Below are positions 1 through 64,000 of a stretch of DNA of 64,000 nucleotides, piece by piece. Within the stretch, counting starts at the first letter, position 1. Every line of letters starts with the position of its first letter. The notes below the pieces were generated by a model. It searched no databases. It was not told the DNA's origin and saw only the letters and a program-made list of their open reading frames with translations. Source of the DNA: Dehalococcoidia bacterium (GTDB lineage: Bacteria; Chloroflexota; Dehalococcoidia; Plut-88900); NCBI GenBank assembly GCA_965197645.1, contig OZ240219.1, positions 2,880,001 through 2,944,000 on the forward strand. Reading direction: 5' to 3'. A program made the position numbers and the translations under genes.

Positions 1-2
1 CC

Positions 3-89
3 AACAGCCAGATGAAGCCTATATACGCGGACCCTGCCAACGTTTCCATCAAGGGCAAGGTGGTCGGCGTCATCAGGCAGCTTATCTGA
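3..89 (+). CDS. lexA: LexA repressor, C-terminal fragment (gene starts before the window)
   Basis: Frame 3 reads NSQMKPIYADPANVSIKGKVVGVIRQLI*, matching the LexA peptidase S24 C-terminal pattern (N..M.PI...V.I.GKVVGVIR). Confidence 0.8.
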   Translation, partial: NSQMKPIYADPANVSIKGKVVGVIRQLI

Positions 90-113
90 ACCCCCAGCCC
101 CCCGGAAAACCAA

Positions 114-144
114 GAAGGCTCTCTACCGAGAGCCTTCCTTTTTT
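114..144 (+). terminator. Intrinsic terminator after lexA
   Basis: GAAGGCTCTC-TACC-GAGAGCCTTC perfect 10-bp stem followed by CTTTTTT. Confidence 0.85.
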
Positions 145-204
145 CGGTCTAATGACAGGCCGACATGTGCGCCCCAAGGGCGGCCCGCCATTCGTCATTC
201 TATC

Positions 205-348
205 CTAGTCCGCTGAAGGCAGCGGTTTCGGCTGCTGTAGGGTCATCTCCTGGCTGCAGCAGTTTACCAGCCCATCGCCGGCCTTCGTGCACAGCACCTG
301 GCTGCCGCAGACATCGCATACAAACCGTTTGCCTAGGAGATTAGCCAT
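205..348 (-). CDS. 47-aa desulforedoxin-like Cys4 metal-binding microprotein (not in ORF track)
   Basis: MANLLGKRFVCDVCGSQVLCTKAGDGLVNCCSQEMTLQQPKPLPSAD*; C-x2-C-x15-CC spacing; purine-rich RBS (AGGGGGAAAG) before the ATG. Confidence 0.8.
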   Translation of the reverse strand: MANLLGKRFVCDVCGSQVLCTKAGDGLVNCCSQEMTLQQPKPLPSAD

Positions 349-386
349 ATCTTTCCCCCTACTGAATTTTCATCGATGGGCGATGG

Positions 387-503
387 TTACTTGAGCACCA
401 TCTCCTTGCCGCAGCATACTATGGTGCCGTCACCGCCCCTGGTCACTATGAACTCGGACCCGCAGGTCTCACATCTGTACCTTTTGCCTGTTTGATTACC
501 CAA
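387..503 (-). CDS. 38-aa desulforedoxin-like microprotein, TTG start (not in ORF track)
   Basis: MGNQTGKRYRCETCGSEFIVTRGGDGTIVCCGKEMVLK*; C-x2-C-x15-CC-G-x2-M as in desulforedoxin; GAGAGGCAGGA upstream. Confidence 0.8.
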   Translation of the reverse strand: MGNQTGKRYRCETCGSEFIVTRGGDGTIVCCGKEMVLK

Positions 504-765
504 TTCCTGCCTCTCGTCTGTCCGTAGTCTCTTGGGCCGCTCTCAGGAAACAGCACGCCTGTAGCGGCATAGCGAACAGATTATAGCTACCACGTTCCGA
601 TCTCGTCAACAGATTGCAGCCTTGATATGTGAAGATTATTGCAAGCGCCGTCTTGCTGGTGCTATGATTGTCTACCATTAACTATAGTCAGCACAATCAC
701 TAGGTTCCAATCACCCTTCAACGCACCGCGCGCAACACACCTTCACGGCTGCCGGGAACGTCATT

Positions 766-1569
766 TTGAATCGAATTCCAACCACCTTCGAAAGGCTGAA
801 GAGAGAGCATCGCACCGGCGTCGCTCTATACCTGACCGTCGGATTCCCCGACCGCGAGTCGACCCTGCCCTTGCTCACCGCAATGGTCGAAGGCGGCGTT
901 GATTTTCTAGAGCTCGGCGTCCCGTTCAGCGACCCTCTAGCCGATGGAGCCACCATTCAACGTGCCAACCAGGTGGCGTTGAAGAACAACATAACTCTGC
1001 GGGACTGCCTGGATGTTTGCGCCGAGGCCCGGCGCCGGTTTTCCGATATACCCATCCTCATGATGGGCTACTGTAATCCACTGTTCAGCTACGGGTTGGA
1101 TCGGTTCGCCCGGGACGGTGCAGAGGCCGGCTTAGACGGCCTGATCCTCGTCGATCTACCTCCCGAGGAGTCCGGGCCTGTTGTGGAGGCTTGCCGGCCC
1201 CGGGGAATGGAGGTCATCTACCTGCTGGCCCCGACTAGCACCGACGAGCGTCTCCGCACTATTTGCGACGCCTCTACCAGCCTCATCTACTGTGTCAGCG
1301 TGACTGGAGTGACCGGCGCTCGGCGGGAAGTCGCCAGCGACCTGCCCGACTTCATTTCGCGTATAAGGAAGGTGACATCGACACCCCTGGTTGTGGGTTT
1401 TGGCATATCAACCCGGGCTCACGTTGAGGCCGTCGGGGAGCACGCGGACTCCGTAGTGGTAGGAAGCGCCCTAATCCGCCTGATCGATGATTCACCCCCT
1501 TCTGAACGGACCGCCAGAGTGAGAGAATACGCAGAAGAGCTGGCCGGGCGACGGGCCCTGGCCGTCTAA
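766..1569 (+). CDS. trpA: Tryptophan synthase alpha chain
   Basis: LELGVPFSDPLADGATIQ, YCVSVTGVTG and VGFGIS motifs. Confidence 0.97.
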   Translation: MNRIPTTFERLKREHRTGVALYLTVGFPDRESTLPLLTAMVEGGVDFLELGVPFSDPLADGATIQRANQVALKNNITLRDCLDVCAEARRRFSDIPILMMGYCNPLFSYGLDRFARDGAEAGLDGLILVDLPPEESGPVVEACRPRGMEVIYLLAPTSTDERLRTICDASTSLIYCVSVTGVTGARREVASDLPDFISRIRKVTSTPLVVGFGISTRAHVEAVGEHADSVVVGSALIRLIDDSPPSERTARVREYAEELAGRRALAV

Positions 1570-1581
1570 GGAGCTATAGGT

Positions 1582-1959
1582 TTGTGGTGCAGAGGGATAC
1601 GCGGCGCCACCACAGTGGAGGAAAACACAAAAGAGGCGATATTGGACGCTACCAGGGAGCTCCTTCAGATCATGGTCGAAGCCAACGATGTAGCGGTTGA
1701 CGACGTCGGTTCGGCGACCTTCACTACCACCTCCGATATCAACGCAGAGTATCCCGCCGTAGCCGCCCGGCAGTTGGGTTGGCACGATGCCGCACTGCTC
1801 TGCGGCCACGAGATGAACGTCCCGGACAGCCTGACCAAATGCATACGCATCCTGCTGATGTACAACACCGAAAAGAGCGCCCAGGAGATCAACCACATCT
1901 ATATCAAGAACGCAGTGAATCTAAGGCCGCCCAGAGACGGCGGCGAAACTCAGTCCTGA
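1582..1959 (+). CDS. aroH: AroH-type chorismate mutase
   Basis: RGIRGATTV, YPAVAAR, CIRIL and LRP motifs; AAGGAG RBS. Confidence 0.95.
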   Translation: MWCRGIRGATTVEENTKEAILDATRELLQIMVEANDVAVDDVGSATFTTTSDINAEYPAVAARQLGWHDAALLCGHEMNVPDSLTKCIRILLMYNTEKSAQEINHIYIKNAVNLRPPRDGGETQS

Positions 1960-1975
1960 GCCAGGGAGCACGACA

Positions 1976-3001
1976 ATGATTGTCATCATGAGGCCCGAAA
2001 GTACCGTAGAGGAGATCACCGCAATCCAGGAGCGCCTGGAGGAGATGGGCCTGCAGACCCATCTTTCCGAGGGCGTCGAGAGGACGGTTATCGGAGTCAT
2101 CGGCAAGACCTATCCTGAACTCAAGGACACTCTGGAATACATGGATGGGGTGTCCGAGGTTGTGCGCGTATCCAAGGCTTTCAAGCTACCCAGCCGCGAT
2201 TTTCACCCGGACGACACGTTAATCGAGGTCGGTGGTGTAGTAATCGGTGGCCCGGACCCCGTCATCATGGCAGGACCCTGCGCCGTCGAGAACCAGGAGC
2301 AACTCTTCAAGACCGCCCGTGCCGTCAAAGCCGCCGGCGCCAACGTCCTTCGCGGCGGCGCCTTCAAACCTCGCACGTCTCCTTACAGCTTCCGAGGCCT
2401 GGGTGAGGACGGTCTGCGGCTCCTTGCTGAGGCCAGGGCCGAGTTCGACCTCCCCATCATCACTGAGGTTATGGCCCCGCAAGACGTGGAGCTGGTCGCC
2501 AGGTACGCCGATATCCTTCAAGTCGGCGCGCGGAACATGCAGAACTTCAACCTGCTCGACGAGGTGGGCCGCAGCGATAAGCCGGTCATGGTCAAACGAG
2601 GCCTATCTGCCACCATCGAAGAGTGGCTCCTCGCCGCCGAATACGTCCTCGCCGAGGGTAACTCCCAGGTCATGCTTTGCGAACGGGGCATCCGCACCTT
2701 CGAGACCTTTACCCGCAACACCCTGGATATCAGTGCGGTGCCCGTCATCAAACGATTGAGCCACCTGCCCATCATCGCCGACCCTAGCCACGCCACCGGA
2801 AAATGGTATCTGGTATCTCCCATGGCCCTGGCCGCCATGGCTGCCGGCGCCCACGGCATCATCGTCGAGGTGCACCCCACTCCGGAGACCGCGCTCTGCG
2901 ACGGGGCCCAGGCCCTGACCTTCGAGTCCTTTGAGAGCATGATGCAAAAGCTGAGCGTCATCGTCCAACCCTTGCGGGAGCTCACCCCCCAGCGCGCCTG
3001 A
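1976..3001 (+). CDS. aroF: DAHP synthase type I-beta with N-terminal regulatory domain
   Basis: AGPCAVE, RGGAFKPRTSPYSF, GARNMQNF and DPSHATG motifs. Confidence 0.96.
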   Translation: MIVIMRPESTVEEITAIQERLEEMGLQTHLSEGVERTVIGVIGKTYPELKDTLEYMDGVSEVVRVSKAFKLPSRDFHPDDTLIEVGGVVIGGPDPVIMAGPCAVENQEQLFKTARAVKAAGANVLRGGAFKPRTSPYSFRGLGEDGLRLLAEARAEFDLPIITEVMAPQDVELVARYADILQVGARNMQNFNLLDEVGRSDKPVMVKRGLSATIEEWLLAAEYVLAEGNSQVMLCERGIRTFETFTRNTLDISAVPVIKRLSHLPIIADPSHATGKWYLVSPMALAAMAAGAHGIIVEVHPTPETALCDGAQALTFESFESMMQKLSVIVQPLRELTPQRA

Positions 3002-3255
3002 TCCTGAAATCCCGGTTCCGTATCTCACATCCAGGGTGTCCGGGGGGGAAACGAGCCTCCGGCGGACAGTAGCATCCCCCGACCCCACGAGGGCTTACAC
3101 GCCACTGTCATTTGATGCACCCTAGCAGATTTTGCTCTTGGGGAGGGGGAGCATGCGGACGCAATCCGGGACGGGCAATTGACCTGGGAGAAAAGACCTA
3201 CCTGGGTGTCAGGCAGGTCCCGCAAGCGTTATCAATCATCCTTGAGCGCTCCACC

Positions 3256-3283
3256 TTGCCGTTGGAACGTTTTTGTGTACAAT
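3256..3283 (+). promoter_or_regulatory. Putative sigma70 promoter of the DsrE-like operon
   Basis: TTGCCG-16 nt-TACAAT with TG extension, about 55 nt upstream of 3339. Confidence 0.55.
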
Positions 3284-3338
3284 TGCTCTTCGCTAGGAAG
3301 ACTGTACGACAAGACCGTAGATCCTCACGGAGGTGTAG

Positions 3339-3671
3339 ATGGCGAACTACCTGTTGGTCGAGTCCAGAGATCCCTTCGAGTATGGGGACGTCGGCTACTT
3401 TACCGGAGTAGCCAGCGATCTCGCCGGCGCGGGCAACGACGTCACCCTGTTCTTGATACAAAACGCCGTCCTCATGTCCCGAAAGGGCGTCGCCGGCGAT
3501 CCCCTCGCCTCGTGCCTCTCCTCGAATAAGATCGACGTCAAGGCGGACGAGTTCTCACTCAAGGAACGAGGCATCGGCGCCGCGTCGATGGCAGCGGGAG
3601 TAACAGCCAGCGACGTCGATGAGCTGGTGGACCTTTTGACCCAGGACGGGATTAAGGCCGTCTGGCACTAG
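3339..3671 (+). CDS. DsrE/DsrF/DsrH-superfamily protein (subunit 1)
   Basis: VTLFLIQNAV and ADEFSLKERGI patterns of the DsrEFH fold; GGAGG RBS. Confidence 0.8.
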   Translation: MANYLLVESRDPFEYGDVGYFTGVASDLAGAGNDVTLFLIQNAVLMSRKGVAGDPLASCLSSNKIDVKADEFSLKERGIGAASMAAGVTASDVDELVDLLTQDGIKAVWH

Positions 3672-3687
3672 AGAGGAGCAGCTAATC

Positions 3688-4086
3688 ATGGCCAAGACCC
3701 TTACCGTATCTTTTATGGACTCCCCTTACGAATCGGAGACCACCACTACCGTCCTCCGCATCGTCGATTCCGCACTGAACAAAGGACACAACGTCAACGT
3801 GTTTGCCTATGAAGGCGCTGTGACCCTCACCATGAGCGAGCAGTCCCCTCACCCCAACCCGGTTAAGGGCACCTCAATCGAGGAGCAGGACCACCCTACC
3901 ACGTCCAAGTTCGTCGAGGGGTTGTTCAAGAAGAGCAAAGGCAAGCTCGACTGGATCAACTGAGGCCTCTGCGTGGATGAGCGTGGCTCGTCCAACTGGA
4001 TCGAAGGCCCTCGAAGGGGCGCCCCCAAGGACCTGCTGGACTGGTCTCAGTCCAGCGATAGCACCCTGATCATAGGTTGCCGATAG
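3688..4086 (+). CDS. DsrE/TusD-like protein, 132 aa, predicted selenoprotein (Sec92 at TGA 3961-3963, UxxC)
   Basis: N-terminus DSPYES..ALNKGHNVNVFAYEGAV is DsrE-like. The frame continues past TGA as U-GLCVDERG...DSTLIIGCR-TAG, with a SECIS-like hairpin downstream. The stop abuts the RBS of the next gene. Confidence 0.85.
3974..3994 (+). promoter_or_regulatory. Candidate bacterial SECIS element
   Basis: TGGATGAGC-GTG-GCTCGTCCA: 9-bp stem (one G-U pair) with a G-containing apical loop, starting at +11 after the UGA. Confidence 0.75.
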
Positions 4087-4096
4087 GAGGACTCAA

Positions 4097-4480
4097 GTGG
4101 CCAAGATACTCAGCATCATGGAGCGGGCCTACCACGGCACCCTGGAAGAGCAGGACGATACCAACATGTGGATCACCGCTGCCATGACCGGCGCCGGCGG
4201 CGAATTCTCCGTCCTCCTGCGGGGAAATGCCGTTAACTACGCCGTTAAGGGTCAGGATGCCAGCGGTCTGACCATAGGCGACGTTCCACTCAGCGTCCCG
4301 CCCAAGCTCGATGAAGACCTGGCCGACCTCATCGGCAAAGGAGTCGACGTTTACGCCGTCCTGGACGACATACAGGCACGGGCGATAACGGCGGCCGACC
4401 TGATAGACGGCGTCAAGGTCATCCCTCAGGCCAAGATCGCCGAGCTGTGGGACCAGCACGATTCTATCTGGCACTGGTAA
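4097..4480 (+). CDS. DsrF/TusC-like protein (subunit 3)
   Basis: ERAYHGTLEEQDDT, SVLLRGNAV and VYAVLDDIQARAI; no Cys; AGGAGG RBS at 4085-4090. Confidence 0.8.
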   Translation: MAKILSIMERAYHGTLEEQDDTNMWITAAMTGAGGEFSVLLRGNAVNYAVKGQDASGLTIGDVPLSVPPKLDEDLADLIGKGVDVYAVLDDIQARAITAADLIDGVKVIPQAKIAELWDQHDSIWHW

Positions 4481-4498
4481 CAGACCACTGGAAGCCTC

Positions 4499-4529
4499 AA
4501 GGGGGAGCGGGGTAGCCACTCCCCCTTTT
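4499..4529 (+). terminator. Intrinsic terminator closing the DsrE-like operon
   Basis: AAGGGGGAG...CTCCCCCTT stem followed by T run. Confidence 0.8.
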
Positions 4530-4612
4530 CAATTGCCCGTTTTTCAACCGCTGTGATATACTGCTTGAACTAATTCCCCTACGCTTGGAGGAGGCCCGGT
4601 CCCAGGATTGTT

Positions 4613-5524
4613 ATGGTAGAACTAAAAGAACCTACAACCCAGCAGGCGGAGGCGCCCGAGGCGCCCCCGCCCGTCACGATGAAGCTACTGCTGGAATCAG
4701 GGGTCCACTTCGGGCACCAGACGCGACGATGGCACCCGAAGATGAGATCCTTCATTTTCACGCAGCGCAACGGCATCCACATCATAGACCTCCAGCAGAC
4801 TATGACCAAGCTGGAGGAGGCCTGCGAATACGTCAAAGAGCTGGTGGCCGACGGAGGCGAAATCCTCTTCGTCGGCACCAAGAAGCAGGCCCAAGACGTG
4901 GTGGAAGAGGCCGCCACCCGCTGCGGCATGCACTATGTCAAGACCCGCTGGCTGGGAGGCACCCTGACCAATTTCAACACCATCCAGGGCCGCATCGACT
5001 ATCTGGTCAGGCTGGAGGACCGCAAGGCCAAGGGAGGCCTCGAAGCTCTTCCGAAGAAAGAGGCCCTAGAGCTTGGACGCCAGATGGTCCGCATGAACCG
5101 TCTGATGTCCGGAATCAAGGAGATGACCAGGCTCCCCGACGCTGTGTTCGTCATCGATCCGGGCAAGGAGTCCATCGCCGTCGCAGAGGCCAGACGAATG
5201 GACGTCCCCATCGTCGCCATCGTCGACACCGATTGTGACCCCAACCTCATCGACTACCCCGTCCCGGGCAACGACGACGCCATTCGCTCGGTCAAGCTGA
5301 TGTGTGGCAAACTGGCCGACTCCGTGTTGGAGGGCATCAGCCTCCGGCTCCAGAGGGTGGAGGAGGAGCAAAAGCTGATGGAGGAGTCCATGGAAGACCT
5401 GCCCGCGGATTCCCCCAATGCACCCGCCTCCGAGCTCGAGACCGGCGACCCGGTTCCGGAACCCCCAGTAGTCACCGAGGCCGAGTTCAAACAACCCGAA
5501 GAGTCCCCGAAACCGGCGGATTGA
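4613..5524 (+). CDS. rpsB: 30S ribosomal protein S2
   Basis: [29 protein letters not shown] and PGNDDAIRS motifs. Confidence 0.99.
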
Positions 5525-5527
5525 TCC

Positions 5528-6031
5528 GTGCCAGTATCCACCGAATCGATAAAAGAGTTGAGAGAGCGCTCGGGCGCGGGCATCATGGACTGCAAGCGAG
5601 CGCTGGAGGAGGCCCAGGGCGTCATCGAGGAAGCGGAAAAGCTGCTGGCCGCCAAGGGCCTCGCCGCTGCTACCAAGAAGGCGGAACGAGTCGCCGAGCA
5701 GGGTCTGGTTGAGACCTATATCCACGCCGGCGGTAAGCTGGGCGCCATGGTGGAGGTCAACTGCGAGACCGATTTCGTAGCCCGTACAGACGAGTTCAAG
5801 ACTCTAGCCCACGAAATCGCCATGCAGGTTGCGGCTATGGACCCTCAGTACGTCTCCCAAGACGACATGCCCGAGGATTCCACCGACGTACTGGAAGAGG
5901 TCTGCCTGCTCAATCAGGCCTTCATTCGAGACCCCGAAAGAACCATCCAGGACCTGGTCACGGAGACCATCGCCCGGACCGGTGAGAACATCAAAGTAAG
6001 GCGGTACGCCAGGTTCGAACTGGGCAAGTGA
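5528..6031 (+). CDS. tsf: Elongation factor Ts (short form)
   Basis: LRERSGAGIMDCKRAL and EVNCETDFVA motifs. Confidence 0.98.
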   Translation: MPVSTESIKELRERSGAGIMDCKRALEEAQGVIEEAEKLLAAKGLAAATKKAERVAEQGLVETYIHAGGKLGAMVEVNCETDFVARTDEFKTLAHEIAMQVAAMDPQYVSQDDMPEDSTDVLEEVCLLNQAFIRDPERTIQDLVTETIARTGENIKVRRYARFELGK

Positions 6032-6041
6032 GCTAGTCTAA

Positions 6042-6785
<744 letters not shown>

Positions 6786-6905
6786 TCCGCCTTTATGGCA
6801 TAAGACCTTGTTCAACGCCCCCTCTTACCGTTACAATCATCCGCACGGCTGTCACGTTTTCCTATTGGGCGCCCAGGTTTGCCGGCGCCAAATGCGCGGG
6901 TTACG

Positions 6906-7463
6906 ATGACTGACAAAGCTATATCCGACGCCGAAAGCAAGATGAAGAGCGCCAACGAGGCGTTGCGTCGGGATCTTGCCACCCTCAGGACGGGCCGGGC
7001 AAGTACCGGCATCGTTGAGAACCTGCAGGTGGAGGCCTACGGCGCACCCATGCCCCTGAACCAGCTCGCCAGCCTATCGGTGCCCGAGGCCAGGCTCATC
7101 ACCATCCAGCCGTGGGACAAACAGAACCTGGCCCAGATAGAACGGGCCATCCTCCAGGCCAATCTGGGGCTAAATCCCAGCAACGATGGCACCATCCTCC
7201 GTATCCCCATACCCGCCCTTACCGAGGAGCGCAGGAAGGAGCTGGTGAAGATGGTCCATCAGCGGGTCGAAGAGGGCCGAGTTAGCCTACGCAACGCCCG
7301 TCGGGACTCCATCGATCAGGTCCGCAGCCAGGAGAAGAAGAAGGAAGTATCCGAGGACGAAAGGCGCAGGGCCGAGGACCGGCTTCAGAAGCTGACCGAC
7401 GACTATACCAACAAGATCAATGAGCTGGGGCAGGCCAAAGAGAAGGAGTTGATGGAGGACTGA
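6906..7463 (+). CDS. frr: Ribosome recycling factor
   Basis: LRTGRA, IQPWDK and PALTEERRKELVK motifs; ATG 6906 preferred over TTG 6879. Confidence 0.97.
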   Translation: MTDKAISDAESKMKSANEALRRDLATLRTGRASTGIVENLQVEAYGAPMPLNQLASLSVPEARLITIQPWDKQNLAQIERAILQANLGLNPSNDGTILRIPIPALTEERRKELVKMVHQRVEEGRVSLRNARRDSIDQVRSQEKKKEVSEDERRRAEDRLQKLTDDYTNKINELGQAKEKELMED

Positions 7464-7498
7464 CCCGCTCAAATCCCAGTTCCCATTAAAGAATCCCA

Positions 7499-8245
7499 GT
7501 GACAATACAACCCATCGAGGTGGACGAGTCCCAGGAACCCGAGTCCGAAATCGCCAACACCCCGCAGCACGTCGCCATCATCATGGACGGCAACGGGCGT
7601 TGGGCGCAAAAGCGGAGCCTTCCCCGTTTGGAGGGTCACCGGGTGGGCATCGATAACATCAGGCGGGTCATCGAGACCTTCGCCGATTTCCATGTCCCCT
7701 ACCTGACACTCTTCGCTTTCTCCACCGAAAACTGGAGCCGCCCCGAAGAGGAGGTCTACGGGCTGATCCGTTTCCTCGCCTCCTCCATAGAGGAAGAGAC
7801 CAGGAACCTGCACGAAAAGGGCGTGAGGATACGCCACCTCGGGAGGATGGACCGATTGCCCAAGGACGTGCAGGTGTCCATTGACAAAGCCCTCGATCTG
7901 ACCAAGAACAACGACGTCATCACCGTTTCCATCGCCTTCGATTACGGCGGCCGCGACGAGATTCTCCAGGCGATGCAACAGATCGCCAGGGACGGAATCC
8001 CCACCGACGCCATCGACGAGCAGCTGGTCTCCAGGTACCTCTACACCGACGGCATTCCGGACCCGGACATGATTATCCGTACCGCCGGAGAGCTGCGCCT
8101 CAGCAATTTCCTCATCTGGCAGTCCGCCTACAGCGAGTACTACTTCACCGACAAGACCTGGCCTGACTTCGACCGTGAAGAAGTCCGAAAGGCTCTCCAG
8201 GCTTATTCATACAGGCAAAGAAGGTTCGGCAGAGTACGGGTCTGA
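7499..8245 (+). CDS. uppS: Isoprenyl (undecaprenyl) diphosphate synthase
   Basis: HVAIIMDGNGRWA, FSTENWSRP and RLSNFLIWQ motifs. Confidence 0.98.
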   Translation: MTIQPIEVDESQEPESEIANTPQHVAIIMDGNGRWAQKRSLPRLEGHRVGIDNIRRVIETFADFHVPYLTLFAFSTENWSRPEEEVYGLIRFLASSIEEETRNLHEKGVRIRHLGRMDRLPKDVQVSIDKALDLTKNNDVITVSIAFDYGGRDEILQAMQQIARDGIPTDAIDEQLVSRYLYTDGIPDPDMIIRTAGELRLSNFLIWQSAYSEYYFTDKTWPDFDREEVRKALQAYSYRQRRFGRVRV

Positions 8246-8264
8246 GCCGGACATAGCTCCTGTG

Positions 8265-9095
8265 ATGGACACGTTCAGGCGTTACGCCCGGGCGAGGCGC
8301 GGTCTGGAGTTGCGGCTCCTCAGCGCTCTGGTCGGCCTACCCTCGCTCTTCGCAATCATCTGGTTCGGCGAGTCCTGGTTCTCCATCGCCATCGCCGCCG
8401 TCGCCCTGCTGGGCCTGCGAGAGTTCTACTCGCTGGTTTCCGTCAAATGGGGCCGACTTATGTTTGTGCCGGGTGCATTGGGGACCATCCTGTTCATTCT
8501 CAACGCCCGGTTCTCAGGCACCGATACCATGGGCTTCGTCGCCGCTGGAATCGTAGGCGTCTCCCTGCTCGTGTTCCCGTTGAGAAGGCGATGGAGGAGC
8601 GATTTCGCGCCCTGGCTCTGGACCGTTGTTGGTATATTCCTCTTCGGATGGGCCCTTAGCTACTGGATTCTTCTCAGGGACATCGAAGATGGGCGAGGGT
8701 GGGTGTTCCTCGTCGTCGCCACCATCTTTGCCGCCGATACCGGGGCTTACTTCGTCGGCCGAGCCATAGGCCGCCATAAACTGGCGCCGAGGCTGAGCCC
8801 GGCCAAGACGTGGGAAGGGGCCGTGGGAGGCGGGGCCGCAGCGCTCGGGGTGGCCGTTCTGGCGGACTACGTTACCGGTCTGCCTATCTCCGTGGTGGAG
8901 GCCCTCGTAGTCGGTGCTATAGCTGCCATAGTGTCTCCCGTAGGGGACCTGTCCGAATCGTATCTGAAGCGAAAAGCCGGAGAGAAGGAGGCCGGCCGGC
9001 TGGTGCCGGGCCACGGAGGCGTCATGGACCGGCTCGATAGCATCCTCCCCACTACCGTGGTGCTATACTATTATGTCCAATGGGTGACCGATTGA
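8265..9095 (+). CDS. cdsA: Phosphatidate cytidylyltransferase (start uncertain)
   Basis: SPAKTWEG, GDLSESYLKR and PGHGGVMDRLDS motifs; multiple TM helices. Confidence 0.95.
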   Translation: MDTFRRYARARRGLELRLLSALVGLPSLFAIIWFGESWFSIAIAAVALLGLREFYSLVSVKWGRLMFVPGALGTILFILNARFSGTDTMGFVAAGIVGVSLLVFPLRRRWRSDFAPWLWTVVGIFLFGWALSYWILLRDIEDGRGWVFLVVATIFAADTGAYFVGRAIGRHKLAPRLSPAKTWEGAVGGGAAALGVAVLADYVTGLPISVVEALVVGAIAAIVSPVGDLSESYLKRKAGEKEAGRLVPGHGGVMDRLDSILPTTVVLYYYVQWVTD

Positions 9096-10210
9096 AAGGC
9101 CTCGCCATACTAGGGTCGACCGGCTCGATAGGCTGCCAGACCCTGGACGTCGTGCGTTCCTTCCCTGACCGCTTCCAGGTTGTTGGGCTGGCCGCCGGCC
9201 AAAAGTCGGACCTGTTGCTGCAACAGGTCGAGGAGTTCAAGCCCCGCGTCGTCTACTGCGCCGGCGAGACCCCCGAGCTCCGCAGCTCTTTGGACGGCCG
9301 CGTCGAATGGGCCACCCTCGAGGAGATCGCCACTCATCCCGACGTCGATGCCGTGATGGTGGCCACCGTCGGCCGCGTGGGCATCGGCCCCACCCTGGCA
9401 GCCATAAAGGCGGGCAAGACCATAGTCCTGGCCAACAAAGAGGTCATCGTAGCTGCGGGCCAGCTGGTGATGTCGGAAGCGGAACGCTTCGGTGTGCCGG
9501 TCCTGCCGGTGGACAGCGAGCCCAGCGCCATCTGGCAGTGCCTCCAGGGGGAGGAGGGGCTCCTATCGAAGATCATACTTACCGCCTCCGGCGGGCCCTT
9601 CCGAGACCGTCCCATGGATGAGCTTGCCGACGTCACCCCCGAAGAGGCCCTCAATCACCCCACCTGGAGCATGGGCAAGAAGATCACCGTAGATTCCTCG
9701 ACCCTGATGAACAAGGGTATGGAGGTGATCGAGTCCCGCTGGATTTTCGATGTGCCCTTCGAAAACATAGATGTGGTCGTCCATCCCCAGAGCATAGTCC
9801 ACTCCTTCGTCGAGTTTCAGGACGGATCGCTGAAGGCCCAGATCGGCCCCACTGATATGCGACTCCCCATCCAGTACGCCCTAACCCACCCGGAGCGGTG
9901 GCATAACGGGCGTACCCCTCGGATGGGCTCCCTGGCCCGGGAGCAGTTCACCTTTAGAGAGCTGGACCTGCAGCGCTACCCCTGCTTTTCCCTGGCGGTG
10001 GAAGCGGGCAAGAAGAGCGGTACCTATCCCGCCGCCATGAGCGCCGCCGACGAGGTCGCGGTGGACCTGTTCCTCAACCGGCGCATTGGGTTCAACGACA
10101 TCTACCACGTCGTGGACTCCGTTTTGGACAAACACACCCCCGTCTACAACCCCTCCATAGAGCAGATCCTGGAAGCCGATCGCTGGGCCCGCGCCGAAGC
10201 CGCCGGCTAG
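9080..10210 (+). CDS. dxr: 1-deoxy-D-xylulose 5-phosphate reductoisomerase
   Basis: LGSTGSIG, LANKE, PVDSE and HPTWSMGKKITVDS motifs. Confidence 0.98.
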   Translation: MGDRLKGLAILGSTGSIGCQTLDVVRSFPDRFQVVGLAAGQKSDLLLQQVEEFKPRVVYCAGETPELRSSLDGRVEWATLEEIATHPDVDAVMVATVGRVGIGPTLAAIKAGKTIVLANKEVIVAAGQLVMSEAERFGVPVLPVDSEPSAIWQCLQGEEGLLSKIILTASGGPFRDRPMDELADVTPEEALNHPTWSMGKKITVDSSTLMNKGMEVIESRWIFDVPFENIDVVVHPQSIVHSFVEFQDGSLKAQIGPTDMRLPIQYALTHPERWHNGRTPRMGSLAREQFTFRELDLQRYPCFSLAVEAGKKSGTYPAAMSAADEVAVDLFLNRRIGFNDIYHVVDSVLDKHTPVYNPSIEQILEADRWARAEAAG

Positions 10211-10211
10211 C

Positions 10212-11363
10212 ATGATCACCGTCCTCCTCTTCCTAGTCGTAATCAGTGTCCTCATCGTCATCCACGAGCTGGGCCACTTCTTCGCAGCCAAGGCCTTCGG
10301 AGTCCGGGTCGAGGAGTTCGCCATCGGGTTCCCTCCCCGTCTCTGGAGCGTTACCAGAGGCGAGACCCGCTACTCCATCAACGCTCTGCCTCTGGGAGGT
10401 TATGTAAAGCTCACTGGTGAGGAGGACCCCACCGATCCCCGCAGCCTGGCCGGCCGCCGTGCCCGCGTCCGGGCGACCATCATCGGGGCCGGCGTAGTCA
10501 TGAACTTCGTCCTCACCATCCTGCTTTTCATGGTCTTCTTCACCTTTCCTCCCTCGGTCGTCGATGCCCAGGTAGTGATAGGGGGCGTGAACCCTGGCTC
10601 CCCTGCCGCGCAGTCCGGCCTCCTGCCCAGAGACGTAGTTGTCATGACCGATGCAGAGATCAAACTGGGCGATCTTTCATCCGACCCTGTTCAACTCGAC
10701 GGTGATGATCCGGTCATCCAATACGACGGCACACCTGTGAATACTATTAACGATGTCATCACCTATACCAAGGCGAACCTGGGCAGCGAGATATCCCTCC
10801 TGGTTATGCGCAGTCTGGACGGGGTCGAGAGGCCCCTCATCGTTCGAATGGTGCCTCGGCGCTTCCCGCCGCCGGAGGAGGGCCCCGACAGCCACCTGGG
10901 CGTGCTCATAGGCACAACCGGCGGACGGATAGTCTCCAACTTCGATCCCAGCCTCGGCGTCATCCCGGAAAGCTTCAAGCAGGTCTACAACTTCATCACC
11001 ACTCTGGGGACGTCTATCGATAACATCTTCACCACGGAAGAGGGTCGCGACGGCATAGCAGGGCCCATCGGCATAGCCCAGGTCACCGGCGAGGTGGCCC
11101 GCAACGGCGTCCTGCCCCTCATCGGGTTCGTTGGAATCCTCAGCCTCCACCTGGCCATATTCAACATCCTGCCCATTCCGGCCTTGGACGGGGGCCGGAT
11201 GCTCTTCCTGGTCATAGAGGTGGTCCGGGGAGGCAAACGCGTCCCACCCCAACGAGAGGCACTGATTCACCTCGCAGGCTTCATGTTTCTCATCGCGCTG
11301 ATTATAATAATCAGCGGAAATGACATCCTGCGAATCATTCGCGGAGAAGACATCCTACAGTAG
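10212..11363 (+). CDS. rseP: RIP metalloprotease (M50, PDZ)
   Basis: HELGH and [11 protein letters not shown] motifs; synteny after dxr. Confidence 0.95.
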
Positions 11364-11392
11364 CCCTTTACATCTCTCAGAGGTTATACGAC

Positions 11393-12601
11393 TTGAGTAA
11401 CAGTCCGACAAAAGTAGTAGACGTAGGCGGCGTTCCCATCGGAGGCGACAACCCCATCGTCGTCCAGTCTATGACCGATACCGATACCGCCGACATCGAC
11501 GCCACAGTTGCCCAGGTCAAGCTCCTTGCCGACGCCGGCAGCGAACTGGTCCGAGTGACCGTCAACAACGATGCCGCCGCAGCGGCCGTCCCCGAGATCC
11601 GCAAGCGCCTAGACGACCAGGGCTACGCCGTGCCCCTCATCGGCGACTTTCATTTTATCGGCCATCGTCTACTTCGCTCCCACCCCGACTGCGCCCAGAC
11701 CCTTGCCAAGCTCCGCATCAATCCCGGTAACGTCGGTCGCGGCGTCCGCCGGGACGAGAACTTCAGCACCTTCATAGAGGTAGCTCGGGACCTGGATAAA
11801 CCGGTCCGTATAGGGGTCAACGCCGGAAGCCTCGATCCCGAGCTTCTCGGCCGCAAGATGGATGCTAACGCTGGGCGTTCCGATCCCCTTTCCGCCGACG
11901 AAGTGGAGCGAGAGGCCCTCGTCGAGAGCGCCCTGGCCAGCGCCGAAGCCGCCGTGGACCTGGGGCTGCCGGAAAACAGGATCATACTATCCTGCAAGGT
12001 CTCCCGTTTACCCCAGATGGTGGAGGCCTACCGGACCCTTTCCCGCTCCAGTGATCTTCCCCTGCACCTAGGCCTGACCGAGGCCGGCATGGGCGCCAAG
12101 GGCATCGTCGTCACCACCGCAGCCCTATCCACCCTCCTTTACGAAGGAATCGGAGACACCATCAGGTCCAGCCTGACCCCCGAGCCCGGCGGAGACCGGG
12201 CCAGAGAGGTGCGGCTGTGCCAGGAGATACTACAATCCCTGGAGATTCGCTCCTTCCGACCCGCCGTTACCGCCTGCCCCGGTTGTGGCCGCACCACCTC
12301 ATCGCTGTTCCGGGAGCTTGCTCGGGATATCCAGGCCCACCTGGATGAGAAGATGCCCCAGTGGAAGTCCGGTTACCCGGGCAGCGAGGCCCTCAAGGTG
12401 GCGGTGATGGGCTGCGTTGTAAACGGTCCCGGCGAGTCCAAGAACGCCGACATCGGCATCTCACTGCCAGGCACCGGGGAGGCGCCCCGCGCTCCCGTCT
12501 TCATCAATGGTCAACGCTCCACCTTCCTCCAGGGCGCCACCATCGCCACTGATTTCATTCAACTGGTCGAGGACTACGTCCAGTCCCGCTGGGGCGCTTA
12601 G
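11393..12601 (+). CDS. ispG: HMBPP synthase
   Basis: [27 protein letters not shown] and [10 protein letters not shown] motifs. Confidence 0.98.
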
Positions 12602-13278
12602 CTCTCGCCTTCTTGCCTGATCAGCTCCTCCTTCACCGTCTGCGGAAAATCGGATACTATCCCGTCCGGCCTCATTCCCATCGCCGCTATCACTTCCTCC
12701 TCACTCTCGCTCCCCCAAACAAACGCCAGGTACCCGGCCCGCCGAATGCCCCTGATACGCTCAGCGGAAGCGTGAGGGAACCTGACACCGACCCCCTGCC
12801 CGCCCACCGACTCCAGCACTTTCTCCAGACCTCCGGGAGGCACATCGGTAATCAGGCCACGCCTCAGTTCCGGCGCCAGCTCGGCCACCTTTGCGATCAA
12901 CCGGGGATCAAAGGAGCTTATAGACACGTCCTCCGGCTTCGCCCAGGCCCCGACCACTTCCAGGAACCTCTGGACCGATCGTATGGAGTGCAGGTCCAGC
13001 ATCATCCTCGTCCGGCCGATGCACCTCTCCAATGTCTCCTCCAGCGTCGGAATCCGATACTCCCCTTCCAGCCTCGCAGCCCGCACCTGCTCCAGGGATA
13101 ACAGGCCCACCTCGGCGCCCTGCAGGGTTGGTTCGTGATAGATGACGAACCGGCCGTCCGATGTCTCCTGGACGTCGCACTCAATCCCATCCACCCCCAG
13201 CTCGATGGCCGCCTCGAACGCCTCCAGAGTGTTATCGGGAAACCGCTTGCTCCACCCTCTGTGTGCTATGTTCAGCAT
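12598..13278 (-). CDS. Glycerophosphodiester phosphodiesterase family protein
   Basis: [19 protein letters not shown] and DGIVSDFP motifs; start trimmed to ATG 13278. Confidence 0.9.
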
Positions 13279-13401
13279 CCAACATACCGCCTTGGCCGGT
13301 GTTGCTCCTATAATACCTCTCTGCGGAGGTGTTACAATTGAGCGGCCCAGCCGGCCGGCCACTGTAAGCGATCAGGAAGACCGTATGAGAATGTCCCGCC
13401 C

Positions 13402-15105
13402 ATGAAAATGTCGAGAATGTTCGGCAAGACCCTTCGCCAGGACCCGTCCGAGGCTGAGACCGTCAGCCACAGCCTGATGCTGAAGGCCGGAATGATCCAT
13501 CAGGTCTCCTCGGGGGTCTACAGCTACATGCCTCTGGCGTGGCGAGTGCTGCGGAACATCGAGCAGGTCATCCGCGAGGAGATGAACGCCTCCGGAGGCG
13601 AAGAGGTGCGCATGCCCGTCGTTCAGCCCCGGGAGCTGTGGGAAGCCACGGGCCGGGTCGAAGCCATGGGCGACACACTCTTCACCCTCAACGACCGGCG
13701 CGAACGACCGCTCGTGCTTGCTCCGACCCACGAAGAGGTCATCACCCAGATGGCAAAGCAGCACGTCCACAGCTACAAGGATCTCCCGCTGCTTCCCTAC
13801 CAGATCCAGACCAAGTTCCGCGATGAACCTCGACCCCGAGGTGGGCTCCTTCGGGTGCGGGAGTTCGACATGAAGGACCTATACAGCATGGACCTGGACC
13901 AGGAGGGCCTGGACGTCAGCTATCAGAAGATGATGAAGGCCTACTTCAACATCTACTCCCGGTGCGGTCTCCCGTCCATGGCAGTAGAGGCCGATAGCGG
14001 GGCCATAGGAGGCAAGGACTCCCACGAGTTCATCCTCGTTGCCGACAGCGGCGAGGACCTGGTCATCCAGTGCCAGAGCTGCGGATACGCCGCCAACCTG
14101 GAGCGGGCCGCCAGCGTGAAATCGGACCAGCCCGACGAGGAGCCGTTGCCCCTGGAGGAGGTCTCCACCCCCGGCGTCGGCACCATAGCGGGTCTCGCCG
14201 ACTTCGTGGGAGTACCCGAGAGCAAGACCCTGAAGGCCGTGTTCTACAGCGCCGACGGCAAGGTGGTCTTCGTCGTCATTCGCGGCGACCTGGAGGTCAA
14301 CGAGATCAAGCTCAAGAACCTGCTCCACGCCAACGACCTTCGCCTCGCCACCGACGATGAGGTCAAGGCCGCCGGTCTGGTGGCCGGTTCCGCCTCGCCC
14401 ATAGGCATAACCGACCTCAACAGGGTGGCGGACGATTCCATCACCAAGGGCGCCAACTTCGTGGTCGGCGCCAACAAGCCCGATACACACCTGAAGAACG
14501 CCAACTACCCCCGGGACTTCCAGGTGGACGTCATGACCGATATCTCCGAGGCCCAGGAAGGGCACGGCTGCCCCCAGTGCAGCAATCCGCTTTCGATAAC
14601 GCGGGGCATCGAGGTGGGTCACATATTCAAGCTGGGCACCTTCTACAGCGAGGCACTGGGGGCCCACTATCTGGACCGGAGCGGACAGCTGCAGCCCATC
14701 GTGATGGGGTGCTACGGCATCGGGGTCGGCAGGCTGATGGCCGCCGCCATCGAGCAGAACCATGATGACGCCGGCATCATCTGGCCCGTTCCCATCGCTC
14801 CGTACGGCGTCCACATCTGCGCACTATCCGCCGATAAACAGGAGGTCAGTGATTCCGCCGGCAACCTGTACGATCGGCTCCAGTCCGAGGGGATCGAGAC
14901 CCTCTACGACGACCGCGAAGAGTCTCCCGGCGTCAAGTTCAACGATGCCGATCTGTTGGGAATGCCCATTCGCCTGACAGTAAGCCCGAGAAATCTCAAG
15001 TCGGGTAGCGTCGAGCTCAAACAGCGGCACGAAAAGGAGGCCATTATGGTTGGGCACGAAGAGGTGGTGCAAAGGGTTAAGGAGCTGCTGGCTGACCATC
15101 GTTGA
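13402..15105 (+). CDS. proS: Proline-tRNA ligase (bacterial type with editing domain)
   Basis: LAPTHEE, KFRDEPRPRGGLLRVREF, GHIFKLG and MGCYGIG motifs. Confidence 0.99.
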   Translation: MKMSRMFGKTLRQDPSEAETVSHSLMLKAGMIHQVSSGVYSYMPLAWRVLRNIEQVIREEMNASGGEEVRMPVVQPRELWEATGRVEAMGDTLFTLNDRRERPLVLAPTHEEVITQMAKQHVHSYKDLPLLPYQIQTKFRDEPRPRGGLLRVREFDMKDLYSMDLDQEGLDVSYQKMMKAYFNIYSRCGLPSMAVEADSGAIGGKDSHEFILVADSGEDLVIQCQSCGYAANLERAASVKSDQPDEEPLPLEEVSTPGVGTIAGLADFVGVPESKTLKAVFYSADGKVVFVVIRGDLEVNEIKLKNLLHANDLRLATDDEVKAAGLVAGSASPIGITDLNRVADDSITKGANFVVGANKPDTHLKNANYPRDFQVDVMTDISEAQEGHGCPQCSNPLSITRGIEVGHIFKLGTFYSEALGAHYLDRSGQLQPIVMGCYGIGVGRLMAAAIEQNHDDAGIIWPVPIAPYGVHICALSADKQEVSDSAGNLYDRLQSEGIETLYDDREESPGVKFNDADLLGMPIRLTVSPRNLKSGSVELKQRHEKEAIMVGHEEVVQRVKELLADHR

Positions 15106-15167
15106 CCGCCCCCCTAGCTTCTGCCCCGTTCCCTGGTGGTATATAATCCTATCAAGGGAGAGAGCCA

Positions 15168-16304
15168 ATGCGCTTCGATAGCACCCTCTACTACCACTTC
15201 GGCGAAGAGTACGAGTGGGAGACCCTGATCGGGGAGTTTCGGGAGTGGGTCGGCATGTTGGACCAGGGTGGCTTCACCACCGCCTGGATGGCCGAGCACC
15301 ACTTCCACTGGGACGGCTGGACACGAGCCCCCACCAACCCCATACTGCTCGGCTCGGGCCTGATCTCCGAGACCAAGAACATCCGCATAGGTCAATGCGG
15401 AGTGATCCTGCCCGACTGGCATCCCATCCGCGTCGCCGAGGACATCGCCCTGCTGGACCACCTAACCAAGGGCCGCATCGAGTTCGGCATAGCCCGAGGT
15501 TTCGATAACCGGGCGTCCAAGCAGTTCAACGTCAACGCCGATAGACAGAACCCCAAGCTCAACTTCGCCCTCTTCGCCGAGAGCCTGGACGTGGTCCTGA
15601 AGGCTTGGAAAGAGGACGTATTCACCTTCGATGGCGAGTTCTACAAGTTCCCGGTGCCGGGTTGGAAGGAGAACAACCCCGTAACCTACGACCCGGTGTA
15701 TCACAACCCGGACGGCCAGCTCAAAGCCTTCAATGTGCTTCCCAAGCCCTACCAGAAACCCCATCCTCCCATATTCCAGATGGCCGATTCGGAAGGGTCC
15801 CACAAGTTTGCCGGTTCAAGGGGTATCGGCACCATATGCATGTGGAGCACCACGTCCAAGATGAACCAGCTCAGGGACATTCATCGCGCCGCCGTAAAGC
15901 AAGCGGGAGCGGAGCAGCCCCACGGCGAGCATCTGGCCGTGATGAGACCCACCTACGTAGCCGAGACCTACGAGGAAGCGGTCAACGACACCCGATGGGG
16001 CATGAACCTCCGACAGAATTTCTCCGGCGGCAACGAGTGGAGAAGGACCATGGGCGCCGGAGAGCTGACCAACGACGATCTGAACAAAGACGCCCTGGAT
16101 TTCTACCTGGAGAACGATCTCGTATTCGTAGGTTCCCCCGAATCGGTTGGGGACCAGATCGAAAGGTTAATCGCCGAGACGGACTGCCGGCACCTGGCTC
16201 TGTTCCACAACACCCCCGGCCTCACCTTCGATAAGGTGAAGCGCAGCCTGTCTCTCTTCGCCGAGAAGGTTATCCCTCGCTTCCAGGACGCCAACGGGGG
16301 CTAG
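15168..16304 (+). CDS. Luciferase-like flavin monooxygenase (LLM)
   Basis: AEHHF, HPIRVAEDIALLDHLTKGR and PKPYQKPHPP motifs. Confidence 0.92.
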   Translation: MRFDSTLYYHFGEEYEWETLIGEFREWVGMLDQGGFTTAWMAEHHFHWDGWTRAPTNPILLGSGLISETKNIRIGQCGVILPDWHPIRVAEDIALLDHLTKGRIEFGIARGFDNRASKQFNVNADRQNPKLNFALFAESLDVVLKAWKEDVFTFDGEFYKFPVPGWKENNPVTYDPVYHNPDGQLKAFNVLPKPYQKPHPPIFQMADSEGSHKFAGSRGIGTICMWSTTSKMNQLRDIHRAAVKQAGAEQPHGEHLAVMRPTYVAETYEEAVNDTRWGMNLRQNFSGGNEWRRTMGAGELTNDDLNKDALDFYLENDLVFVGSPESVGDQIERLIAETDCRHLALFHNTPGLTFDKVKRSLSLFAEKVIPRFQDANGG

Positions 16305-16390
16305 AGCACCGTCGTCTCTGGCCGCTCAATCTGTCCGAGCCATCCTGAGGAATCTCTGGAACTGACCCGTTTTTCGAGTCAGTGTGGAAT

Positions 16391-16550
16391 GGACGGACGT
16401 CTTTGTCCCACCCACCCGCGGAAGGTTTTACAATTGGGGGCACATCCCCCAAGCCCCCGCAGGTGGAAAGACTGACGCTAACCTTCCCCGACGGTTGCGT
16501 AGCCGAACCCCGACCTGCCATTGAGGAAAAGAAACCCTCTGGAATCCCTC
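16391..16550. repeat. Palindromic intergenic repeat family B, copy 1
   Basis: Shares GGACG.ACGTCTT, TTGGGGGCACATCCCCCAA (16434-16452) and CCCTCTGGA.TCCCT with 25505-25607. Confidence 0.75.
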
Positions 16551-16571
16551 AATGCGGGATTCTAAGCAGGA

Positions 16572-17417
16572 TCAGGCCACAAACTTGGCGTACCTGTCCA
16601 GCAGCGGCTCCACCTGCTCCCGCTCCTCCGAGGGCAGGCTGAAGATGAGCCTGTCCACACCAATCTCGCCGAGCTTGCCTATCTCATCTTGGTCAGGCGC
16701 CGTCCCGAATATGGAGATCTTCACCGAGTCCTTGGCCCTACCCGCTTCTTCCAGCCGCCGGTGCAGCTCCGCTATCTTTCCGGGCAGCACGTCGACATAC
16801 CCGTCTCCTCTTCCTATCGGCACCCATCCCTCGCAGTAGTCCACGACCCTATCAAACGTGGTCGGTCCATCACCGCCCATGATCACCGGCGGATGGGGTT
16901 GCTGGACCGGCTTGGGGTGGGACCAGACCGGATCGAAGTCAACGTAGTCGCCGTGATATTCCGCCTCTTCCTTGGTCCACATCTCCTTCATCGCCAGTAC
17001 CCGTTCCCGGAGCACCCGCCACCTAGATTTGTAGGACACGCCCTGGTTCTCTATCTCCTCGACGTTCCAGCCGCCGCCGATCCCGAACAGCACCCGCCCG
17101 CCCGATAGCCGGTCCAGGCTCGCTACCTCCTTGGCCGTCGTAATTGGGTCCCGCTGGATGAGCAGACAGATGCCCGTCGCCAGCTTCAGATTCGTCGTCA
17201 CCGAGGCCGCGGCCGTCAATGCCACGAACGGATCGTAGGCGTGCCAGTACTGCTTCGGCAGGTCGCCTCCGCCGGGAAAGGCCGTCTCTCGGCTGGCCGG
17301 TATGTGGGTGTGCTCCGGCAGCCAGAGGGAATCGAAGCCCCGCTCCTCTACCAGCCTCGCCAGATCGTCGGGCCGAATAGCGTAGTCCGTGGCGAACATG
17401 CTGATGCCGTATAACAT
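16572..17417 (-). CDS. LLM-class oxidoreductase, probably F420-dependent (Rv2161c-like)
   Basis: SLWLPEHTHIP, DPFVAL, AKEVASLDRLSGGR and GGGWNVEE motifs; GGAGG RBS before ATG 17417. Confidence 0.9.
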   Translation of the reverse strand: MLYGISMFATDYAIRPDDLARLVEERGFDSLWLPEHTHIPASRETAFPGGGDLPKQYWHAYDPFVALTAAASVTTNLKLATGICLLIQRDPITTAKEVASLDRLSGGRVLFGIGGGWNVEEIENQGVSYKSRWRVLRERVLAMKEMWTKEEAEYHGDYVDFDPVWSHPKPVQQPHPPVIMGGDGPTTFDRVVDYCEGWVPIGRGDGYVDVLPGKIAELHRRLEEAGRAKDSVKISIFGTAPDQDEIGKLGEIGVDRLIFSLPSEEREQVEPLLDRYAKFVA

Positions 17418-17758
17418 AGCTCCTCCTGCTTTAACGATCTTTGTCACGCTACGAGGATACACCCGAAAGCAGGCCCTTTAAAGACCGGCTCCGTATGATC
17501 GCTCTGTCTTACGTTGGGGCGGTCCCGGGTTTTGCCTCCGGGCCACCCTCACCCTTTCAGTCCGGTTCCCCGCGGTAGTATCATTCGCAAGTGAGTCTAC
17601 TTCAGACTACCGCATCGAGGAAGCCCAGACGGTTTCTCTCCTTTCATGGCCGACCTCGATTCGACGGCACAACCGACCGTGAACGTCGATACCTCCGTTT
17701 CCCACTGGGAGGGCCGGGGCAATGACCTCCAAGGGCGACGGAGCCGTAGGAGCGAACT

Positions 17759-18931
17759 TTGAAACGTAGCGCGGACGTGGTGATAGTAGGCGGGGGCATC
17801 GTGGGATGCGCTTGCGCTTACTTCCTCAGCCAGGAGGGCGCCAAGGTCATTATCGTGGAACGAGACCGGATCGGAGGCGGCGCTACCGGTCACTCTCCCG
17901 GCGGCTTTGGTATCTCCCTCGCCTACTTCGAGCCACCGGAGCACGCCCGGTTCATGCGTCAGGGCATCAATCTCCTGAAGTGGATAGCTCCCAGGGTGGC
18001 CGAAGATGCGGATATCGATATCCTGATGCGAGAGGTGCCACGGCTGGAGGTGGCTCGTTCCGAGGATACCTGGGGGTACATCAAGGAATGGGCCCCCAGG
18101 GTAGGCATGCTGCGCCTGGATGCCGATGAGGTGATGCGCCTGGAACCCCGGCTCGGCCCGCCCGTCTACGGCGGGGCAGTGCAGGAAGGCGCCGGCCAAG
18201 TCGATGCCTACAGGCTGAACCTCGCCTTTGCCAAAGCCGCAGAGATTCAGGGCGCCAAGGTAACTATCGATGAGGTAACCGGACTGGACAGATCGGGAGG
18301 CAAAGTAACAGGTGTCAGGGGCTCCACGGACACCATAAGCTGCGATAATGTGGTCCTCGCCATGGGGGCTTGGACGGACAAAGCGGAACGGTGGGTCGAT
18401 TTCCCCCTGCCCATCGGCCCTCTCAAAGGCGAGATCCTTGCCCTCAAACCGGACAAAGTCACCCACTGGCCCTTCTGGGTCATGAGCGAGGAGAAGGATG
18501 AGAACGGTCAGGAGGTGCCCGTTTTCGTCCACATGCGCGCCGACGGAATCATCCACACCGGCGTTACGGTGGAGCCTGGTCTCTACGACGACACTCCCAC
18601 CGAGGCTGGACGAAGAGGGATGATGGACAGAGCGCTTCGGCTGATGCCCTGCCTATCCGATGCCGAGCTGGTCGGACACACGGCAGGCCCCCGTCCCAAC
18701 CCGCCCGACGGCACTACCGTAATCGGTCCCGTTCCGGGTGTGGAAGGCGCCTTCGTCGCTGCCAGCCTTCCTGGGATCATCAACAGCGCCATCATGGGCC
18801 GTACCATCGCAGACCTGATCTACGATCGCCCTTTCCTGGCGCCCATCGATTCTTTCCTGCCAGCCCTACTCATCGATGCTCCCCAGACCAGGTACGGTCA
18901 CGGCCGGCAGATCGAAAACCGCTCGGTGTAA
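17759..18931 (+). CDS. FAD-dependent oxidoreductase (glycine oxidase/DAO family), paralog 1
   Basis: VIVGGGIVG Rossmann motif, PLKGE, and AGPRP.PPDG..VIG. Confidence 0.9.
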   Translation: MKRSADVVIVGGGIVGCACAYFLSQEGAKVIIVERDRIGGGATGHSPGGFGISLAYFEPPEHARFMRQGINLLKWIAPRVAEDADIDILMREVPRLEVARSEDTWGYIKEWAPRVGMLRLDADEVMRLEPRLGPPVYGGAVQEGAGQVDAYRLNLAFAKAAEIQGAKVTIDEVTGLDRSGGKVTGVRGSTDTISCDNVVLAMGAWTDKAERWVDFPLPIGPLKGEILALKPDKVTHWPFWVMSEEKDENGQEVPVFVHMRADGIIHTGVTVEPGLYDDTPTEAGRRGMMDRALRLMPCLSDAELVGHTAGPRPNPPDGTTVIGPVPGVEGAFVAASLPGIINSAIMGRTIADLIYDRPFLAPIDSFLPALLIDAPQTRYGHGRQIENRSV

Positions 18932-18977
18932 CCTGTTCATAGGCGCTTTCAATGCTGGAGTTGAACGGAGATAGAAC

Positions 18978-20147
18978 GTGAAACGCAGTGCAGACGTAGT
19001 AATCGTAGGTGGAGGCATCGTAGGGTGCTCATGCGCCTATTTCCTCAGCCGGGAAGGGGCCAAAGTCGTCATTGTAGAGCGAGACGGCATCGGGAGCGGC
19101 GCGTCAGGCCACGGCGCAGGAGGTTTCGGGGTGCCCCTCCACTACAACGAGCCCATCGAGCACGCCCGGTTCATGAAGCAGGCCGTCAACTTCCTGAAGT
19201 GGATGGCGCCGCGGGTCGCCGAAGAGGCCGGCATCGATGTCCTGTGGAGGGAGATGCCCTGGCTCGAGGTCGCCCGCACCGAGCCCACACTGGGCTACAT
19301 GAAGGAATGGGCCCCCAGCCTCGGGCACGAGGTATTGGGCGCCGATGAGGTCCGACGTCTGGAGCCCCGCCTGTCTCCTGCAGTCTTCGGCGGCGTAGTA
19401 GTCGAGGGTAACGGCCAGGTCGACTCCTACCGGCTCACCCTGGCCTATGCGCGAGGCGCAGAAAGCAATGGTGCGGAAGTCGTCATCGAAGAAGCCGTTA
19501 ACCTCCGCCGGACGGGAGGAAAGGTGACCGCAGTAGATACCGCGGCAGGCCTCATCGAGTGCGACAGCGTGGTCCTGACCATGGGCGCCTGGATGAACAG
19601 TGCAGGACCCTGGGCCGAATTCCCCCTTCCCATCTCCCCCTTGAAGGGAGAGCTTCTTCTCCTAGATTATCCGGGCAGCGAATACTGGCCCTACTGGGTC
19701 GTGGGCTACGACACCTCGCCCGGCGAGGAGCTGTCCACCTACCTGCATATGCGCGCCGACGGTGTACTATCCGCGGGCAGCACCACCGAGCCAGGCCTGT
19801 ACGACAGCACCCCCACCGAGAAGGCACGGAACGGGATCATGCAACGGGCCGTCCGCCTCATGCCCGGAGTAGCCGAATCCCAGCTCTCCGGTCACGTGGC
19901 CGGGCCTCGCCCCAGCCCCCCGGACGGCACCACCGTCCTCGGTCCAATCCCCGGCTGGGAAGGGCTCTACGCCGCTGTCTCCGCACCCGGCATCATGTGC
20001 AGCGCTTTCATGGGCAACATGATCAAAGACCTTATCTACGACAACCCGCTCCTGTTCCCCATCGAACCCCTGCATCCCAGAAAGCTGACCGAGCCGGTCA
20101 AGGAGCGCTACGGCTACCGGAGGTTCCTCCCCGACCCGGTGATCTAG
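18978..20147 (+). CDS. FAD-dependent oxidoreductase (glycine oxidase/DAO family), paralog 2
   Basis: Same motifs; N-terminus nearly identical to paralog 1. Confidence 0.9.
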   Translation: MKRSADVVIVGGGIVGCSCAYFLSREGAKVVIVERDGIGSGASGHGAGGFGVPLHYNEPIEHARFMKQAVNFLKWMAPRVAEEAGIDVLWREMPWLEVARTEPTLGYMKEWAPSLGHEVLGADEVRRLEPRLSPAVFGGVVVEGNGQVDSYRLTLAYARGAESNGAEVVIEEAVNLRRTGGKVTAVDTAAGLIECDSVVLTMGAWMNSAGPWAEFPLPISPLKGELLLLDYPGSEYWPYWVVGYDTSPGEELSTYLHMRADGVLSAGSTTEPGLYDSTPTEKARNGIMQRAVRLMPGVAESQLSGHVAGPRPSPPDGTTVLGPIPGWEGLYAAVSAPGIMCSAFMGNMIKDLIYDNPLLFPIEPLHPRKLTEPVKERYGYRRFLPDPVI

Positions 20148-20226
20148 CCTCTTGCATCGGGAAACCGGCTGGCAAATGTTGTGCTAGGGAACAACCATCT
20201 CCACATCTTGAGCGTGGCCTCCTGCC

Positions 20227-20255
20227 TTGACACCCTCACCACCTTGGACTACCTT
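20227..20255 (+). promoter_or_regulatory. Putative sigma70 promoter
   Basis: TTGACA-17 nt-TACCTT upstream of GGAGG and ATG 20283. Confidence 0.55.
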
Positions 20256-20282
20256 CTTCCTATCAACCGGAGGTGGTGAACC

Positions 20283-21578
20283 ATGAAAGTACTAACCGGC
20301 GCTACCCTCATTGACGGCACCGGCGGCCCCATCCAACCCAACGCCGCCGTGGTCATAGACGGCGAGAAGATACTCGACGTGGGGCCGGCGGAAGCCGTCG
20401 CCTACCCTCCCGATTCCGAGATCGAAGACGTCTCGGGCATGACCCTTCTCCCCGGCCTGATCGACTGCCATGATCACCTCGCCAGCCCCGGTATCCTCGG
20501 CCCCTTAGAGGCGGGCAAGTCCGGCGTCGGCTACACTCTGATGCAGGCCTGGGAGCTGGACGCGCCCTTCAGCCGCCGGATCCTGCAGACCGCCAAGAAT
20601 CTGAAAGACACCCTGGACATCGGGTACACCGCGGTGAGGGATGGCGGCGGTCTGGACATCGGGTTCAAGCAGGCCGTCGAAAACGGCCTCATCCCCGGCC
20701 CTCGACTGATGGCGAGCATTGAGATAATCTCACCAACGGGAGGCCTCGCCGATAGCGTCGCTCCCTCGGGTCACTGCCGGCCTGTGCCCATCAACCCCGC
20801 CCTCGGTTCCGGGGTCGCCGACGGGCCCGACGCCGTTCGCACCAAGGTCCGCGAAATGGCACGGAAGGGCGCCGACGTAATCAAGTTCGCTACCACCGGC
20901 GGGGCCAGCTCCCGACCGGGTCACGGCGCCCGGGACCAGGAGTACACCCTTGAAGAGGCCAGGACCTTGGTCGAAGAGGCCCACCTGTTGGGCAGGAGGG
21001 CCATGTGTCACGCCATCGGCGGTCCGGGCCTTCGAGTCGCTCTGGAGGCCGGCGCAGATACCATCGAGCACGGCGCCTACCTGGACGAGGATCCGGACTA
21101 CATGCGTATGATGGGCCACAACGGCGCTTTCTTCGTTCCCACCTTCACCGTGTACGTCTTCCATAAGGCCACGCCCACCCCCCACATCCGGCCCCGGGCC
21201 CAGGCCCTCTGGCCCCATCTCCAGAACAGCGTCGGCGAGGCGTTGGCGGCGGGCGTCAAGGTGGTGGCCGGCACCGATGCCGGAGGATACGTCCACGGCG
21301 ATAATGCCCAGGAACTCCAGTGCATGGTAGAAGCCGGCATGTCGACTATGCAGGCCATCCAGGCGGCAACCGGCTGGGCGGCCGAGTGTATCGGTATGGA
21401 GAAGGAGATCGGCACCGTCGAGAAGGGCAAGCTGGCCGATCTGGTCGTTGTAGATGGCGACCCTCTGGCCGATATCAGCGTTCTCCGCCGCCGAGAGAAC
21501 ATCAAGGTTGTGATGAAAGGCGGCGACGTTCACGTCGACCGGCGGGCCAAAACGCCTGCCAGAGTGGCCGTGGACTAG
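20283..21578 (+). CDS. Metal-dependent amidohydrolase (Xaa-Pro dipeptidase-like)
   Basis: PGLIDCHDH, DVIKF, TIEHG, GTDAG and GKLADLVVVDGDP motifs. Confidence 0.9.
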   Translation: MKVLTGATLIDGTGGPIQPNAAVVIDGEKILDVGPAEAVAYPPDSEIEDVSGMTLLPGLIDCHDHLASPGILGPLEAGKSGVGYTLMQAWELDAPFSRRILQTAKNLKDTLDIGYTAVRDGGGLDIGFKQAVENGLIPGPRLMASIEIISPTGGLADSVAPSGHCRPVPINPALGSGVADGPDAVRTKVREMARKGADVIKFATTGGASSRPGHGARDQEYTLEEARTLVEEAHLLGRRAMCHAIGGPGLRVALEAGADTIEHGAYLDEDPDYMRMMGHNGAFFVPTFTVYVFHKATPTPHIRPRAQALWPHLQNSVGEALAAGVKVVAGTDAGGYVHGDNAQELQCMVEAGMSTMQAIQAATGWAAECIGMEKEIGTVEKGKLADLVVVDGDPLADISVLRRRENIKVVMKGGDVHVDRRAKTPARVAVD

Positions 21579-22111
21579 GCGTTCGAGTAGGTCTCCCTGT
21601 CCAGATCGAACACGTGGTGCCGTCCGCCATCTCCACCCATCAGGATGGCCAGGCACGATGGCTCGTCGCCTTCAGCCCACTGCCGGTGGATATTGCGAGG
21701 GGCGTCATACCAGTATCCCAGGTCACCCCGCTCAACGTGATGGTCTGAAAGCACCTCCAGCTTCGTCCCGCCCGCTCCATCGTCCTCGACCTGGGTCCAA
21801 ACGGTAAACCGTTCCCTGCCTGATATGCCACACTCGACGCCCCAGCGGTAGTGGCTGTGCACCGGAGTCGGCTCCCCCGCCGGGAACCTCGCCAGCAGCA
21901 GGCGGAACCTCCCCTGCGGATCGAAGTGGAGCACGCGGCCCTCCAGCCCTGTGCTTCCCACCCGGGACTCGCCCATTCCAGTGAGATGCTCTTCCTCCAT
22001 CACCAACCGTTGGAGCCTGGGCCCCATCGCCCACTGCGCCTCCGGGGTCGCTCCCTTTCCGTCGAGTATGGCGTCTATTTCGGCTACGAAATCCTCTACC
22101 GAGTATGTCAT
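21575..22111 (-). CDS. Cysteine/thiol dioxygenase-like cupin
   Basis: TPVHSH.RWGV and NIHRQ 3-His pattern. Confidence 0.7.
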   Translation of the reverse strand: MTYSVEDFVAEIDAILDGKGATPEAQWAMGPRLQRLVMEEEHLTGMGESRVGSTGLEGRVLHFDPQGRFRLLLARFPAGEPTPVHSHYRWGVECGISGRERFTVWTQVEDDGAGGTKLEVLSDHHVERGDLGYWYDAPRNIHRQWAEGDEPSCLAILMGGDGGRHHVFDLDRETYSNA

Positions 22112-22148
22112 CCCATCCTCTTTCTTGAGACTGGCCTGTCCACGACGA

Positions 22149-23183
22149 CTATTCCAAGGGGAGTGTAATCCTGGTCAATATATCATCCTCCACGCAGGCC
22201 ACCCAAATGCTCCGTCCATCGTAGAGCAGGTCCACCGGCCCCCGGCCCACCTGCCATGTTCCCAGTGCCAGGCCAAGCAGGGACAGGCGGCTCACGGTGT
22301 TGTCCGCGGCGTTGGCCACCCAGATGCTCTCTCCATCGAAGGCCAGGGCCGTCGGGCTGTTCCCCACGGAAAAGGACCCCAGCTTTTCACCGTCCAAGCC
22401 CAGCTTGGTAATCGAATTGGGGGTATTTTCGTCGAAGCCGCCGCTGTTGGCCACCCACATGCTGTTCCCATCGAACGCCAGGTCTATTGGCCCTGACCCC
22501 GATTCGTACCTGTCGATCACGTCGCCGCCCAGGGTCAGCTTGGACACCGTGCTGGATGCGTCTTGCGCGGTGCCCAGTCGGGAGACCCAGATGTGTTCCC
22601 CGTCGAACTCGATAGCAGCCGGCCCCTGCCCCACCGTGTAGACTCCCGCGATTTCACCCGAGGTCTTCAGCTTGGTGACCGTCTCTTCCCCTGAGTTGGC
22701 CACCCAGACATGTTCACCATCGAACTCGAAGCCGAAGGGGCGGACCCCCACTTGAAATTTTCCCAGTATCGCTCCGCTCGTTGACACCTTGGTCACGGTC
22801 GAGCTTGGTTCCGCGGGCGTACCCAGGTTGGCCACCCACAGGCTCTCCCCATCGAAGAGGAGAGCGCCGGGGATGTCGCCGATGTCGACCGAGCCCATCT
22901 CTTCCCCGTCCAGCCCGAACCGCTTGATCTCGTTGTTCAAGTCGTTCGGCTCCCCCAGACTGGATACCCAGATGCTCTCCCCATCGAACGCCAGCCCGTT
23001 GGGGGCCTCGATTCCCACCGGAATCTCCAGGACGTGCACCCCCGTGATCGAGTCCAGATCGACGGCCGGCATGGGAGTATCAGTGACGCTCTGAGGAGTG
23101 GCCGTGGCCGGCGCGCTCACACACCCGGCCAGCATCAGGCCGGCTATGAGCACCAGTATTCCGACAGGTTTCAATTTTCCCAT
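22149..23183 (-). CDS. Lipoprotein with beta-propeller repeats
   Basis: Lipobox LAGC, P/T/A-rich linker, and seven (P)xx(L/I/F)x(F/Y)DGxx(I/L/V/M)WV repeats. Confidence 0.8.
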   Translation of the reverse strand: MGKLKPVGILVLIAGLMLAGCVSAPATATPQSVTDTPMPAVDLDSITGVHVLEIPVGIEAPNGLAFDGESIWVSSLGEPNDLNNEIKRFGLDGEEMGSVDIGDIPGALLFDGESLWVANLGTPAEPSSTVTKVSTSGAILGKFQVGVRPFGFEFDGEHVWVANSGEETVTKLKTSGEIAGVYTVGQGPAAIEFDGEHIWVSRLGTAQDASSTVSKLTLGGDVIDRYESGSGPIDLAFDGNSMWVANSGGFDENTPNSITKLGLDGEKLGSFSVGNSPTALAFDGESIWVANAADNTVSRLSLLGLALGTWQVGRGPVDLLYDGRSIWVACVEDDILTRITLPLE

Positions 23184-23266
23184 GCCCGTAGCTCATTATA
23201 TCGTTGCCGGGCCTTGGTTGGGTGATATACTCATACCGTTTTCCACCTTGAGAAAGGCGTCACGTT

Positions 23267-24493
23267 ATGGCCAGCAAAGAGCATTACCTCATTATCGGCG
23301 GCAGTACCACCGGCAACTCCGCCGCCGAGACTCTCCGCAAGGAGGGATTCGATGGCCGGATCACTCTCGTAGGCCGGGAGTCGGACAGACCCTACGATAG
23401 GCCTCCCCTCTCCAAGGAGTTCCTCCGGGGGGAGAAAGAGGAAGAGAAGGTCTACTTCAAGCCTGCCGAGTTCTACCAAGAGCAGGAGATAGAGCTCAAG
23501 CTGGGCGCCTCGGCGTCCCGACTTGACACGGCCAATCGCACCGTGGAGTTGGAATCCGGCGAGTCGCTAAGCTACGATAAGCTTCTGCTGGCCACGGGCA
23601 GTAGGGCCCGAAAGCTGGACGTACCGGGCAACAGATTGGGCGGCGTCCATTACTTGCGCACCATCGGCAGCTCTCGGCGTCTGGCCGACGATATCGAAAA
23701 GGGGAGCAAAGTCGTCCTGGTAGGCGCCGGGTTCATCGGCCTAGAGGTGGCCGCGTCCTGCCGCATGAAAGGCCTGGAAGTTACCGTACTGGAGATAGAG
23801 GATGTCCCCTTACGGCACGCAATAGGCGAGGAGCTGGGGAACATCTGCGCCGACATCCATCGGGACCAGGGCGTGGAGCTGAGGCTCGGCGAGGGCATCA
23901 AGGAGATACAAGGCGATGGCCGCGCCGAACGCGTCATCACCTCCTCGGGCGCCGAGCTACCCTGTGACGTGGTGGTCATCGGCGTGGGGGCCAGACCCGA
24001 AACCCGCCTTGTAGAAGACTCCAACGTCGAGACCGGCGACGGCATCATAGTCGACGAATACTGCCAGACCAACGTGCCCGGCATCTACTCCGCCGGCGAC
24101 GCCGCCTCCTGGTGGCATCCCGGCCTCGGCCGCCGGATCAGGGTCGAGCACTGGGACAACGCCATCAATCAAGCAGCCGTCGCGGCCAGGAATATGCTGG
24201 GCGGCCAGGAGTCCTACTCCCCAGTGCTCTACTTCTGGTCTGACCAGTACGATTGCAATCTTCAGTACGTCGGCGAGGCCCACGACTGGGACAACATGCT
24301 CTATCGGGGCAATCCCAAAGACCGGAAGTTCAGCGCATTCTTCATCAAGGACGGTCTGGTGCAAGCCACCTTCTCCGTAAACAGCTTCCGGGACATCAAC
24401 GCCTCTCGACGCCTGATCGCAGACAAGGTCCCCATCGACGAAAGGCAGCTGGTAGACCCCGACGTCAACCTCCGGAAGCTGGGCGCCTCCTAA
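23267..24493 (+). CDS. NAD(P)H-ferredoxin reductase (putidaredoxin reductase-like)
   Basis: PYDRPPLSK, GAGFIGLE, RVEHW and YFWSDQYD motifs. Confidence 0.92.
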   Translation: MASKEHYLIIGGSTTGNSAAETLRKEGFDGRITLVGRESDRPYDRPPLSKEFLRGEKEEEKVYFKPAEFYQEQEIELKLGASASRLDTANRTVELESGESLSYDKLLLATGSRARKLDVPGNRLGGVHYLRTIGSSRRLADDIEKGSKVVLVGAGFIGLEVAASCRMKGLEVTVLEIEDVPLRHAIGEELGNICADIHRDQGVELRLGEGIKEIQGDGRAERVITSSGAELPCDVVVIGVGARPETRLVEDSNVETGDGIIVDEYCQTNVPGIYSAGDAASWWHPGLGRRIRVEHWDNAINQAAVAARNMLGGQESYSPVLYFWSDQYDCNLQYVGEAHDWDNMLYRGNPKDRKFSAFFIKDGLVQATFSVNSFRDINASRRLIADKVPIDERQLVDPDVNLRKLGAS

Positions 24494-24532
24494 GCGTTCA
24501 ATAACATCGTTGGGAGACTAAGGTACTGCAGG

Positions 24533-25462
24533 TCAGGAGCCGGCGGCCGCGGTGCCCTTGACGGCATCGCTCATCCTCATGTCCCGGCGGACGGTGGCCT
24601 TGACCCCAGCTGATCGCTTCTTCAACGCCGTCGGCAGCTCCTCCCGGTCCAGGTCGTACACGTCCCATGCCAACCCCAGCCTCTCCAGCAGCCGGATGAC
24701 CTTCCAGCTAGTATCGAAGTGCCACCACCTGGTCCCATGCCGGGCGGACCGAGGAGAAGCGTGATGGTTGTTGTGGCCTCCCTCCCCCATGCCCAGCAGC
24801 CCGACAAGCCAGTGGTTGGTGCTCCTGTCCTTGGTCTCGAAGGGCCTGCTGCCGAACATGTGACAGACCGAGTTCACGGCGAAGGTCACGTGCTGGGACA
24901 CGAAAATCCGCACTAACCCACCCCATAGCAGTCCGCTCCACCCTCCGATGGCCAGCGGCACCACCAGGCTCAGTGTACACCAGAAGAGAGCGGTGCGTTG
25001 AATGAACACCACGTCCTCATCCTTGAGCAGGTCCTTGGCCCACTTCTCCGGATCGGCCCTTTCGTTCCCCAGCAGCCATCCTATCTGGGCGTGAAGGAAA
25101 CCTCGCAGCATGTTTCGGCTAAGCTGAGGGCTGTGGATGTCGCCCTCCTGGTCCGAGTAGGCGTGGTGCAGCCGATGATTCGCCGCCCAGGAGATTGCGC
25201 CTCCCTGGAAGCCCATCGTGCCCAGGACGATCAGGACGCCTTTCACCACCCGGTTGGCCTTGAACCCGCTGTGGGTCAGGTATCGGTGATACCCGATGGT
25301 CACCCCGAAGCTGACCGCCGTGTACAACACTCCCAGCAGCACCAGGTCCTGCCAGTTCACCAGCCAGTTCCAGGTCATGTAGATTACGATTCCCAGGGTA
25401 ATGAGCGGCGCCAACACGAGGAAGGTCACCGTCGCCACCCGGCCAAAGTAGTACTCAAACAC
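24533..25462 (-). CDS. Delta-9 acyl-CoA/acyl-lipid desaturase
   Basis: His boxes HRYLTH, HRLHH and GEGGHNNHH. Confidence 0.92.
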   Translation of the reverse strand: MFEYYFGRVATVTFLVLAPLITLGIVIYMTWNWLVNWQDLVLLGVLYTAVSFGVTIGYHRYLTHSGFKANRVVKGVLIVLGTMGFQGGAISWAANHRLHHAYSDQEGDIHSPQLSRNMLRGFLHAQIGWLLGNERADPEKWAKDLLKDEDVVFIQRTALFWCTLSLVVPLAIGGWSGLLWGGLVRIFVSQHVTFAVNSVCHMFGSRPFETKDRSTNHWLVGLLGMGEGGHNNHHASPRSARHGTRWWHFDTSWKVIRLLERLGLAWDVYDLDREELPTALKKRSAGVKATVRRDMRMSDAVKGTAAAGS

Positions 25463-25504
25463 CTTTAGTTACAGCTCCTTGTAGTAATTGGGCTTGTCTC
25501 AAAG

Positions 25505-25607
25505 GGACGAACGTCTTACTCCCAGCAACCCGCCCTTGAACCGTTTTGTACTTTGGGGGCACATCCCCCAATCCCCCTGCCAGAGGGAAGGTCCCTCTGG
25601 AGTCCCT
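25505..25607. repeat. Palindromic intergenic repeat family B, copy 2
   Basis: TTGGGGGCACATCCCCCAA at 25553-25571, then CCAGAGGG...CCCTCTGG. Confidence 0.75.
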
Positions 25608-25718
25608 TGATACGGGATCCCAACAAAGGCTCAAGAAATGGCCACCGTTCGAGTCTAGATTATCACTGAATTCCATGCGCCTGTCGAACGTCTATTGGAC
25701 ACTGCTGCCCAGTTTCCG

Positions 25719-28700
25719 TCAAGCCGGTTCCGGCTCCGCGCCGCCCAGCCCCTCTAGCTCTTTTCTGGTCCTGGCCACCTCTTCGGAAGCCACTCGCTCC
25801 ACCCAACCCGGTCCCGCCGACACCATCTGCGTCGCCACCAGCTGGGAGTACAGACCTCCCCTGTTTAGCAGCTCATCGTGTACGCCTTCCTCCACTATCC
25901 GGCCCGAGTCCATTACCAGTATTTTGTCGGCGTCCCTGACCGTGGAGAGCCGATGGGCAATGACTAACGTGCTCCGGTCCACCATCAACCGCGCCAGCGC
26001 CCCTCGGACGTACCGCTCGTTGACCGCATCCAGGTGGGAGGTCGCCTCGTCCAGTACCAGCACCGGGGCGTTCTTAAGCAGCGCCCTCGCTATCGATATC
26101 CGCTGGCGCTGCCCGCCCGAGAGCTGCATCCCCCTTTCCCCAACCATGGTGTCGTACCCTTCGGGGAAGGACTCTACGAACTCCAGTGCATTGGCCTGGC
26201 TCGCCGCCTCTTCCAGCTCCTCGTCCGTAGCGTCCACTTTACCCAGCCTGATGTTCTCCCGTATCGTGGTGTTGAAAAGGTAGGTGTCCTGGGAAACGAA
26301 GGCTATCAGTCCTCGAAGCTCGTCCAGCTCGAACTCGCGAAGCCCATGGCCCCCCAGGTGAACGCCGCCGGATAGGGGGTCCCAGAACCGCATCAGCAAG
26401 TAGGCACAGGTCGTCTTTCCCGCCCCCGATCTCCCCACCAACGCCACCGTCTTACCCGAATCGATCTCGAAGCTCACGCCCCTCAACGCCTGGGGCTGAC
26501 GGGGCCCATAGGCAAAGACGACGTCGTCGAACCTGATCTGAGGCGCCGTTGCCGCCGGCTTGGGAGCCAATGCCGGCACTCCCGGACCGTCCTCGACCAG
26601 CACGGGCTCGTCGTGGACCGCAAACACCCGCCTGGACGCTGCCAGTGTCTCCATCACGTCCTTCACCGTCCGTGCAATGTCCGATACCGGGGAGAAGGTA
26701 GATAGCGCCAGAAGGGTCGCCAGCGGAAGGTCCGGTCTAGCCATGTTCCCTTCGAGGACCAGGTAAGCTCCCGTGGCCAGCACGGCCAGTCCCCCCAGGC
26801 CCGTCAGCGCCTCGATGAAGCCTGCCTGGGATGCCTGGGCCTTCTCGAACTGGAGCTGACTGTGGGCATAATCCCAGCCCATGTCGTCGATATCCTTTAT
26901 CCGCTCCTTGCCTCTCCCGAACGCCGATATCTCCCGCATCCCCTGGATGTTGTCCACCATGTGGGAGTGAACGTCCCCCAGCTTTTCTCGCACCTCCGCC
27001 CCCAGCCGTTCCGCCTTTCTCTGGTCGTAAAACGGTCTGACTCCAACGGCGATGAGGAAGGGCAACAGCGCCACCGCCAGCGGCCACGAGATAATCCCCA
27101 AAGTGATGATCACCGCCACCGGCACCAGGACTGCCACGAAAGCGGGACTGATGGCGTGACCAAAGAAGTACTCGATCTTTTCGATATCGGAGTTGACTAT
27201 GCTTACTACGTCTCCGGACCTGCGGGTCACCAGATACGCCGGCGCCAGCGGCTCCAGCTTTTCATACATATCTATCCGCATCTCGGCCAGCAGCTTGTAA
27301 GCCAAGTCGTGGGCGAGCCAGGATTCCGCCCACTGGAACATCGCCGATAGAGGCGCAAACAGTCCCAGCAGCACCAGGTACAGGGTAAGGTCTCCCCCTC
27401 TGAACACCTGTCCCACCGTCAGCGCGGCGGCGATTCCCAGGCCTATTACGCAGCCGTGATGGGCTATCCCCAGAAGGAAGGTAGCCGTCTGTTGCACCCA
27501 CCACGGCCTGACCAGGCCCAGCAGCTTCTTGATGATGGTCGGAGTGGGTATGTGCCGGCCGATGGGTATCGGCTCCGGCCCTGTCTCGACATCCTCTCTT
27601 TGACGGACCTCGGCTTTCACCGCCTCCCGTCCCGTTGCTCGTGCGGCGCCCCGCGTGGACGGCATCGCGTCCAGACCCATCTCGGCCTGTTGATTGGCCA
27701 TCAGCTGGGCGTATACCCCGCTCCCGTTTACCAGCTCAGCGTGGGACCCGGTCTCCACCAGCCGGCCCTTCTCCAGCACCAGGATCCGATCGGCGTCCAC
27801 CACACTGGACAAACGATGGGCGATGATCAGGGTGGTGCGGCCTTCCTTCAGCCGGTCCAACGCCTCCTGGATCAACGCCTCGTTCTCAGCATCCACGCTG
27901 GACATCGCCTCGTCCAGCACCAGTATGGGGGCATCCTTCAAAAGCGCCCGGGCAATCGCTATACGCTGTCGCTGCCCTCCCGACAGTCGTACTGCCCGCT
28001 CGCCTACGACGGTGTCGTATCCCTGGGGAAGCTGCATGATGAAATCGTGGGCGTTGGCCGCCCGGGCCGCCGCCTCCAGCTGCTCTAGGCTGGCGTCCGG
28101 CTTCCCGAACCTCAGGTTTTCTGCCACCGTGCCGTTGAACAGATAGGTATCCTGTGTCACCACCGCTACCTGGTCCCTGAGAAGCTCCAGCGGCAGCTCT
28201 CGCAAGTCGTGGCCTCCCAGGAGCACTCGGCCCTTCTGCGGGTCGAAGAACCGATATATGAGCCACACTATCGTCGACTTGCCCGCCCCGCTCGGGCCCA
28301 CCACCCCCAGCTTCTCTTCGGCGCCCAGGGTAAAGGACACTTCCTCCAGCGCCAGTCCTCGGCTCTCATCGTACCCAAAGCTTACGTTTTCGAACTGTAT
28401 TTCCGGCCTCAGGGCTGTCCCGTCCTTCGACGTTATAGCAGGGCTCTTCGGATCGACTATCTCACCTTTAGTGTCCAGCAATGCGAAGATGCTCTGGGAC
28501 GATGCCATCGCCAGCATGCCTTCGTGATAGAGCATCGTCAGCTCTCGGAGTGGTTTGAAAACCTCCACGCCGAACATCATCACAATCAGCAGCGTCCTGA
28601 TCTCCACGTCTCCGCTCTCCACCCTCAACGCTCCGACCCCCAGGGCCACCGCCGCCCCCGCCGAAATCCCCAGCACGGTGACTCCACCGGTGGCGATGTT

Positions 28701-29417
28701 GGCCGCCAGCACGCCCATGGTGGACCTGTAGAGGTGGCGGGCTCTCTGGGCCAGCAACTCGCCTCGCCGCCGGCCTTGCCCGAACGCCTTCAGAGTACCC
28801 AGGCCCTGCACGCTGTCCAGGAACTCGGCGCCCAGGTCTCCGTAGGACTGGAACCGTTTGAGGCTGCTGCTACGGTTCCACCTGTGGAATATCGCCGGCA
28901 CCACCGTCGCAAACAGTGCGAATCCCAGGAAGATCACGCCCATCCACACGTCCAGGATGGCCATGAAGATGAATATGGCGATGGGGGCCAGGACCGAGAC
29001 GATGAACTGGGGCAGGTATTTCCCGTAGAAGGTCTCCAACGCCTCGACCCCGTCGCCCAACGTCAACATGATGCCGCCGGTCCGCCGCTGGTCGAAGTGC
29101 CCCGGTCCGAGGTTGAGGCAGTGGTCGTACAGGAACTTCCTTATCCGGATCTTGACGATGCTAGAAGTGTGGTGAGCGTAGGCGTTCTGCCAGTACTGGA
29201 ACACACCCCTGGCCACGATGAGCAGCGCCACCACCACCAGGGGAAGGGTCAGCGATGAGTACTCCGCCTGACCTAGGAACACCCGGAAGATGACCACACC
29301 GAAGATGGCCAGTCCCGCCACCCCGGATCCCACCGCTATCAGCCCCAACACCGATGCTACCAACACCCGCAGGCGGATGCCCTTGGTGAACCCGAACAGT
29401 CTTAAATCAAAGTACAT
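25719..29417 (-). CDS. Fused full-length ABC exporter (TMD-NBD-TMD-NBD), CydD/CydC-like
   Basis: Two Walker A (GPSGAGKS, GRSGAGKT), two LSGGQRQR and two LVLDEA motifs; WAESWLAHDLAY in the second half is CydC-like. Confidence 0.88.
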   Translation of the reverse strand: MYFDLRLFGFTKGIRLRVLVASVLGLIAVGSGVAGLAIFGVVIFRVFLGQAEYSSLTLPLVVVALLIVARGVFQYWQNAYAHHTSSIVKIRIRKFLYDHCLNLGPGHFDQRRTGGIMLTLGDGVEALETFYGKYLPQFIVSVLAPIAIFIFMAILDVWMGVIFLGFALFATVVPAIFHRWNRSSSLKRFQSYGDLGAEFLDSVQGLGTLKAFGQGRRRGELLAQRARHLYRSTMGVLAANIATGGVTVLGISAGAAVALGVGALRVESGDVEIRTLLIVMMFGVEVFKPLRELTMLYHEGMLAMASSQSIFALLDTKGEIVDPKSPAITSKDGTALRPEIQFENVSFGYDESRGLALEEVSFTLGAEEKLGVVGPSGAGKSTIVWLIYRFFDPQKGRVLLGGHDLRELPLELLRDQVAVVTQDTYLFNGTVAENLRFGKPDASLEQLEAAARAANAHDFIMQLPQGYDTVVGERAVRLSGGQRQRIAIARALLKDAPILVLDEAMSSVDAENEALIQEALDRLKEGRTTLIIAHRLSSVVDADRILVLEKGRLVETGSHAELVNGSGVYAQLMANQQAEMGLDAMPSTRGAARATGREAVKAEVRQREDVETGPEPIPIGRHIPTPTIIKKLLGLVRPWWVQQTATFLLGIAHHGCVIGLGIAAALTVGQVFRGGDLTLYLVLLGLFAPLSAMFQWAESWLAHDLAYKLLAEMRIDMYEKLEPLAPAYLVTRRSGDVVSIVNSDIEKIEYFFGHAISPAFVAVLVPVAVIITLGIISWPLAVALLPFLIAVGVRPFYDQRKAERLGAEVREKLGDVHSHMVDNIQGMREISAFGRGKERIKDIDDMGWDYAHSQLQFEKAQASQAGFIEALTGLGGLAVLATGAYLVLEGNMARPDLPLATLLALSTFSPVSDIARTVKDVMETLAASRRVFAVHDEPVLVEDGPGVPALAPKPAATAPQIRFDDVVFAYGPRQPQALRGVSFEIDSGKTVALVGRSGAGKTTCAYLLMRFWDPLSGGVHLGGHGLREFELDELRGLIAFVSQDTYLFNTTIRENIRLGKVDATDEELEEAASQANALEFVESFPEGYDTMVGERGMQLSGGQRQRISIARALLKNAPVLVLDEATSHLDAVNERYVRGALARLMVDRSTLVIAHRLSTVRDADKILVMDSGRIVEEGVHDELLNRGGLYSQLVATQMVSAGPGWVERVASEEVARTRKELEGLGGAEPEPA

Positions 29418-29501
29418 ACCGGTTCTCTAAGGTTAATCTATCGGAACGTCAAACTCGCCTATTATACAAAGTCACGGCGAGAGATTCCTCATTCAAGCAC
29501 G

Positions 29502-29660
29502 TTACCATCTTTTTCTATAGATGAAAGCCCAGGCTATCCAGAATATCGATATGAACATGAATGCTGCACCCCATCCGGTGAACCCGGTGGCAAGCAATAG
29601 GGCGCCGAACAGGAATGATGCCCCCGCACCGGCAAAACAGGTCTTGGCGAACTTGGACAT
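29502..29660 (-). CDS. 52-aa two-helix membrane protein
   Basis: MSKFAKT...IYRKRW; TG-extended TATACT lies 7 nt before the ATG. Confidence 0.55.
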   Translation of the reverse strand: MSKFAKTCFAGAGASFLFGALLLATGFTGWGAAFMFISIFWIAWAFIYRKRW

Positions 29661-29853
29661 CCCATGGAGTATATCACTGACTTGCACCTGGGACGTATAA
29701 TGACCGTCAAACCTACTGCCTGTAGATGAGCAGCCTGATGCCGGTGCCCAAGACAAGCGACACCACTATCAGATAGGCTTCACCGCCTCAGCACTTTCTT
29801 GACACCATCCGGATAATCTGAAGTTAACAAGTAGTTTTGGAGATATCTAAACC

Positions 29854-30672
29854 TTGAGAGCAGCGCTGTTTACCGGGTTAGCCATGGCCTTGATCGCACT
29901 GGCTGCCTGCGGCGGAGCGGACCCGGACGAGACGGCTTCCCCAGCCCCCGCCACCGCCGCCGCAGAATCAACAGTTGCCGCCACTCCGGAGCCGACAGCC
30001 ACCGCCGCTGCTGAACCAACGGGCTCCGATACTCCTGAACCGATGGCCATTGTCACCGCAGAACCAACGCCTACCGAGACCCCGGAACCAGCGACCCCTG
30101 AAGCCGCCGAAGAGCGCCAGATGGGACAGCTGGAGGGCTACGTATTTGTCGTAACTGAGGGGTCCGAGGCCACATTCACCGTGGAGGAGCAGCTGGCCAG
30201 CCTCACTCTGCCCAACGACGCTGTTATGCGCACCAACTCGCTATCAGGCACAGTCCACTTTGATGGCCGATCTTTCCAAGTAGAGGTCGATCTCCGAACT
30301 CTAAGCAGCGATCAGTCCCGGCGGGACCAGTATGTTCGACTGCGGATGTTCCCCCAGGACCCCATCGCAACCTTCACCGTCGAAGATATCCTTCCCCTGC
30401 CCGATGGATTCACCACCGGCGAAGAGGTCACCGGCTCGGTTGCGGGTGAGCTGGTGATTCGCGGCAACATTGCGCCCCTCACCTTCGAACTGGAGGCCCG
30501 GGACGACGGTCACACGGTCTTCGTTCTGGGTCGGACCCAGTTCACCTGGGACCAGCTGAGCCTGGATCCCCCTGCCGCCCGCTCGGTGGTATGGGTCGCC
30601 GACGAGGTGCGCGTCGAGATACTGCTCGCCCTGGACCCGGTCCTGGAATCCGAACTAGCCGAAGAAGAGTAG
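29854..30672 (+). CDS. YceI-like lipoprotein
   Basis: Lipobox LAAC, P/A/T/E linker, and SEATFTVEE...LSSDQSRRD...GELVIRG. Confidence 0.8.
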   Translation: MRAALFTGLAMALIALAACGGADPDETASPAPATAAAESTVAATPEPTATAAAEPTGSDTPEPMAIVTAEPTPTETPEPATPEAAEERQMGQLEGYVFVVTEGSEATFTVEEQLASLTLPNDAVMRTNSLSGTVHFDGRSFQVEVDLRTLSSDQSRRDQYVRLRMFPQDPIATFTVEDILPLPDGFTTGEEVTGSVAGELVIRGNIAPLTFELEARDDGHTVFVLGRTQFTWDQLSLDPPAARSVVWVADEVRVEILLALDPVLESELAEEE

Positions 30673-30686
30673 ACCGGAGCCGCCTT

Positions 30687-31187
30687 TTGAACTGGAGTTC
30701 GATCAGGTCGGGCTTGATGGCCGGTTCCATCGCCGTAGTGGTCGGCTCGCTGGTCCAGCTGCCCCTGAACTCCCCCTCTGACACTCTGTTCAATGCCGGA
30801 AGCGTAATGGCGGCCGGTCTGCCCGCGGGGGTGGTTGCCGGACTGTTGTGGGGCTTGGCCCGAAACAGGCCCACCGCACGTTTGCTCTTCTTCGTCCTTT
30901 GGTTGATAGTCTTCGGGCTGGTTGTGGCTGGGGCGGCAGTCGGTCGGACCGAGCTGGACAGGTTCGTATCCTACCTGGCGCCGCTGGCCGCCATAATGTT
31001 GGCACTGATCGCTGTGTTAACGCCCTGGCTGACGCGATACCCGGGTCTGACCCGATGGGCCGTGTACCCCCTTTTTGCAGTTGCCGTGGGAATGGGGCTC
31101 GGGTTGGCGGGCCTGGGCGATCAAGCCAGCGGCAGGCTCGAGCTACCGCCCCGGACCTTCGCCCATCAAATGTCGAATGTCGCCTAG
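30687..31187 (+). CDS. Hypothetical multi-pass membrane protein
   Basis: About 5 hydrophobic segments; TTG start with GGAG RBS just after the YceI stop. Confidence 0.65.
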   Translation: MNWSSIRSGLMAGSIAVVVGSLVQLPLNSPSDTLFNAGSVMAAGLPAGVVAGLLWGLARNRPTARLLFFVLWLIVFGLVVAGAAVGRTELDRFVSYLAPLAAIMLALIAVLTPWLTRYPGLTRWAVYPLFAVAVGMGLGLAGLGDQASGRLELPPRTFAHQMSNVA

Positions 31188-31897
31188 AACCTGCCCGGAT
31201 CATACTCCGAGAGGCCTGCCTTCTCCCCGACGAGGTCCCTCAGTGCTCTCCATCTTTGTGCCCTAAGCCTGTTTCGGGCTAGCGCCAGACCGTAGGCCCG
31301 GGTCATCTGCCACCCGCTCACGCCCAACCCGATGACCGCCAGGGGAACAATCAGCGCTCCCTGCTGCCAGAACACCAAGTTCGTTACAAACAGGGCCATC
31401 AGCGATAGTCCGGCCACCATCAGCAGCAACCCTTTTCGCCACTCGCCGGCATACATGTGCCCTATGCCCCACAGCCCCACCATGCACGGCACCACTGCCA
31501 GGGCCGTGGCCAAGTCGGGGTCCCTTTGAGGGATCGAGCGGATCTCTTCCCGACCCATGATACGGTCTCGAGGCGGCCAGTCCTCGCTTCGATAACCCAC
31601 CAGCTTGATTGGCCCCCTGGCTCTTTCCAACGTCTCCAAGCTGATACGGTCGGCCATCTCTATCGGGACGTACCCCCAGGTGGAATCGTAGCAGGTCTCG
31701 CACCGTCCCCGGTTTATCATGGTCACCGTGGCGCAGCTCCGGCACACCTTGATCCCTTCAACCTCGAAGACGATCGCTTCGTCGTCCCGGCTCCTCCGCA
31801 ACATCAGGATCAGCCACAGGAGGCCGATGAGCGCCGCCCACAAGGCGGCCCCCACCATGAGCAGAAGGACGCCGATTACCGCTCTATCCGTGTCCAT
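31184..31897 (-). CDS. Membrane protein with Zn-ribbon and TM2-like domain
   Basis: CRSC...CETC and GIGHMYAGEWRKG. Confidence 0.65.
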   Translation of the reverse strand: MDTDRAVIGVLLLMVGAALWAALIGLLWLILMLRRSRDDEAIVFEVEGIKVCRSCATVTMINRGRCETCYDSTWGYVPIEMADRISLETLERARGPIKLVGYRSEDWPPRDRIMGREEIRSIPQRDPDLATALAVVPCMVGLWGIGHMYAGEWRKGLLLMVAGLSLMALFVTNLVFWQQGALIVPLAVIGLGVSGWQMTRAYGLALARNRLRAQRWRALRDLVGEKAGLSEYDPGRF

Positions 31898-32007
31898 AGA
31901 TCCTTTGTATCGATAATGTCTGGGCTCATCAGTTCATAGCTTAGCACATCCCCTGAGCGACATTGGGCCCGTTAGTGATATGATCCGGAAGCGATAGGAA
32001 GTGACTC

Positions 32008-32655
32008 TTGGACACCGAACACTTCGACGCAATCAGACGCAGGTACAAGAGACTCGCTGGCACTTATGATGCGAACCGACGCGTCTCCGAGCGCCTTCGC
32101 CTCTCGGCCATTGCCAGACTGGACCTCAAACCTGGCGACGCCGTTCTCGACCTCGGATGCGGCACCGGCCTCAGTTTCGGCCCCATCCAACAGTACATAG
32201 GCCCCGAGGGACATATCACCGGCGTTGAGCTTAGCCCGGACATGCTCAACGGAGCTCGGGAAAAGGTGGAGGCAAACGAGTGGGATAACGTAACCCTCGT
32301 CCACGGTACCGCGGAAGAAGCCGAGTTGCCGTCGCAGATAAACGCCGCCCTGGGCTATTTCACCCCCGAGATCATCGGGTCACGCCAGGCAATCGAGCGC
32401 ACCATGGCCACCCTCAAACCGGGCGGAAGGTTCGTGATCGCCGGATCGAAACGGGCCGAGGGTCTGGCCGGCATCCCCGTCAATCTGTGGTACCTGTACA
32501 AGAACCATCCCTGGAACTACTTCCCCTGGTCCTATCTCATCAAGAGGCTCTGGGGCGGCCCGCAGCCCTACGAGCTGATGCAATCGATCACCGAGTCCTT
32601 CCACCGCCAAGACTACCTGCGCGGCTGCACGTATATCGCCTGGGCCGTCAAATAG
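32008..32655 (+). CDS. Class I SAM methyltransferase
   Basis: VLDLGCGTG, GVELSPDML and LKPGGRF motifs. Confidence 0.88.
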   Translation: MDTEHFDAIRRRYKRLAGTYDANRRVSERLRLSAIARLDLKPGDAVLDLGCGTGLSFGPIQQYIGPEGHITGVELSPDMLNGAREKVEANEWDNVTLVHGTAEEAELPSQINAALGYFTPEIIGSRQAIERTMATLKPGGRFVIAGSKRAEGLAGIPVNLWYLYKNHPWNYFPWSYLIKRLWGGPQPYELMQSITESFHRQDYLRGCTYIAWAVK

Positions 32656-32684
32656 AAGCTTATCGCCCGTCCACCTAGAGCCCG

Positions 32685-33749
32685 CTACAGCCGTCCTCGA
32701 ATGGCCTCGCAGAACTCCGTTGTGGTAGCGGAGCCTCCCTGGTCGGGGGTCAGGACACTTCCGTCGATGTAGGTCTGCGCCACCGCTCCTTCCAGCCTCG
32801 ATGCCGCATCTGACATTCCCAGGTACCCCAGCATCATCGCCGCCGACATGATCGTAGCGGTGGGATTGATGATCCCCATGCCTGCGATATCGGGCGCTGT
32901 GCCGTGCACCGCCTCGAAGTAGGCGTAGTCCTCTCCGTAGCACCCGCTGGGCGTAAGCCCCAACCCGCCAATGGTCCCGGCTCCCACGTCGGACACTATG
33001 TCCCCGTAGAGATTGGGAGTCACCACCACGTCCAGATCCCGGGGAGTCTCCACCTGAAGCCTCCCGAAGTTATCGACGAAGTACTCGCTGTACGCCAGCT
33101 CCTCGTACCCGTCGACTACCGACCGGACCACGTCTCGGAACAGTCCGTCCGTTTGGAGCAGTACGTTATGCTTGGCAACGCACGTGACTATACCCGGGCG
33201 CCCCTGCTCCTTGCGCCGGAGCGCCAGCTCACACGAGAACTCGGCCACCCGGCGGGTATTCGCCTCGGTGATCACCTTCAGCGCATAGGCCCCCGCCGAC
33301 GTCGGATCGAACCTTCCCTCCGGCGCACGTTGCGCCAAAGGCGTATCGGCAAGGGACGCCAGGTCCCCTTCGATGCCTACGTACACGTCCTCCAGGTTCT
33401 CCCGCACGATCACGTAGTCGATGCCGGTGGGATCGGATAACGGGCTGCGGTACCCCGTCAGCCACTTCACCGGCCGAACGTTGGCGTAGGTGCCCTTGTC
33501 GTACCGCAGGTAGGATATGGCATCCTCGGAGTAGTCGCTGGCGGACCCGAACAGGGTCGCATCGGCACGGTCTACCGCCGCCGCCGCCGTCTCCGGAAAC
33601 CCGGTCCCCTCCGCCTCGACCGCGTCTTTGCCCGTGAGCGGTCGCAGCAGCTCGATATCCAGCTCCATCGCCTCCAGCAGCTCCACCGTCGGTCGGACGG
33701 CCTCCGGCGCCGCATCGTCTCCCTCGATAACGCATATGTGCTTCGTCAT
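32685..33749 (-). CDS. Isocitrate/isopropylmalate dehydrogenase family protein
   Basis: IVRENLED, PNLYGDIVSD and FEAVHGTAPDIAG motifs. Confidence 0.93.
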   Translation of the reverse strand: MTKHICVIEGDDAAPEAVRPTVELLEAMELDIELLRPLTGKDAVEAEGTGFPETAAAAVDRADATLFGSASDYSEDAISYLRYDKGTYANVRPVKWLTGYRSPLSDPTGIDYVIVRENLEDVYVGIEGDLASLADTPLAQRAPEGRFDPTSAGAYALKVITEANTRRVAEFSCELALRRKEQGRPGIVTCVAKHNVLLQTDGLFRDVVRSVVDGYEELAYSEYFVDNFGRLQVETPRDLDVVVTPNLYGDIVSDVGAGTIGGLGLTPSGCYGEDYAYFEAVHGTAPDIAGMGIINPTATIMSAAMMLGYLGMSDAASRLEGAVAQTYIDGSVLTPDQGGSATTTEFCEAIRGRL

Positions 33750-33813
33750 AGCTCGTCTCCGTTCCTATCAACGGCGTACCAACGAATATATCGGTACAGG
33801 CTGTCGTTCCATC

Positions 33814-34725
33814 CTAGGCGAAGAGCACGTGCCCAAACAGCCCGCCCGCCATTGACATCCCTGCGCCACCGTGCAGCTTCGCCGTGCTCACCAATGCCAT
33901 GCTCATCTCCCGTCGCTCCTCGGACCGCCAGATCCGGAGCACCAGTGCGCTGGCCCAGGGCAGCGATCCCAGACCCACAAGCGCCGGCCAAGGTATCGTC
34001 CCGGTCGACACCGCAGCCACCAAGCTGCCATAGGCCCCTGTCAGAAGCGCAACGTATCCCCAGCGCCCCATCCTTCGGCCAAACATCGTCACGAAGGTCC
34101 TCTTCCCGCTCTGCCGGTCTTCTTCCATATCCCGCAAATTGTTGCAATGCAGTATCGCCGTTACGAGGAACGCCACCGGCAACGATGCCCAGAACACCGG
34201 CCAGGATAGCTCTTGGGTATGGACGTAGTAGCTGGCCAGTACCATCAGTGGACCCATGAAGAAGAACACCAGCAGCTCGCCCAGGCCCGTGTCCCCCAGG
34301 GGACGAGGCCCTGCGCTATAGAGGACGGCCACTCCCACGCTGGCCAGCCCAACCGCGAGTATCGGCCATCCGACAGCGGTGACGATGTACAGGCCCATCC
34401 CGATCCCTACTCCCAGCACCGCTATGCACCCTATCAGCACCTCTGTCGCCGAGAGAAGGCCCCGCTGGATCACCTTGTGAGGCGCAGGGAACTTCTCCTC
34501 TCCTCCGCGGCGGTGGTCCGCATACTCGTCGACCAGGTTGGTTCCGATCTGTATCGCTACCGATCCTACCAGTGCCAGGGGAAACAGCAGCCAATCGATC
34601 CGGCTGTACTCGGCGGCCAGCACACTGCCCACCAGCACTGGCGCCACCGCCGCGCTCAGGGAAAAGGGGCGGATGGCCCAGAACCAGGCCTTCAGGTAGG
34701 ACGCTACAGCGCCGGTTGCCTTCAA
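33814..34725 (-). CDS. menA: 1,4-dihydroxy-2-naphthoate prenyltransferase
   Basis: AIRPFSL, NLVDEYAD and NNLRDMEEDRQSGKRT motifs; men cluster context. Confidence 0.9.
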   Translation of the reverse strand: MKATGAVASYLKAWFWAIRPFSLSAAVAPVLVGSVLAAEYSRIDWLLFPLALVGSVAIQIGTNLVDEYADHRRGGEEKFPAPHKVIQRGLLSATEVLIGCIAVLGVGIGMGLYIVTAVGWPILAVGLASVGVAVLYSAGPRPLGDTGLGELLVFFFMGPLMVLASYYVHTQELSWPVFWASLPVAFLVTAILHCNNLRDMEEDRQSGKRTFVTMFGRRMGRWGYVALLTGAYGSLVAAVSTGTIPWPALVGLGSLPWASALVLRIWRSEERREMSMALVSTAKLHGGAGMSMAGGLFGHVLFA

Positions 34726-34734
34726 CAGCTCAAC

Positions 34735-35538
34735 CTACCAGGGCATGTGCCGGTAGGGCGAGAAGTCCGGCGTCCGTTTCTCGAGGAACGCGTTCGATCC
34801 CTCCAGCGCTTCATCCGTGCCGTAGAACAGGCTATTGGCCCCGTGGGCCACCGCCTGCAGCCCGTACACCCAGTCCGTGGCCGCGTTGAACGATGCCTTC
34901 AGCATCCGAAGCGCCGTCGGGCTTCGCTGGAGGATATCCCGGCACCAGGCCATCGTCTCCGTCTCCAGCTCCTCGGGCGGCACGACGCAGTTCACCAGCC
35001 CCATGTCCTGGGCCTCGCGGGCCGAGTACTGCCGGCACAGATACCATATCTCCCGCGCCTTCTTCTCTCCCACCACCTGGGCCAGAAACACCGCGCCGAA
35101 CCCGCCATCGAAGCTGCCCACCCTCGGTCCGGTCTGTCCGAATCTGGCCGTTTCGCTGGCTATGGAAAGGTCGCAGATCACATGGAGCACGTGCCCGCCG
35201 CCGATGGCGTACCCGTTGACCATGGCGATGACGGGCTTGGGTATGCTGCGGATGGTCCGGTGCAGCTCCAATACGTGCATTCTCGCCACACCCGATTCGT
35301 CTTTGTAGCCTCCCGGCCCTTTCAACCTCTGGTCGCCGCCGGAACAGAAGGCCCTATCGCCGGCGCCGGTCAGCACCACCACGCCCGACTGTTCATCTTC
35401 CCAGGCGTCTTTAAACGCCTCCACCATCTCGTCGATGGTCTTCGGCCTGAAGGCGTTCATCACCTCGGGCCGGTTGATGGTGATCTTCGCCACTCCCTCC
35501 GATTTCTCGTAGAAGATATCCTCGAAGCTAAGGCTCAT
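34735..35538 (-). CDS. menB: 1,4-dihydroxy-2-naphthoyl-CoA synthase
   Basis: [24 protein letters not shown] and [12 protein letters not shown] motifs. Confidence 0.97.
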
Positions 35539-35579
35539 AAACCCCTCCTGGCGCTTGTTGTATTATCATCAGCTGCGTA

Positions 35580-36608
35580 GTGAACGTGAATATCGAAAGT
35601 ATAAGCTGGCTGGGCGTGGGGGTCCCTTTTCGAAGGCCCTTCACCACTTCCGCCGGGACCGTTCGAACCCGCTTCTCTCTGTTGGTCTGGGTCAGGACCG
35701 ATTCCGGCGTCACCGGAATAGGCGAGGCGCCCGTCCCCTTTGGCGAAGGCGAAGAGGGGCTATTGAAGCTGGCCGATGCCGTAGACCCGGCGACCTCCAA
35801 CCCCTCCCTTAGATTTGCCCTGGATACTGCCGATCTGGACGCCCTCGGCAAGCTGAAGAAGCTGCCGGTGGCGACTCTGCTGGGCGGAAAGCTGCAGCCG
35901 GTCTCAACCAACGCCGTCATAGGCTCGGCTTCTCCCCAGGATGCAGCCCATCGGGCCCGACAAGCGGTCGCTGATGGCTTCTCAACCCTCAAGCTCAAGG
36001 TCGGCGCCCGGCCGGTCCACCAAGACGAAGAAGCCTTGCGGGCCGTACGCTCCGCCGTCGGTCCTGATATCAAACTGCGCCTCGACGCAAACCAGGCCTG
36101 GACGCCCGATGAGGCCGTTTCCAACGTCCGTCGTTTAGCTCCATTCCAACCCGAGTACATAGAGGAGCCGTCCTCCGGCAGCGGTCTATCCTCTTCTCCG
36201 GTTCCCATAGCCGCGGACGAGTCCATCTCCACCCGGGAAGACGCGTTGAGAATCATCGAGTCCCGCACCGCCGACGTTCTCATTCTCAAGGCCGCTCGAC
36301 TAGGCGGCCTCCGGCCGACCAAAGAGATAGCGAATCTGGCAGCGGCATCGGGAATCAGGGCAGTTCTCACGTCGAACCTGGAGACGGGCGTAGGTCTCGC
36401 CGCCTCTCTCCATCTCGCCGCCGCGCTTCTGCCGGCTGAAGTGCACGGCCTCGCCACGGGCGCCCTCCTGGAGCACGACCTCCTTACCACCCCCCTCCTC
36501 CCCAAAGAGGGCCGGCTCTCGCTGCCACCGCTGCCCGGCCTTGGAGTCACCCTCGACACAGACGCTCTCGATCGGTACAAGCTGGACATTCGGGGCGTCA
36601 CCGGCTGA
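35580..36608 (+). CDS. menC: o-succinylbenzoate synthase (opposite strand to the rest of the cluster)
   Basis: Enolase superfamily: KLKVG, LRLDANQAW, IEEP, AADES and ILK; embedded in the men cluster. Confidence 0.85.
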   Translation: MNVNIESISWLGVGVPFRRPFTTSAGTVRTRFSLLVWVRTDSGVTGIGEAPVPFGEGEEGLLKLADAVDPATSNPSLRFALDTADLDALGKLKKLPVATLLGGKLQPVSTNAVIGSASPQDAAHRARQAVADGFSTLKLKVGARPVHQDEEALRAVRSAVGPDIKLRLDANQAWTPDEAVSNVRRLAPFQPEYIEEPSSGSGLSSSPVPIAADESISTREDALRIIESRTADVLILKAARLGGLRPTKEIANLAAASGIRAVLTSNLETGVGLAASLHLAAALLPAEVHGLATGALLEHDLLTTPLLPKEGRLSLPPLPGLGVTLDTDALDRYKLDIRGVTG

Positions 36609-36614
36609 CCTCGA

Positions 36615-37430
36615 TCATTCATCGCCCCACTTGGCTCGAAAGAAGTCCAGCGCCGTCCTGTTGAACATATCCGGCCGTTCCAGGTGTGCGGAGTGACCGG
36701 CACCGGGTATTATCGACGCTTTGCCTTTGGGAGCTTCCTCGCTCATCCATTTGGCGATGTTGCAGTACCGTTCGTCATCCTCGCCTGCAATGAACAGCGA
36801 TGGCATGTCCAGCTCCGCCAAACGGTCATGGAGCGGCGGTTGCATCCCTGCACCCATACCTCGCAGGCAGTTGGACAGGCCCACCGGATCGTTCCTCAAC
36901 CGCTGCTCCCGGAGTGTGTCCCGTATCTCCCGGCTCTGGCTGGAAAACAGGGGCAGCGCCTCCCAGTAACCGATGAACTCTTCAATTCCTTTTTCATCGA
37001 TCACGCGCGCAAGCCTGTGGTCACTGGCGGCCCGTTCCCCACGCGCCTTTGCGTCGGCTATTCCCGGCGACGCCCCCTCCAACACGAGGGACTTGCATCG
37101 TTCCGGCACGGTCAACGCCAAGTGCAAGCAGATTCTTCCTCCCATCGAGTAACCCAGCCAACCGGCGCGCTGGATTTCCAGGCAGTCCAGCACTCCAACC
37201 AGGTCGTTGACACAGTTGTCCATCGAGTATCGTGCCGGGTCCGAGGGGGCGTCCGAGTCTCCGTGTCCCAACACGTCCACCAGCACGAAGGTGAACTCCG
37301 TCTGTCCGGCTTCGACCAGGGACTGCCACGTTGTGTGGTTGCCGGTGAAGCCATGAAGGGCGACCACGTGCGGCCCTCGTCCTACCGTCTCCACGTTCAG
37401 CTTTACCCCGTTCACCGACAACCGAGGCAT
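36615..37430 (-). CDS. menH: SHCHC synthase
   Basis: LHGFTG, GYSMGGR and WEALPLFSSQ motifs. Confidence 0.92.
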   Translation of the reverse strand: MPRLSVNGVKLNVETVGRGPHVVALHGFTGNHTTWQSLVEAGQTEFTFVLVDVLGHGDSDAPSDPARYSMDNCVNDLVGVLDCLEIQRAGWLGYSMGGRICLHLALTVPERCKSLVLEGASPGIADAKARGERAASDHRLARVIDEKGIEEFIGYWEALPLFSSQSREIRDTLREQRLRNDPVGLSNCLRGMGAGMQPPLHDRLAELDMPSLFIAGEDDERYCNIAKWMSEEAPKGKASIIPGAGHSAHLERPDMFNRTALDFFRAKWGDE

Positions 37431-37431
37431 G

Positions 37432-39168
37432 CTAGCCTTCGACCCGAGCCCTCAGCGATTCCAGCGCCGCGCTCACCACCTTCCGATGCAACTCCAAGTT
37501 CCTGGCCCGGTCGCCGGGCACCTCGATGACTGTGGTACCCACGGACGACTGGCTGTGAGACACCGCCTTCCGGAACTCGCTCCACGATTCCACTTTCTCG
37601 TATCTCAGGTCATACATCTCCGCCGCCAGCCTGAAACCCAAGCCGTGGGGAGTACCGAAATACTCTTCGAAACCATCGGGGAACTTGGCCTGGGGCAGGA
37701 ACGAGAACACCCCGCCACCATTGTTGTTCACCACGATGATGGTGGCATCCAGCCCCCACTTCCTGGCTGCCAGAAGCCCGTTCATATCGTGATAGAAGGA
37801 CAGATCGCCGATCACCAGGGTGACCCGCCGGCTGGCGCCTGCACCTACTCCCAAGGCCGTCGACACCACTCCATCGATGCCACTGGCGCCCCGGTTGCCC
37901 ATGCACCGGATGCTCTTCGAGCTCCACGGCAGGAAGGTGTCCATATCCCGTACCGGCATGCTGTTGCCGGCGAAGAGTACCGATCCCTCGGGCAGCAACT
38001 CAGCCAGCTCCGGGAATATCCTCCCTTCGAACAGCTCCTCTGTGCTACCCATCTCAGCCTCGGCCGCCTCTTTAGCTCTACTCCCCAGCTCCCGCCACTC
38101 CTCCGCCCACGCACCGTCCCCTGCCCCACCCCGCACGGCCTGGCAGAACCGCACTGGGTCCATCGAGTAGACGCCCGTCGCTAGGTGAGCCGGGTCGGGC
38201 CAGCCCTCATCTCTTATCAGGACGTGTTTCACCCCGGCATGCACTTCCAGGTAGCTTCCTAGCGGCTTGGACGTGGGCATTCCGCCAAACCTGATGATGA
38301 GTTCCGGTTTGAGCCGCTCTGCCAGCTCCTCGTCCCGCAGGAATAGGTCGTATCCATCTATCCCTTGCTCGACCTGACGGTCTCCGCATCGCAGCTGGGA
38401 CAAAGGGTCGGCCAACACCGGGTAGCCTAGGCTCCGGGCCAACGCTGCAACGGCCCCGGGGAACCCGACCCTGTCCAGCGGCCCACAGACGATCACTCCC
38501 CTCTCGACCTCGTCAAGGGCTAGTTCACCCGCAACCTTCGGTTGACTCTCCTGATGCAAAACAGGCGCGGTGGTCACATCGAATACGGCGCCATCGAAGT
38601 GCTCGGGGACCTCTACCGGCGCCAGCGGTTCTCGAAAAGACAGGTTCAGGTGGACGGGGCCGGAGGGCCGCTCGGAAGCTACCGAGTAGGCCCTGGCCGC
38701 CAGGGCGCCGGCATATCGAAGCATATCCTCGGTCGCCTCCGGCGTAGGCGGGCTAACCGACCATTTCACGTGTTCGCCGTACATCCCGGCCTGCGATATC
38801 GTCTGGTTTGCTCCCCATTCCACCAGTTCGGGTGGGCGGTCCGCGGTCAGAACCAGGAGCGGCACGAAGGAGTGTCTGGCTTCGACTATCGCCGGATGGA
38901 GGTTGGCCGTCGCCGTGCCCGAGGTGCACACCACCGCAACCGGCTCGCCCAAAGCCTTGGCCATGCCGAGGGCGAAGTACCCCGCCGATCTTTCGTCCAG
39001 GTGCACCCAGGTCCTGATGCCGGGCTGCCTACCGAAGCTGCGGGCCAGGGGCCCGGACCGAGACCCGGGACAGATGCACACATTCCCAAGTCCTGATTCG
39101 TATAGACTCCTGACAAGGGCTGCGGTGAAGGCGTAGTTCCGATTCTCAGGCGTTCCGTCCGTCATCAC
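37432..39168 (-). CDS. menD: SEPHCHC synthase
   Basis: CPGSRS, DERSAGYFALG, NRGASGIDG and GDLSFYHD motifs. Confidence 0.97.
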   Translation of the reverse strand: MMTDGTPENRNYAFTAALVRSLYESGLGNVCICPGSRSGPLARSFGRQPGIRTWVHLDERSAGYFALGMAKALGEPVAVVCTSGTATANLHPAIVEARHSFVPLLVLTADRPPELVEWGANQTISQAGMYGEHVKWSVSPPTPEATEDMLRYAGALAARAYSVASERPSGPVHLNLSFREPLAPVEVPEHFDGAVFDVTTAPVLHQESQPKVAGELALDEVERGVIVCGPLDRVGFPGAVAALARSLGYPVLADPLSQLRCGDRQVEQGIDGYDLFLRDEELAERLKPELIIRFGGMPTSKPLGSYLEVHAGVKHVLIRDEGWPDPAHLATGVYSMDPVRFCQAVRGGAGDGAWAEEWRELGSRAKEAAEAEMGSTEELFEGRIFPELAELLPEGSVLFAGNSMPVRDMDTFLPWSSKSIRCMGNRGASGIDGVVSTALGVGAGASRRVTLVIGDLSFYHDMNGLLAARKWGLDATIIVVNNNGGGVFSFLPQAKFPDGFEEYFGTPHGLGFRLAAEMYDLRYEKVESWSEFRKAVSHSQSSVGTTVIEVPGDRARNLELHRKVVSAALESLRARVEG

Positions 39169-40487
39169 GCAAACGCCCCGAGCATAGAGCCCAGCTTCAT
39201 CTCCGTTTCGCGGTACTCCTCTTCAGGGTCCGAGCCCGAGACGATGCCCGCTCCGGCGTAGAAGGTGGCTTCACCATCACGAACGAGCCCGGAACGGATG
39301 GCTATGGTTAACTCCCCACCCCCGGACCCATCCACCCAGCCCACGGGCCCTGCGTACCAGCCCCTGTCCATACCTTCGCGATCACGAATGAACTGCAACG
39401 CTTTCTCTTTAGGGCTGCCCGCCACCGCCGCCGTGGGATGCAGGCGTTCAACGAAGTCGAGGATATGGGCGTCCTTCCCCACGTTGCCTCGAAATCGAGT
39501 GGCCAGATGCTGTACCCCCTTCAGCTTCAGCAGTAAGGGCGATGGATCGCTGAGCGCGTCCTGACACAGGCCGGCCAACGCCTCCGATATCTCGTTGACT
39601 ACGATGCTGTGCTCCCGACGCTCCTTCTCACCGCTTAACAGAGCTTCACCAAGCCGGCGGTCCTCGTCTTCGTCCCCACCTCTCCCGGCCGAGCCTGCCA
39701 GGCACACGCTCTCCATTACTCCATCCCCGACCCGGACCAGCTGCTCGGGGCTGGCGCCCAAGAAACAGCTTTCGCCGCGCCGGAAGGCGAACAGGGTGCA
39801 CTCCGGGTCCGATCTCATCAAACGATCCAGCGAGTCCGAAACTGTGCTGGAGGCGGAGAGCCCAACTCGCTTGCTCCGTGCCAGCACCACCTTCTCCAGC
39901 CCGCCTGATGAAATACAGTCAAGCGCCACCCTGACCGAGTTGCACCATTCTCTCTGATCTAACGATGTTAATGCGCCGGTATCCTGCGGTCCGGCCTGAG
40001 CCACCCGTGTATCGTCGGCGCCGTTCTCCGAAACGATCGTGTTTTCCGTGACCCAGAACCGGTCCCCCTGCCTTCTATACAGCAGGCTTGGGATGGTCAG
40101 GATCCCGTCCCCGAAAACGCGCCATTCCGGGCTGGTCTCCGCCCCAGAATCGAACCTGAATCCCATAAACGCCTGGAGTCCCATCTGGGAGTTGCCTTCA
40201 AACCGGGTGTTGGAGGAAAGGGTTTCGCAGGCTTGCTTAGCCGTTGTGAATCTGTCCGTACCAGCCAGTGACAACGAGTAGGCCTCCCCCAGCCCCACCA
40301 CCCATTCGCCCCTTGAAGGGGTTGCCCAGAATAGAGCCGCCTCTTCCTGCCCCCTTCGGAACAGCGCCGTCGGGCTACCCGGATCAGCGATAGGCCTGGT
40401 AACACTGACGAGAGCGGGCTGGCCCAAGGCCTCAGCCCGCCTCTCCACTAACTGTGTCTTTATGCTATCCCTCGTCACTATCTCCAT
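39165..40487 (-). CDS. menF: Isochorismate synthase
   Basis: KVVLAR, GASPE, LHPTAAV and RGWYAGPVG motifs. Confidence 0.9.
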   Translation of the reverse strand: MEIVTRDSIKTQLVERRAEALGQPALVSVTRPIADPGSPTALFRRGQEEAALFWATPSRGEWVVGLGEAYSLSLAGTDRFTTAKQACETLSSNTRFEGNSQMGLQAFMGFRFDSGAETSPEWRVFGDGILTIPSLLYRRQGDRFWVTENTIVSENGADDTRVAQAGPQDTGALTSLDQREWCNSVRVALDCISSGGLEKVVLARSKRVGLSASSTVSDSLDRLMRSDPECTLFAFRRGESCFLGASPEQLVRVGDGVMESVCLAGSAGRGGDEDEDRRLGEALLSGEKERREHSIVVNEISEALAGLCQDALSDPSPLLLKLKGVQHLATRFRGNVGKDAHILDFVERLHPTAAVAGSPKEKALQFIRDREGMDRGWYAGPVGWVDGSGGGELTIAIRSGLVRDGEATFYAGAGIVSGSDPEEEYRETEMKLGSMLGAFA

Positions 40488-41121
40488 CTCTCTGCCATTT
40501 CGCCGAAGGGGCTAAAGCTCCCGGTTCTTCGTCCATCTCCACGCCTATGCTCCTCAACAGCATCGTCCTTAGTGCCGGCGCCGTATCCATAATCGGAGTG
40601 GGTTGAGGGGCCAGGAGCCATCGCAGGACAACCTCGTGCAACGCCCCCAGCCACACGTGAGACACCAGCGCCGTATCAAGAGGCGGTACGGCTCCCGCAT
40701 CGACGGCCCTGTCCAGCTCCCTCTGAATGAACTGGGCGAACCGGTCTCGAATCGGCAGGAACTTCTTGTCCATCGCCCGTCCCTGCCCGACCACGTTGAT
40801 GAGCAGGATCTGGCCCAGCTTTCGTTGCCTGGAGAAGGTAAGCAGCAATGAGTCGATGGCGGAGGCTATCCGGTGCACCGGCCTGGTCTCCCCCTCGATG
40901 GAACGTTCCACCCTCCGTACCAGCTTGGCGCTGAGCTGGTCCAGCAGCCCGAACACCATCTTCTCCTTGCTGGGGAAGTGGAAGTAGAAGCTACCCTTGG
41001 AGGTACCCGACTGCTGGATAATCTCGTCGACGTTGGCGTTGTGGTAGCCCCGGCGAGCGATTAGCCCCGCGGCTGCATCCAGTATCCGGTCTCGCGCACT
41101 TCTCGATGTACTGTTCGCCAC
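40465..41121 (-). CDS. TetR/AcrR-family regulator heading the men cluster
   Basis: RDRILDAA...SKGSFYFHFPSKE HTH; overlaps the menF start. Confidence 0.93.
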   Translation of the reverse strand: MANSTSRSARDRILDAAAGLIARRGYHNANVDEIIQQSGTSKGSFYFHFPSKEKMVFGLLDQLSAKLVRRVERSIEGETRPVHRIASAIDSLLLTFSRQRKLGQILLINVVGQGRAMDKKFLPIRDRFAQFIQRELDRAVDAGAVPPLDTALVSHVWLGALHEVVLRWLLAPQPTPIMDTAPALRTMLLRSIGVEMDEEPGALAPSAKWQRDGDSDEG

Positions 41122-41137
41122 GAACTATCTCCTGTAG

Positions 41138-41246
41138 GACCATCCCCCTGGCCCCCTTCCTGGCCAGGAAGGGGGAACAAGATAAGAGTATTTCTGAGGG
41201 ACACCCTCAGACTCCCGGCAAAGGGACTTCGCCCCTCTGCACACCC
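41138..41246. repeat. Palindromic intergenic repeat family A, copy 1
   Basis: CCCCCTTCCTGGCCAGGAAGGGGG, CTGAGGGACACCCTCAG and GCCCCTCTGCACACCC; recurs at 43421 and 46284. Confidence 0.9.
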
Positions 41247-41398
41247 GGTAGGCTATCGGTCTATATGACCCCAGCCGCTAGCAAGTACCTGAGGAAGTTT
41301 GTCCCCCGGGGCGAAGAGTGGGAGCCGGAATCTATCTCCAAGCGTCTCGCTCAGGCTAGAACGAGGCGAGAGGGTTGAGGGTTGTTAATGGCACCAAT

Positions 41399-41412
41399 AG
41401 ACCGACCGGTCT
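41399..41412. promoter_or_regulatory. Putative TetR operator
   Basis: AGACCG-AC-CGGTCT palindrome just downstream of a minus-strand promoter. Confidence 0.65.
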
Positions 41413-41425
41413 GTTCAGTACCGAC

Positions 41426-41455
41426 AGTCTAATGGCGACGTACGGGAGGTGTCAA
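41426..41455 (-). promoter_or_regulatory. Putative sigma70 promoter for tetR-menFDH
   Basis: TTGACA-18 nt-TAGACT on the minus strand. Confidence 0.6.
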
Positions 41456-41470
41456 GACGAGGGAATACGA

Positions 41471-42070
41471 CTAACGGTTTCGGGCCCTGTCCGCCGCCTG
41501 CTCCAACGCCCCCCGGTCTATGCCCAGGTCCACGGCTTTGTCGATGTCTTCCCACACCCTCTCATCGATGGCCAATGAAGCGTAGGACAGCGCCCGGTTT
41601 GCGTAGGCGGCAGCGAGGTCGGGTTTCAGCCGTATAGCCTCATCGAAGTCCTTGTTGGCGGTCAGCGGTTCGTCCAGGTTGAGGAATACCAGGCCCCGGT
41701 TATTGTAGGCGTCGGCGTTTTGCGGGTCCAGGTTCACAGCCTGGCTGAAATCGTCGATGGCCCACCGGTACTGGCCCAGCCCGAACAGGGCCTTGCCCCG
41801 GTTTACGTATCCCTCGACGTATCTGGGGTCGAGGCGCAGAGCTTCGTCGTACTCCTCCAAAGCTCGTTCGTTGTGGCTGAGGCCGCTGTACGCAAGCCCT
41901 CGACTGTTGTAGGCCTCAGCGTACTTCGGGTCCAACCGGACCGCCTCGTCCAACTCGTCCAGCGCATCGTAGTACCGCTCCTGCTCCAGCAGTTCCTTCC
42001 CCCGAGCGTTGAACTCCTCGGCGGACCGAGTCTCGGCGCCTGCGGCTTCGTCGTGCTCTTGTGTCGTCAT
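41471..42070 (-). CDS. TPR-repeat protein
   Basis: 34-aa repeats (AEAYNSRG, ADAYNNRG, AAAYANRA); start trimmed to ATG 42070. Confidence 0.88.
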   Translation of the reverse strand: MTTQEHDEAAGAETRSAEEFNARGKELLEQERYYDALDELDEAVRLDPKYAEAYNSRGLAYSGLSHNERALEEYDEALRLDPRYVEGYVNRGKALFGLGQYRWAIDDFSQAVNLDPQNADAYNNRGLVFLNLDEPLTANKDFDEAIRLKPDLAAAYANRALSYASLAIDERVWEDIDKAVDLGIDRGALEQAADRARNR

Positions 42071-42093
42071 ATATGCCAGTTGGTGAAACCCGC

Positions 42094-43326
42094 CTAGGCC
42101 ACCCCTTCTTCTTCTAAGGCACGCACCTGCTCCTCCGAGTAGCCCAGAATCTCGTTCAGCACCTCTGCGGTGTGCTGGCCCAGAACGGGGGCAGCCGTTA
42201 TCTCCGTCGGCGAGTCGGACAGCTTTATCGGAGACCCTATCATCTTCCATTCCCCGCGGTCCGGGTGCTCCATCGTCGCCAGCATCCCCCGAGCCTCGAC
42301 GTGGGGGTCCGAAAACAGGTCCTTACCGTTCAACACGGCGCCTGCCACCACCCCCTGGGAAGCCAGGGTGTTCATCACCTCGTACTTGGTGTGCTGGAGG
42401 GTCCACTTCTCGACCAGTGCGTCCACCTCGTCCTTGCGCTGGAACCGCAGCTCGGCCGTGGCGTACCTTTCGTCTCCTATCAGGTCCTCCCGGCCCATGA
42501 TCTTCAGCAGTTGGTTCCAGGAGTCGGAGATGCTCTCGGTGGCGTAGACGTAGCAGTAATCGTCGAGTCCGCCGGGTTTGCAGCGGTACATCCGCGAGGG
42601 AGCGGCGCCCCAGCCATCGTGTCCCTTTCTGGCGACCCCATCCGGGTCGTGGTAGTACCACATCAGCGCTACCCGGCTGAAGTTGAACACCGAGTCCTGC
42701 ATCGCAACCTCCACCACCTGTCCTTTGCCCGTCCGCTCCCTCTGCAGCAGCGCCGCCGTCACACCCAGCGCGGCGTGATACCCGGTGCCGATGTCACCAA
42801 TCGAGGTGCCGTTGGGCATCGGCGGCTGGTCCGGCTCACCGTTGGTGGCGTAGGACCCTCCCGTGGCCTGGGCTATCATGTCGAAGCTCTTGTATCCGCT
42901 GTAAGGGCCCCAGGTACCGAACCCTTTGACCCGACCCAGGACTATTCGAGGGTTGATTTCCGATAGGACCTCGTACCCCAAACCCAGCCTCTCCAGCGTG
43001 CCCGGCCCCTGGTTCTCCGCGACTACGTCAGCGTTTTTCACGAGATCGAAGAATATCTTCTTGCCCTTCTCCGTCTTGAGGTTGAGGGTGATGCTCCGCT
43101 TGTTGGAGTTGAGGATCATGAAGTAAGGGCTGTCGATGTCCGGCTTATCTTGGGTCGCCACTCGACCCGGGTCTCCCCGTCCGGGCGACTCCACCTTAAT
43201 CACGTCGGCGCCCAGCCACGCTAACGCCTGGGTAAAGGATGTCCCCGCCTCCCACTGGGTCAGGTCTATGACCCTTATGCCCGATAACGCCTTCCCTGCC
43301 TGTTCCATGCCCTTCTCCCTTCTCAT
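42094..43326 (-). CDS. Class III CoA-transferase (CaiB/Frc family); true start may be 43308
   Basis: LAWLGADVIKVE, NSNKRSITLNLK and APVLGQHT motifs. Confidence 0.93.
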   Translation of the reverse strand: MRREKGMEQAGKALSGIRVIDLTQWEAGTSFTQALAWLGADVIKVESPGRGDPGRVATQDKPDIDSPYFMILNSNKRSITLNLKTEKGKKIFFDLVKNADVVAENQGPGTLERLGLGYEVLSEINPRIVLGRVKGFGTWGPYSGYKSFDMIAQATGGSYATNGEPDQPPMPNGTSIGDIGTGYHAALGVTAALLQRERTGKGQVVEVAMQDSVFNFSRVALMWYYHDPDGVARKGHDGWGAAPSRMYRCKPGGLDDYCYVYATESISDSWNQLLKIMGREDLIGDERYATAELRFQRKDEVDALVEKWTLQHTKYEVMNTLASQGVVAGAVLNGKDLFSDPHVEARGMLATMEHPDRGEWKMIGSPIKLSDSPTEITAAPVLGQHTAEVLNEILGYSEEQVRALEEEGVA

Positions 43327-43420
43327 CGAATAGCGTTCTCGATGCCCGACTCGCAGGTTGTCAGATTATCAAAACTCGTTACCACACACAACCGGGGTTA
43401 ATCAGGGTACTGAAAAACCT

Positions 43421-43560
43421 TTCGCGACCATCCCCCTTAGCCCCCATCCTGGCCAGGAAGGGGGCAGAAGTAAAGATTGTTTCTGAGGGACACCCCTTCG
43501 GCTGGCTCAGGGCAGGCTCTCAGGCTCCCGGCAAAAGGGCTTCGCCCCTCTGCACACCCC
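43421..43560. repeat. Repeat family A, copy 2, with an inserted CTTCGGCTGGCTCAGGGCAGGCT module
   Basis: Aligns with 41138-41246 apart from the insertion inside the GGGACACCC hairpin. Confidence 0.88.
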
Positions 43561-43743
43561 AACCGAGAGATGCGCTGGCTGCACGGGCCCACGCGTGCTC
43601 TGCAGCGCTAGGGGCCTGCGGGCCTGGTCGTGAATTGACGGTGTAGGTGGGCAAAACTACAATGGGCTCAACGTCGTCATCAGCATAAATGCCTTGATTA
43701 TCCCGTAGGGTGGCATCGTTATTCTTTGGGGGCCGCATAGAAA

Positions 43744-44046
43744 ATGGAACTGATAACGATTGCCGGACTACTCGCGAACGCATCGTGGGCTGTGAGCAAC
43801 GCGGTGGACTTGGCCGGCAAGATTCGTAAACGCGGCAAGGGTAAGGCCGACCTGGCCGAGCGCGTCCAGGAACTAGAGCAGGACGCCCAAGCCACGGCTG
43901 ATCTGATGGCTCAAAACGCCCAAACGATCAATGCGCTGGCAGTCCGGCTCGACGCCACGTACCGCAGGGTCAGGATGCTCACCGCAGCCACCGGCGTCTT
44001 GGCCCTTACAGCGATAGCCGCACTCGTGACGGCAGTGATCCTGTGA
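43744..44046 (+). CDS. Hypothetical coiled-coil protein with C-terminal TM helix
   Basis: 100-aa ORF with heptad-like middle and hydrophobic tail. Confidence 0.55.
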   Translation: MELITIAGLLANASWAVSNAVDLAGKIRKRGKGKADLAERVQELEQDAQATADLMAQNAQTINALAVRLDATYRRVRMLTAATGVLALTAIAALVTAVIL

Positions 44047-44159
44047 TGGAATTTTGCGATGAGCGGCATGCTTCAAGAGGGTGGCACTACAGTGGTCCCG
44101 AACTCTACATGGATGCAAGAGAGCAAACCATGAAAGGACCTGCTGCGTAAGGAGTAGCG

Positions 44160-44375
44160 ATGTCGGAACCGAATGAAATAACCGCCGCTAAGATCATGGC
44201 TGCGGCGTCGATGGCCTCTACTTTCTTGACCATTTCGACGGTTGAGGGCATGTCCATGACGGGTAGTGACGGTAAGCGCATTAAGACATTCGATATGCAG
44301 TTCGCCCTGGACCTCTTTTATAGGGCGTACCAAGGGGTATCTCAAATCGTTGATCAAGAGGAACCGGGCGAATGA
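44160..44375 (+). CDS. Hypothetical 71-aa protein
   Basis: AAGGAG RBS and ATG; fills the intergenic space. Confidence 0.55.
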   Translation: MSEPNEITAAKIMAAASMASTFLTISTVEGMSMTGSDGKRIKTFDMQFALDLFYRAYQGVSQIVDQEEPGE

Positions 44376-44540
44376 ACCACTCCACCAGACAACCCAACCC
44401 CGGCTCCTGGGAGCTAACCATAGACCTAGTGAGCAACCCTTCGGCAAAAGCGGGGCACCAGCCGGACAGCAGTAGTGGGAGGTAAGTGATGGCACAACTG
44501 GATTTCCAGGCGTCGGAGGAGGGCTCCTCAACTCCTTCGA
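44373..44540 (+). repeat. Degenerate direct-repeat copy of 45043-45219 (LLM promoter, RBS and first codons)
   Basis: TGAACCACTCC.CCAGA.AACCCAACCCGGCTCC and GGGAGGTAAGTGATGGCACA.CTGGATTT shared. Confidence 0.85.
44486..44540 (+). pseudogene. Frameshifted 5' remnant of the LLM gene at 45164
   Basis: MMAQLDFQASEEG versus MMAHLDFAASEEG; a 1-nt deletion after GAGGGCT, then similarity is lost. Confidence 0.7.
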
Positions 44541-44614
44541 CTGGCGCGGCTGTCCCTAAAACCGGGAGGTGGAGCTACGGGCCCGGAAGGGGGGAGAAAA
44601 GAGAAAGTCAAGCC

Positions 44615-44755
44615 ATGAAATGCCCGTACTGCGAGCACGAGATCACTGAGTTCGCGTCCGAGTACAGTTATGCCCAAGCGGAAATCATCGTGGTCGTGAT
44701 GTGCCCGCACTGTAGAAAAATCCTCGGCATCGTCAACCATGACTGCGAGGACTAG
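44615..44755 (+). CDS. 46-aa Zn-ribbon microprotein
   Basis: MKCPYC...CPHCRKILG; purine-rich upstream sequence. Confidence 0.65.
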   Translation: MKCPYCEHEITEFASEYSYAQAEIIVVVMCPHCRKILGIVNHDCED

Positions 44756-44784
44756 AGCGGTGTGGAATTCACCATGAAAGGTGA

Positions 44785-45045
44785 GTGAGGCCGGCCGTGA
44801 GGGGCGGAATATCGGCGGTGGAATTCTGGGTCTACGAGAACTGCCCGACCAACAAGGCAATGGTCCACGAGGCATCTTGTCCGCATTGCAATCATGGGCG
44901 AGGCGTTCGCGGCGTGCAAGACTCGCCTAACGGCATATGGCACGGCCCCTTCTCCGGGGCCAGGGAAGCTAGCGACATGGCCAGCAGGACGGGCCGCCGG
45001 ACGGTTCGAGGCTGTAAGCACTGTATGGAAACCTACGTACTGTGA
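44785..45045 (+). CDS. Small Cys/His-rich putative metal-binding protein (start may be GTG 44818)
   Basis: H..SCPHCNHG...WHGPF...CKHC. Confidence 0.6.
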   Translation: MRPAVRGGISAVEFWVYENCPTNKAMVHEASCPHCNHGRGVRGVQDSPNGIWHGPFSGAREASDMASRTGRRTVRGCKHCMETYVL

Positions 45046-45163
45046 ACCACTCCTCCAGAAAACCCAACCCGGCTCCCGGGAGCTTATAATAGACTTGGCA
45101 GTACTCTCTCGGAAAACACAATCGGCGTGTGGGTCAGAACCGGACGGCAGTAATGGGAGGTAA

Positions 45164-46267
45164 GTGATGGCACACCTGGATTTTGCAGCGTCGGAAGAGG
45201 GCTTTTTCAACTTCTTCGATGATGTTCCCGAGGCCGCGGACCGATACGATGCTCTGATCCGCGAGATACAGCTGGAGGATGAGCTAGGGTTCAAGTACCA
45301 CTTCACCATCGAGCATCAGAACGTCTATTTCGGCCAGATTCAGTCTCCCATGGTCTGGCTGGCCGCCCTGGCCAGGCATACCAGCAAGATAAGGTTCGCC
45401 CAGATGGTGCTGGCCACCCCCTTCTATCATCCCATGCACTTCGCCATGGATGCGGCCATGGTCGACCAACTATCTAGAGGCCGGCTGGAGGTTGGGGTGG
45501 GCCTGGGAGCGTATGAGTACGAGGCGGACCGGTGGAACCTGCCCTACTCCGAGCGGCGAGAGAGGTTCCCCGAGTTCATGGAGATTGTGAAGAAGGCGTG
45601 GACCCAGGAATGCGTCAACCACGATGGGAAATACTGGCAGTTGCACAATGCCATCGCCGTGCCGAGACCTTACCAGAAACCCCACCCGCCTCTATGGTTC
45701 GCGGGCCGCAGCAGGGCCTCGCTGGAGTGGGCCGCCGCCAACAATGCCAATCTCGGCTACTTCCTGGAGCCCGACGAAAAGATAGCCAAGGTGTTCCAGG
45801 AGTACAGAGATATCTGCAGGGAAGCCGGACATACCGATGAGACCATGCCGTTGAACTACATGTTCCGGGCCGTCTACGTCGCTGATACGGACGAGCAGGC
45901 ATACGAGGAGGTTGCTCCCTATCTGCCGAAGGCCTACTCCTGGGGCCAGGAGAAGTACCCCTGGATGGAGAACCTTGGAAACTTTCAAAGGGAGAAGGGA
46001 CAACCGAGCGGCTATATGTTCAGAGGTTCCAAGACGGGAATCGATTTCTGGCTGGACAATAACATCGCCTACGTGGGCAGCCCGGAGACGGTCATTCAGC
46101 GGATCAGAGAATCACAGACACTCGTGGGATACAACGTCTTCGGGGCCAGGTTCCGGTTCGGAGCAATGTCCGATGAGAAGGTGTTGAACTCCCTGCGGCT
46201 GTTCGGGGAAGAGGTCATGCCGGCCTTTTCCCGGGCACCGGAACCCGTCCCGGTCGCCAACGGCTAG
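45164..46267 (+). CDS. Luciferase-like flavin monooxygenase (LLM)
   Basis: IEHQ, AMVDQLSRGRLE and PRPYQKPHPP motifs. Confidence 0.92.
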   Translation: MMAHLDFAASEEGFFNFFDDVPEAADRYDALIREIQLEDELGFKYHFTIEHQNVYFGQIQSPMVWLAALARHTSKIRFAQMVLATPFYHPMHFAMDAAMVDQLSRGRLEVGVGLGAYEYEADRWNLPYSERRERFPEFMEIVKKAWTQECVNHDGKYWQLHNAIAVPRPYQKPHPPLWFAGRSRASLEWAAANNANLGYFLEPDEKIAKVFQEYRDICREAGHTDETMPLNYMFRAVYVADTDEQAYEEVAPYLPKAYSWGQEKYPWMENLGNFQREKGQPSGYMFRGSKTGIDFWLDNNIAYVGSPETVIQRIRESQTLVGYNVFGARFRFGAMSDEKVLNSLRLFGEEVMPAFSRAPEPVPVANG

Positions 46268-46283
46268 CAGCGGGCTAGACCCA

Positions 46284-46420
46284 TTTCGCGACCATCCCCC
46301 TGGCCCCCTTCCTGGCCAGGAAGGGGGGAAAGATTAAGATAGTTTCTGAGGGACACCCTCAGACTCCCGGCCCCCAGCAGGCAGTCTCAGAAGAATTTGC
46401 TCCGCCCCTCTGCACACCCC
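46284..46420. repeat. Repeat family A, copy 3
   Basis: TTTCGCGACCATCCCCC...CTGAGGGACACCCTCAG...CCCCTCTGCACACCCC. Confidence 0.9.
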
Positions 46421-46555
46421 TTGTTCCATCCCCGGTACGATTAGCCCCTACCCCTTTCCGGTCTGTACGAATTTGGGGGGCGGGGAGCCGCCGGATGCAA
46501 TCCGGGGTGGGCGGGAGGGGAAAACCACCTGGAGTGGGGGACCCAACTGTACGGC

Positions 46556-46601
46556 CTGGCTAGATTGCCACGCCCCGACTTCGTCGGGTCTCGCAATGAC
46601 G
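46556..46601. repeat. Repeat family C, copy 1 (46 bp identical to 50937-50982)
   Basis: CTGGCTAGATTGCCACGCCCCGACTTCGTCGGGTCTCGCAATGACG, followed by GTCGTTGCGAG. Confidence 0.9.
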
Positions 46602-46662
46602 AGGCCGTCGTTGCGAGTGACGGGGGAGTTCGCTCTGATAGAGGTCGAGGTGAGCGAAGCCT

Positions 46663-47088
46663 CTATTCCCCCAACATCACACTATCGACCTCCAGATCCT
46701 CGTGCCGCCCGCCCGGCGCCCAGCCTACGATGATCGCCCTCAGAGGTTCGTCGCTGGTCACCCGCATGGCGTGGGACATGTTGGGAGGGCAATAAGTTAC
46801 CGTTCCGGCTTCCGCCATAAAGGTCTCGTCTCCCCACTCGCATTCGGCCGTTCCGCTCAAGATGATGTAGGTCTCCGGCCTAGGGTGCGCGTGGGCGCCG
46901 TAGTTGGTACCCGGATCCAACATGAAACCCGCCACTGAGAGGTCCTTGTCCTGTATCTCCCCGTCCGGGCCGATGATCGACTTCACGTACATCCCATCCA
47001 ACAACGATTGGGGATAGTTGCTGTACGAAGGCATCTTGGCTAGCTCGTAACCATTGACGTAGTACTTTCCCTTCTTATCATTTGCCAT
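46663..47088 (-). CDS. Cupin protein, DMSP lyase (DddK/W/Q)-like motif
   Basis: HAHPRPETYIILSG...PPNMSHAM; AGGAG RBS. Confidence 0.75.
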   Translation of the reverse strand: MANDKKGKYYVNGYELAKMPSYSNYPQSLLDGMYVKSIIGPDGEIQDKDLSVAGFMLDPGTNYGAHAHPRPETYIILSGTAECEWGDETFMAEAGTVTYCPPNMSHAMRVTSDEPLRAIIVGWAPGGRHEDLEVDSVMLGE

Positions 47089-47126
47089 GATTAGACTCCT
47101 TTACGATTGCTGCCGTCTCGCGCTCT

Positions 47127-47936
47127 CTACTCCCCCTGGCATCGAGGGCAAAAATAGGTGCCCCTGCCCCTTACCACGATCCTCTGGATCTGCGTACTGC
47201 ACCTGGAGCAGCTCTCTCCCGCCGTCCGGGGCACAATGAACACCTCATTCCCCAGGGCCTCAGTGGGCGGAACATCCGGCGGAAGGTCCACGCTCAGCTT
47301 TTCGATGGCATCGCTGAGGATCTTCCGAATCGAACCGTGAACAGCCTCAATCTCCCCTTTGTCCAGGTCTCTGCCCGGCCTCAATGGGTGTATCCCCGTA
47401 TCGAACAGGATGTCGTCGGCGTAGATGTTGCCGATGCCCGCTATAAGGTTCTGCTCCAGCAGCAGCGCCTTCATGGGAGCGCTTCTCCCGGCCAGAATTT
47501 CAGCTAGGACGTTTGGCCTGAAGCTCTCCTCCAGAGGCTCCGGGCCCAGTTTGCCCACCACCGAGTCCACGTTGGAGACCAGCCACATCGCTCCGAACTT
47601 ACGGGGATCGACAAACCGCAGCTGGCGCCGGTTGTCCAGCTGAAAAATCGTCTGGGTGTACCGGTTCATCTCCTCGTTGTCCGGCACCACCCGCAACGAT
47701 CCGGTCATCCGCAGGTGGACCAGCAGCGTGTCTTCTCCGTCGAGATGGAACAGGAAGTACTTAGCCCGACGCCCTATGCCCTCGATTTTCGCCCCCGGTA
47801 GGGCCTCCTGGAACTCCCCGGCCGATGGTTCCTTGACCGCATTGGGCCAGTTGAGGGTCACAACGGTGAAAACACGTCCGACAAGGTCAGGCTCTATCTT
47901 TCGTCTCATCGCCTCAACGTCGGGCAGCTCGGGCAT
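47127..47936 (-). CDS. mutM: Formamidopyrimidine-DNA glycosylase
   Basis: MPELPDV, HLRMTG, GIGNIYAD and C-terminal Zn finger. Confidence 0.97.
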   Translation of the reverse strand: MPELPDVEAMRRKIEPDLVGRVFTVVTLNWPNAVKEPSAGEFQEALPGAKIEGIGRRAKYFLFHLDGEDTLLVHLRMTGSLRVVPDNEEMNRYTQTIFQLDNRRQLRFVDPRKFGAMWLVSNVDSVVGKLGPEPLEESFRPNVLAEILAGRSAPMKALLLEQNLIAGIGNIYADDILFDTGIHPLRPGRDLDKGEIEAVHGSIRKILSDAIEKLSVDLPPDVPPTEALGNEVFIVPRTAGESCSRCSTQIQRIVVRGRGTYFCPRCQGE

Positions 47937-50672
47937 CTAGTCCATCTCTCCCCAGTTCATGCCCGTCTTGACGTCCACCTTCACCGGCACCTTCAACTCC
48001 AGGGCGTTGGGCATCACCTCCTTTGCCAGGACCGCCATGTCCTCCAACTCCTCTTTCGGCACCTCGAAGATAAGCTCGTCGTGGACCTGGAGCAGCATCT
48101 TGCTGCGCATCTTGGCATCGTCCATGCGGTCCTGTATCTTGACCATCGCCAGTTTGAGCATCTCGGCGGACGTGCCCTGAATCGGCATATTTATGGCCAT
48201 CCGCTCAGCGCCCATGCGCACGTTCATGTTGGACGAGTTGATCTCCGGGAAGTACCGGCGCCGACCCAGCACCGTCTCCACGTAACCCTGGTGCTTGGCC
48301 TGCTTCTTCGTTACCTCCATGTAGTCCTTCACGCCCGGGTACTTCTCAAAGTAGCCGTCGATGAACGCGCTGGCCTCCTCTCGAGACAGCTCCGTTCGGG
48401 ACGCCAACCCGTACCCGCTTATCCCGTACACTATGCCGAAGTTGATAACCTTGGCTATTCGCCGCTGGTCCGCCGTCACGTCGTCCAGGGGCGCGCTGAA
48501 AACGTGGGACGCTGTGGAGGCGTGAATGTCCTCGCCGTCCTGGAACGCTTTGACCAGGGCCGGGTCCTCCGATATGTGCGCCAACACCCGGAGGTCTATC
48601 TGCGAGTAGTCCGCCGCCATCAACAGCCAGTCCGGCGCTCCCTCGGCGACGAAGGCGTTGCGCACCTGGCCGCCAAGGTCGGTGCGAACGGGTATGTTCT
48701 GCAGGTTGGGATCGTTGCTGGAGACCCGCCCGGTCACCGAGCCCGTCTGGTTGAAGGTGGTGTGCACCCTGCCGGTGTCTGGGTTGACCAGGACCGGTAG
48801 AGCGTCAAGGTAGGTGGACTTCAGCTTCGATATCTGCCGGTACTCCAGCAGGTACTCCGCAATGGGGTGCACCCCCCTCAAGCTCTCCAACACCGATGCA
48901 TCGGTGGAGAAGCCGGTCTTGGTCCGTTTGGCGTTGGGCAGCTCCAGCTCCTTGAACAGAACGTCGCCCAGCTGTTTTGTCGAGTTGATGTTGAATTGGT
49001 GTCCGATGGAGTCGTAGATGGCGGCTTCCAGCTCCATCATCCGGTTGCCCAGCTCTACGGACATCACGCTCAGCAGCTCGACGTCCATGGCGATGCCGTG
49101 TCGCTGCATTCTCACCATCACGGGCACCAGCGGCATCTCCACGTTGGGCATCAGGTTCCAAAGCTCCTGCCCCTTGAGCTCCTCTTCGAACATCCTGGCG
49201 AGCCTGAGGGCGATGTCGGCGTCGGCGGCTGCATACGGCGATGCATCCTCTATCGCCACCTGATCCATCGTTATCTGCTTCTTACCCGTCCCGATGAGAT
49301 GGGAGATAGGGGTCATCTCGATGCCCAGCCGCTCAAAGGAGAGGGGCTTCAAGCCCAACGCCTTCTGACCCGCCAGCGCGGCGCCGATCATGCTGTCCAT
49401 CGAAAGGTTCTTCACCGAGATGCCGTAGTTGGCCAGGACCATCATGTCATAGTTGGCGTTGTGGGCCGTTTTCTCAATCGAGTCATCCTCGAACAGCGGC
49501 TTGATCTTCCCCAGCACCAGCTCCATGGGAAGCTGCACGCCCTCCCGGTGGCCCACCGGGATATATACCGACCTGCCCGGCTCCACCGACATCGAGACCC
49601 CCACCAGCTTGGCTTGCATTGCGTCCAGGCTCGTGGTCTCAGTGTCGAAGGCGAAATACCCCGCTTCCTCAACCTCCTCTACCAGACGGTCCAGCTCCGA
49701 TTCATCCGTCAGTGTGGTGTAGTCCACCTCCGACACCTGCTCTTCGACACCCCCGACGTCTTCAGCTCCTTCACCGCCGGGCAGCCGGGGCAACAGACTG
49801 GAGAACTCCAGCTCTCGGAACAGGTCGACTACCGCCTCCCTCGAGTAGGCAGTCCTCTCACACTGGGACAGGTCCATCTCTATAGGCACGTTGGTCACAA
49901 TCCTGGCCAGCTCCACCGATTGCCTTGCCTGCTGCTCGTACTCCCTCAGCTTCCCTTGGATCCTGGGCGGTTTCACTTCGTCCAGGTGCTCATAGATGTC
50001 ATCGACGGTCCCGAACTGCTGTATCAGCTTCGCCGCCGTCTTGTCGCCGATGCCGGGCACCCCGGGTATGTTGTCCGAGGTATCCCCCTTCAGTCCTTTG
50101 AAATCGGCGATCTGCTTGGGGGTCACGCCGTACCGTTCGAATACCTTGTTCTCATCGTAGAGCACGGTATCGCTGAACATGCCCCGGGGCAGTAGGGCCT
50201 TCACCCGCGAGGTTATGAGCTGCACCTCATCGGTATCTCCGGTCAGAATGATGGTATCGATGTCCTGGTCAGTGGCCAGTCGAGCCAATGTCCCCAGGAT
50301 GTCGTCCGCCTCGAACCCGTCCATCTCGAACGATGGTATGCCGAAGGCATCCACCAGCTCCCTGATCCGCTTGAACTGGACCCGAAGCTCGTCCGGCGAT
50401 TTATCTCTATTGGCCTTGTATTCCTCGTACTGCAGGTGCCTGAACGTGGGCGTGGGCCTATCGAAGGCGATGGCGCAGTGGGTGGGCTTCAGATCGGCGA
50501 GCACTTTCAACAGGGCGCTGGCAAACCCGTAAACGGCGCCCACCGGTTCCCCGGTCCGGTTTATCGTCAGCGGAGGCAGGGCATGGAACGCCCGATGCAC
50601 CAGGGCGTGGCCGTCCATCAGCATCAACAGCGGTTTTCTCGTGAGCATCCCTTGCTTCTCGGCATCGGCCAT
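47937..50672 (-). CDS. polA: DNA polymerase I
   Basis: 5'-3' exonuclease (FEADD), FDTET, PNLQNIP, ADYSQI and LQVHDEL; GGAGG RBS before ATG 50672. Confidence 0.98.
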   Translation of the reverse strand: MADAEKQGMLTRKPLLMLMDGHALVHRAFHALPPLTINRTGEPVGAVYGFASALLKVLADLKPTHCAIAFDRPTPTFRHLQYEEYKANRDKSPDELRVQFKRIRELVDAFGIPSFEMDGFEADDILGTLARLATDQDIDTIILTGDTDEVQLITSRVKALLPRGMFSDTVLYDENKVFERYGVTPKQIADFKGLKGDTSDNIPGVPGIGDKTAAKLIQQFGTVDDIYEHLDEVKPPRIQGKLREYEQQARQSVELARIVTNVPIEMDLSQCERTAYSREAVVDLFRELEFSSLLPRLPGGEGAEDVGGVEEQVSEVDYTTLTDESELDRLVEEVEEAGYFAFDTETTSLDAMQAKLVGVSMSVEPGRSVYIPVGHREGVQLPMELVLGKIKPLFEDDSIEKTAHNANYDMMVLANYGISVKNLSMDSMIGAALAGQKALGLKPLSFERLGIEMTPISHLIGTGKKQITMDQVAIEDASPYAAADADIALRLARMFEEELKGQELWNLMPNVEMPLVPVMVRMQRHGIAMDVELLSVMSVELGNRMMELEAAIYDSIGHQFNINSTKQLGDVLFKELELPNAKRTKTGFSTDASVLESLRGVHPIAEYLLEYRQISKLKSTYLDALPVLVNPDTGRVHTTFNQTGSVTGRVSSNDPNLQNIPVRTDLGGQVRNAFVAEGAPDWLLMAADYSQIDLRVLAHISEDPALVKAFQDGEDIHASTASHVFSAPLDDVTADQRRIAKVINFGIVYGISGYGLASRTELSREEASAFIDGYFEKYPGVKDYMEVTKKQAKHQGYVETVLGRRRYFPEINSSNMNVRMGAERMAINMPIQGTSAEMLKLAMVKIQDRMDDAKMRSKMLLQVHDELIFEVPKEELEDMAVLAKEVMPNALELKVPVKVDVKTGMNWGEMD

Positions 50673-50936
50673 TCCGACCACCTCCGGCGGATATCTACTA
50701 CCTATCAGGCCCTCTCCCGGAACTCCGCGATTATAGCACCGCCCCTACCCCCACCCAAAGCTGGTAGAGTCCATCGCGGGCTTGCCCCAGGTGCAAACCG
50801 GCACGAATATGATCGGGAGGGCAACTCCTATTTGCGCTCATACATTGGTCCTCCTCCCGGCTGTGTAAAGCTGAGGGAGGAGAGCCTACGGATGGAATCC
50901 GGGGTGGGAAGAACTCTGCAGGCTCAACGGCCAGAA

Positions 50937-50982
50937 CTGGCTAGATTGCCACGCCCCGACTTCGTCGGGTCTCGCAATGACG
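50937..50982. repeat. Repeat family C, copy 2
   Basis: Identical to 46556-46601. Confidence 0.9.
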
Positions 50983-51091
50983 GGGGTACGGACTCGGGCG
51001 AACATTGTCCGTCGTTGCGAGCGATCAGGGAGTTCGTCCTGAGGGGAGTGGAAGAAAGCGAAGCAACCTGGGGTGGGTGGGAGAGTTGTTG

Positions 51092-51166
51092 CTGAGGGAC
51101 ATCCCTTCGGCGGGCTCAGGACAGGCTCTCAAACTCCGGGTAAAGGAGCTTCACCTCTGCGCATCC
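51092..51166. repeat. Partial, degenerate family A copy with a CTTCGG..GGCTCAGG.CAGGCT insert
   Basis: CTGAGGGACATCCCTTCGGCGGGCTCAGGACAGGCTCTCAAACTCC. Confidence 0.7.
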
Positions 51167-51339
51167 GAATGGAGAGTCCTGGGCAACCCTTGACGAACCC
51201 GTACATTCAACCTAAATTATGTTTAGCACCATCTGCGACATCCGCGATTGATGCAGACCGGATGTCCGTACAAAAGGGACAGTCGATATCCGGCGCCGGA
51301 GGCCTGTTCGCCCCGGTCGGCTGACAAGGAGGGACGGTT

Positions 51340-52131
51340 ATGACCCAGGCCAAAGAGAAGACTATTAAAGACGCGGTGAAGGACAGGTACGGCTCGCTGG
51401 CCAGGAAGGCATCCCAGGGGGAGGCCGGAAGCTGTTGGGACAGCGGCGCTCCTTGTGGCGAACCGTCCCCCTACGACTCCGATACATGGACGCCGGATAA
51501 AATCTACAGCCAGACCGAGATCGACGCCCTCCCCGACACCGTCACAGCAGCCGCCGCAGGGTGCGGCAATCCCACGGCCCTCACCGAGCTGAAGTCCGGC
51601 GAGACCGTGCTGGACCTGGGAAGCGGCGGCGGCATCGATTGCTTCCTCGCACGCCAGCAGGTTGGGCCCGAAGGCCATGTGATCGGCCTGGACATGACCA
51701 CTGATATGATCAACCTCGCCCGCGGCAACGCCGAGAAGCTTGGCTACGACAACGTAGAGTTCCGGCAGGGAGAAATGGAGAATATGCCGGTAGATGACTC
51801 GTCCGTCGATATGATCATCTCCAACTGTGTCATCAACCTCTCCCCGGACAAGGACACCGTATTCGCCGAGGCGTTTCGGGTCCTCAAACCGGGCGGCAGA
51901 CTCTGCGTCTCGGACATCGTCCTCCAGGGTCGGCTCCCCGACGATATCCGAACGAGTCTCGAGCAGTGGGTGGGTTGCATCGCCGGCGCCCTGATCAAGG
52001 ACGACTATTTGCAGCAAATGCGAAACGCAGGCTTCTCCCCCGTCCAGGTCGTCGAGCAGAGCGATTACGCCTCCGAGGTGGAGGGCGGCGACAAGGTCCT
52101 CAGCGTCACCATCAAAGCCGAAAAACCGTAG
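51340..52131 (+). CDS. arsM: Arsenite methyltransferase
   Basis: GCGNP, LDLGSGGGIDC, IISNCVINLSPDK and WVGCIAGA motifs. Confidence 0.88.
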   Translation: MTQAKEKTIKDAVKDRYGSLARKASQGEAGSCWDSGAPCGEPSPYDSDTWTPDKIYSQTEIDALPDTVTAAAAGCGNPTALTELKSGETVLDLGSGGGIDCFLARQQVGPEGHVIGLDMTTDMINLARGNAEKLGYDNVEFRQGEMENMPVDDSSVDMIISNCVINLSPDKDTVFAEAFRVLKPGGRLCVSDIVLQGRLPDDIRTSLEQWVGCIAGALIKDDYLQQMRNAGFSPVQVVEQSDYASEVEGGDKVLSVTIKAEKP

Positions 52132-52205
52132 ACCTAAACCGTCGAGTATCGCCTGAAAGGAAACGCTCACGTCTTCAAATCTGATTTAGGCATAGGGAAC
52201 GCGCC

Positions 52206-52328
52206 ATGCCATACGTCCTTCTACTGCTAGCCTTCCTGGCGGGCGGGCTCTATCTCCTCCGACGCCTCCTACCCCACGATGTCCTGGTGCGGCTGAAGCA
52301 GGTAAAACCCTCCGAACAAGAGGACTGA
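52206..52328 (+). CDS. 40-aa single-TM small protein (not in ORF track)
   Basis: MPYVLLLLAFLAGGLYLLRRLLPHDVLVRLKQVKPSEQED*; AGGGAA upstream. Confidence 0.45.
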   Translation: MPYVLLLLAFLAGGLYLLRRLLPHDVLVRLKQVKPSEQED

Positions 52329-52436
52329 GGCGGATTCACCGTATCGTCCGGGGAAACCGGGCCAAAGAGCAAAATAGAAGAATCGTAACCCTCTTCGAAA
52401 ACAGGCCGGCGTAAAGGCCGGACGACTGGAGTCATC

Positions 52437-53378
52437 ATGCCTCTACGATTAGGCATCCACATAGGCCCCCAGGACACCTCGTACGAGGACCTGCTGAAGC
52501 TCTGGCACATGGCCGATTCCAACGGCTTCTACTGGATCTCCGTCTGGGACCACTTCTTCGAAAACCCCGTGGTTGACTACAAGGGCGCCTGCTTCGAGGC
52601 CGTCTCTACGATGTCGGCCCTGGCGGCCGAGACCAGCAATGTCCGGGTCGGCTGCCTCGTCTACTGCATGGGGTACCGAAACCCGGCACTGTTCGCCAAG
52701 TCCATGGTAACCATCGACCATATCAGCGCCGGCCGTCTGGAAGTGGGCATCGGGGCAGGTTGGTACCAGGAGGAGTACGAGGCCTTCGGGTACGATTTCC
52801 CGCCCGTAAAGACTCGGATGGACATGTTGGAGGAGGGTACCCAGGTCATCAAGTCGATGCTCACCCAGGAGGAGACCACCTTCCACGGCGAGCACTACAA
52901 CGTCGAGAAGGCCTACTGCTTCCCCCGACCCGTCCAGGACCCACCGAGAATCTGGCTGGGCGGGCTCGGTGAGAAGCGCACTTTGCGCATCGCCGCCCGA
53001 TACGGGGACGGTTGGAACGCGCCCTATATCTCACCCCAGGTCTATAGCTCCAAGTCCCAAGTGCTGGACCGCTGGTGCGAAACCGAGCAACGAGACCCGG
53101 CCGAGATTACGCGCAGCGTCAACCTCGGCTTCTACATGGGCGCCGACGAGGCCTCGGCCCAGCGCAAACGCCAACAGTTCGAGGAGGCTTGGAGCGACGA
53201 TCGAATAGAAGACAGGCGGGGCGGCATGCTACTGGGCACCGCCAGCGAGGCCACAGACCAGCTGGGCGCCTTCGTCGACGTCGGTGCTACCGACCTCAAC
53301 ATAGCGTTTCGAGCCCCCTACGATTTCGACGCTTTCCAGGCCTTCATAGAGAACGTAATGCCCAACTTCACGGTCTAG
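52437..53378 (+). CDS. LLM-class F420-dependent oxidoreductase
   Basis: WDHF, YRNPALFAK, GIGAGW and GGLGEKRTLR motifs. Confidence 0.9.
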   Translation: MPLRLGIHIGPQDTSYEDLLKLWHMADSNGFYWISVWDHFFENPVVDYKGACFEAVSTMSALAAETSNVRVGCLVYCMGYRNPALFAKSMVTIDHISAGRLEVGIGAGWYQEEYEAFGYDFPPVKTRMDMLEEGTQVIKSMLTQEETTFHGEHYNVEKAYCFPRPVQDPPRIWLGGLGEKRTLRIAARYGDGWNAPYISPQVYSSKSQVLDRWCETEQRDPAEITRSVNLGFYMGADEASAQRKRQQFEEAWSDDRIEDRRGGMLLGTASEATDQLGAFVDVGATDLNIAFRAPYDFDAFQAFIENVMPNFTV

Positions 53379-53448
53379 CCGCCGGCTGTTCCAACAGCGC
53401 CGCGGCGAGCCCCACCACCACAAGGGAGAGACCGGGAAGGAGAAGAAG

Positions 53449-53919
53449 TTGGCTAAATCAAGCGAGTTGACCAGACCGCTCAGGGAGTTTCTAGACCAGC
53501 CCAACGTCGCTATTCTCGCCACCGTCAGAAAGGACGGCTCACCTCACCTAACAAGGGTATGGTACGAGTACGACGGTGAAGAGGTCCGAGTAAGCATCAC
53601 AGACACACGAGCCAAGTACCGCCACGTGCTGCGGGACCCTCGCGTCTCCCTTGCCGTGACCACTCCAAGTGGCAGCAGTCAGGAGATCCACAAGGAAGTA
53701 ATCCTGGAGGGCAGGGCCCAGGTGACTGCGGAGGGCGGGCCCGAGCTCATACGTCGCCTCGGCATCAAGTTCGAGGGTGAAGAGCAAGGCAACAGGTACG
53801 CCGACCTGAGTATCAACGAGCTAAAGGACAACCGGCTCGTACTGCACTTCAAGCCAGAGCGTATTATGGCCTGGGACTTCTCCGTCGAGGACGACGATCA
53901 CAACCCTGTGAGTCGCTGA
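53449..53919 (+). CDS. PPOX-class (split beta-barrel) F420-type oxidoreductase
   Basis: LATVRKDGSPH...K.RHVLRDPRVSL. Confidence 0.85.
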   Translation: MAKSSELTRPLREFLDQPNVAILATVRKDGSPHLTRVWYEYDGEEVRVSITDTRAKYRHVLRDPRVSLAVTTPSGSSQEIHKEVILEGRAQVTAEGGPELIRRLGIKFEGEEQGNRYADLSINELKDNRLVLHFKPERIMAWDFSVEDDDHNPVSR

Positions 53920-53923
53920 GCGC

Positions 53924-54403
53924 CTACGCGGCCAGCTTCTTCACCAGCGCCTTCACCACGTTCGGCGGCACGAAGCTATCCGGGTCGCCACCCAGCTTCA
54001 CCACCTCCTTCAACAGGGAAGAGCTGAGGAACTGGTGCTCCAGACTACTCATGAAAGTGATCAGCTCCACGTCCGGCGCCAGCTGTTTGTTCATCAGCGC
54101 CATCTCGAACTCCCTCTCGAAGTCCGAGTTCATACGAAGCCCCCTGATCATCACCTTTGCGTCGTGTTTTCGGGCGTAGTCTACCGTCAGGCCCTTATAT
54201 GAAACGACACGGATATTTTCCACCTCCCTGGTGGCCTCGGTCGCCATTTCCACCCGCTCCTCCGTATTGAACAGCAGCCGCTTATCGGGCGTCGCGTACA
54301 CGGCGATGACCACCTCATCGAACACACTCGCCGCCCTCTTGGCTATGTCCAGGTGGCCGTAGGTGATGGGATCGAAACTTCCGGGGTAGAGGGCCTTGGT
54401 CAA
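53924..54403 (-). CDS. coaD: Phosphopantetheine adenylyltransferase
   Basis: YPGSFDPITYGH, IRGLR and SSSLLKE motifs. Confidence 0.98.
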   Translation of the reverse strand: MTKALYPGSFDPITYGHLDIAKRAASVFDEVVIAVYATPDKRLLFNTEERVEMATEATREVENIRVVSYKGLTVDYARKHDAKVMIRGLRMNSDFEREFEMALMNKQLAPDVELITFMSSLEHQFLSSSLLKEVVKLGGDPDSFVPPNVVKALVKKLAA

Positions 54404-54954
54404 GGGGTTACCTCCTGGTGATAGATCGAAAGCATAGTATCGCCATACCGGCGCGTTTTCCCCAAGGCAAATGCGCCATACTCTTGCCCGAGGGGTACTC
54501 TCCTAGAATGCTCCGCCACGATAATCGTTTCGTCGCCCACCAGCTGGGACCCGGCCAGTCCGCTCAACACCTCGTCCACTCCGCCATCATCATACGGCGG
54601 GTCTAAGAATATCACCCCGTAGCTGTTGCCCAGTTTTCCCAGCGCCGCTTGGACAGGCATACGATGCACCTCGCCCAATTTGTCGAATCCTGTTACCCGA
54701 AGATTGGCCTTTATAACCTCGACGTGCCCCCGGTCCTGCTCCACGAAGTCGACCCACCCCGCCCCCCGGCTGAGCGCCTCGATCCCGAACGCTCCCGTGC
54801 CCGCATACAGGTCCAGCACCCGGTCCATGTCCACCCCGGCCGACTCCAAGATCGAGAACGCCGCTCCCCTCACTCTCTCCGAGCTTGGCCTTATCGATAG
54901 GCCCTTCGCTGTGGCCAGCCTCCGGCCCTTGGCCGTCCCCGCTATCACCCTCAT
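54400..54954 (-). CDS. rsmD: 16S rRNA m2G966 methyltransferase
   Basis: MRVIAG..KGR, DLYAGTG, EALSRGA and DPPY motifs. Confidence 0.95.
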   Translation of the reverse strand: MRVIAGTAKGRRLATAKGLSIRPSSERVRGAAFSILESAGVDMDRVLDLYAGTGAFGIEALSRGAGWVDFVEQDRGHVEVIKANLRVTGFDKLGEVHRMPVQAALGKLGNSYGVIFLDPPYDDGGVDEVLSGLAGSQLVGDETIIVAEHSRRVPLGQEYGAFALGKTRRYGDTMLSIYHQEVTP

Positions 54955-55101
54955 TTGTTAGCTTCCAGTCCGTGCCATCTTGTCGGACTGCTTATCCTAA
55001 CGGAAAGCTCTTCTCCAGTGTCCCATCAGGCCCGTTCCCAGTTTGCCGCAGCCATTCTATGCGTGTTTTCCCTGCTCCGCAACCGGCCCGCCGCTTTCCA
55101 C

Positions 55102-55130
55102 TTTACAACTTACACCCCTTCCTATATAAT
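55102..55130 (+). promoter_or_regulatory. greA sigma70 promoter
   Basis: TTTACA-17 nt-TATAAT. Confidence 0.75.
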
Positions 55131-55164
55131 TCCGCCAAAATCGAAGACCGAGGCTCCTAAGGCA

Positions 55165-55199
55165 AGGCTCCTTTGCAAAGAGGGGTCTGTTTGTTATTT
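55165..55199 (+). terminator. Terminator-like attenuator hairpin in the greA leader
   Basis: AGGCTCCTTT-GCAA-AGAGGGGTCT followed by GTTTGTTATTT, between the promoter and the ATG. Confidence 0.55.
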
Positions 55200-55213
55200 A
55201 AGCTCCCTATATC

Positions 55214-55684
55214 ATGGCACGAAAGCAAGTACCTCTAACCAGCGACGGCCTAGAGAAGCTTAAGGCCGAGCTCCACGAGCTTCGTACTGTCCGCAGGCAC
55301 GATGTCGCCGACCGCATCCTCCAGGCAAAGGAGATCGGCGGCACCGTTAACAACGCCGAGTTCGACGATGCCAAAAACAAGCAGGCCTTTGTAGAGGGCC
55401 GGATCCTCACGCTGGAAAACATGGTCCACAATGCCGTGATCATCACCCACGAAAAGTCCGGCTCCGACATCGTCGAGTTGGGCTCTACCGTCACCGTGGT
55501 AGAGCCATCCGGCGATCTCGTGCAGTACGATATTGTGGGCAGCGCCGAGGCCGATCCCTCCCAGGGCAGGATCTCCAATGAAAGCCCTGTCGGGATGGCC
55601 CTTCTAGGCAGGAAAACCGGCGACAAGGTCGAGGTCGAGGTGCCCGCCGGACATTTAGAGCTGACCGTAGTAGAGGTAAAATAG
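55214..55684 (+). CDS. greA: Transcription elongation factor GreA
   Basis: LTSDGLEKL, NAEFDDAK..Q..VEGRI and ISNESPVG.ALLG motifs. Confidence 0.96.
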   Translation: MARKQVPLTSDGLEKLKAELHELRTVRRHDVADRILQAKEIGGTVNNAEFDDAKNKQAFVEGRILTLENMVHNAVIITHEKSGSDIVELGSTVTVVEPSGDLVQYDIVGSAEADPSQGRISNESPVGMALLGRKTGDKVEVEVPAGHLELTVVEVK

Positions 55685-55991
55685 CCCTCTCCCTGGGGTG
55701 TCTCAAGACCGCAGCTGGTCTACCACGCAAATGAGCCAACACCTTCCCGTATGCCATTCCATCTTGCTACAGAAGGGAAGGACTTGCGGCGGGAAATGTT
55801 CGGTGTCAATCGGACTAGGGGGGCGGCGGCAATCCAATCGGAAGGCGCCTCCGAGAATGTCATCCTGTCCGATGATCCTCCGCTTATCCACCTCCGATAG
55901 GCCTGGATAGTCAGGCTTCATTCGATAGGAACCCGCCCAAGGAGCAGCGAAGTACCTGGGACGCGACCAGTAAACTTCTCAGAGCAGCAAC

Positions 55992-57479
55992 ATGGCCGAA
56001 CGAGGCGAAGAGATATACAAACGGCGCCTGGAGAAAATCGACCGACTTCGCGCCCAGGGCATCGACCCGTTTCCACCCAGGTATCGCCGCAGCCACACCA
56101 TCGAAAAGGCCCTCGCCCTCTTCACGAGGGCCGAATCGGAGGGCCGGACTCCCTCGCGCAAGGTGTCGGTTGCCGGACGGGTACTGGGCCTTCGGGCTAT
56201 GGGCAAAGTCACCTTTGCAGACCTACGGGACACCACCGGCAAGATCCAGGCCTACATCGCCAGCAAGGCCCTCTCCGAGGAGCAGCTCGCCGTCCTGAAG
56301 GAGCTGGATGCCGGCGACACTCTGGGTGTCAAGGGCCCCCTCTTCCGCACCCGCACCGGCGAGATAACCGTCCGTGCCGAGGACCTGGTCCTTCTTTCCA
56401 AGTCCCTCAGGCCGCTGCCGGAGAAGTGGCATGGCCTGACCAACGTGGAGAAACGGTATCGTCAACGTTATGTTGACTTGATCTCCAACGACGACGCCCG
56501 GCAGATATTCTCGATCCGAGGCCGGTTGATCTCATCCATGCGCCGCTTCCTGGATTCCAGGGGGTTCATAGAGGTCGAGACTCCCATCCTTCTTCCTATC
56601 GCTGCGGGGGCCATGGCCCGGCCCTTCGCTACCAGGTCCAACGTGCTCGACCGCGAGCTCTACATGCGCATCGCCACCGAGCTTTACCTCAAACGGCTCA
56701 CCGTTGGAGGGATGGACAAGGTCTATGAGATCGGCCGCATCTTCCGCAACGAGGGGGTGGACACCACCCACAACACAGAGTTTACCAGCCTGGAGAGCTA
56801 CGAAGCCTACGCCGACTACAACGACGTTATGTCCATGGTCGAGACGATGATGTCCTACATTGCCAATCAGGTGCTGGGCACCACCCGGGTGACCTACGGC
56901 GATCACTCCATCGATTTCAAACCACCCTGGCCCAGGGTCAGGCTGCGGGATATGGTTCTGGAGAACAGCGGCATCGACGTCGCCGACCCCCGGTACGAAG
57001 ATATCGAAGTCTTGCGCAGCGATGCCGATGAACGGGGCATCCGCGCCGAGGGTCTCAGCCCGGCCCAGCTTTTCGACAAGCTCCTCTCCCGGTTCGCCGA
57101 ACCCTACCTGATCCAGCCCACCTTTCTCATCGACTACCCCCTGGCCATGTCTCCTCTGGCCAAGCGCACCCCCTACGATGCCAACTTCGTCGAGCGGTTC
57201 GAAAGCTACGCAGGAGGCATGGAGATAGCCAACGCCTTCACAGAGCTCAATGACCCCGTTGACCAACGTCAGCGCTTCGAAGAGCAGGAGCGTTTCCGGT
57301 TGGAGTACGGCGATGAGGAGGTGGACCGTCTGGACGAGGACTACCTCGTGGCCCTGGAACACGGTATGCCTCCCACCGGCGGCCTGGGCATGGGCATCGA
57401 TCGGCTGGTCATGCTCTTCACCAACCAGCAGTCCATCCGAGAGGTCATCCTCTTCCCTCAGCTTCGCTCCGTCGAATAA
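55992..57479 (+). CDS. lysS: Lysine-tRNA ligase class II
   Basis: PLPEKWHGL, RYRQRY, RIATELYLK and GMPPTGGLG motifs. Confidence 0.98.
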   Translation: MAERGEEIYKRRLEKIDRLRAQGIDPFPPRYRRSHTIEKALALFTRAESEGRTPSRKVSVAGRVLGLRAMGKVTFADLRDTTGKIQAYIASKALSEEQLAVLKELDAGDTLGVKGPLFRTRTGEITVRAEDLVLLSKSLRPLPEKWHGLTNVEKRYRQRYVDLISNDDARQIFSIRGRLISSMRRFLDSRGFIEVETPILLPIAAGAMARPFATRSNVLDRELYMRIATELYLKRLTVGGMDKVYEIGRIFRNEGVDTTHNTEFTSLESYEAYADYNDVMSMVETMMSYIANQVLGTTRVTYGDHSIDFKPPWPRVRLRDMVLENSGIDVADPRYEDIEVLRSDADERGIRAEGLSPAQLFDKLLSRFAEPYLIQPTFLIDYPLAMSPLAKRTPYDANFVERFESYAGGMEIANAFTELNDPVDQRQRFEEQERFRLEYGDEEVDRLDEDYLVALEHGMPPTGGLGMGIDRLVMLFTNQQSIREVILFPQLRSVE

Positions 57480-57662
57480 CCCCTGCTACGAGCCCCGCCC
57501 CAGGTTTGCCCTCCCTCCCGCCCCGGATCGCATCCGTAGGCACTCCCCCAGTTTGCTTAGCAAAGCGTACTCCGATATGCGGGTGGCGCGTTCTTATTCG
57601 CGCCCTGGGTCGGAATTTGGGCGTGAGTCAAGCCGGTCTGCCTTATTGCTATAATGCCTCTC

Positions 57663-58946
57663 ATGGCTCAACCGGCATATATCGCTGGCGTGAAGGTACC
57701 CCCTGCCCTTCGCTATCCCGCCTACCGATGGTTCTGGATAGGTACCCTGGCATCGGTAGGCAGCACCCAGATGCGCATCGTCGCCGTCGGCTGGCTCATC
57801 TACGACCTCACCGAATCCACCCTCTACCTCGGTTACGCCGGCCTCGCCGGGGCCGTACCTACCATCCTCCTCACGGTCGTTGGAGGCGTCATCGCCGATA
57901 GAATGGACCGCCGCTTTCTCCTGGGCGTCACCAATTTCTTCAATACGGCCACGACCCTCCTGCTGGCAACCCTGATCGCCGTCGGTCTCATTGAACCGTG
58001 GCACGTTCTCGTCTACTCGTTTGTCGAAGGGTTCTCGTGGGCTTTCCAAGGCCCTGCCCACGAAGCCCTTTATCCTTCCCTGGTGGAATCTAAGGCCCTC
58101 AACAGCGCCGTCGCCCTCGATGGCGCCACCTGGAACGCCAACTCCATCATCGCGCCTGTCATCGCCGGCTTCATCATCGCCCGGGTGGGAATGGCCGCCT
58201 GCTTTTACGTGGCCGCCGTGGGATTTTTCGTCATGGTCATCGTGGTCGTGATCCTTCCCAAGGTGAAACTGCCCGAGACCGTAAGGGGCGTTCGAGCTAC
58301 TCTGAACGACATGATGGAGGGTCTCAAGTTCATCAAGAGCCGGTCCATTTTCGCTTTGCTCACCGGCCTCTCCTTTTCGTTCACCTACTTCGTGATGTCC
58401 TGGATATTCATACTGCCCGTCTTCTCCCGGGACATCCTAGAAGTCGGCGCCGATGGTCAGGGAATCCTCCTGATGCTCATGGGCGTCGGCTCGCTGGTGA
58501 CCAGCATCCGGATGAGCACCCTCGAAAGCATTCAACAGCGAGGCTTTCTGATAATCAGCTCCGGGGCGGTAACCGGGATCCTCGTTGCGGCATTTGCCCT
58601 TACCTCGGACATGGTCGGCTCCTATTACGTCGCCATGGCCATCGTCTTCTTTATAGGTATCTTCGAGACGATCTTCATCAACACCTGTATCAGCTCCGTC
58701 CAGATCCTCGTGCCGGAGGAGTTCCGGGGCCGCGTCATGGCCTTCTACACCATGACCTGGAGCTTCATAAGCCTCGGTGGAGCGCAGCATGGACTTGTGG
58801 CCAATTTCATCGGCGCCCCGGCCGCCCTGGCGATAGGAGGTTTCATCTTCACCGGAATTGTCCTGGGCCCCGTCCTGCTGAGCAGACAGGTCCGCCACCT
58901 GGGTACCCTGGTCCAAGAGTCCCAGACCGCCAACGCACCGGCCTGA
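57663..58946 (+). CDS. MFS transporter (MFS_3-like)
   Basis: About 12 TM helices, GGVIADRMDRR and EEFRGRV; TATAAT 7 nt before ATG 57663. Confidence 0.9.
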   Translation: MAQPAYIAGVKVPPALRYPAYRWFWIGTLASVGSTQMRIVAVGWLIYDLTESTLYLGYAGLAGAVPTILLTVVGGVIADRMDRRFLLGVTNFFNTATTLLLATLIAVGLIEPWHVLVYSFVEGFSWAFQGPAHEALYPSLVESKALNSAVALDGATWNANSIIAPVIAGFIIARVGMAACFYVAAVGFFVMVIVVVILPKVKLPETVRGVRATLNDMMEGLKFIKSRSIFALLTGLSFSFTYFVMSWIFILPVFSRDILEVGADGQGILLMLMGVGSLVTSIRMSTLESIQQRGFLIISSGAVTGILVAAFALTSDMVGSYYVAMAIVFFIGIFETIFINTCISSVQILVPEEFRGRVMAFYTMTWSFISLGGAQHGLVANFIGAPAALAIGGFIFTGIVLGPVLLSRQVRHLGTLVQESQTANAPA

Positions 58947-58955
58947 GCCGCCGCT

Positions 58956-59870
58956 ATGCCACAATCGGCTGACAGGCGAAGCAGAAGGTCCACCCGCACC
59001 AGCTCTTTCGGTACGTCCGGCCGCATCGGCCACGACTCCTCTCTCTTCTACAGTAGCCGCCTCTACGAAAACGCGGCCAGCCGCGAACCCGGGGAGTACA
59101 TCGAGAACCCCATTGATCCCGCTCTCCTAGACACCATCTACTGCAAGTCCAGCGAGGCCATGCCGGAGCTGCCTGACTCCTCCGTCCATCTCATGGTCAC
59201 CTCGCCGCCCTACAACGTCGGCAAAGAGTACGATCAGGACCTCTCCCTGAGCGAGTACCGATCCCTCCTCCGAACCGTCCTCACCGAGGTGTACCGGGTC
59301 CTGGTCACCGGCGGCCGAGCCTGCGTCAACGTCGCCAATCTGGGCAGAAAACCGTACATCCCGCTACATTCCTACATCATCGAAGAGGCCCTGGAGATCG
59401 GCTTCCTCATGCGGGGCGAGATCATCTGGGACAAAGCGGCCAGCTCCAGCACATCCACCGCCTGGGGCAGCTGGCTGTCCCCCTCCAACCCCGCGTTACG
59501 AGACACGCACGAGTACTTACTGATTTTCTGTAAAGAAAGCTTCCGACGAAGGCCTCCCGAGAAGCGGACCAGCACCATCACCCGGGACGAGTTCCTTGAG
59601 TTCACCAAGAGTGTCTGGACCTTCCCCGCCGAGTCCGCTCGAAAGGTTGGGCATCCCGCCCCCTTCCCGGTCCAGCTACCCTACCGGCTTATCCAGCTCT
59701 ACACCTTCGAGGGCGAGAGCGTCCTGGACCCCTTCGCCGGCGCGGGCGCCACCTGCCTGGCCGCCCTGGAAACTCAGCGACGCTACATCGCTTATGAGAT
59801 TGACCGGGACTACGTTCGCTTGGCCGAGAAGCGCATTGTGAATTCGGCCGGTGCCCGCGCCTCTACTTGA
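58956..59870 (+). CDS. Orphan beta-class amino (N4-C/N6-A) DNA methyltransferase
   Basis: TSPPYN (motif IV) precedes HPAPFP and VLDPFAGAG (motif I). Confidence 0.9.
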   Translation: MPQSADRRSRRSTRTSSFGTSGRIGHDSSLFYSSRLYENAASREPGEYIENPIDPALLDTIYCKSSEAMPELPDSSVHLMVTSPPYNVGKEYDQDLSLSEYRSLLRTVLTEVYRVLVTGGRACVNVANLGRKPYIPLHSYIIEEALEIGFLMRGEIIWDKAASSSTSTAWGSWLSPSNPALRDTHEYLLIFCKESFRRRPPEKRTSTITRDEFLEFTKSVWTFPAESARKVGHPAPFPVQLPYRLIQLYTFEGESVLDPFAGAGATCLAALETQRRYIAYEIDRDYVRLAEKRIVNSAGARAST

Positions 59871-60038
59871 ATGTCAAGTCACGACCCTGGCTCTCATTCA
59901 GCGCCACCTCTTACCCTATCCCTTCCTCCCATATATACTGTGTCCCGAGGCCCACATACGTCCTTTTCTTCGTCATGAACTCCCAGCCGCCCTTTAACTA
60001 CCGGCCTGACACAACCCAACTTATGAAGTAACCAGCCC

Positions 60039-61310
60039 ATGCTCTCTCTTCAACTGATCCGAGAACACCCCGACCTAGTACAGGCTGCGCTCGCCAAGCG
60101 AGACGACGACTCCTCCATCGACCAGGTCCTCGCCCTGGACCTGCGCCGCCGCCAGATACTCACCGACGCCGAAGCCCTCCGTGCCCGCCGCAACGAGGTC
60201 AGCAAGCAGCTTGCCAAGCAGAAGGAGAAGCCCCCCCAGGTCATCGCCGAGATGCGGGAGGTCGGCTCCCGGATCAAAGACCTGGAGGAAGGCCTTAAGC
60301 CCATTGACACCCGTCTCAATCAACTCCTCCTGCAGCTCCCCAATCTGCCCGTCGACGACGTCCCCATCGGCGAAGACGACTCCGGCAATCTGGTGGTCAG
60401 GACCTGGGGAGAGCCTCGAAAGCTCGAATTCGATCTGCTGCCCCACTGGGAAATCGGCGAGCGTCTCGGTATCCTGGACTTCGATCGCGGCGTCAAGATA
60501 TCCGGCTCCCGCTTCTACGTCCTGAAGGGTAAAGGCGCACGACTCCAGCGGGCCCTCATCGACTGGATGGTCCAGCTCCACGTGGAGCAGCACGGCTATC
60601 AGGAGGTCTACCTTCCCTACATGGTCAAGGAAGAGGTGTTGATCGGCAGCGGCAACCTGCCCAAGTTCGGCGATAATCTCTACCACGATGCCGAAGACGA
60701 CCTCTGGCTCATACCCACTGCCGAAGTGCCGATCACCGGTCTTCACCGAGACGAGATCCTGCCCTCCGGCGCCCTCCCTCTCAGCTACGTCGCTTACAGC
60801 GCCTGCTTCCGAAGGGAGAAGATGTCGGCCGGCAGAGATACCCGGGGCATCAAGCGGGGACACCAGTTCGACAAGGTCGAGATGTACAAGCTGGTCGAGC
60901 CCGAGACCTCGGATGACGAGCTGAGTCAACTGGTCTCCCACGCCGAGGCCGTTGCCCAGGCCCTGGACCTGCCCTATCGACTCCTCCAGCTGTGCACCGG
61001 GGACCTGGGCTTTCAGTCCGCCAAGTCCTTCGACATCGAAATCTGGGCGCCAGGCGTCCAAGAGTGGCTCGAGGTCAGCTCCTGCAGCAACTGCACGGAT
61101 TTCCAGGCCCGCCGCTCCAACATCCGCTACCGGCCTGAGGACGGAGGCCGACCCCGGTTCGTCCACACCCTCAACGGTTCCGGCCTCGCCCTACCCAGGG
61201 TCATGATCGCCATATTGGAAAACTACCAGCAACCCGACGGCTCGGTCCTGGTGCCCGAAGTCCTTCACCCCTACACCCGCTTCGATACCATCGAGCCTGC
61301 TGAGCTCTAG
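60039..61310 (+). CDS. serS: Serine-tRNA ligase
   Basis: LIPTAEVP, FRRE, HQFDKVE, EVSSCSNC and HTLNGSGLA motifs. Confidence 0.99.
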   Translation: MLSLQLIREHPDLVQAALAKRDDDSSIDQVLALDLRRRQILTDAEALRARRNEVSKQLAKQKEKPPQVIAEMREVGSRIKDLEEGLKPIDTRLNQLLLQLPNLPVDDVPIGEDDSGNLVVRTWGEPRKLEFDLLPHWEIGERLGILDFDRGVKISGSRFYVLKGKGARLQRALIDWMVQLHVEQHGYQEVYLPYMVKEEVLIGSGNLPKFGDNLYHDAEDDLWLIPTAEVPITGLHRDEILPSGALPLSYVAYSACFRREKMSAGRDTRGIKRGHQFDKVEMYKLVEPETSDDELSQLVSHAEAVAQALDLPYRLLQLCTGDLGFQSAKSFDIEIWAPGVQEWLEVSSCSNCTDFQARRSNIRYRPEDGGRPRFVHTLNGSGLALPRVMIAILENYQQPDGSVLVPEVLHPYTRFDTIEPAEL

Positions 61311-61415
61311 TCCTTAGGCCGATGGGGCCGGCCCCACAAGCTTTGACCTGAAACCCAGGCTCGGTGTAGAATCACAGTACCAAACGCAGAAGCTTCGGAC
61401 ACGGGAACTATCGTT

Positions 61416-62507
61416 ATGTCGCTCTCTTCCAGCAACAAAAGTTCCAAGAAGCCCCACGAGGACGGATACGAGCCCGATCTGGGCTGGATGGACAGGCGCG
61501 GCGAGTGGGGCATGAAGGCCCAGCCCGGCAAGCGGGGCCTGACGATGGAAGACGTCGAGATAGCGTCTTACGGGGCAGTCCCGGAAGAGAGTGTCAACCG
61601 CTCCGGTCGTCCCCGAGGCTCCGTCGCCCGAGAGGGCGGATACCGAAGCGGCAACTATTCGGTAACCTCCAAGCAGGACGTCTGGCTGAAAAACGCGGCC
61701 GGGCTGTATGAAGAAGCCCTTCAGAGGCAGTGGAGCTCCGCCACCGATATTCCCTGGGAGACCATAAAGCCGCTGCCCGATGACGTCGAAAGGGCCGTGG
61801 GGCAATTCAATACATTCCTCAGCGACGTCGAGTTCGGCGCCGGTGACGTACCGGGCAAATGGGTGGCCCGGACCAGTCCCGATTACCAGGAGCCTAGGCT
61901 GTTTCTCATAACCCAGATAGCGGACGAGGCCAGACACCTGGATGTGTTTCGTAAGCGTGCGCTGGCCAACGGCGGCGGCCTGCTGTTGAGCACCTACGAC
62001 CCCACGGTCGGAGGCATCGTGAGCCTTGACCATTCCCGGGACTTCTCCGAGATGTCCGCCAAGCTGCATATCATGACCGAAGGGCCTGTGTTGACCATCT
62101 TTCGCGTCGGCGAGATGATAGCCTACAACGACGCGGAAAAGCGGATGTACCGCCTGGCCGCCCAGGACGAGTCCCGCCACGTGGCCTTCGGCGTAATGCA
62201 CATGCGTTACATCGGAGAAACGCAGCCGAAACGCCGTGAGGAGATTGAGTGTTACCTGGATGAGGGTGAGGACCACCTGTTGTATGGCGACCACGCAGCA
62301 GGAGAAGAAGGCAACACCAGCACCGAGTCGATGGCCATTCTACTGGGCGGGGGCAAGGATAAGTTCGACGAGGGGATGAGGATGCTGATGGCCATCAACC
62401 GCCGGCAGATGAAGGAGTACATCCAACGGGTCCACTCCGCCGGATTCTCGGATCGCTTCGTAAACGGGCGCGCTCACCCCGAAATCCTGAAAATAGCCTC
62501 GAACTAG
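61416..62507 (+). CDS. Ferritin-like diiron-carboxylate protein
   Basis: Paired DEARH and DESRH motifs; TTGACC-18 nt-TAGAAT upstream (61343-61372). Confidence 0.8.
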   Translation: MSLSSSNKSSKKPHEDGYEPDLGWMDRRGEWGMKAQPGKRGLTMEDVEIASYGAVPEESVNRSGRPRGSVAREGGYRSGNYSVTSKQDVWLKNAAGLYEEALQRQWSSATDIPWETIKPLPDDVERAVGQFNTFLSDVEFGAGDVPGKWVARTSPDYQEPRLFLITQIADEARHLDVFRKRALANGGGLLLSTYDPTVGGIVSLDHSRDFSEMSAKLHIMTEGPVLTIFRVGEMIAYNDAEKRMYRLAAQDESRHVAFGVMHMRYIGETQPKRREEIECYLDEGEDHLLYGDHAAGEEGNTSTESMAILLGGGKDKFDEGMRMLMAINRRQMKEYIQRVHSAGFSDRFVNGRAHPEILKIASN

Positions 62508-62579
62508 CACAGCCTATCCCTTACCGGCTCGAGTGACCCCACGGTCCCGTCACCGCTCCGACCGGCCCCAACCCTAACC

Positions 62580-63785
62580 TTAGCTTACCGTGCCCGTTTG
62601 CAAAGCCTCAGTGGACACCGGACCCGCTTCGTTGTGGCCGTTATCGCTGTCCGTATCCTTGAAGCGCGGCATCACCTTGGTACCGAAAAGCTCCAGCGAG
62701 CGCAAGCGGTTCTTGTGGGATGATCCGCTCTCGGCGATGAAGAGCTGGTCCACGCCCGACACCTCCTGGATCTCCTCCACCTTTTCGACCACGTGGTCCG
62801 GTGGACCAACCAGGAGATGCCGGTCCATCAGAAAGTCCCAGTTCATCTCCATGTCCGGTGTAGGCTCCTCACCCGGGTTCATGTAGAATCGCAAGGCATT
62901 CGCTTTCTTGGAGTGAAAGCTGGCGACGAAGCCGTGTGTCTTCATCGCCATGTCTTCCGAATCGCGCCGGGCCTCCTCCATAGTTGGCGCCAGGTAAGTG
63001 TGCCGCATCACAGACCAAATCTCTCGGGGTTTGCGCATATCCTTTCCCTGCGCCTTGCGTATCTCCGCGTACTGTTCACGCCAATGCCGTATCCGGCGGA
63101 CAGGAGCGCGCCATGTTATGGCATTGAAGCCCAGCTCGGCGGTCTGCTGGAGTGAGTTTTCCGTCTCTACGGTGGCCCACAGTGGAGGATAAGGCTTCTG
63201 GTACGGCTTGGGCGCAACGCTCAGCTTGGTAATCATGCCATCGACTGTAGACTCCGGGTCGGGCGGGCCATAGGGCGTATTCCACGGGATCCCCGCCGGA
63301 GGGAAGTCCCAGTTGGGCCCGTGGTGAGAGAACACGTCGTTGGTCCAAGCCTTTTGAAGGACTTCGATGTTCTCTCTCATCAGCTGCCTGCAGGCCACTT
63401 CATCCCGAGGGTCGGCTTTGGGATGGAAGGGCACCGTGTCCCGAGGCCAGGGGCCCCGGCCAAACCCTATCTCTATCCGTCCTTCTGTCAGGTGGTCCAG
63501 TACGGCTATATCTTCGGCCAAGCGCAGGGGATGCCACAGGGTGGGAATCAAGGCGGCAAACCCTATCCGAATCTTGCTGGTGTAATGGGCCACCTCCGTC
63601 GCGATCAGGAGAGGATTGGGAGCGTTACCGAACCCCTCCAGCCCCAAGTGATGCTCGCCCAGCCATACGTAGTCGTAGCCTAGCTGCTCCATAGCAACCG
63701 CGCACTCCCGCACCTCTCGCACAAGCTCTGTGTACGGCCTGTTCATTTCAGGATCGGTGAACAAGAACAAACAACCAAACTTCAT
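62580..63785 (-). CDS. Luciferase-like flavin monooxygenase (LLM)
   Basis: LGEHH, HPLRLAEDIAVLDHLTEGR and PKPYQKPYPP motifs. Confidence 0.92.
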   Translation of the reverse strand: MKFGCLFLFTDPEMNRPYTELVREVRECAVAMEQLGYDYVWLGEHHLGLEGFGNAPNPLLIATEVAHYTSKIRIGFAALIPTLWHPLRLAEDIAVLDHLTEGRIEIGFGRGPWPRDTVPFHPKADPRDEVACRQLMRENIEVLQKAWTNDVFSHHGPNWDFPPAGIPWNTPYGPPDPESTVDGMITKLSVAPKPYQKPYPPLWATVETENSLQQTAELGFNAITWRAPVRRIRHWREQYAEIRKAQGKDMRKPREIWSVMRHTYLAPTMEEARRDSEDMAMKTHGFVASFHSKKANALRFYMNPGEEPTPDMEMNWDFLMDRHLLVGPPDHVVEKVEEIQEVSGVDQLFIAESGSSHKNRLRSLELFGTKVMPRFKDTDSDNGHNEAGPVSTEALQTGTVS

Positions 63786-63841
63786 GATGCTCTCCTATGG
63801 GTCCTAGGGTACTCCACGCTCTTGGAAAGGTCCCTCTTGAC

Positions 63842-64000
63842 TCAGACCGAGCTGGGGGCCAGCTGGGAAACGTCTAGATTATATAGCCTCGCCGCGTTGC
63901 CGCCGATGATCTTGGACCTGTCTTCCGAGGACACGCCTTCCAGAATCTCGTCGATGATTTCTCTCGACCTGGGAAAGGTGGACTCGGCGTGGGGATAGTC
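63842..64000 (-). CDS. Amidohydrolase_2 family protein, C-terminal fragment
   Basis: DYPHAESTFPRSREII...KIIGGNAARLYNL. Confidence 0.85.
   Translation of the reverse strand, partial: DYPHAESTFPRSREIIDEILEGVSSEDRSKIIGGNAARLYNLDVSQLAPSSV

What the first reader, a model, noticed from the sequence alone, without database searches (positions are those of the whole stretch)
3688..4086. Hidden selenoprotein: DsrE/TusD-like protein with UGA-encoded Sec in a UxxC motif and a SECIS hairpin
Seen: the 91-aa ORF stops at TGA 3961, but the frame stays open for 40 more sense codons (U-GLCVDERGSSNWIEGPRRGAPKDLLDWSQSSDSTLIIGCR*) and ends at a TAG that overlaps the AGGAGG RBS of the next gene. A 9-bp hairpin with a GUG loop (3974-3994) starts at +11 from the UGA. 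Known: the persulfide-carrying Cys78 of DsrE/TusD sits in C-x6-R-G, and here the UGA occupies that exact slot (U-GLCVDE-R-G). Bacterial SECIS elements lie just 3' of the UGA inside the CDS, as in E. coli fdhF. Inference: a 132-aa selenoprotein that standard gene callers would truncate just before its active site. DsrE-like selenoproteins have been reported in selenoproteome surveys, so novelty lies in the lineage and operon context and is unverified.
Basis: partly seen in the sequence, partly recalled or inferred. Interest (0 to 1): 0.88.

Follow-up and report, generated by a model that had tools for sequence, protein, structure and literature searches.

The report
Selenocysteine DsrE-like protein, truncated by annotators
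The apparent stop codon inside this small sulfur-carrier-like gene almost certainly encodes selenocysteine at the active site, a known kind of selenoprotein that databases routinely cut short at that codon.

Summary
TGA 3961-3963 sits in frame in a 132-codon gene (3688-4086). It aligns with an invariant Cys (W-x-N-C-G-L-C-V-D-E-R-G) in 19 of 19 full-length homologues.

The genome has tRNA-Sec, SelA, SelB and SelD and uses TGA as an ordinary stop elsewhere. Four other genomes or contigs carry TGA at the same codon. All five share the same 8-9 bp hairpin with a GUG loop, and three TGC (Cys) relatives lack it. Third-codon positions are 87% identical across the hairpin against 51-57% in the rest of the gene. 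The hairpin meets all four published bacterial SECIS criteria. Nineteen database clusters end exactly at "...WIN".

The protein has the DsrE/TusD/YchN fold and is the middle gene of a three-gene DsrEFH-like cluster conserved in 7 of 7 loci. TusA and DsrC/TusE were not found, so its chemistry is inferred, not shown.

DsrE-like UxxC selenoproteins have been in print since 2005, so this is a new member of a known kind. Interest is moderate to low.

The parts
3256..3283 (+). Promoter-like site (TTGCCG, 16 nt, TACAAT) about 55 nt upstream of the first gene. It may be the start of the three-gene unit.
   Evidence: 3 sites found against a mean of 0.3 in shuffles. This is a consensus match only.
3339..3671 (+). 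ORF1, 110 aa. A DsrF/TusC-like partner subunit with no conserved Cys.
   Evidence: Weak Pfam DsrE hit (19 bits, below the 22.7 cut-off). Orthologue directly upstream of the Sec/Cys gene in 7 of 7 loci. No conserved Cys in 7 aligned sequences.
3673..3678 (+). GAGGAG ribosome-binding site, 9 nt before ATG 3688.
   Evidence: Read directly from the sequence.
3688..4086 (+). Full selenoprotein coding sequence, 132 codons. DsrE/TusD-like subunit with Sec92-x-x-Cys95.
   Evidence: (Pfam DsrE 32.8 bits over residues 5-127).
3961..3963 (+). UGA read as selenocysteine (residue 92).
   Evidence: Aligns with an invariant Cys in 19 of 19 homologues. TGA at the same codon in L024, L025, L026 and L027. Nineteen database clusters end at the preceding Asn.
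3970..3972 (+). Cys95 codon (TGC), the second residue of the UxxC motif.
   Evidence: Invariant in alignment A1. It is TGT in L024 and TGC in the other Sec forms, a synonymous change downstream of the TGA.
3974..3994 (+). SECIS hairpin: 9-bp stem and apical loop G3983-U3984-G3985, with 19 nt between the UGA and the loop.
4084..4086 (+). True stop codon TAG. It overlaps the AGGAGG ribosome-binding site (4085-4090) of the next gene.
4097..4480 (+). ORF3, 127 aa. A DsrH/TusB-like partner subunit with no conserved Cys.
   Evidence: Pfam DsrH 28.4 bits against a 24.4 cut-off. NCBIfam TusB 29.9 bits, below the 49.2 cut-off. Directly downstream of the Sec/Cys gene in the 6 loci that extend that far. 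No conserved Cys.

Best explanation
The gene at 3688-4086 encodes a 132-residue selenoprotein of the DsrE fold.

Decoding. During translation, SelB carrying Sec-tRNA(Sec) binds the hairpin at 3974-3994 (apical GUG loop, 19 nt after the UGA). It inserts selenocysteine at UGA 3961-3963, and the ribosome continues to TAG 4084. The decoding step is well supported by comparative evidence but has not been shown biochemically.

Position in the protein. Sec92 lies at the end of a beta-strand and the start of a helix, in the slot of the persulfide-carrying Cys78 of TusD/DsrE. With Cys95 it forms a UxxC motif.

Complex. The protein is the only Cys/Sec-bearing subunit of a three-gene DsrEFH/TusBCD-like cluster: ORF1, the Sec protein, then ORF3.

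Chemistry (inferred, about 40% confidence). Sec92 accepts a sulfane sulfur, or cycles through a selenenyl-sulfide with Cys95. The partners are not the canonical TusA and DsrC/TusE, which were not found in this genome.
For: 1. The TGA aligns with an invariant Cys, and the 40 residues after it align with full-length homologues of 64-75% identity.

2. The Sec machinery is complete in the same 3.21-Mb genome. tRNA-Sec (tca) scores 66.4 bits and ARAGORN confirms it. SelA scores 449 bits, the SelB wing domain 73 bits in a 621-aa frame, and SelD 380 bits, itself with one in-frame TGA.

3. TGA is an ordinary stop in this genome. It ends 746 of 2252 long frames, including the neighbours rpsB and tsf.

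4. A TGA-specific pattern found the same codon in 3 species genomes (Dehalococcoidia and Chloroflexota MAGs) and 1 metagenome contig. All have an open frame to the same C-terminus. All 3 genomes have tRNA-Sec.

5. All 5 TGA forms carry the hairpin (dG -12.6 to -14.4). All 3 TGC forms have only -2.6 to -3.9 in the same slot.

6. Among the 5 Sec genes, third-codon-position identity is 0.87 over nt 0-42 from the UGA. It is 0.57 upstream and 0.51 downstream. The three Cys genes show 0.55 in the same span.

7. Downstream of the hairpin, overall nucleotide identity (0.70) exceeds third-position identity (0.51). This means the post-UGA codons are under protein-coding selection.

8. The hairpin meets all four bSECIS criteria quoted in PMC13188914: 3-nt loop, 9-bp stem, G then U at the start of the loop, spacing 19 nt, dG -12.6.

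9. It resembles the hairpins after the Sec codons of SelD (8 bp, GUA loop) and a peroxiredoxin (7 bp, GUG loop) in the same genome.

10. Nineteen 90%-identity clusters among the top 120 hits are 91-93 aa and all end in ...WIN. On a tree of 159 rows, the Sec label needs 3 changes against 18.3 in shuffles, and 0 of 500 shuffles were as low.

11. The fold matches YchN, DsrE and TusD at Z 16.6, 15.7 and 15.6. The model puts a strand at 87-92 and a helix at 93-99.

12. Contigs from runs of two other studies, and from two RNA libraries, bridge the TGA. No different letter is listed at 3961-3963.
Against: - There is no biochemical evidence of selenium incorporation or of a full-length product.
- The 66-nt region as a whole folds no better than shuffles, and hairpins after TGA are common in this G+C-rich genome under loose criteria (266 of 474).
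- Stem variation among the 5 Sec forms is one-sided only (C-G to U-G, and U-A to U-G). There are no double compensatory changes.
- DNA was available for only 5 of the 19 truncated clusters, so TGA is inferred, not seen, for the rest.
- Genomes with the Cys form also have tRNA-Sec (3 of 3). The machinery therefore does not predict the Sec form.
- In one search, five difference rows were not shown, so agreement at 3961-3963 in every contig is not proven.
- On function: the NCBIfam TusD and TusB scores are far below their cut-offs. TusA and DsrC/TusE were not found. Flanking genes differ between loci.
Confidence: 0.88

Rival explanations
1. The TGA is a nonsense mutation (pseudogene) or a sequencing or assembly error of TGC/TGT.
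For: A single base separates TGA from the TGC seen in relatives. No relative in the same family has the gene at all (0 of 11), so it could be decaying.
Against: The same TGA occurs in 4 other genomes or contigs with 74-76% protein identity. Nineteen clusters are truncated at exactly this codon. The downstream codons are under coding selection, and a hairpin is conserved at synonymous sites. Contigs from independent studies bridge the site.
Confidence: 0.02
2. Translation really stops at UGA. The 91-aa fragment, perhaps with a C-terminal piece re-initiated at GTG 3973 after the GAGG at 3962-3965, is the working product, so this is a split gene.
For: GAGG lies 7 nt before an in-frame GTG at 3973. 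Gene callers report the 91-aa product.
Against: A split would delete the invariant C92-G-L-C95 from both pieces. Codons 93-95 stay conserved at the protein level with a synonymous TGC/TGT change in L024, so they are translated. The strand ending at residue 92 and the helix at 93-99 form one structural unit in the model.
Confidence: 0.04
3. The UGA is read through, but by a near-cognate or suppressor tRNA inserting Cys or Trp, not by the Sec pathway.
For: Nothing here measures which residue is inserted. A Cys at this site would restore the ancestral protein.
Against: A hairpin with the SelB-type G-U loop is held fixed at synonymous sites only in the TGA forms. The Sec machinery and at least eight other read-through genes at Cys positions exist in the genome. 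TGA serves as a normal stop elsewhere.
Confidence: 0.05

Closest known systems
DsrE-like selenoprotein family (Pfam PF02635, UxxC). Reported from the Sargasso Sea and Desulfovibrio vulgaris (PMC1088965, PMC1794560) and listed in reviews PMC9312934 and PMC13188914.
   Same: Pfam DsrE domain above its cut-off. Sec in a UxxC motif. Cys-containing homologues exist. A SECIS-like hairpin with G in a small apical loop lies just after the UGA.
   Different: This member lies in a Chloroflexota/Dehalococcoidia lineage and is the middle gene of a three-gene DsrEFH-like cluster. Orthology to the published representatives was not tested, because their sequences were not on hand. I saw only passages, tables and figure legends of these papers, not figures or supplements.
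E. coli TusBCD and Allochromatium vinosum DsrEFH sulfur-relay complexes (PDB 2d1p, 2hy5).
   Same: Same fold (Z 15.6 and 15.7). Three adjacent small genes of the DsrE and DsrH families. A reactive residue in the C/U-x6-R-G slot after a beta-strand.
   Different: Gene order is F-like, E-like, H-like. There is a second Cys three residues later (UxxC). A 14-residue surplus before the active-site residue (92 against 78; I place it around HPNPVKGT, not alignment-tested). NCBIfam equivalog scores are far below cut-off (16.9 against 89.25, and 29.9 against 49.2). ORF3 has no conserved Cys. TusA and TusE/DsrC were not found in the genome.
E. coli YchN (PDB 1jx7), a DsrE-fold protein of unknown function.
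   Same: Best structural match: Z 16.6, rmsd 1.7 over 113 residues, 22% identity.
   Different: By recall, not checked here, YchN is encoded alone and forms homo-oligomers. No selenocysteine form of it came up in the papers I read.
SaoD, the DsrE-like CxxC protein of the SAO system (bioRxiv 10.1101/2022.07.06.499078).
   Same: DsrE-related with an invariant CxxC (passage seen).
   Different: That preprint says SaoD is never a selenoprotein and has a third invariant Cys. Here only two Cys/Sec positions are conserved, and no SAO-type NCBIfam model matched at E <= 1.

Membership tests
Bacterial selenoprotein gene (Sec-UGA with bSECIS) | In-frame UGA that aligns with Cys in homologues, with conserved sequence on both sides | tested here: met
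   C92 is invariant in 19 of 19 homologues, and 13 invariant residues follow it.
Bacterial selenoprotein gene (Sec-UGA with bSECIS) | Hairpin meeting the bSECIS consensus: loop of 3-9 nt, stem of 4-16 bp, G in the first two loop positions, 16-37 nt from the UGA, MFE <= -7.5 (criteria quoted from PMC13188914) | tested here: met
   loop GUG, 9 bp, spacing 19 nt, -12.6 kcal/mol. Conserved in 5 of 5 TGA forms and absent in 3 of 3 TGC forms.
Bacterial selenoprotein gene (Sec-UGA with bSECIS) | tRNA-Sec, SelA, SelB and SelD present in the genome | tested here: met
Bacterial selenoprotein gene (Sec-UGA with bSECIS) | Selenium actually incorporated at the UGA | not testable with these tools
   Needs 75Se labelling or mass spectrometry.
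DsrE-like selenoprotein family (PF02635, UxxC) | Pfam DsrE domain | tested here: met
   32.8 bits against a 22.7 cut-off, over residues 5-127.
DsrE-like selenoprotein family (PF02635, UxxC) | Sec in a UxxC motif | tested here: met
   U92-G-L-C95. The motif as listed was seen.
DsrE-like selenoprotein family (PF02635, UxxC) | Orthology to the published representatives (D. vulgaris protein, Sargasso contig) | not tested
TusBCD / DsrEFH sulfur relay | DsrE/TusD fold | tested here: met
   2hy5_A Z 15.7 and 2d1p_A Z 15.6.
TusBCD / DsrEFH sulfur relay | Reactive Cys at the Cys78 position | tested here: inconclusive
   The motif matches (C78-x6-RG in TusD against U92-x6-RG here), and the strand-helix position fits. 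hhalign aligned only the N-terminus at probability 7.5%, and no residue-level structural alignment was available.
TusBCD / DsrEFH sulfur relay | Scores above the NCBIfam equivalog cut-offs for TusD/DsrE, TusC/DsrF and TusB/DsrH | tested here: not met
   TusD 16.9 against 89.25, TusB 29.9 against 49.2, and no hit for ORF1.
TusBCD / DsrEFH sulfur relay | Relay partners TusA and TusE/DsrC encoded in the genome | tested here: not met
   no match to PF04358 or PF01206 in the single-contig genome (estimated 94% complete). This is 'not found with these models', not proof of absence.

The most novel reading that the evidence does not exclude
The Sec-bearing three-subunit DsrEFH-like complex is a relay in its own right, independent of TusA and DsrC. 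It would use a selenol at the Cys78-type site to carry sulfane sulfur, or selenium itself, for example to feed selenide to SelD. The Cys-to-Sec switch would then have occurred only a few times in Chloroflexota linked to marine sponges.
Probability: 0.1. Interest if true: 0.65.

Novelty: new member of a known kind. Interest (0 to 1): 0.35.

Why it matters
The practical value is an annotation correction. At least 19 database clusters of this clade, one of them named by NCBI as a 93-aa "DsrE family protein", are cut off one residue before their active site. They therefore look like inactive fragments.

The locus also gives a clean natural experiment for studying bacterial SECIS elements. Close Sec and Cys forms of one gene differ in a hairpin built from the codons for D-E-R-G-S-S, and the Arg codon is fixed as CGU to supply the loop U.

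For sulfur and selenium biology, it shows a DsrEFH-like trio whose only reactive residue is Sec, in genomes where the usual relay partners were not found. That makes the function of DsrE-like selenoproteins, called uncharacterised in the 2026 review, open to testing with a defined three-gene unit.

Tried and rejected
- Rfam scan of 3300-4600 at E <= 10 gave no SECIS family, only three weak chance-level hits.
- PDB sequence search with the family profile gave only marginal hits: DsrE at E 0.011 over the N-terminus, YchN at 0.081, and spurious ankyrin repeats.
- hhalign of the family against E. coli TusD aligned only residues 5-46 at probability 7.5%. The Sec92 = Cys78 equivalence therefore rests on the motif and the fold.
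- Search of 60 relatives found no close homologue (best E 1.1e-9, 0 of 11 in the same family). In a phylum sample, 4 of 401 genomes matched at E <= 1e-20. The gene is patchy, so lineage-wide counts were not possible.
- My first genome-wide scan for Sec genes was too permissive: 474 candidates, of which 266 had some hairpin. One candidate (C1:3110574) turned out to be two adjacent genes, an M24 peptidase and EF-P, in one frame.
- Flanking genes gave no consistent functional context. They include a CoA-transferase, a LuxR-type regulator, binding proteins, Rieske oxygenases and, in one Cys-form genome, an MBL-rhodanese fusion.
- I considered a global TGA reassignment and rejected it.
- Complex prediction and the search of protein representatives were not used. 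A pass for a DsrEFH-like trio would mostly reflect likeness to solved structures and would not change my odds.
- Literature: searches (DsrE + selenoprotein: 56 papers, 20 listed; selenoprotein + Dehalococcoidia: 9 papers) turned up no description of this three-gene Sec cluster. I read only the matching passages, and supplements are closed. The BSepDB paper (PMC13326102, passage) lists Dehalococcoidia MAGs with 46-49 selenoproteins. Its database or supplements may already hold these genes.

Full report
**Observation**

An ORF starts at ATG 3688 and meets TGA at 3961-3963. The same frame then stays open for 40 sense codons to TAG 4084-4086. That TAG overlaps an AGGAGG (4085-4090) placed before the GTG start of the next gene at 4097.

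RNAfold places a 9-bp stem with a GUG loop at 3974-3994, 10 nt after the UGA, with dG -12.6 kcal/mol for the hairpin alone.

On its own this is not striking:
- The 66-nt region folds no better than shuffles (z = -0.68).
- In this 61% G+C genome, 266 of 474 coding-like in-frame TGAs are followed by some hairpin under loose criteria.
- With the published bSECIS geometry and an uninterrupted stem of 9 bp or more, the rate at random TGA triplets is 59 of 5000.

**What the gene is**

Read through, the 132-residue product matches Pfam DsrE over residues 5-127 at 32.8 bits against a cut-off of 22.7.

A search of the large protein collection gave 5702 hits. The top 120 are 121-140 residues long, 62-75% identical, and cover 93-100% of the query.

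In an alignment of 19 of them with the window's protein, the column under the TGA is an invariant Cys within W-x-N-C-G-L-C-V-D-E-R-G. Thirteen of the 40 post-TGA residues are invariant.

**Sec machinery and code**

The window lies in a single-contig genome of 3.21 Mb. That genome has:
- a tRNA-Sec with anticodon tca (66.4 bits, confirmed by ARAGORN);
- SelA (449 bits);
- a SelB wing domain in a 621-aa frame;
- SelD, itself with one in-frame TGA.

TGA ends 746 of 2252 long frames, including the neighbouring chorismate mutase, DAHP synthase, rpsB and tsf genes. It has therefore not been reassigned genome-wide.

A scan of the genome for read-through frames, followed by Pfam, gave nine further candidates with TGA inside a domain:
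- OsmC-like;
- DsbA-like (UxxC);
- SelD;
- two AhpC/TSA proteins;
- a thioredoxin-NHL protein;
- a UGSC-family protein;
- a DUF1989 protein;
- a zinc-type alcohol dehydrogenase.

One further candidate was a false positive: two adjacent genes in one frame.

**Recurrence of the TGA**

A degenerate DNA pattern that requires TGA at the Cys codon found 3 of the 185,579 species genomes. Two are titled Dehalococcoidia and one Chloroflexota. It also found 1 metagenome contig.

In all four the frame stays open to the same C-terminus, and the proteins are 74-76% identical to the window's. All three genomes have tRNA-Sec.

A search with only the 91-residue N-terminal part showed that 19 of the top 120 clusters are 91-93 residues long. 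All 19 end in ...WIN, one residue before the Cys column. One of them is named by NCBI as a DsrE family protein of a Dehalococcoidia MAG. These are gene-caller truncations.

I saw DNA for five of the 19 (the window and four others). For the rest, TGA is inferred.

I built a tree on the 93 N-terminal columns with 19 truncated rows and 140 Cys rows. I left out TusD, P0001, the fragment P0142, and any row outside 120-145 residues or lacking the W-x-N-C-G motif. On this tree the truncated label needs 3 changes against a shuffled mean of 18.3, and 0 of 500 shuffles were as low. A single origin is not excluded. Few branches are well supported on so few columns.

**The hairpin as a SECIS**

All five TGA genes carry the hairpin at the same distance (dG -12.6 to -14.4). 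The three TGC genes I had DNA for have -2.6 to -3.9 in the same slot.

The stem is built from the codons for D-E-R-G-S-S. All Sec forms encode ERGSS. Of the Cys forms, the three with DNA encode ERGAG, ERGAT and ERGAS, and in alignment A1 Cys forms are mostly ERGAG.

The Arg codon is CGT in all five Sec genes and CGC in the three Cys genes. Its T is the U of the GUG loop.

Third-codon-position identity among the Sec genes:

| Span | Identity |
|---|---|
| 42 nt from the UGA | 0.87 |
| Upstream 273 nt | 0.57 |
| Downstream 75 nt | 0.51 |
| Same 42-nt span in the three Cys genes | 0.55 |

The two stem differences seen (C-G to U-G in the window, U-A to U-G in L024) keep pairing but are one-sided.

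Downstream of the hairpin, overall identity (0.70) exceeds third-position identity (0.51). The Cys95 codon varies synonymously (TGC/TGT). The post-UGA codons are therefore under protein-coding selection.

The element meets the four criteria of the bacterial SECIS model as quoted in the Fig. 2 legend of PMC13188914: a 3-nt loop, a 9-bp stem, G followed by U at the start of the loop, 19 nt between UGA and loop, and MFE below -7.5.

The same genome's SelD, one peroxiredoxin, the thioredoxin-NHL protein and the DsbA-like gene have similar simple hairpins. They have 7-8 bp stems, loops GUA, GUG, AGUU and GAG, and spacings of 21-27 nt. Four other candidates had no uninterrupted stem of 7 bp or more in that simple scan: two (DUF1989, UGSC) had 6-bp stems, and two (OsmC-like, zinc-type ADH) had none of the 5 bp or more that the scan listed; for the second peroxiredoxin (C1:423119) the looser scan did find a long, interrupted hairpin (dG -26.6).

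**Independent data**

Contigs from runs of two other studies (X3, X5), and from two RNA libraries labelled sponge metagenome (X8, X11), bridge the TGA with 4-8 differences over 313-634 nt. Examples are X3 record 10 (3867-4500) and X8 record 28 (3877-4251).

No other letter is listed at 3961-3963, though five difference rows were not shown. RNA libraries can carry DNA, so transcription is suggested, not shown.

**Structure and context**

An AlphaFold2 model (mean pLDDT 85.4) puts residue 92 at the end of strand 87-92, just before helix 93-99. It matches YchN, DsrE and TusD at Z 16.6, 15.7 and 15.6.

E. coli TusD, read from the K-12 record, has ...VALNIC78-VAAALR-RG. The window has ...LDWINU92-GLCVDE-RG. 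I take Sec92 as the Cys78 equivalent on this motif and the fold. A profile alignment did not reach that far.

The gene is flanked by a 110-residue weak DsrE-like ORF (3339-3671) and a 127-residue DsrH-like ORF (4097-4480). The trio is conserved in order in 7 of 7 loci, Sec and Cys forms alike, as far as each locus extends. Neither partner has a conserved Cys.

Several results argue against a canonical Tus or Dsr relay:
- NCBIfam scores for TusD and TusB are far below the equivalog cut-offs.
- Pfam TusA and DsrC/TusE found nothing in the genome.
- Flanking genes differ between loci.

So this is a distinct DsrE-fold subfamily. Its chemistry, either a sulfane-sulfur carrier or a U/C-x-x-C redox couple, is inference.

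The named nearest relatives of RpsB are all Dehalococcoidia or Chloroflexota MAGs. The three Cys-form genomes from the same phylum also have tRNA-Sec.

**Comparison with what is known**

A "DsrE-like protein" selenoprotein family, defined by Pfam PF02635 and a UxxC motif, appears in:
- the Sargasso Sea survey (2 Sec sequences; tables and legends of PMC1088965);
- Desulfovibrio vulgaris (table of PMC1794560);
- the 2022 and 2026 reviews. The 2026 review says the functions of such proteins remain largely uncharacterised.

BSepDB lists Dehalococcoidia MAGs among the most selenoprotein-rich bacteria.

The present gene meets the family's stated definition. Orthology to the published members was not tested. 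I found no description of the three-gene Sec cluster in the passages returned. Supplements, which may list it, are closed.

**Verdict**

This is a genuine selenocysteine codon in a DsrE-like UxxC protein. It is a new member of a known kind and is systematically truncated in databases. Confidence in the decoding claim is 0.88. Confidence in the specific chemistry is about 0.4. Interest is 0.35.

Noticed in passing
L059 (G000:C1:2857715-2858809, minus strand; TGA at C1:2858689), outside the window: A zinc-type alcohol dehydrogenase (ADH_N and ADH_zinc_N) has an in-frame TGA in the G-V-[TGA]-H-S-D motif, where by recall the zinc-ligand Cys sits. My simple scan found no SECIS-like stem. The term 'alcohol dehydrogenase' does not occur in the 2026 review. 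It could be a new Sec position or a broken gene.
   Followed up: partly
L057 (G000:C1:1494195-1494836, minus strand; TGA at C1:1494509): A DUF1989 protein (134.5 bits) has an in-frame TGA (..LLNA[TGA]SPALFE..) followed by a 6-bp hairpin with a CGUGGGC loop. 'DUF1989' is not mentioned in the 2026 review.
   Followed up: partly
G000:C1:806528, 2211941, 742323, 423119, 2802761, 2252959 (L052, L053, L055, L058, L056, L060): Further likely selenoprotein genes in the same genome: OsmC-like (UxxT), DsbA-like (UxxC), two AhpC/TSA proteins, a thioredoxin-NHL protein (CUxxC) and a 599-residue UGSC-family protein.
   Followed up: partly
L046 / L050 (G140:C12:443000-453500): In one Cys-form Chloroflexota genome, the DsrE-like trio is followed directly by a metallo-beta-lactamase-rhodanese fusion. 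A tRNA-Sec gene lies about 1.6 kb from the cluster.
   Followed up: no
window 4613-5524 and L051 4179-5719: The trio sits directly upstream of rpsB-tsf-pyrH. In E. coli, tusDCB sits directly upstream of rpsL-rpsG-fusA. Other loci do not share this neighbourhood, so it may be coincidence.
   Followed up: partly
window 3300-4500: Near-identical contigs occur in RNA libraries labelled sponge metagenome (X8 and X11, 7-8 differences over 356-375 nt). This hints at a sponge-associated organism and at transcription of the cluster.
   Followed up: partly
window 5528-6031: The tsf (EF-Ts) frame is only 167 residues, and Pfam EF_TS matches it in two stretches. I did not check whether this short form is usual for the lineage.
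   Followed up: no
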